From Ministeria vibrans ATCC 50519 (taxonomy: Eukaryota; Protista; Filasterea): DNA of 37,504 bases. The translations under genes were made by a program, and so were the position numbers. Below the pieces are notes generated by a model that worked only from the letters and a program-made list of their open reading frames with translations, was not told where the DNA came from and searched no databases. The stretch spans positions 1 to 37,504 of the forward strand of contig CALSCP010001392.1 of the NCBI GenBank assembly GCA_943704425.1, in the 5' to 3' direction. Within the stretch, counting starts at the first letter, position 1, and every line of letters begins with the position of its first letter. Shown here in pieces: positions 1-37,504 of this stretch.

Positions 1-65
1 AAAAAAGAGAAAAAAAAAAAAAAGGTCTTTAAGTGTTATGAGACAGAGTCAAAACCGCAAGGTAC

Positions 66-184
66 CGAGGGTCGAAGGCCTGTCCTTCGCTGTATCGTCT
101 CTGGTGCGACACGACGTGGCTGGGGACGGCAGACGCCGTAAAATTCGCTTGTTGGGAATCGCTCAGTTGCTCCGCGGCGCTCAT
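66..184 (-). CDS. Probable first coding exon of a gene running off the left end (MSAAEQLSDSQQANF...AFDPR)
   Basis: ATG at 184, GC-rich open frame, candidate GT donor at 65-64 followed by a pyrimidine/poly-T tract on the minus strand; divergent from the gene at 526. No recognisable domain. Confidence 0.4.
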
Positions 185-525
185 GGTTGTCGACACAGCT
201 CGCAGTGGACTGGATGCAGTGCACAGAGTTGAGTCGCAGCCGCTCGAACGGAGCAAACAAAAATAAAAAAGTGTCACAAATGACAAAATGACAAATGACA
301 AAGAAAAAAGTACCAACATTTGTGACAGTCCGATTGATTGGAAGACAAAACCAAAACAACTTGAGAAAACGCACTGCACGGCGCTTCTCACGAGTGTCTC
401 TACTCTCTGGCGCCTAGTGGGATCACTGGGAGTATGCCCAACTGCCTGCAGTGTGGGACTCGGAGACCCTCAGTCTTTCTGTCTTATCACAGTAAAATGA
501 CTCAAATAAAATACTATTTTTTACT

Positions 526-2123
<1,598 letters not shown>

Positions 2124-2228
2124 TCAATCAACACACACACACACACATTTACAAACAGGGCGAATGAGAAAAAAAAAAAAAAAAAAAAAAAGTAAAAGTA
2201 CACAATACATACAGGTTATAAAACGTTT

Positions 2229-3395
2229 TTAGAGTTCCAGGGCAAAGAGGGCCATGGTATCGCGGAAGGAAGGAGGCAAAGGGGCCACGACGGACGTGCG
2301 GGAGTGCGGGTCGGAGGCAGACGAGGCATTGAGGCGCTTGTAGGCGCGAACGCGGGCAGGGTCTGCCTTGAACGGAGCAAGATGCTCGTGTTGAGGGGGT
2401 CGCAGGGGCACGCTGAGGGAGCGCGCGTGCAAGTGCAGGGGCAGTTGCGTCTGGCTCCACATGCTCAGGCCGAGATTGCTGCGTACCTCCTCTGGCAGAA
2501 TGTGCTCAGCGCCGTACTTGGAGTCGCCCAGGATGGGACAGCCAATGTGTGCCAGGTGAGCACGCAGCTGGTGCTTGCGGCCAGTGCGGGGCTCCAGTTC
2601 GACCAGCGAGACCATGGGGCGACCGCGGAGGGTCCAGCTGGAGAGCACTCTGTAACGCGTCACTGCTGGTTTGCTTGCCTTGGCCATGAAGCGGAAGGCA
2701 AGCGGGCCCTTGGTGAGTAGATCCCCTCGCACGCGCACCCCTCCGTCACGTCGCTCCTCGATGGGAATGGAAATCTCTCCTTCGTGGTTGGGAAGCGCCC
2801 CCGACACAATGGCCAGGTAGTGCTTCTTGACGAGACCCTTGTGGAACCAATTGGTGATCTGACGCGCGGCATCGCTGTTGCGCGCAATCATAAGACAGCC
2901 GCTCGTGTGGCGGTCGATGCGGTGCACCAGGCGTGGCTGCTGGCGATCGTCTGCGGCGCCCGTGGCTGAGTGTGTCTGTACGTCGTCCTTCGTCTTCGTC
3001 TTGTGCGTCGTCGTGTCGGCGGGAAACAGGCTGCCAATGGTAGGCATGAGACTCGCAAGGGACATGGCCGAGCCCTGCACCGCCATGCCCGCCGGCTTGT
3101 CCAGCACCAGCAGCTTAGGATGGCGAAACAGCACAAGCTCCTTCAGCTGCAGCATTTCGCTTCGGGACAGCGCCGCCGCCGGCTGCGACGCTTCCGGTAG
3201 GGCCGCCGCTGCTTCCACTGCAGACTTGCTGAAGTCCACGGGGCGCTTGGCGTTGTGGGGCGCCGGCTGTCGCTTTCGTTGCGTCTGAAACAGCTCACGT
3301 TGTTTCTTGCTCGGTGGAAAGTCCACCGGCTTTTTTCTCATGGGACGCCTTCCTGTAGCCGCCTGCGATGCAAAGCGTATGCATGATCGTATCAT
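2229..3395 (-). CDS. RluA/RluC/RluD-family RNA pseudouridine synthase, probably mitochondrial; intronless
   Basis: 388-aa ORF with LVLDKPAGMAVQ, catalytic HRIDRHTSG, KHYLAIV, TGRKHQLRAHLAHIGCPILGDSKYG and LHLHA motifs. Arg-rich, acid-free N-terminus resembles a mitochondrial presequence. Confidence 0.92.
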   Translation of the reverse strand: MIRSCIRFASQAATGRRPMRKKPVDFPPSKKQRELFQTQRKRQPAPHNAKRPVDFSKSAVEAAAALPEASQPAAALSRSEMLQLKELVLFRHPKLLVLDKPAGMAVQGSAMSLASLMPTIGSLFPADTTTHKTKTKDDVQTHSATGAADDRQQPRLVHRIDRHTSGCLMIARNSDAARQITNWFHKGLVKKHYLAIVSGALPNHEGEISIPIEERRDGGVRVRGDLLTKGPLAFRFMAKASKPAVTRYRVLSSWTLRGRPMVSLVELEPRTGRKHQLRAHLAHIGCPILGDSKYGAEHILPEEVRSNLGLSMWSQTQLPLHLHARSLSVPLRPPQHEHLAPFKADPARVRAYKRLNASSASDPHSRTSVVAPLPPSFRDTMALFALEL

Positions 3396-3511
3396 GACTA
3401 GGAATTATAACTGGAAAGTGGAAATAGTTCTTTTATAATTTATTCGTTTTGTTGTTACAACTTTGTTCAGTTCAGTGTTCACATTGATCATTCACTTCAT
3501 AAAAATTATTC

Positions 3512-4319
3512 ATGTCTCGAGATCGATCAACAAGCTCTGTGTCTCACGGTTCGCTGGATGCATCTGAGCTGGGTGATGAGGAGGTGACAGAATTGGCGCG
3601 CCAGTTGGAGGAAAACGACCGGTCGTTAAGAGTAAGGAAAAGCGAGCGAGTCTCATCCCATCCGACTCGGAGAGCCCTTCTTAACGCGCCTGTGCATGGC
3701 TCGCGGGTCCGTGCTGCCCCTGTAGGAGTCCGCGCTGAAGTACCAAGGCGCACTGGCGACGATGAAGCAAGCGCAAGACGAATGCTCCAAAGTACGCTCT
3801 TGCGTCGCTTCTCCCGTCTCCCACTCACTCCTGCGCTCGCTGTTGCCCCCTATTTTGCTCCTCCCCTTCGTAGCTTATTAAAACTGGTCGGGCCTCAGTG
3901 GCGACCCTCAAGAAAACAGTCAATTCGAACAGCAGTAAGCAATCACGTAGTTTTTTCCGTTTCCATTTTCCGACTTGCCTCACTTTTATTTTCCTTCCTC
4001 TCTCCTTTCTCTCTTATTTTTATTTATTTATATATAGACATTCCCCAGGATCGGAAGAAGGCCTTTGTAGGGCAGCTGACCGAACGGCTTGGCGAATACA
4101 AGACCATTGAGCAGCCGTTCCCGCACAAAACAAGGTACAAAGAAAATGCCATCTTCCAATCATATAACCGTTGTTTTTTTTGTTGTCAGTTTCTTGTTAA
4201 ACGCAGTCCTTGGCAGTGTTAACGTGACACAGCCGCTTTTTATGGATCGGTTTCACTACAAAAGCGAATATGAAAAGTTCAAACTGCGCTTAACCATAGT
4301 CACAATTGTGCTCTGTCTG

Positions 4320-4413
<94 letters not shown>

Positions 4414-5609
4414 TAGAGACACAATTGACGGATTGTGAATCGGTTTATAGGCAATCTGACGTATCTGTCGTATCGAGTGACGGATGCCTTTTTCTATTTG
4501 CTTCTCGTTTGGTTTTACAGGTAAAGAACGATCATAATTATAGAGTAAAAGAAACTTATTGCAACACTGAATGTGACAACACGAGTGTAGTACTGTGACA
4601 GTTCGGGAGCACATTCTGGTTGCAAACGGGTCGCGCATTCAGCCGTGGTGGCTCATTCATCACTATGTGTCGATTGGTATGATATATTTATTGCAGTGTG
4701 TTTTGTAATTGTTTTGATTGTGGCTTCAATTCTAATTCATTCTGCAATTTATCGTGTGGGATTTATGATTGTGAAGACCGGTGTTTGTTGTGTTGGTGTT
4801 TTTGTTTGATGAATGACCGAACCTACTGTGAGAAGCCTCGGAGCAGCCGTTCACTGTTACTCTCTCGAAAGTGTTTTGTGTGCTTGCTTGTCGTAACACC
4901 TTCTCTTCTCTCCCCCGTATCTTGTTTAGCTCTGTGTTGTGTGTCGCTGTTATGGCCAAATACCGATTCGTATCGACTGTTTCGCCACCAGTACATGTCC
5001 TTTGCCCTATACATTGGTAAGCACAACCCTAGCCCGAATGTATCCCTGGCGTGTAGTCCTAATCCCAATGTCAAATGCAATCCTAGCCAGATCGCGAATG
5101 CGCCAAGACCCGAAATTCTAACCCTACTGACTCATGTAACTTCCATTTCTAGCACTCGCACAGCTCTTCCAGTTCAGCTACCAGCAACAGCGCATCTACA
5201 CAAAAATTGCACTGGGCCAAACCGACCAAATGGCCACTACAAACGAGTTTGGCGGTGGTGGCTCACTTAGACTTCCGTCACTCGTCATTATCCTTTACAT
5301 TGGTCACGTACGATGAGCCTATCGACAGTCGTCCCACTCTCACTCACTTGACTATTTTAGTTTTGGCAAATTTACAATGCGTACTTTCTCTATCACTTAT
5401 ATCACACTCCCCAGTGCAACGAGTGGCACGTAAGCCAACCCACCCTTCCTTCATCTTCACTCACTGGTCGCACATGTGCCGGTTTCTCTCGGTTTTAGGT
5501 TCCGGCTTTGGGGATTCTGTTCACTGTGTTGGGACTGGGGAATTTCTCTACTGTGTCCTACACACTTATCACCAAGTTCCGAACGAGAGAGGAAAGGAAA
5601 ACAGAGTAG
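3512..5609 (+). CDS. TMEM120: TMEM120 (TMPIT/TACAN) family membrane protein, multi-exon
   Basis: N-terminal coiled-coil exons, then LGSVNVT...RFHYKSEYEKFKL, VREHILVANGSRIQPWWLIHHYVS, QFSYQQQRIYTKIALG, and a last exon VPALGILFTVLGLGNFSTV ending TAG at 5607-5609. These match TMEM120 family motifs. Some internal boundaries are not fully resolved. Confidence 0.88.
4327..4411. repeat. (GA)n microsatellite in intron
   Basis: Perfect GA run of about 85 bp inside a TMEM120 intron. Confidence 0.95.
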
Positions 5610-5978
5610 TAACCTGGCCACGTGTGTGTGAGAGAGAGAGGAGGGAGAAAGAAACAAACAAAGTGATGCAGAGAGGGAATATTAAATCGTTTAAAATACA
5701 ACAACTTGTCAAAGATTGCGAATTGTCACGTACTCTTTTAGCTCCATTAGATGACAATGTAAAGGAGAAACCAATGAACCAAGCAGATTCATTTATCTAT
5801 TTATTTAGCAGCCTGTGTTGCCGACTTGCCGGTTGCGGTAAATGCGTGCGATTATTAATAATAATCATAAAATAATAATTATAATACTAGTATTATTGAA
5901 TTACGATGAATAGTACGTCTCATAATTTACACTCGTTCAACTAAATACTTGAAAATTAAAATAATAATAATAATAATA

Positions 5979-6013
<35 letters not shown>

Positions 6014-6036
6014 TAATAATTATTATTTTATTTCGA

Positions 6037-7957
6037 ATGCGTCCTGTTTTGATATTTCTGCTGGTCGTCACAGTTGCACCTTGCATCCCTGCGCACATAT
6101 CGTTCAATGCGAGTAGTCTGTGGGCCGTTGAGCGCGCCGCCGACGACGCCTCGATGCAATGCGATTGGCCAATTGCAAATAGTCTATCAGTGTCACTTCA
6201 AAAGCCATTATCGATCACGCCCGTCCGATTCTTTGTCAGCAAACTGGCAGCGAGCTCAACCCACTTGCCGCACGCCCTTGCCCTTCGACTCTACGAACGA
6301 CGCGCACTATCACGCACCCTCGGCTGGCGCAGGGTGTACAATGTGGCCGTACGTATACGTATAAACGTCAACTGAAACTCCCCTTTTAATCCATCTCTCA
6401 CCTCCGATATAATCATATGATAGAACGCCGATTGGGTATTTGTGGCCGACTTTTCCACAGCAGCCAAAGTTCAAATGAGCTATCCTGCAGTACCTATGAT
6501 CTCCATGATCGCCGGCCTGCAATGGCTCGTCAACGATGCGGCGCGGCACTGGTCCATGTCGGTGCTCGTTGCACAGCGCCATTTCCCAGTGGACGCCGCC
6601 TTGGCCATGCAACCGCTTACCGTCGACCTCACCGACCGCGCGCACTGCGAAACGCTCTTTCCCGACGACACCACGTACATTCCACACGACCCCTGGCTCA
6701 GAATGGCTGCAGAAAATCCACTATGGCTCGTCGAGACAGCCCCAGCGCGACCTGCACTCGCTCCCCCCGTCACTCAAGTGCTCAACACAACTCAACTACG
6801 CGATGCGTTTCCCGACTGCAGCACTATTATGCGCGAAGGCCATTATGCTCGCTTTGGTGCCACCGCCACCTCGTGTGTCACTGCTGCAAACTCCCTCACC
6901 ATCCGCTTCCCCCCTTCGCCAAACACCCCAGCAGACGATTCTCCCTCTGAACACCACTTCTCTCTTCGCTCTCATCTCCTCATCGCGTCAACACGACCCT
7001 TCCTTGCCCTCCATCGCGTCCTCTACGCCTCCGTCACAGCAACGCCCATCCCCAGCAACGCCACGTCTGCTGCACTCTGCCGTCTGCGACTGCGCCCCGT
7101 CAATACCCTCACTCAACTCGCCCAGTTTGCCAGCACCGGCATCTCCCTTGACCCCTCCCGTCTCCTCATGCTCCCCGACGCTCTCTTCCGCCACATCTTT
7201 CCCGACGAACAATCGCGCGACGCTCAAATCGAGTCGTTGCTCGAGGAAATGCACTGCCGCGCCCGTACGAAAAATTGCAACGCTACGAGCAACCCGAGTT
7301 TACGACTTTTCTTGACTCAACTTATCAACTTAGAATTCGCGTTCGAGTCGGTATTGGGACAACTCGAACGACGAAACCGAAACAACGCAAGGAACAGACA
7401 AGGACACGAAGATAGCTTTGCACGGCTGCAGATGGACTGGATAGTGCGCGAAGGAACAAATGGAGAGCCACAGGCAGTGCTGGTACGCATTGCCACAGAC
7501 GACCGGTAAAAATAAGGCAGATGAGCGAGAGCGAAAGGAGGGGGAAAGAAACAAAGTGATAGAGAGAGAGGAGGGAGAAAGGAACAAAGTGATAGAGAGA
7601 GGAGGGAGAAAGGAACAGAGAATATATATATAATATAATATATATAATTATATATATATATCATCGTTATGTCCTGTCTGGTATAGGGAGCCGTTTGGAG
7701 TGGAATCGAGTGTGGATCATGCTCTTGAAGAGTCGGTTGTCAGTGCCAGTGCGCTCGTTCACACACTCTCCCTCCAACAACCACACCAGCAACAGCAAGA
7801 TGACACACAGAAGACAAGCACGCGTGTACATCCCATCAGTCGACTGCACTCGGGGGATGTGGTCGCCAAGTGGACAGTGGTGTACAGTGAGGCTGAGCGC
7901 AAGGCCTGTCCACACCAGCAACACAGCACAGAGAGCAACTGTGCTCTCACAACCTGA
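6037..7957 (+). CDS. Signal-peptide protein with a highly degenerate tubulin-tyrosine-ligase-like (ATP-grasp) domain, 3 exons
   Basis: Exons 6037-6348, 6424-7505 and 7687-7957 join in phase (introns GTACGT..TAG and GTAAAA..TAG). Hydrophobic N-terminus MRPVLIFLLVVTVAPC. Colinear TTLL-like blocks: ISMIAGLQWL, FPDDTTYIP, LWLVET, FSLRSHLLIASTRP, FARLQMDWIV, AVLVRIA. The gene structure is solid; the family call is tentative. Confidence 0.6.
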
Positions 7958-7996
7958 CCTCTACATTATTATATATCAAAAAGAAATAACTGATGA

Positions 7997-8783
7997 TTAC
8001 ACTGAACTGTCTTCAGCGGCCGCAGTGATTTTGCTGCTGTTGCGGGGATGTTTGGCGAGCTTATCCATCATCTCCTGGCACACCTCCTCCGTCAGACACC
8101 CAAAACACCACGGACGCCCCTCGCGCTCCTTGAACTTTACTCCGTCAAGAGACAGAGAACACTTGCAGCACTTGAAACACTATTAAAATGAAAGAGAGAG
8201 AGAGAGAGAGAGAAAGAATGAGGAAAGCGGGAAACACACGCACACACATATAATAGTTATATGACTCTTTGTGTATTGATATCACATATGTAATAATAAT
8301 AATAAAAATACAAGCTTACCGTCGGGTGAATTTTTTGTCCTTTATACTCCAGATACCTACAACAAAATAATAATCATTCACGCACACACACACATACACA
8401 CACACACATACACACACACACATACATATACACTTTCTCACTCCTTTCTCCCTCTTTTCTGTCGTTTCGTACCACCCTGATAACGGCTCACTACAGAGAT
8501 GGCACTTTGCTTTACCACACTACATAGAAGCACAAAAACAGTCGATGAGCTACACTCGAACGGCTTCAGGCCTCTATCGTTCCTCGTCTTACGTCTGGGT
8601 GAAATACATCGCCATTGCGCTCAACAAACATTCCCGACTCGCCAAAATCCTTTCCACACTCGGCACAGACAAAACACGACTCGTGAAACACGCCCGTTGC
8701 TGTTTTGCATGTCGCCCCGCGCGTAATGGGCTGCTTACATTTCGTACACGTTTCTCTATATGGGCATCAAACATGACAATCAT

Positions 8784-8874
<91 letters not shown>

Positions 8875-9412
8875 AAACACACACACAAACAACTGTTACC
8901 TCTTCTCATTGGTTGGCTCTGGTGTAGTAGTGAGTACGTGCGATGACTACAGGACAAGAGCCGCTCAGTACACAGCACATCACGTAAAACACAGTCACAG
9001 GTTGTTGTCTCTCTCTTTCTCTCTCTCTCTTTACCGCTCGCCTCTGTCTGTCTGGTTCCTGTCTTTTCGTCGCTGCTGCGCAAGTGTCACAGAATATTTT
9101 GCCTGATCGTTCGACAAAGGCGCCTAAGGCGTACGGGCAGCAGAGCACAGCGAGAAAGAAAAAATGAGCGACGAGAGAAAAAAAAAAAAAAAAAAAAAAG
9201 CATTGCAGTTGGAGAAAGAAGAAGAAGGAGAAAGGCAACGCACCTCTTAACTCAGTAGAGCAATTTACACATTTGAAGCAGTCGGGGTGGAAGAAGAAGC
9301 CCATGGCCTCGACGTTGGTCCGGCCCAGGTCGGCACGACACGCAAAGCACTTTCCGGCAATGCACTGGCAGGCGGCCATGGGCTCCGAGCATGTGTCGCA
9401 AAAGGTGGGCAT
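7997..9412 (-). CDS. LIM-domain protein with 3 LIM domains
   Basis: Spliced exons give CFAC..HPDCFKCVNC..CDTC, then CTKC..HESCFVCAEC..HPDC, then CHLC..HPTCFKCCKC..CFGC. ATG at 9412, TAA at 7999-7997, canonical in-phase introns. Confidence 0.88.
8785..8866. repeat. (CA)n microsatellite in intron
   Basis: Perfect CA run inside an intron of the LIM gene. Confidence 0.95.
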
Positions 9413-9584
9413 GGCCACCCTCTGAAAGTGTGCGTGGAGGGCTTCAGACAAAATTGACTGCTGAAGCGGTGGAGCGGTGGAGAGTGCGAATGAGCCGCAA
9501 TTGCAAACGAATGACGACTGAGGCCCAACTCCAAAGTGTACCAATTACAATACAAAATCACTTTTCAATCAGTTCATTCTTTGC

Positions 9585-11864
9585 ATGAATAGAAACAACC
9601 ATTCTGTCTCCATGTCCATGCGGCTGAGTGCGCGCGGCGCCTCGACTGCCAGCATTGTTGTTTCGGACGACTTTGAATATGGCGGTCGAATTATTTTGCC
9701 TGCGTCGCTCCTCCACACCTGGTCGAACCAAGTCATCAACAAAGGTGATCCCACATGCATATGCGTGTACATGTGCAGTCTACGACGCCTGAAGTCGCCC
9801 CGCTTACGTTTTTTTTTTTTTTGTTCGTGTCTTGTTCGCGAATTTTTTTCAGACACGCCTGTGTGCTTAAAGCTGCAAAACACCCGTCGACGCACCACTG
9901 CCTACTGCGGCGTGCGTGATTTTACAGCAGACGAAGGCGTTGCCGTCGTCACCGAGCAGCTTATGCGCTCGCTACAGCTGGTGGACGGCGACGCACTTTC
10001 GCTTGAAGTCGTCGACCTTCCGCCGGCCGAGTCGTGCACGCTACAGCTCACACGCCGCGATCTGCTGCGCGTCGTTGATCAGCGAGCCGTTCTCGAGGAG
10101 GCGTTGAGCGCTCAGTACACGACGCTGTCGCGCGGCGAAGTGATCAAGTTTCGTCATGACGGCAACGTCTACGGATTGCTTGTGAAGCAACTCGAGCCGG
10201 CCGGCGAGGCCTGCTGCATTGTTGGTGCTGAGCTGTCGGTTGAATTGGTGCCGCCTCCGGGTATGCCCACGGAGCGCTCGATGTCGAGCGAAATTGTACA
10301 GTTGGAGTGTGGCGCCGAGAGCCCTACGCGACGCGTCGCGTCTGTCGACTACCCGAGTCGCTACGAGTTTCGCCTTGGCGCCGGCGAACACGTGCGTATT
10401 GAGTGCGAAACAGTCGACGACGACGATACAGTGGGATCCGTGACGTTGACACAGGCGAGGTCGAGCGGCATGACGACGGGAGCAGACTTTGAGGTGTACG
10501 CGAGTGGCGGCTGGTCGCACTGCCGCGAACCGTCGCGCAGCCACCACGATTTTGCTCCAGAACGCGATTCTATCGGCCACGCTGTTGTCGACGTGCGTAG
10601 CATCGACGCGCACACAGTTGGCTCCGTGTACATCACCGTGATACCCTTTGGCGCCCGCGAGCGCGCACCCCATTCGATTCGCGTTCTCTATGCTCTCGAT
10701 AGTCACAGCGGAGCTGTCGACATGCAGAGTGAGTCGAGTGTGCCCTCCGACAACACGCAGCGGTGCGGCAACTGCCATCAGTCTATTCTCACTGCATCGT
10801 ATGCCCTGCACACCGCAGTGTGCGCGCGCAACAACACACTCTGTCCCATATGTGCGGCGGTGGTGCGCACACGCGATCTGACGCAGCACGTTCACTGCAC
10901 CGACTGTGGCATGCTCGTTGAAGGCACGGGTGCCCTTGAAAAACACCGCACTATTCGTCATACACCCCTTGCGTGCGACTGTGGTCTTTCCTTCACAATG
11001 AACACCATGACAACGCACCGTCGCGAGACGTGTGTGCGTCGCATTAGTCAGTGTCGCTACTGCGGTAACTTGGGTCCTGTGGGCGAGCCCCCCAGCGATC
11101 ATGGCGCGCGTATGCTGGGCCTGACTGCACACGAAGTGTTCTGTGGTGGTCGCACCGAACGCTGTCGCGTCTGCAACTCGGCTGTGCGCGTCAAAGACCT
11201 CGCAACTCACGCGAAAGTGCACGAATTCGACGAGCAACACAGGAAGCCACGAGAACACGACAGCTCTGCCGTCGCATCTGTCTCTGATGCCCAACGGCAT
11301 GCTGCCTGGTCTGCTGCCTTTCCTGTTCGTGGCGACGAACAGCTTCGAGCTGCACTGCATCAGCAGCAGCTATCTCAGCCACTATTGCTGCCGGTACAGC
11401 CTCCGCCACCCGCAGCTCAAGTGGTGGCACCGAGTCGACGCAAAGTACATGTGCGAAAGTGCCCGACAGTCGGATGCTGGCGTGACGGTGTTGACGCAAA
11501 CATTAAGGGACTATGTGTGGGCTGTCGTGCGACGCTGGAGCAGGCGAGTGGCTCCACCGTAACATCAGAACAAACTCTGCTTGGCGCTCTTGTACGACAG
11601 TACTTTCGTCAAGCGACGCAAGGCTGTGGCCGTGTCGAGGGCTGCAGTAACCGCAATGCATGCTGTACTGCCGACAGTGTAACCAGCCCACCCTTTGAGC
11701 CCAACGAGAGTGCTCACTTTGCTCTCACAATGGCGCGTGAGGATGTTGCGTCTGGGCGATTCCGTGTCTGTGCTAACGACCCTCGACTCGACTCTATGCT
11801 CGCTCAGGGAACAACTCTGGAGCAAGCGGTGCGTCAGATGCGTCAAGTTCTCTCGCAGCAGTAA
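9585..11864 (+). CDS. UFD1-family protein with tandem Cys/His zinc fingers and a C-terminal AZUL-like Zn module
   Basis: UFD1 N-domain motifs GGRIILPAS, YCGVRDFTADEG and LEEALSAQYTTLSRGE. Repeated CxxC...H...C/H fingers. YFRQATQGCGRVEGCSNRNAC resembles the UBE3A AZUL motif. Probable in-frame intron 9745-9852. The start could instead be 9612. Confidence 0.82.
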   Translation: MNRNNHSVSMSMRLSARGASTASIVVSDDFEYGGRIILPASLLHTWSNQVINKGDPTCICVYMCSLRRLKSPRLRFFFFCSCLVREFFSDTPVCLKLQNTRRRTTAYCGVRDFTADEGVAVVTEQLMRSLQLVDGDALSLEVVDLPPAESCTLQLTRRDLLRVVDQRAVLEEALSAQYTTLSRGEVIKFRHDGNVYGLLVKQLEPAGEACCIVGAELSVELVPPPGMPTERSMSSEIVQLECGAESPTRRVASVDYPSRYEFRLGAGEHVRIECETVDDDDTVGSVTLTQARSSGMTTGADFEVYASGGWSHCREPSRSHHDFAPERDSIGHAVVDVRSIDAHTVGSVYITVIPFGARERAPHSIRVLYALDSHSGAVDMQSESSVPSDNTQRCGNCHQSILTASYALHTAVCARNNTLCPICAAVVRTRDLTQHVHCTDCGMLVEGTGALEKHRTIRHTPLACDCGLSFTMNTMTTHRRETCVRRISQCRYCGNLGPVGEPPSDHGARMLGLTAHEVFCGGRTERCRVCNSAVRVKDLATHAKVHEFDEQHRKPREHDSSAVASVSDAQRHAAWSAAFPVRGDEQLRAALHQQQLSQPLLLPVQPPPPAAQVVAPSRRKVHVRKCPTVGCWRDGVDANIKGLCVGCRATLEQASGSTVTSEQTLLGALVRQYFRQATQGCGRVEGCSNRNACCTADSVTSPPFEPNESAHFALTMAREDVASGRFRVCANDPRLDSMLAQGTTLEQAVRQMRQVLSQQ

Positions 11865-12150
11865 CACGCACGCACACACACAGGAAGAAGAAGGATAAGA
11901 AGAAGAAGAAAAAGAAAGTATAGAGAGAGACAATGCAAATGCTGTATACACAATGTGAATTAATAGTTAAAAGTTTGATATGACGTGTGAGACAAGAGAA
12001 TTGCCCAATCATTTCAGTTTCTTTTTCTCCGCACACATTGTCGTTACAATCAAGCGCAACGAAGCAAAGAGTGGAACGAGACCAAAGAATGTTTAATTGA
12101 TAATAAAATAATTAAAATTTCAGTGATGGTTATATTGAGAGAGGTTTGTT

Positions 12151-13569
12151 TTAATCTGTTTGCTCGAGTCGAACTTTTTCAGCCTGCTCAGCCTGCTCAT
12201 TGATGAGGGACTGCTGCGAGGCAACCTGTAAAAGAGCATCAAGAGGGCTGCTGGAGAAGTTGCTGGCGCCCGTGAGTTGACCAGGTGTAAAAGGGGGGAA
12301 CTCGACACCTTTGAGGTCGGCAGGAGTACCCACGCCCGGTGTGATGTTGCCGATGCCAGGGGTGGTGTTGCCTGAGGCGTTAGTGGGCAGCGATGGCGCG
12401 GAAGTAGTCTTTGTGGTGATGGTAGTAGTGGTGGTGGTAGAGGTCATCTGTTGCATGCGCATCATAAGGGACTGGTCGCCAGGCGTCATGACACTCGACG
12501 ACGGCGGAAAGACGCGTCCGAGTGGTGTCATTTTGGGCATGGATCGGTTGTCGGCAAGCAGCGCAGCCGACTCGCTGGTACCGGTGATGTTGGCCGGGTA
12601 GCCGTTGGGAGTAGGAATGTTGAGCTGGAGTGTGCCGCCACGACTGCTCGCCACCATTAGAGCACGACTCCTCAGACGCGAACTGCCCGTCGAGCTGGCG
12701 GAGCACGATGAAGACGCCCTCTCGCGCTGCGGCTGCTCTTGTGTCTGTTGTTGTTGTTGTTGTTGTTGTTGCTGCTGCTGCTGCTGCTGCTGATGTTGTT
12801 GCAGTTGGCGCGCAATGAATGCAGCGTTCTTTCCTGTCATGGGACGTGCCCGAGACTCGGTGGGAACAGGCGCGTCGTCGTCGTCGTCGTCCTGGTGGTG
12901 GTCATGAAAGTGCGCCATAGCCTTGCGTGCAGCAACCCTTTGCTGCCGTGTACCCACAGATCTCTGTCGTGCTGTTGTAGCGCGTCCCGTTTCACCCCCA
13001 TTGGCAATGTCGTCGTTGGTGTTGTCATCGTCTTCGTCGTAGCCATCGCTCAATTGTTCATCCCCATTCCCATACCCTTCCTCTCGCTTCAACTTCTTCC
13101 TTCTCCGTCCCCCACCACTCCCTTGGCCTGCTCCTCCTCCTCCTCCTCCTCGCTTCGTTTTTCCCGTTCGTCCCCGTCCCCCGCCCCCCTGTGACGAAGC
13201 CAGTGCCGCAAGCGAGGCCAGTGAGCGCCCATTGATATCGCCCCCCTGAGGCCACCCAGGCCCCCCTGTTCCCGGTTCATTCCCCTGACTACCACCACCA
13301 CTAACACCACCACCACCACCACCATCGACGCCATTCGAATGGTCACTCATCAGATGATGGAGCAGGTCACCCTGCTTGAGCCCCGTCTTGTTGCACCGTC
13401 TGCACGTGTACAAGTTGCCTCGATGGCCTTCGACACAAGTTAACGAACACAGCTCCATCGCCTCCAGATGCGACGCAATCTTGCTGTTCGTGCAGATAAT
13501 TCCATCCTTTGACGTGTTCGGGTATTCGCATTGTTGCGGACAGTACAGAGTGTACAGTGGAGAGCTCCT

Positions 13570-13614
<45 letters not shown>

Positions 13615-15007
13615 GATAATGTAAATACATTCAATTTGAATAGGTACATATTAAATACCTAAGATGAATCCAGTGTGGACGACCACTGCGCACATACTTG
13701 CCGTTGCGACATGCCTCACAATTCGCCGACACATGTGCCTCAATCTGTCGGTCGACAGCCGCGACGGCTTCTCGTCCAGCGACCGAAGACGGATCAAATC
13801 TGACCACACACAATAAAAAATAAGAACCGCAGACGCTTAATATTCTCATGTCTTACCTATCTAAAAAATGACCATCGTCACCGAGCGGCCGTCGCTCAAA
13901 CATATCCTGAGAGAGAGATACAACAACACCGTGCGCCTGAGAAAAAAGAGGGAGAGAGGGAGAGTGAGAGAGTGAGAGAGAAAGGAGGGAGAAAGAAACA
14001 AAGTGAGTGAGAGAGAGAAAGGAGGGAGAGAGAGAAAAAGGAGAGAGAGAGAAAGGAGAGAGAAAGAAACAAAGTGAAGAGAAAGGAGGGAGAGAGAGAG
14101 AGAGAAAGGAGAGAGAAAGAAACAAAGTGAAGAGAAAGGAGGGAGAGAGAGAGAGAGAAAGGAGGGAGAAAAAACAAAGTGAGAGAGAGAAAGAAGGGAG
14201 AAAAAACAAAGTGAGAGAGAAAGAAGGGAGAAAAAAACAAAGTGAGAGAGAGAAAGAAGGGAGAAAAAAACAAAGTGAGAAAGAAAGTAGAAAGAAACAA
14301 AGAGAGAGAAAGTAGAGGAGAAAGAAGCAAAGTGTTTGTGTACCTTATTGAAACACAAATTGTACTGATAGTGCTTGTTGATGAGCGTGTGGTCGGAACA
14401 ACCGTGCTTGGCTGGCCCACTGCGAACGGGTCTATGCATCAGCAGACTGGAAAAGAGAGACAGTGCGCATTAAACAAAGCACAAAGACACAATAAACGGC
14501 CGAAAAACCGCTCAAGACACACTGGTCGACACCCATCAGGGTCAATAGGATGATACAGCCACCAATCAGGGCAGTCAGGTTGCAACCCCGTGGAGGGGGG
14601 GTGCCCAGGAAGGCGAGAGTGGGGTGGTTGATACGAAAAAAAAAAAAAAAAAGAGCGAATGACGTTCAGTTGGGCCGTTTGGACCATCCTTACACTTCAT
14701 CGTGCGTGCGACCAGAAGGCACTCGTCTTCTTCCTGTGGTTGGCGGAGCGGGATCCGCATTAGTCGCCTAGGAGATGAACAAAACGAAGTTTAGAGTTTT
14801 TTCGGTTGAACGAAAAAAAAACGGTTTTTCAGAAAGTCGAAAAGTGAACAAAGAAGAGAGAGAGAAAAAGAGAGAAAAAGAGAAAAAGAGAGAGAGAGAG
14901 AGAATGAAGGATGGGACCTGGGTGGCGAGGTGGGCGGCCTCGGCGTTGATGAAGTGGAGGAGGCCGCCGGAGAGGGCACGCGCGGGGTCGGGACTCTGCT
15001 GGCTCAT
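12151..15007 (-). CDS. Putative nuclear Cys/His-rich (C2H2-type finger) protein with Gly-rich, acidic and polyQ low-complexity C-terminal half
   Basis: Five short upstream exons (start MSQQSPDP at 15007) splice in phase to a long last exon. That exon contains YTCRRCNKTGLKQGDLLHHLMSDH, an NLS-like RRRKKLKR, and polyQ and polyT tracts. Confidence 0.65.
13945..14335. repeat. Purine-rich minisatellite array in intron (unit ~GAGAGAAAGGAGGGAGAAAGAAACAAAGT)
   Basis: Repeated ACAAAGTGA cores separated by GA-rich tracts. The same unit recurs at ~970-1005 (reverse), 5630-5670, 7530-7620 and 28930-29065. Confidence 0.85.
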
Positions 15008-15425
15008 GGGGGGACGGAGGGAGGCACGCTCACTCTCTCACGCACTCGCACACGCACTCGCTCGCTTGCTCGATCGCACACACGCGGATGGATGATGGGA
15101 GGCGCCGAAAGACTGTGCTGACGAAAGTGATTAACTGATTATCATGATCAAACCTCAAATTGATTTCTGATTGTGCATGGCTTTGTCGGCAGGTTCAGGC
15201 GACCATGGCCCCCATGCATGTCCACTGCCCAGAGCCTACAGCCCTACACTGGCAGGAAGGCCCTCATCCGCGGCGCAGAAGATGTGTGAAGATCAAAGTC
15301 AAAAATCACAATTAATCACAAATACAAACTCAAAAGTCAAAAGTCAAAACGTCTTAATAGACAAATATTTTCGTGCTTCGGGATCGTGTCGGTATCCGCC
15401 TTGCTCGGACTCCACGGACTGTCCC

Positions 15426-18400
15426 ATGTCGGCGGCGATTCGAGACGCGTCGTGTGCGCTGTTGGCGATTCTGCTGTTTGCGGTTGTCGCTGTTGCGCCC
15501 GCCTCTGCCGCTCCCTGTGCCCTCCAATGCTTCAACGGTGGGTCCTGCAGCACCTCTGCCGCATCGTGTGTCTGTTCTGCTGACTTTACGGGAACGCAAT
15601 GCGAGACAATGTTGGGTCAGACTCAAAACATGTTTTTTTTTTTTTTTTTTTTTGTCGTTCTCTGTTATTTTTTTATGTGTACCATTGAGATTGCCTCACT
15701 CGATAGCGATTGCACTTGTGCTTTTGTTGTTGATCCTGGTGACTGTATCATGAATAAATGGGTTGTATTCTTCTTCTTCTTCTATTTTTTTATGTGTCTT
15801 GTGTGAGTGTGTGTGTTTGACACTGAACGTTCTGTCATATTCTCCTCTCTCCTCTTCTACGATAGGCTCCTGTCCAAACTCACCTTGTGGACCTGGAGGG
15901 CTCTGCCAGGATACATCCGCAACATTCCCCATGTCGATTGAGTGCGTATGCGATGCAGGATTTACTGGGGTCAAGTGCGAGCATGTCGTTGGTTCGTGTG
16001 ACGCGACGCCGTGCCAGTACGGGGGCACTTGCAGCGACACCAGCGAACGTGGTGTCGTCGCCTGCGCGTGCTCCGCGGGTTTCTATGGCCCCGCATGTGC
16101 CTCACAAGTTGCCCAATTTGCTTGTGTATCGTCTCCTTGTCAACGAGGTTCTTAGCGACAAACTTATTTCTTTTCTCTTCTCACACCTCTGCTTTATTTC
16201 ACACACACAATTTATTTTGTAGGCACTTGCTGGTCTAGTTCTGCCTCTTCCTACATCTGTTTGTGTCCTATTAGTCACACAGGCATCAACTGCGAGACGG
16301 CATTGTCTAGTACCGTCTGTGATCTATCGCCGTGTCTCAACGGCGGCACCTGCTCGACAGCGCCCACAACGCCAAGTGGGTTCACATGCACCTGTGCCCA
16401 GGGTTTCACGGGCACTACCTGTCGCGACCTCCTGGGTGAGTGTACCGTGTCCCTCCGCAACCCATGTGACCCAGCCAACTCATGGTGCCTGCAGTCAGTG
16501 ACGTCTCCCGGCGTCGTCAATTGCCAGTGTGATTTTGGCGCGACGGGCATCACTTGCTCAGAGTAAATATAATTATTCTCATTATAATCTTCTTTTGTGT
16601 ATTCTTGACATGCAAATCAACATTTTTAGGGCTATTGGAGACTGTGCCTCCGTGACAACATGTAGCAATGGAGGCACGTGCGTGTCACGAGGCGCCGGGA
16701 CCATTGCTTGCGAGTGTGCCAGTGGGTTCACGGGACTGCGCTGTGCTGCAAGTGTGTCAGATTCGTGTGCGTCGCAGCCCTGTGTGAATCGTGGCAGTTG
16801 TGTGCCGCTCAATGCAACGGCTTTTGTGTGCCATTGTGCCCCAGGATTTGCCGGCGATCAGTGTGAGCTTAATGTCGACGAGTGTGCTTCATCGCCGTGT
16901 GGACTCAACGCAACCTGTGTCGACGGTACAAACGGCTTCACGTGCGACTGCGACGCAGGCCTTACTGGCCCCGACTGCGCTCATGTGCTCGGTGACTGTA
17001 GCACTTCGAGCGATGCGCCCTGTGCAGTCTTTGGCATCTGTGTGCAAGTGTCGGCGGGCGTACTCAGGTGCGAGTGTGTCGCCAACGCAACGGGCGTCCT
17101 CTGTGGCCAAATGCCCAGCGCAAACTGCACCACACACAATCCGTGTCAGAATCAAGGTAGATGCTCGCAGTACTCTTCGCGCGCAGTTTCTTGTGCCTGC
17201 TCAGCAGGCTACAAGGGCGCCGACTGCTCGCTGGCCTTTGGCGCCTCAGGTTCGTCTTTGCGCACCGGCGATCCATGCACATCGTCGCCCTGTCAGAACG
17301 GTGGATTCTGTTTGCGCCAGGAGACCGCCTACACGTGCGTGTGTGGCCCGGCATACGCCGGCTCCCATTGCGAGCTAATCTTTGGCACATGCAATGCATC
17401 ACCGTGTACCCAGTCGGGCCAGTGCGAGACGGTCGCCGCTAACCTTGTTCGCTGCAACTGTGATGCACGGTACACGGGCGGCCGCTGTGAGCTGGTCGTG
17501 GGCACGTGCGATGTGTCAACGACGCCCTGTTGGAACAACGGAACGTGTGCGGTCGCCCCACAGCAGAGCAACACAGCCACCTGCGAATGTCACAGTCACT
17601 ACGACGGCCCCGGCTGTGCCAACTTCATATGGGGCATATGCAACAGTTCGCCGTGTCAGAACCGCGGAAACTGTCACGCCGTCAGCCTCTCCGAGTTTCG
17701 CTGCAACTGCTCAGACGCTTTCACAGGCGATTTGTGTGAGACTGATATTGACGAAGTATATCAGCAAGAGAAAAAGAAGAAAAGAAAACAAGAAAGAAAG
17801 ATGACCTTCTCATTCCCTCTAAAATTTACGCGTAGTGTGCGTCTTCGCCGTGTCAAAATGGCGCGACCTGTTGGGACTTTCCAGGCGCATTTCAATGCCA
17901 ATGCCCTGCCGGTGCCTTTGGCCCACTGTGTCTGGTGGTGGAGCCGCTTCTATTTGCGGTAACGGCTCCCTCTGATTCACCAAGCTCCACAACGAGTCTC
18001 ACGTGGATTGTCGCGGTTGCTGTGGTCTTGGCCCTCTTGATGGTTGCTGTTGTGTTCACACTCATGTACCGTCGTGGACGTGGCAAGACGAGTGGACGTC
18101 GCGTGCGTGCGGTACAAAAGGTCAACAGCAATGAGAGTGCGCAGATGCTTGCGCGCCGGTCAACGCCACTCGTTGGTGAAGACGACGCCGAGATGCATTT
18201 GTCTGGCAACTTTCGTATGCAGCAGAATCCAACGTTTCACGCCCAAGGCGCTGTGTCGCGCAGTGGCAGCGACTGTAGTGCTGGACAGAGCAGCACTGGC
18301 ATGATGGAGAGTAATCCGCTCCTAAGCATGCCGGCGCCGTCCATTCCTGCATCACGCACGAAAACAACCAAAAAGGCCGCCGACCCTGCCCTCAACAAGG

Positions 18401-20097
18401 GTCTCAAGGACCTTTTTGGAGAGTACGTCTTGCGCGATACGTCTTTGCCGTCGCAGCGCGATCAGGTAGTCGAGGTGGGTGAGGACGTGGGTACTCTCGC
18501 AGTGCTGCACTCGTACGAGGAGATGGCCTACTCGCAAGTCACTGAGAATACTCCAGTGGCGGTCAGCAACAGACCAGCTCCACCCAAACGACGTACGGCC
18601 CCAATTAGCAATGTCATGGGTCTCGCTGCGCCACCCGAGCTGCCACCACTTCGTGTTGGCGCAACAACTGCAACTACTTCTGCTGCTGCTGCTGCTACTG
18701 CTGCTGCTGCTTCGACACCGACGACGTTGACAACTGCAGCCCCACCACACCATCTTGTGGGTGCTCTACAAAGCCTTTTTGGCGAGGATGCGGTGAGCGC
18801 GAGCGTCGTGGTGAACGATGTACCACCTGAGCCAGCGGTCGAGCCAGTGTCCAAGTCGACAACGAAGCACGCAGGTGAACGCTCTCGCGACTCTATCATT
18901 CGCGGTCTGTTTGGTGACGAAGATGAGTCGGAGGCGAAAAGATCGCCCAGCAAAGTCGATATGAGTGAGACGAGCGTGGTGTCTTCAAAGGACCAAGTCT
19001 TGGCGTTTATGAAGACAGAGCTAACGTCGGAACGTGCAAATGCCGAGGTTGAGGGCGAGTTTGAGTCCGGTAGCAGTCGTGAAGTCGTGAATGCAGACTA
19101 TGGAGCGCTGCCCGAGTTGTCCCGACCTTCCATTTCGACTGCTGTCGAGAATGCCGAGTATGCCGGGCTGACAGGCAGTCCTCACGCAGATCGTGGTCGT
19201 GTTGTGGACAATGACGATTGCGACGCAGTTGAGCAGGAGGTGCCCCAGAGCAGCAAGAGTAACTCTGCCGCTTCCACTGACGATGATAATGACGATGACT
19301 GCGATGATGATGATAATGATGCCCTCGTTGACAGCATGCTCGAAACTGGGCGTGTCATGGTGGATCCAGAATATGCCGAAGTGAATGCCAAAACGGGCTC
19401 TGTCAAGACGAAGGATGAACAAGGCTCGGCAGTGGGCAAGATGGTTACCAACACGGGCTATCGCTTGCTGGCACCGACCGAGAGTCAGAGTGCGACGACC
19501 GTGAGCGGCAAGAAGCCAAGTGCGGGCTATTCGTTGGTGGAAGGAGTCAGTGAGTTTGAGGCAGCCGTCACGCCTGATGCCCGTGGTGATTCAGTTGCTA
19601 CTTCCGCTGTACTTGCCGTTGCGGTAGATGCAAAAGAGAAAAAGCCAAACGCAGGCTATTCTCTAGTCGAGGGGGTGAGTGAATTTGAGCCGGTGGCAAC
19701 AAGTGAGAGCGTGGGCGAGAGAGCGGCGAGTTGGATGGCAGTGACTGCTGATGCATCGGACAGTGTGACGCATGAAGTGCGCCCAGGCGTCAGCGCTGGG
19801 TACTCACTGGTCGAGGGCGAGAGTGAAGTTGCTGCAAATGACGGTGAAGAGAAGGAGTCGCCTACCACTCTTCTACAAGCGCCACCGTCAATGGACTCCC
19901 TCGATGATGACAACGAGGCGGAAGAAGCGGACGCGACACCTGTGGCGGTGACTATCTCCGATGGATCTCAAGTCGTTCGCTGTCTGTTTGGTGACGACTC
20001 AGACGAAGACACACCTGCTGCTGTCAAGGGACGTCCTCTCTCCGACATGGTTGGCCTTTTTGGTGATTTTGGTCAAGTTGGCTCTGACGACGTCTGA
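15426..20097 (+). CDS. Type-I membrane protein: signal peptide, 16 Notch-type EGF repeats, TM helix, ~675-aa disordered cytoplasmic tail
   Basis: Signal peptide MSAAIRDASCALLAILLFAVVAVAPASA. Four in-phase introns (first 15616-15865). 16 six-Cys EGF units, two of them calcium-binding type (NVDEC, DIDEC). TM segment LTWIVAVAVVLALLMVAVVFTLMY (~17998-18069) followed by a basic RRGRGK stop-transfer. TGA ends at 20097. Confidence 0.9.
15681..15782 (+). mobile_element. Short non-LTR retroelement copy A (5'-truncated), in intron 1 of the EGF gene
   Basis: High identity to ~30625-30723, with AATAAA and a (TTC)n tail. Flanked by the exact 15-bp direct repeat TATTTTTTTATGTGT (15666-15680 and 15783-15797). 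Confidence 0.85.
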
Positions 20098-20244
20098 AAC
20101 ATGTATTATAAAAATTATGTAATAATAATTTTAGTAAAACACAAGTAAAACTTTATTATTATTGTATTGTTGAAAATAGGATACGCATTCCTTGACCAAG
20201 CAAAGACGTATAAAGTATTATATTAGTATCAGTGTGCTACCCAT

Positions 20245-21481
20245 TTAGTTCCACCTCCGTTCAGAGACAAAGGCCTCCAATGCGCGACCCAGCAAGTGTG
20301 CCTTGGCGACGTTGACCACAAATGGCGCATGTGCCCCGTCTTGGCTTGCCAGTGCTTCACACGTCTCATCTGCGCTCTGCACAAGCGGTGTCATGTCGAG
20401 TGTCGGTATTCCGCGCTCTGCAAGCCACGCACCCATTCCCTGCATGAAACTGCTCTGAATTTCCGCGCTCTGCCTCGCCTATAAGAAGAAAGTTACCACC
20501 ATTATATACTAATGACGATGATTGTCAGTGTTCTGCTCTCCTTCTCTTTAAGGCACACCTGATGATTGTCAGAAGTATGCCTTCCTGCGCCATGCAGGCC
20601 TAAAAAGATAACGCGCGAGGCTCGCTCTCGCTGCTCTGCCTCTGTGTCGCCGCCAATGGACTCATAGAGGCGTGCAAGCATCGCAGGTGGCTCCACCGCC
20701 TCGTCTGACGGTCGTCTATGCCAACCAGTCAGGTTCAAATGGAGTCCGCCCACAACAATGACCATGCCTCGAGGCTTGTCTAGCACCTCAGCAACGCCAG
20801 GTGGGTTGCTGCGCGCTCCACTACGAGTGTACAGGCATTCCCAAAACTTGAGCTTCACCGGACGCTCCATTCCCTCAACGCCATCACAGAAAGGTTTCCC
20901 TTTGCCTGCCGTCGCAAGTGCCTCGCGGCATGTGTAGTCATTTGGCATTCGCCCATCCTACCAACATGAATAGTGTATGATTGTTGTTATGAGCGAATGT
21001 AACAAACCAAGTCCTTCATAATGCTTATTATTATTCTTATTGTGATTGACTTCCTTACTTTGGCATTCAAAACGCAAAGCTTTTGCTGTTCCTTGCTCAG
21101 AGACGTGCTGTACATCAGATCGTCCAAAGTGTACGCGGGCGAGTCTCGTGCAAGGATCATTGCAAAGGTCCCAAAAAGCTGACGTGCGATCGAATCACCG
21201 ACAAAGTAGACTTCGTCAAATGTAGAGATAATGTGACAGAGCTCATCTTGTTTTGCCGGTTGCAGAGAAGGAGGCCATTGCAGCGATGTGTGCTGGTCAC
21301 GGCATGTCCATGGGTTGTTGTCGCGCAGCGTCTTGATCCACGACGCGAGACTGTCAGACGAGAGTCGAAGCGGGGGAGAAACAATACGCACACAAGCAAA
21401 GTCTGCAGAGCACACGGACACTACCCATGCAGCAATAGCCATGCTACTGACAAGTACTACAATTGCAAAGCGGCGATTCAT
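20245..21481 (-). CDS. Membrane-anchored or secreted SGNH / PC-esterase-like acylesterase, 3 exons
   Basis: Exons 21481-21059, 20957-20559 and 20478-20245 are in phase. N-terminal hydrophobic anchor, VYFVGDSIARQLF (GDS nucleophile motif), GGLH, C-terminal DGAH (DxxH). Confidence 0.75.
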
Positions 21482-21779
21482 ACAAATTTGATAAATAATG
21501 AAACGAACAACGATTTATTCCATTATGATTATTTTTAAGAATATAATTAATAATAATAATAATTATTATTATTATTATGAATAATTTTAATAACAATAAT
21601 ATTAATATTTTTTTTCTTTCGGTCTTTCAGGGGAGTATGCAACTCGGAGGATTCACAGCTCAGACGAGAACTCAAGAGAATAAACTGAGGCAAAATAAGG
21701 CAGTGGCACGTCAAGAGCGGACGCTTGTCCACTGCGGCAAACCAATGTTGACACAAAAACAAAGTATATTACAGTTGTA

Positions 21780-24763
<2,984 letters not shown>

Positions 24764-24988
24764 CACAAACTACCGACCTACCAAGGGTTGCGCTCAAAGA
24801 AACAGAAGTAACTTCTTGTCACCGTTTTTTGGTGATTGCGTGATTGAAATTCTGCTGCTGATCAATATTGAGAACTTTATTGATTATTCCATTATTAATT
24901 TATTATTTCCCTGCCTCCTCTTGCACGAATCTTCTTTTCTGGCGCTTGCTCCTGTCTCGTTCGTCTCCACCTCGTCTGGTTCGGCTCG

Positions 24989-27900
24989 ATGGCGCTCCAC
25001 AGAGCCGTTGCTCGAGGTGACGTTTCCGCGACTGAAGAGCTGCTCAAAGAGGACATGTCTCTTGTCGATGCCCGCGGCTACTATGGCGAGTCCGCTCTCC
25101 ACGGTATGGCGGTGCACGGACGGCAATGGCATTGTCGCCCGGCTCACAATTTCCACTTTTCAAGCGCCCTTTCCTCTCCCACGCTCACTGCCGCCTGCCA
25201 CACTCCTCCCTTGCCGCCAATCCGTTTCATTTGCCATCCAGCTGGCTCTTCCATGCTCTCTCTTCCCACCTCGCCTCCCCCTTTTTTCTCCTTTTTCTCC
25301 ATACAATCTTTCTTTTTCTTTCCACCATGACACTTTTGCCCTGTCTCCGTCCTGTCCTTCCCTGCCCGTCCCAACGCAGCCAGCCCGTCTTTCCCGCGTG
25401 CCTTTGCATCCCCTGTGCCTCGAATGAGCTCCAGGCCCCTCGCGCGCTGCTTTTTGCTTGCCAGATGGTTTTGCGTCTGATGCTGTGTGTACTTGTGTGT
25501 CTATAGCGGCGTGCCTCAATGGACACCCAGAGTGTATTCAAGTGCTGATGCGCGGCGGTGCCGATGTCCAGAGCGAGAACAACTTTGGCTTGTACCCTAT
25601 CCACTATGCGGTCGTGTCGGGGCACCTGGTGTGCGTCCGCATGATGATTGAAGAGTTTGGAGCCCTTCCATCCGTGTGTGTCAACAAACCCAACACTGTG
25701 CTGCACTCGGCAGCCGAAAGTGGTCAGGAGGAAATTGTCCAGTACCTTGTCGAAGAGTTGGAAATGGAACTCGACGTCCCCTCCGAGTCGGGTCTCGACG
25801 CCGTCGAGCTGGCATCCCAACACGGTCACACCGACTTGGTGGCCTACTTCAAACAGCTCCAAAAAACTCGTGGTACTTAGATATTAAAATCTTATTATAA
25901 TGAATTCGTTGGGTTTATGCATATCTTATCGCTCTCTGTCTTTTGTAGAGCATCGAAGAAAAACCGATTCCCGGCGCCCTAGTGCCAACGAAGGTACAAT
26001 TAGTTTTTTCTCCTTTCTTTCCCTCTATCCATTTATTTCTTTCTTCCTTCTTTCTCTATATCTATTTGTTTTCTCTCTCTATTTATTTATTTATTTCTTC
26101 CTTCTTTTATTTGTTGCTTTCTCCCTTCTTTCTCTCTCTCTCTAATTTATCTCTTTCTTCCTCCTCTCACTCTCAATACCTTTCTTCTCTATTTGTAATG
26201 CAGACGCTCATCCGCCTTCCAGGGACCACAACGACGACACAGATCTCAAGTGGTCCATCTCGCCTGCCCCTGATTTAGACCGATCACTACAACCACGTAA
26301 TTACAAAAAGAACTTACTCGTCCTTGCCACTCATCTTGTTTGCTTCCTTTTTTTTTCTTTCTCCCTCTTCTCTCTTCGTGGGATAGTAATGCTGAGTCAA
26401 ATGGCAGAGCAGCTCGTGGAACAACAGTGGGAGCTTGATTTTGCCTTGGACCAGGTGCGCGAGATGTCGGTAGCGCCACACGGTGGCTCGGGCGTCGACC
26501 CACTGGTCTTTGCAGCCCATGCGGCTGAGGGTACGCTCAATCGCGCGCAGGACGCCATTCGCGAAGCCAACTCGACGGTCGCTGATGACTTTGAGAATGT
26601 ATTGGCTCATCTTGTGAAGCAGCGCAATGTCGCACGGCAGCTCTATGAGACAGCTGCGCGTACGCTCCTGGCGAAGGCTGCCGAGCAGTTGGACGCGCGC
26701 GAACGAGAGCTGCGCAACGCTTTGCTTTTGTTGGAGGATGCACTGGAGAAGGTCGTCATGACACCATCTGAGATTGTCCTGCGCGAACCCCTCCAGTGGC
26801 TGCTGCAGACAACACGAAAGGACGACGTTGGTGGCGGCAGTAGTGGGGTTGGTATGGATGATTGCGGAGAGCTGGCGACAACGTCGCCGAATGGCAGGTG
26901 TGATGGTATGATTGGCAATGCCGATGCAATGCGGCCCCGCTTGCCACCGCCTGTGTCTCCCATCGACATTGACGCTGTCACACAGTCGCTTGAGCGCCTT
27001 GGCGACTTCAATTCCGCGTCGCCCGCAGCTGCATCCGCCGGTCCTGTACTTGAACGTCTGTACACCACGGCGTACGCGACTGGGCTGGCGCTCCGTGACG
27101 ATTTGGTTCAGTTGACGTATGCGCGCGCGGCCATCCATCGACACCAAAGGCTCATGGCCTACCTCGACGAGTGGCAGGTGTCGCCAGATTTTCACCACAT
27201 CAAGCTGATGCAGACCGAAGTGGCTCGGCTCAACGATCTTGTCCTAGTCCAGTCAGAAGAGTTCAATCAGACACGCTTGCGTGTATCGCACCTTATTGAA
27301 AGCAAGGCGCGCAGCAAGGCGAAGCATTCGGGCAAGGGCGCAGGGGGAGCACTCCTCAAGCGCAAGAGCTTTGTCGAGCAAGACATGGCACGCCTCAAGG
27401 CTGAGAACGAGTTGGAGGATCGTTTGACGCATTTGCAAGCGCTTCGCGCGCAGATGCACGCTGGTGCTCAGGTGATGCACGATGCACTGGGTGATCTCGC
27501 GTGCGTCGCGCAAAATGTCTTCCCGGAGCTTCTGCACGACGCCGAGTTTGGCAGTTTGCTTGTCAGCTGGCTTGAGCACGACGGCCTTGTCACCATTGGC
27601 CGTTCTCTCGATGACTTTGACCAAGTCGATCTGAGACGACCCTTGTCGGGCGCCGCCAGTCGTTTCCGTCCCACCTTTTCTGGCTTTTTTGCCGGCGAGC
27701 CATGCTTTCTGCGTCGTCTAATCATGGCCGATGCGCGCTCACAGCGTCTTGTTGCCAGTCAGGTGGCCGAGATGCGCAAACTGGGCCAACACCCTAACAT
27801 CAACGTGACACAGGCACTCGTGCATCCGTCGATCCTGTCGCCGGGGCAAGATGCCTCTTCGCTCGCCGGTGGACGGGTTCTCTACTTTCAGGTGGACCGT

Positions 27901-30115
27901 CCCATGGGCGGCACACTGCGCGAGTGGCGTCTGCGCAACCGCTCTCCACCGGCAGGTGTCTTGCCCGAAATTGCCACGCGACTCTTGCAGGCACTTGAGT
28001 ATCTCCATGTGGTGGGCGTGCCCCACGGCGACCTGTGCCCGGACACGGTGTGGATGACGCGGGCAGGCGAACCCATCATTGGCGACTATGACCTTGGCAA
28101 TGATCAGCGCGGTCGCGTGCGTCACTTGCAGCAAAGCTGTACCACCAACTCATACATGTCGTGCTTTGTCGCTCCCGAGTTGCTCTACGGCGGCTCTCAG
28201 GCGCTGCCCACCCACGCGTCGGACATGTACTCGTTTGGCGCGACTCTGTACTGGCTCGTCTTCACGCGCAACCCGCCCACACCCACCTCGAAAATGATGC
28301 GCCAGAGCCGCAACAGTAACTCGAGTGATTGGAATACAACAGTGAGTCCGAGTCGCGCTGGCACCTCGGGATTGTCGTCGCTTGCGACCTTTTTTGGTCT
28401 CAAGGGTACAACGCCACTGCAACAGGCGCTGCTTATGATGCTTCACCTCGACCCATGGACGCGACTCGCTGCCTCACAGGCATTGCTCCAACCGGTGTTT
28501 GCGCCCGCTCTCAACGCCCGACCGCAAATCAAAGTGTGGCGTGTGGCCAAGGACCGAGTAACAGAGGCGCGCGAGAAGCAGCAGTCGCTTCGCCGAATGC
28601 GAGAACAGCTGCTTGGCGAAGTGCGCTTGATTGGGGTCGAAATTCAGCACTTGCACAACGCAGTGACGGTGAACCAGGAATCGCTACAAAAGCTCAATGA
28701 GCGACGCGAGGTCCTTGCCGAGCAGCTTAAGGACGTGCGCTACCGCGAGGCCAATGTGCAAGCGGAGCTGGCCGATGTTGCGCGCAAGTTTCGCGAGGCA
28801 CGTGCCACCCTCTCCGACGGCCTTCTCATCACTCTGCCACCTATCTACTGGTGTGGACGGGTCCTTTCCATGGCCGGCTTTGTACGGCGTGTCGATGTCA
28901 CTAGTACACTCAAACCAGCAGTAAGAGAACGAATGAGAGAGAGAGAAAAAAACAAAGGAGGGAGAAAGGAACAAAGTGATAGAGCAAGAGAGAGAGGAAA
29001 CAAAGTGATAGATAGTGAGAGGGAGAGGAGGGAAAAAGAAACAAAGTGATAGAGCGAGAGAGAAGAAATGGCGACTGACCTTCTTTTGGTTGCTGTTGTT
29101 ATAGATGGAATGGGTGATGAATCGAGGCAAATCGACGGTGGGGAGGGGTAGTCGCAAGATTACGGTGGTGCGAGTGGAGCGCATTGAGAATGCATTGTTG
29201 TGGCGCGACTATGCGACTCGACGAGGAGTTATTGTACGCTCACTAGGCACCATCAAGACCAACGAAATGAACCTTGCGCCAGCGGCGCCGTCGAGTCAAC
29301 CGCACCACACGCCCTTGCCGCCACTGCGTGAACACGCTCAAGGCTCTGAGACACCCTTGTCATGGGGCGTTGTGTCGCGTCGTCCGCGCGCTTCCAGCAA
29401 CTCCTCGGTCAACAGTGCTTCGTCAAGTGTCGCATGGGCTCAGGCGTCGTCGGGCTCGGTCACAAGCAACACCCTCGCAACACCCTCGCCCTCGCCCTCC
29501 GTATCATCGTTCAGCGCGACATCGGCTCAGGACAGCAACGGTGTAGCGTCGGTGCCGCGTCGTCTACCCATTCGACCCGCACTGGCGACTCAGCCACTGG
29601 CGACTCACGAGACCCTTGGTATGTCGATGTTGCAAGAGATGGAGGCCGAAGAGCACTTTTTGTTCCATTGCATCACTGGTCGCGACAGCCTTGACAATGT
29701 CATGCACGGCGGTCTATGTCCTCGAAAAATGTTTGAGAACGAAGGCGGTGGTGTGTCGACCGGCAGTGAGCGGTCGCTGGGCAGTGGTATCTACTTTAGT
29801 GAGAGTGTGGAGCTCGACGATGATAACAGCACGGCTGCAGAGCGACGCAACGACGACGACGATGACGACGACGAAGCGACCACATCCAATGTGGTGCTGG
29901 TATCGCGAGTAGTGCTTGGGTGCACGTTTGCCACAGAGGGCGACCATCCACAGCTGCACCGCCCGCCCTGCATGCAAGGGCACACACACACCCCGTGCCA
30001 TCACTCGCGCTTTCACTCGGTCATTGGTCTGCCCAACGACTCGCGCTCCAATCGCCAGTTTGTTGTGTACGAGCGCACTCAGGCCTATCCGGAATACGCT
30101 GTCTATTTTGAGTAA
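24989..30115 (+). CDS. Ankyrin-repeat / coiled-coil / protein-kinase-like / coiled-coil / tankyrase-like PARP catalytic domain fusion protein, 6 exons
   Basis: Exons at approximately 24989-25103, 25507-25872, 25949-25993, 26203-26296, 26387-28920 and 29105-30115 join through GT-AG introns with no frameshift or stop. ANK motifs: GESALH, GLYPIHYA, NTVLHSAA. Kinase motifs: HPNI, LEYLH..HGDLCPDTV, IGDYD, APE, SDMYSFG. PARP motifs: ERIEN..LW..Y, LFH, GSGIYFS, HSVIG, QAYPEY. Confidence 0.8.
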
Positions 30116-30314
30116 CACGTTTGATTGTATTCTAAACAATAATTATTATGATTTTATTAAAGACGTCGGAAGAAATAAAGTAAAAACGTCGAATCAAGAT
30201 CTGCACTCAATGCCAGACCAAGACAGTATCAAAACAAAAAGCAACACAATACTTACACCGTAGACTTCTACACGAGAATCTCCCATACTTTGACGTGATT
30301 TTGACTAGGGAGTC

Positions 30315-30424
30315 TAATAAAGTGAAAGTATAAAAGACATCATAATAATTATTGTTAATAAAGTGAAAGTATAAAAGACATCATATTAATTATTATTAAT
30401 AAAGTGAAAGTAAAAGACATCATA

Positions 30425-30435
<11 letters not shown>
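30315..30435. repeat. 41-bp AT-rich tandem repeat, about 3 copies, intergenic
   Basis: TAATAAAGTGAAAGTATAAAAGACATCATAATAATTATTGT-like units start at 30315, 30356 and 30397. Confidence 0.85.
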
Positions 30436-30457
<22 letters not shown>

Positions 30458-30502
30458 TTATTAGTATTAGTCGAAACTGAGTGAATTATTAGTTCATTAT
30501 TA

Positions 30503-30723
30503 TATCGCTCCCCACCGACTGATCGTTCTATTTTCGCGTCTCCTCATCGATTCGCCCCGAGTTTACTCGTTAGACAGCTGTTACAGCTTGTCAGAGCCCT
30601 AAGCCTCCTCTGGGGGTATGGCGTACCATTGCGATTACCTCACTGGATAGCGATTGCACTTGTGCTTTTGTTGTAGATCTGGTGACTGTAATGAATAAAT
30701 GGGTTGTATTCTTCTTCTCTTTC
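30503..30723 (+). mobile_element. Short non-LTR retroelement copy B (SINE-like, 221 bp)
   Basis: Flanked by the exact 13-bp direct repeat TAGTTCATTATTA (30490-30502 and 30724-30736). AATAAA plus a TTC-type tail. Homologous to 15681-15782 and to 37162-37323 (reverse). Confidence 0.85.
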
Positions 30724-30796
30724 TAGTTCATTATTAGTGAAAGCTGAAAACTGGAAACTCCAATAATTACTTTTCTTGTATTTGCATTGCTCGGCC

Positions 30797-33626
30797 ATGA
30801 TCCATGTGTGCTTGGTCCTCGCTTGGGTGCTGGGCGCTGTGAGTGGGGCTCAACCCAACGGTATGAACTTGCAAGAACCATATGCTTCCCAGCGTCGTCT
30901 GCCACGCGTGCACGCTTCCCGGGTGATTAGCCACTGGGGCCCTTTGTCCAATGAGGCCCCTGGCTAGCGCGCTTGTTCACTCAAACCCACTGTTTTAGCG
31001 GTGTTTCGTGTTTTCTTCCTTCGTCTCTCACTCTCCTGCGCCTTTCGTTCCCTCCAGTGGCACTTACGCCAAATGTACCGACGGTGCTTAACCTGGACGT
31101 CGCGCTCGGCGCGCATCCACTGAAGCTGTCGGTGGACACGACGGGACTGGGAAATGTGCTGTGGGTTCAGTTCGCCTTCCACACGCTCTTCCTGCCCGTC
31201 ACCGGCTGTGCCTCGCTCACCAATGCGGCTCCGTCGCCCACTTCTGGTACTGCGATGGAAGGATTGCGGAAAAAAGACAACCCGTGAAGGGTTTTGCGAC
31301 TGTGAATTGTGTGACTCATATTGTGTGTGTGTTGTGGTGATAGGCGACGATTGTCAGACATCCTCCAACGGTGCGCAGATCCTCGTGTATCCCTCTGCTG
31401 CGTCACACACAGGTTTCTTGGCCCTCAATGCCACTTATGCGATGCAAGCCACTTTGAAAGTGCAAGTTGTTGCCACATACGGACTCGAAACACGTAAAAG
31501 ACAGTATAATATTATTATTATTATTAGTATGTATATTTCGTGACAAAAAGCGACATTGTGTCTGTAGAACCCGTTCCCGGCGCATGCGCCACAACGGGCC
31601 CCTACGCGGTTGATTCCACGCTGTTCCTCGAATGGAAACCGGCATCGCTCATCACACAGCTCTTCTTCTACGACGCCAACGCCGGCTACGCTTACACAAC
31701 CCCTCCCATCTGCAACCTTTCCCCACTCCTCTCCTACACTCTCTATCAATACGATCTCCCCGAGGGCGACTTCAAGGAGTCTACTCTCTTCTCTGCTCTT
31801 GCCGACATGGTCACTCCATCGCAAATTCGCGCAAAAGCCACGCAGGTTATTCCCCCAAACCGCCCGCACCCCCCTCACACACGAATAATAATAATATTTT
31901 TCTTTTTCCAAACAGATATCGGAGATCACATCGACAGACAGCAAAGAGATTCCGGTGGATTCGCAGTCGCGTCTGGGAGTGGTATACGCCGTGATTGTAA
32001 GTGACTCGCAGAGTGCGACCGAGTCGGTCTATCCGCTCGCTGCAACCTTTGCCTGTTCTTTTCTCGAAGAGAATACGGAAAATTCCTGTTTGGAGGAAAA
32101 AGGTCCAAAAAAAAAAGCCAATATGATATTCGGTTCTTATTGTGTATGTGTGTGGGTTTAGACACTCCGGGAGACCTTGCGACTGTGATTGTTGCGCTTC
32201 TTTTGGGGTTGTTTTTGGCTATTTTTGGACTCAGGCTATACGTTCCAAGTCAGAACAATCATTATTAATCAATGGATTGCCATTGTGCACCAAATTAACG
32301 GCTTGTTTTATAGCTGTGTATTTGTCTGCGGTGCTTTTGATCGGCTTTTCCGTTCTGATAGCATTTGATGCAACGAGTGTCTACAGTCAGCTGTCGTATG
32401 CCGGTTCGAAATAACATCAAACCAACAGAACTCATGTCGATACTACTAATATTATTGCAATTGTAGTGCGCACGACGATTGAGGTACTGTGTGGGATTGT
32501 GGGAGGTGCTTTGGCACTACTGCTCTGGCAAAAGACAATGGAACATGTTGGTCAGATTTGGCCTAACTTGGGTTTCGTACGATGCAAAAAAAATACGGGT
32601 CATTTTTTCGACCAATCAATTATCCTCCGTTTAGGGGTTTATCGTTTCAATGGTTCTATTTGCGACTCCGTTTGGAGCACTCACAGTGTTTCAGAACAAC
32701 TTTAACTGGGGAGTCACCTTTGCGTCGGTTACAATTGCCTGTGCTTTTGTCTTTCTCTTTTGGCGCAAACTCGTAAAAAAAAAAAATACTAAAAAGTTAA
32801 CTGTATTGATTTTATGTGTATGTGTGTGTGTGTTTTAGAGCACGTGTTTGTTTAGTTCGTTGTGGGGCGCATTTGGCATATTCCTTTGTAACACCCACAC
32901 ACAGAATAATAATTCTACTAATTATTATTGATGTGACACTCTGACTAATAGTAGAATTTCTTATGCTGTTGTAGTTATTGATCATTTTGTGGCGTCCAAC
33001 TTTTCGTATATGATTGTGGATGTGGTAAAACGGGCGTCTGACCATTCGTTTGCTGCGGGTTACTTGGGACTGCAGTTTACGCCTAGAGGTAACAACCAGA
33101 GAGTGTTGAAGTGAGTGAGCCCCAACGTGACACTCAATGTCACACATACACACATCCGACGAATGACCGAGAGTGTGCCTCTCATACGGCACACGCACAC
33201 ACTCATTTCTCTCTGTCTTTATCTCTCTCTTATCTGCACTTTCGGACTTGTCTCGTTCCCCAGACATTGCAATGTGGGTTTCGTGGGCTGTCACTGCTCT
33301 TCTCTCCTTTCTTCTTCAGTGGTATTTTGTCGCAAAAAATGTCAAAGAATTGCCCTGTCGGCCCTTTGGCAAAGACCGCTTTGCAACTGTCTACGATCGA
33401 AGGTACACAATACTTCTCTGCACATACGCCTGTGGGTGTCTGTCTGTCTCTTACTCATTTTGCTCCCTTCAGAGCCCGAATGCGCCACTTGTACCACATC
33501 ACATCCCAACCCGACGACTACATCCACTCGCTGCCCGACCCCGCCGACGAAGAGTACCCAGACTCATCGCATCCCTTTATCAACTCCAACGAACAGAGAC
33601 ATCCTCTGTTGCAAAATGACGATTGA
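30797..33626 (+). CDS. TM7SF3: TM7SF3-like multi-pass membrane protein, multi-exon
   Basis: Signal peptide MIHVCLVLAWVLGAVSG. Ectodomain blocks PVPGAC, YTLYQYDLPEGDF..LADMVTPSQIRAKA and GVVYAVIVSD..SVYPLAATFACSF recall TM7SF3. Several hydrophobic TM exons follow, then a C-terminal E..PLL dileucine-like motif and TGA ending at 33626. Confidence 0.8.
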
Positions 33627-33863
33627 TTGTATGAAAAAAAGAATGAAAAAAGTTGTTCGACAAACACTTATGTCAACCCAAAAGCGAAAAGAACAAAGAC
33701 GTCCTTAAATGAATACCCCCTTTGCAGCAATGTACGACAAGTGATTGTATGAAGAAAAAAAATGAACACAAAATTTGCACTCAAAACACACAAAAGTGAA
33801 AAGTTATAATTATAATATATATATTACGCCGCCCTTCGACCCCCTGCGTCAGCCTCAACGGGA

Positions 33864-33946
33864 TTACGACTGCGCCGCTCTCTCGGCCGCGTCGCGTGCG
33901 TCTAATCGATCTACAGAGACACTCAGAGCCACACAAACACGAAAGA

Positions 33947-33994
<48 letters not shown>

Positions 33995-34420
33995 CTCTCT
34001 CTTACCTGAACACCAAGTGAAAGCCCTTCCAATCGAGAATCCCGACGCTAAGATGGTCGCCCAAATGAAGATACTGGTGCGCCCCCGCTTGAGCTCAGGA
34101 ACTGCGCAACGAGACAAAAAAACGAACCAGTCAGAAAAAAAAAAAAAAAAAAAAANNNNNNNNNAAAAAAAAAAGAAGAAAAAAGAAAAAAAAAGAATAT
34201 TACCTGCGGCAAGACAGATGGCGGAGGTGAGAGGAGGAGGGATGAGGAAGGTGGCCCACTCGGTGGCGTTCATCTCGTGGAACATCTCCGCCAAAGTGCG
34301 CTCTTTCTCTCTTTTGACTCCTGTGAAGTTCTTCGTGCGCCGCTTGCGCTCGTTGTCCGCCTCAAGCGATGCCTCCACGGCCTTGACCCAGCCTGCTCTT
34401 CGTTCGTCTTGCGAAGTCAT
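33864..34420 (-). CDS. Small (~120 aa) hypothetical protein with two hydrophobic segments, 3 exons
   Basis: MTSQDERRAGW...ICLAA / VPELKRGRTSIFIWATILASGFSIGRAFTWCS / DRLDARDAAERAAQS*, joined by in-phase GT-AG introns. No family recognised. Confidence 0.65.
34156..34164. other. Assembly gap (9 N) inside a poly-A tract
   Basis: N run within a homopolymer in an intron. Confidence 0.99.
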
Positions 34421-34765
34421 GTTTCAAAATAATTATTAAATTATTTTTGAAAATATTTTTTATTTTTCCATTATTATTATATTATTTTTGTATTTCACAC
34501 AGTTTTTGTGTGTGTATGGACATTGGGCTGAATCTTCATTTATTCCACAATTATGTACTTCACAAGTCACAGCAACTCAAATCTCGGCAAAAAGATATAT
34601 TTAATGAAGAAAAAGAAGACATTTCGAATATTTATTATCAAATTTTATAATAAATTTGCTCATAAATTGCTCTGAATGTTGAATGATGATCAATTTGATG
34701 TCTTTTCGCTCTCTCTCCCTCCCTCTCTTCGCCTGATCATTCTGTCAGTACTCAGGTCTCAGTAG

Positions 34766-37131
34766 TCAGTACAGCCCCGCATTCACCGCACGACGGTAAC
34801 TTTGCAGTTGACGATGCTACAAAAAGAATACACCCAAAAGTTATGTATTAATATTGTTAATTGTCATATTTATTTCGCATCACTCTCGCGTACCTGTCTC
34901 TCGGTGGGCCGATAGTTCTTTGTCGCATCCAACTGAAGGGACCCCATCGAGTCCGCCTGACGCGCCAACTGAGCCTTGCGCCACTCTTGCTGCTCCTTCA
35001 ACTCGCGCTGGGCGAGCCACGTCTGCTCAAGGTCGCGTCGCTCGTCAAACGCTCTGCGTCGCGCATGTCTCTGCTCGCCCACCAGAAACGCCTCCGTCTG
35101 TTCCATCTTGCGCCGTGACTCTGCTTCCAATGCCGCCGACTTTGCTTGTGCCTGCATTCGACGCGCTGCCGCCGCACCCTGCTGCTCCACCGCCAGTCGC
35201 TGCGCCTCCTCCCGACGCTACGACACACACGTATGCACAAATCTATTCCTTATATTGTTATTGTATAGAAGTTATACCTCTCGCTCAATCTGCTCGTCGT
35301 ATCGCTCCGGGTGGGCAAACACATTGACCATGGGAGCGGCATGGACGGAGCTCGTGCTGGCGCGCACCTGATCGCGCGTGCGGATCTGTCGGTCGAGCGC
35401 CTGTCGATATGCGCGACGGCGTTCTTGCTCGCCCCGCACGTACTCGCGCTCCGTATGGTCCAGCTGATCTTCGCGCAGCCGCTGCTCGTCCACTTCAAAT
35501 GCCCGTTCCTGCTCCCACTGTTGCTGTCGGAGCATCCGCTGTTGCGCCGCCAATGCCTGCTGGTCCTCAAACAGGGCTCTCTGTCGGTACCGAGACTAGA
35601 CATGACGCATACAAGTAATGATGAAACAATTAAATTATTATAAATAATTATTAATATTATAATACGTCCGTCATTATTAATACTATTATGCATTATAACC
35701 GATAAGGTTGCACGAATCGTATAATTATATTAATTACCTGGTGCGGATCGTCGGTGCGCATGGCAAAACTGGCCGCCTCAGGGCCATACTCATCATCATG
35801 GATGTACCGTCGCGCACTTGAACCAACGCTATGTCCACTCATCGTGTGGGAGCGGGTGAGCGTCGGAAGGGGCCGCACTGACGGGGTGGGAAGGTGGTGT
35901 GTACTTAGGACGCTGGCCGTGGTTGTGTAGGAGCTCGAGACGGGGCCAAGGGTCGGACGCGGAGGGACATACGAGGGTCGCGTCGTCACGTCACTCGACT
36001 GGCGACGCAGACCTCCATCGAGGTACAGCGTGCCGGCACTAGTGCCGCCTGACATTGCGGACCCGCTGAATGATTCGCTGTTAGCCATGTAAGGGCGACG
36101 ATACTGGTGCTGGTGCTGCTGCGACGTCGGATACAAAGTGCCAGTGCCACTTGTAAGATCAGCCGTGCGCAGAGGACTGTCGCCCATCGAGTGGGTAGCC
36201 GAGCTTGCCCTGGACACACTCGCAATCGTACTTGCGCTTGGTACGCCGGAGCCGGAGGTACCGGTGGATGCTGCTGCAACATTGTAGCCGGGAAGCGCCG
36301 TAGTGCGCCCACTACCAAAGGAGAACTCTGCTGTGCGTCCCCGAATGCGCAAGGTGCCAACCGAACCAAAATCAATGGAGATGGTCTGATGGTCCACAAG
36401 CGCCTTGCCCAGTGCCAACAGCAGCTCTTTGTAGACGCTGTGTGCCTGATCGCGGCTGCAGCCGCATTCGGCGGCAACTGCAGCAAAGTTCAAGTCCATT
36501 ACAGGCACGCCTGCAGACGCTTGACGACGGTCGCCCCGCAGATGGTACTTGCTCAGAAACGCTGGCAGAAGAGCAAACGAACGACTGTATGTGACTTGCA
36601 CGCCCTACCAGTGTTTGACAGAAGCATAGTGTAAGTATTGCTCCGGCGTCGGCGGGCTGTGGCATGCGCAGAAGTGCGTTTTACGTGTGTTTTACGTACT
36701 TTGGTGCCGGCGTCCATTTTTCGTTGCACAAATCCAAAGGTGCAAAATCCCGGAAATAGGACCCCTATTTAACCGTTCAAAGTAATGGAGTACAAGGATG
36801 ATGAGGTGGATATCAAGCGGGCGATACCAAGCACAAAAGATGTCCGAGTAAGACTTTTTATTTTTCGTTGCCACGACAACGCGTCAGGCACAGAAAAAAA
36901 AAGAACACTGTTGCCGGATACATTCCGCCTTTAACAACAACAAACCAACATATGCTTACAGCTTACCTCGAGTGTTGTTCAGAGTGCGTGCAAGGAAATT
37001 TGCCATCGCGTTCCTACCGAAGAGAAGAGTTTAGTTTTATAGTGTGTTGCGCGCAAATCTTACCAAACGCGCATGCTCTCCTGTGGCCCTACTTTTGAGG
37101 ATCGAGCCAGCGTTGAAACAGTTGTCGTCAT
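34766..37131 (-). CDS. CCDC81: CCDC81-like protein (two HU-CCDC81 domains plus C-terminal coiled coil), multi-exon
   Basis: Spliced N-terminus MTTTVSTL..RVWNAMANFLARTLNNTRGVLFPGFCTF (HU domain 1), then LNFAAVAAECGCSRD..ISIDFGSVGTLRI..FSF (HU domain 2), a Ser/Thr linker and E/Q/R-rich coiled-coil exons. TGA at 34768-34766. Confidence 0.82.
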
Positions 37132-37161
37132 TACTGATGTATTTAATAATAATAATAAATA

Positions 37162-37323
37162 GAAGAAGAAGAAGAAAAAGCATAGAGTCACCAGGATCAA
37201 CAACAAAAGCACAAGTGCAATCGCTACCCAGTCAATGGTACGCCATACCCCCAGTGGGGGCTTAGGGCTCTGACAAGCTGTAAAGTGTAAAGCTCCGAGT
37301 AAACTCGGGTGATATCGGACGCG
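37162..37323 (-). mobile_element. Short non-LTR retroelement copy C (more diverged; may extend to ~37428)
   Basis: The reverse complement shares CCCGAGTTTACTCG, TTACAGCTTGTCAGAGCCCTAAGCC, CTGGGGGTATGGCGTACCATTG, TAGCGATTGCACTTGTGCTTTTGTTGT and the (TTC)n tail with copy B. No upstream TSD copy is visible before the contig end. Confidence 0.78.
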
Positions 37324-37426
37324 GTGCCCCAACCCCCCATTACCCATAGATCCAAAGACACGCTCTCGCAGCAAGCGTACGAAGAATTCGAGGAATTTAA
37401 AAGGCATTTTGTCTGACATTGATTAA

Positions 37427-37428
<2 letters not shown>

Positions 37429-37504
<76 letters not shown>
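37429..37504. repeat. Poly-T tract at contig end
   Basis: 76 consecutive T. Confidence 0.95.

Follow-up and report, generated by a model that had tools for sequence, protein, structure and literature searches.

A predicted six-exon gene of Ministeria vibrans encoding ankyrin repeats, a degenerate kinase fold and a PARP-like domain, a divergent member of a kinase-PARP fusion family

Phosphorylation and ADP-ribosylation normally reside on separate proteins. Among the closest described systems, tankyrase-1 and -2 (PARP5a/b) begin with ankyrin repeats and end with a PARP domain, ILK has N-terminal ankyrin repeats followed by a pseudokinase acting as a scaffold, RIPK4 and ANKK1 combine a kinase with ankyrin repeats, and PARP13/ZAP and PARP9 keep a PARP fold with a broken catalytic triad, presumably as a binding or regulatory module. 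Here, we analyzed a 37,504-nt stretch of the assembly of Ministeria vibrans ATCC 50519, a marine unicellular eukaryote (contig CALSCP010001392.1; hereafter, the window), in which positions 24989-30115 of the plus strand are predicted to encode five ankyrin repeats, a kinase fold and a PARP domain in a single protein.

This arrangement recalls the tankyrases in its two ends and in the GxGxYF and AYPEY motifs common to both. However, the predicted protein has only five ankyrin repeats, carries a kinase fold and long helices between the ankyrin and PARP regions, and shows Gln in place of the catalytic Glu. At the position of the tankyrase SAM domain we found the kinase fold and the helices, with no SAM match by Pfam in any exon at E≤0.1; likewise, the zinc-binding CHCC loop of tankyrases was absent, the corresponding region aligning with a variable region of the family that consists here of an acidic insertion (29810-29890) devoid of Cys and His. 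ILK may be regarded as the closest analogue of the N-terminal half, although it has neither a PARP domain nor long helical segments, and no specific sequence relationship between ILK and the kinase was detected with Foldseek or in the search against solved structures, where the kinase matches were generic. RIPK4 and ANKK1 differ in their order (kinase, then ankyrin repeats), in lacking a PARP domain and in having active kinases. As for PARP13/ZAP and PARP9, their PARP folds are accompanied by CCCH zinc fingers and WWE, or by macrodomains, whereas the predicted protein keeps the triad His and Tyr and is changed only at the third residue.

Exon and intron coordinates and composition were recomputed from the window sequence, and homology searches and structure predictions were run exon by exon, on separate pieces. 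The initial annotation had described separate ankyrin, kinase and PARP reading frames, joined through five GT-AG introns into one protein of about 1,400 residues. All three frames were recovered on the plus strand where it had placed them, and the recomputed coding sequence, from the ATG at 24989 to the TAA at 30113-30115, comprised 4,164 nt, that is, 1,387 codons (a protein of ~1,390 residues) in six predicted exons. The intron phases also agreed, introns 1-4 being phase 1 and intron 5 phase 0; every donor opens with GTA and every acceptor is YAG. Exon 1 (24989-25103) runs from the start codon through ankyrin repeat 1 into the beginning of repeat 2, where a GTATGG donor closes it in phase 1. 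The pyrimidine-rich intron 1 (25104-25506; 403 nt, phase 1, GT..TAG) splits repeat 2, and exon 2 (25507-25872), which ends at a GTACTT donor, encodes repeats 2 to 5. Two predicted mini-exons, exon 3 (25949-25993; 45 nt) and exon 4 (26204-26296; 93 nt), enter and leave in phase 1 and would encode a hydrophilic linker. Exon 5 (26387-28920; 844 codons) harbors helices, the kinase fold, a helical hairpin and the PARP lead-in; it is followed by intron 5 (28921-29104; 184 nt, phase 0, GTAAGA..TAG) and by exon 6 (29105-30115), with the PARP catalytic domain and the stop codon. The locus is bounded at its 5' end by a divergent GH47 gene, encoded at 24011-24487 of the minus strand.

The proposal that all this forms a single gene fared differently at its two critical joins. 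The predicted kinase-to-PARP join appears well supported, as the first strand of the PARP fold and a conserved PxYW lead-in (28834-28920) lie at the end of the kinase exon, and intron 5 interrupts the N-terminal part of that fold. The 45 residues that close the kinase exon and the 45 that open the PARP exon were each aligned, independently, to 20 proteins in which kinase and PARP are uninterrupted. Both segments adjoined, 0 to 19 residues apart, in 18 of the 20 contiguous homologues; 100 shuffles gave 1.65 collinear cases on average and never more than 7, which puts the observed adjacency far beyond chance. In P0026, for instance, the end of exon 5 aligned with residues 1555-1591 and the beginning of exon 6 with 1593-1644, the respective segments in P0007 being 1908-1932 and 1935-1983. 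The tail obtained by reading through intron 5, up to the stop at 29049, was of low complexity and had no consistent alignment in the homologues. In addition, at least four paralogues in the same genome carry the kinase followed by the PARP domain on the same strand. The ankyrin-to-kinase join, plausible and still unproven, is considered below.

With regard to the kinase region, Pfam detected Pkinase in the 886-aa frame 26389-29046 (E=7e-17; 62 bits vs. a 31.7-bit threshold). AlphaFold2 predicted helical regions at exon 5 residues 2-124 and 217-397, a disordered stretch at 125-215 and a helical hairpin at 712-814, while the kinase fold was located by Pfam, AlphaFold2 and Foldseek at residues ~402-700 (~27592-28488), with a model confidence of 75-95 over residues 430-700. 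The model of exon 5 matched protein kinases in Foldseek, with RIPK1 among the better solved kinase matches, and the best solved match by sequence was the TYK2 pseudokinase domain. The region thus conforms to the PF00069 fold, but not to its catalytic complement (VAIK Lys, HRD Asp, catalytic-loop Asn, DFG Asp and Gly-rich loop). Alignment with family members and canonical kinases revealed degenerate or atypical motifs across 27676-28185: the GxGxxG loop is absent, the VAIK Lys is replaced by Arg (codon at 27712), the catalytic loop reads HGDLCPDT (28024-28056), with the Asp kept, Lys changed to Cys and Asn to Thr, and DYD stands for DFG (28075-28098), its first Asp being retained. The APE motif and the helix-F Asp are also kept. 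Exon 5 matched kinase-PARP proteins by BLASTP at E=1e-10 to 5e-14 and, over 16 family proteins, E-values ranged from 5e-14 to 4e-3 and did not exceed 2e-5 for 14 of the proteins. A word-indexed protein search returned no close homologue of the whole kinase frame and only three weak, unrelated kinases for the kinase region; no relative was found in JGI metagenome contigs scanned with the kinase frame, nor any usable match in the ESM Atlas for the N-terminal 420 residues of exon 5.

The PARP domain in 29105-30112 falls below the Pfam cut-off when searched alone (E=1.4e-3; 18.6 vs. a 26.7-bit threshold). Its identity as a PARP catalytic domain (PF00644, ARTD fold) was recovered from a family profile, which matched solved tankyrase structures best (E=1e-28) and had the PARP domain of ZAP among its matches, and from the AlphaFold2 model of exon 6, which matched PARP15, PARP12 and tankyrase-2 with a Foldseek probability of 1.0. 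Relatives numbered 191 at E≤1e-3, and 17 family proteins aligned at E=4e-21 to 9e-10. Along exon 6, a conserved strand VERIEN..LW (29174-29203) precedes a Ser/Ala/Pro-rich insertion (~29240-29629), the triad His at 29666 lies within HFLFHC, where the usual Gly is Cys, and the triad Tyr is found at 29792; the GxGxYF and YPEY core motifs are kept. Beyond the acidic insertion lie the family motif RPPC..C.H (29957-30022) and, at 30056, a Gln codon (CAG) at the position of the catalytic Glu. Consequently, the triad reads H-Y-Q instead of the H-Y-E of poly-ADP-ribose-forming enzymes; this position is occupied by Glu in 119 of the 150 nearest PARP clusters and by Gln only in the protein studied here. 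A hidden intron in the first insertion was considered and ruled out: the stretch has a GC content of 0.63, is open over 130 codons and aligns in part with the family's own loop.

The designation of this domain as tankyrase-like therefore stands for the family as a whole, whose best solved relatives are tankyrases, although by its own sequence the domain is about as close to PARP15 and PARP12. A PARP-domain tree of 142 rows (IQ-TREE, quick search) was poorly resolved; the domain sat on a long branch (1.28) in no supported set and was not placed inside the tankyrase clade. Mapping a kinase-linked label onto the tree required 18 changes, against 22.4 in shuffles. Given the poor resolution and these counts, a single origin of the fusion is neither shown nor excluded.

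Kinase-PARP fusions were found in at least four paralogues of this genome, in metagenomes and in transcriptomes of choanoflagellates, Rhizaria and diplonemids, so that the family is both multiplied within the genome and scattered among several protist lineages. Choanoflagellates are the closest unicellular relatives of animals. N-terminal modules vary: the transcriptome-derived P0072 (Salpingoeca punica) combines LRR with Pkinase and PARP, P0007 FYVE, P0041 DUF4116, and P0020 and P0142 have no recognisable N-terminal repeat domain. Typically, the kinase is non-RD (HxD, DFD) with intact catalytic residues and the PARP domain has an H-Y-E triad; the own-genome paralogues keep HCDVKPEN, DFD and REF(I/V)VY. 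The predicted spliced polypeptide shares the pre-kinase helix, the non-RD kinase, the PxYW lead-in and the PARP domain with RPPC..C.H, in the collinear order seen in P0026, P0072, P0007 and P0041, where the kinases are likewise non-RD with DFD or DYD. It differs in that most of the public proteins retain the Glu of the PARP triad along with the kinase's catalytic Lys, Asp and Asn, in that their N-terminal modules are not those found here, and in identity, none being closer than ~25% (kinase) or 40% (PARP). These comparisons indicate that the predicted protein is a divergent member of a repeat-kinase-PARP fusion family for which we found no published description. The earlier statement that no characterised protein has this architecture agrees with the searchable literature: no description of a kinase-PARP fusion was found there, whether in Perina et al. 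2014 (PMC4245714), in a 2026 preprint on fungal PARPs or elsewhere. Nevertheless, the architecture is not unique, since Ank, Pkinase and PARP share one frame in P0026 and kinase-PARP fusions bearing other N-terminal repeats are widespread.

The ankyrin region itself is clear. Pfam matched Ank_2 in frame 25458-25877 (E=1.4e-25), beginning at residue 17, i.e., at base 25506/25507, which is the predicted acceptor, and both a weak Ank and an Ank_2 match were obtained in 24989-25120; the tandem 33-residue repeats (PF12796/PF00023) thus continue from exon 1 exactly at the exon 2 acceptor. From exon 2 to exon 5, the predicted path is compatible and compositionally exon-like, which makes it plausible. 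Exon 3 is a GC island (0.56) between introns of 0.29 and 0.31; its acceptor is one of only four good ones in 25860-26389, its donor, a GT after AAG, scores below the good-site cut-off, and it shows no GC3 bias. Exon 4, also of GC 0.56, is preceded by a CAG acceptor (26203) and followed by a GTAATT donor (26297), and the predicted frame is its only open one. Moreover, the paralogue G000:C408:38182-47241 has a single frame of 3,020 residues that contains an ankyrin array together with a pseudokinase of the same subtype (BLASTP E=1e-10). Based on the GC-rich mini-exons between strong splice sites, the matching phases, this paralogue and the single-frame P0026, we consider it likely that the ankyrin exons are joined to the kinase. 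The alternative of two genes, an ankyrin-only gene of exons 1 and 2 ending at TAG 25878-25880 and a kinase-PARP gene that begins at ATG 26389 and has the GC-rich islands as its 5' untranslated exons or promoter elements, seems unlikely to us. It would account for the stop two codons past the exon 2 donor if the intron is read through, followed directly by ATTAAA, for the first ATG of the kinase frame being that at 26389, and for the mini-exons, which have neither an ATG nor a homologue; because of the ATTAAA and the separate ATG, a short ankyrin-only isoform could also be envisaged. Family members such as P0020 and P0142 would fit such a kinase-PARP gene as well. However, the ankyrin and kinase frames are only 508 nt apart, the length of each island is exactly divisible by 3, with the required frame the only or main open one, both are bounded by acceptors of the internal-exon type with polypyrimidine tracts, and a similar tract with a TAG acceptor ends 2 nt before the kinase ATG. 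The occurrence of ankyrin repeats and a similar kinase in one frame, in the paralogue and in P0026, also speaks against two genes.

Both enzyme centres look switched off, as judged from the motifs, and this bears on the remaining readings. A pseudogene, unitary or duplicated, in which degenerate motifs and low-complexity insertions reflect relaxed constraint on a decaying, non-functional copy, would be in line with the two degenerate centres, the two insertions within the PARP domain and its long branch. We regard it as very improbable, given that the frames of 844 (exon 5) and 336 codons (exon 6) are uninterrupted, every splice site is intact, the codon-position GC of the large exons agrees with that of coding sequence, and both folds retain their structural core motifs, with AlphaFold2 modelling both cores at high confidence. 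An active dual enzyme, in which an unconventional kinase is paired with an H-Y-Q mono-ADP-ribosyltransferase and targets are recruited by the ankyrin repeats, would be suggested by the retained kinase Asp (HGD), DFG-position Asp and APE, and by the His and Tyr of the NAD site. Glu-to-Gln mutants of PARP1 retain mono-ADP-ribosylation, and many PARPs without the Glu are active mono-transferases. This reading is nonetheless rather doubtful, since the VAIK Lys and the catalytic-loop Lys and Asn, kept in most aligned family members, are all replaced, no other of the 150 nearest relatives has Gln at the Glu position, and the Gly after the triad His is Cys.

On balance, we favor a single six-exon gene encoding a divergent member of the fusion family that would act as a scaffold or regulator; with the VAIK Lys, the catalytic-loop Lys and Asn and the PARP Glu all replaced, it is probably not a dual enzyme. 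In such a protein, the five ankyrin repeats would bind partners, a disordered linker would lead into the long helical region, and the pseudokinase, with its flanking helices and the helical hairpin, could mediate assembly, possibly with active paralogues. The C-terminal tankyrase-like PARP domain keeps the NAD-binding His and Tyr; any mono-ADP-ribosyltransferase activity would thus be weak at most, and the domain may instead serve as an NAD/ADP-ribose-binding module. The initial annotation had envisaged a signalling or defence hub linking both chemistries; with both catalytic centres degenerate, such a role is left without support for this copy.

More speculatively, and as a proposal that we hold only tentatively, repeat-kinase-PARP fusions might constitute an unrecognised class of eukaryotic sensor-effector proteins, in which ligand binding by variable repeats (LRR, ARM, ANK, DUF4116 or FYVE) would control a non-RD kinase and a tankyrase-type ADP-ribosyltransferase, the doubly degenerate ankyrin copy being a dedicated regulator or decoy that assembles with active paralogues via its helical segments. 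A family hard-wiring a kinase to a tankyrase-type PARP domain behind interchangeable repeats would represent a new signalling design. To this family the locus adds an ankyrin-bearing form and a pseudoenzyme pair, whose folds are kept while both enzyme centres have apparently decayed, and which could reveal non-catalytic functions of the family. The public record of the locus holds only a 332-residue PARP fragment, an example of how exon-aware reading can recover multidomain genes that frame-by-frame gene calling splits.

The ankyrin, kinase and PARP reading frames on the forward strand were assembled into a six-exon gene model whose junctions were recomputed (exon 1, 24989–25103; exon 2, 25507–25872; exon 3, 25949–25993; exon 4, 26204–26296; exon 5, 26387–28920; exon 6, 29105–30115), with a coding sequence of 4,164 nt, or 1,387 codons. 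The splice sites of all five introns consist of GTA.. donors and YAG acceptors, and the intron phases proposed in the initial annotation were borne out, with phase 1 for introns 1 to 4 and phase 0 for intron 5. Upstream, the first coding exon of a GH47 (alpha-mannosidase-like) gene was detected on the reverse strand (24011–24487, Pfam E=4e-24), divergent from the ankyrin gene; because approximately 500 nt of intergenic DNA lies between them, the ATG at 24989 is a credible start. The DNA of the window is eukaryotic in character, its exons being rich in GC and its introns in pyrimidines or in AT, and the contig is not of human origin. Intron 3 is mostly composed of TTTC-rich tandem units of 21 to 33 nt (26000–26141). 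On the coding strand, intron 5 is rich in purines (pyrimidine fraction 0.21), a bias opposite to that of the other four, and contains a 19-nt unit repeated twice (28939–28976). Around 200 nt 3′ of the stop codon, a 41-nt AT-rich tandem repeat is present in 2.1 copies with a 95% match (30315–30400).

All searches were run with single exons as queries. With Pfam, a weak ankyrin match was obtained at 24989–25120 and a strong Ank_2 match at 25458–25877 (E=1.4e-25), both on the forward strand; an ankyrin repeat is split by intron 1, and the match in the second frame starts exactly at the predicted acceptor. The 886-codon forward frame at 26389–29046 matched the protein kinase domain (E=7e-17) at profile positions 69–263 only, while the PARP match at 29105–30112, on the same strand, was sub-threshold (E=1.4e-3). 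A full HMMER scan recovered 191 PARP relatives at E≤1e-3, the nearest being choanoflagellate (Salpingoeca macrocollata, E=3e-15; S. punica, 40% identity). When the PARP family profile was compared with solved structures, tankyrase catalytic domains scored best (E=1e-28), followed by PARP15 and PARP12 (both near 1e-23) and then PARP1 (1e-10), and the ordered parts of an AlphaFold2 model of the PARP exon matched PARP15, PARP12 and tankyrase-2. Together, the HMMER relatives, the family profile and the model make the PARP identity of exon 6 secure. AlphaFold2 also predicted long helices ahead of the kinase (residues 217–397) and, with confidence, a helical hairpin following it (residues 712–814), which are consistent with the coiled coils initially assigned to these regions; any oligomerisation through them is putative.

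The predicted join between kinase and PARP is well supported by comparison with public proteins that carry both domains. In P0026, an uninterrupted public protein of 1,826 residues, positions 1555–1599, just ahead of its PARP domain, aligned by BLASTP with residues 806–852 of the kinase frame. The 45 residues that end exon 5 and the 54 that open exon 6 were then aligned separately to kinase–PARP proteins, and were placed at 1555–1591 and 1593–1644, respectively, in P0026, at 1908–1932 and 1935–1983 in P0007, another such fusion, and 9 to 19 residues apart in others. Collinearity across intron 5 (28921–29104), the phase-0 intron by which the two domains had been proposed to be joined, was found in 18 of 20 kinase–PARP proteins; when the exon 5 tail was shuffled 100 times, the mean was 1.65 collinear proteins and the maximum 7. 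The tail obtained by reading through intron 5 showed no consistent alignment in these proteins. Moreover, the family consensus PxYW ... D.T ... RxEN..LW spans the exon 5/exon 6 junction and, together with the collinear alignments, indicates that the PARP fold begins in the kinase exon. On these alignments, the stop at 29049 is part of the predicted intron 5.

Public data contain a single protein from this locus, a PARP fragment of 332 residues called as a reading frame on an ENA metagenome scaffold (ERZ23497041 scaffold_16995, 1,457 nt). The start of this scaffold coincides exactly with that of intron 5, and the scaffold is 99.9% identical to 28921–30377 of the window, with one base differing in 1,457.

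The ankyrin exons probably also belong to the kinase–PARP gene, as judged from sequence features and related frames. The 514-nt interval between the ankyrin and kinase frames contains two islands of GC 0.56, 45 and 93 nt long, amid sequence of GC 0.29–0.39; both have lengths divisible by three, and the required frame is the only one open in exon 4. When 25860–26389 was scanned blind for splice sites with a simple cut-off, four candidates of each type passed. They include every one of the three predicted acceptors and two of the three donors predicted for the interval; the remaining donor, GTACAA at 25994, scored below the cut-off. Against the join, no homologues of mini-exons 3 and 4 were found, the hexamer ATTAAA occurs at 25883–25888, immediately past the stop reached in frame beyond the exon 2 donor, and the kinase frame opens with an ATG of its own. 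The hexamer may be a chance match within AT-rich intron sequence or a signal for a short ankyrin-only isoform. The ATG sits 2 nt past a TAG acceptor with its polypyrimidine tract, the arrangement expected of an internal exon. Inclusion of the ankyrin exons is also in keeping with P0026, whose Ank, Pkinase and PARP domains share a single frame of a genomic contig, and with an uninterrupted forward frame of 3,020 codons in the same genome (G000:C408:38182–47241; L031:182–9241), which contains both the genome's best non-self ankyrin match and a kinase match that ranks among the better ones. Its ankyrin array is very large (12 Ank_2 stretches) and is followed by the same pre-kinase helix as in the window and, at the C-terminus, by a divergent pseudokinase of the same subtype (HGN, no DFG); helix and pseudokinase are related to those of the window (BLASTP E=1e-10). 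Downstream of this frame, no PARP exon was detected.

A kinase domain lies upstream of PARP in 16 of the 150 nearest public PARP clusters, and the combination was confirmed by Pfam scans in 13 of these 16, and in five more through a later search. The confirmed fusions vary at the N-terminus, where Pfam recognised LRR (P0072 and P0065), FYVE (P0007), DUF4116 (P0041) or ankyrin (P0026) domains, and no N-terminal domain in the remainder. Their sources include transcriptomes of the choanoflagellates S. punica and S. kvevrii, of Apiculatamorpha (Rhizaria) and of Lacrimia (diplonemid), the others being metagenome or Logan contigs; the S. punica protein derives from an assembled transcript and thereby shows that single messenger RNAs encode such fusions. 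No description of a kinase–PARP fusion was found in the literature searched. A broad survey of PARPs reported that ankyrin–PARP combinations arose several times, and made no mention of kinases (Perina et al. 2014, PMC4245714).

Kinases of the family are of the non-RD type (HxD), with DFD where DFG is usual and no classical Gly-rich loop, and most of those aligned retain the Lys of VAIK, three catalytic residues (Asp, Lys and Asn) and the Asp of DFG. In the window copy, the VAIK Lys kept by typical members is Arg (CFLRRL), the catalytic loop reads HGDLCPDT (Lys to Cys, Asn to Thr) compared to HCDVKPEN in own-genome paralogues, and DYD occupies the position of DFD. Its best solved sequence match was the TYK2 pseudokinase domain, all kinase matches being weak and generic. 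In the PARP domain, the His motif is HFLFHC, with Cys replacing the Gly of the typical LFHG, the Tyr motif is GSGIYF (typically G.GIYF), and the third triad position carries Gln (NRQFVVY) instead of the Glu of REFIVY. Among the 150 nearest PARP clusters, this position is Glu in 119 and Asn in 2, and Gln only in the window locus. The domain also carries a Ser/Ala/Pro-rich insertion (approximately 29240–29629), which exceeds its length in relatives by some 85 to 90 residues.

From its folds, motif states and family relationship, we infer that the protein is most likely a non-catalytic or weakly catalytic adaptor. Its ankyrin repeats would recruit partners, the pseudokinase and helices might assemble complexes, perhaps with active paralogues, and the PARP-like domain could bind NAD or ADP-ribose, or inefficiently transfer single ADP-ribose units. 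The nearest functional analogues would be ILK, an ankyrin–pseudokinase scaffold, and PARP13 or PARP9, with their inactive PARP modules. A tankyrase identity was rejected: no SAM domain was found in the window gene, the catalytic Glu is missing and an acidic insertion (29810–29890) occupies the loop that bears the zinc site in tankyrases.

A search of the 29.7-Mb genome assembly (2,860 contigs) revealed at least four further loci with a kinase followed by PARP on the same strand, on contigs C2221, C1131, C1443 and C2121 (L023, L024, L025 and L026, respectively). These paralogues are closely similar to one another, have intact HCDVKPEN, DFD and REF(I/V)VY motifs and all contain an intron at position 112/113 of the kinase profile, and the set looks like a recent expansion. 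On C1131, an armadillo array is fused to the kinase N-lobe in a single 1,259-codon frame, and the N-terminal module therefore differs from the ankyrin repeats of the window. Elsewhere in the genome, contig C2175 carries a 1,064-codon frame with Kelch and multiple EGF domains (L027:5259–8450), just downstream of which lies a C-terminal PARP exon whose Glu is intact (L027, approximately 8736–8963).
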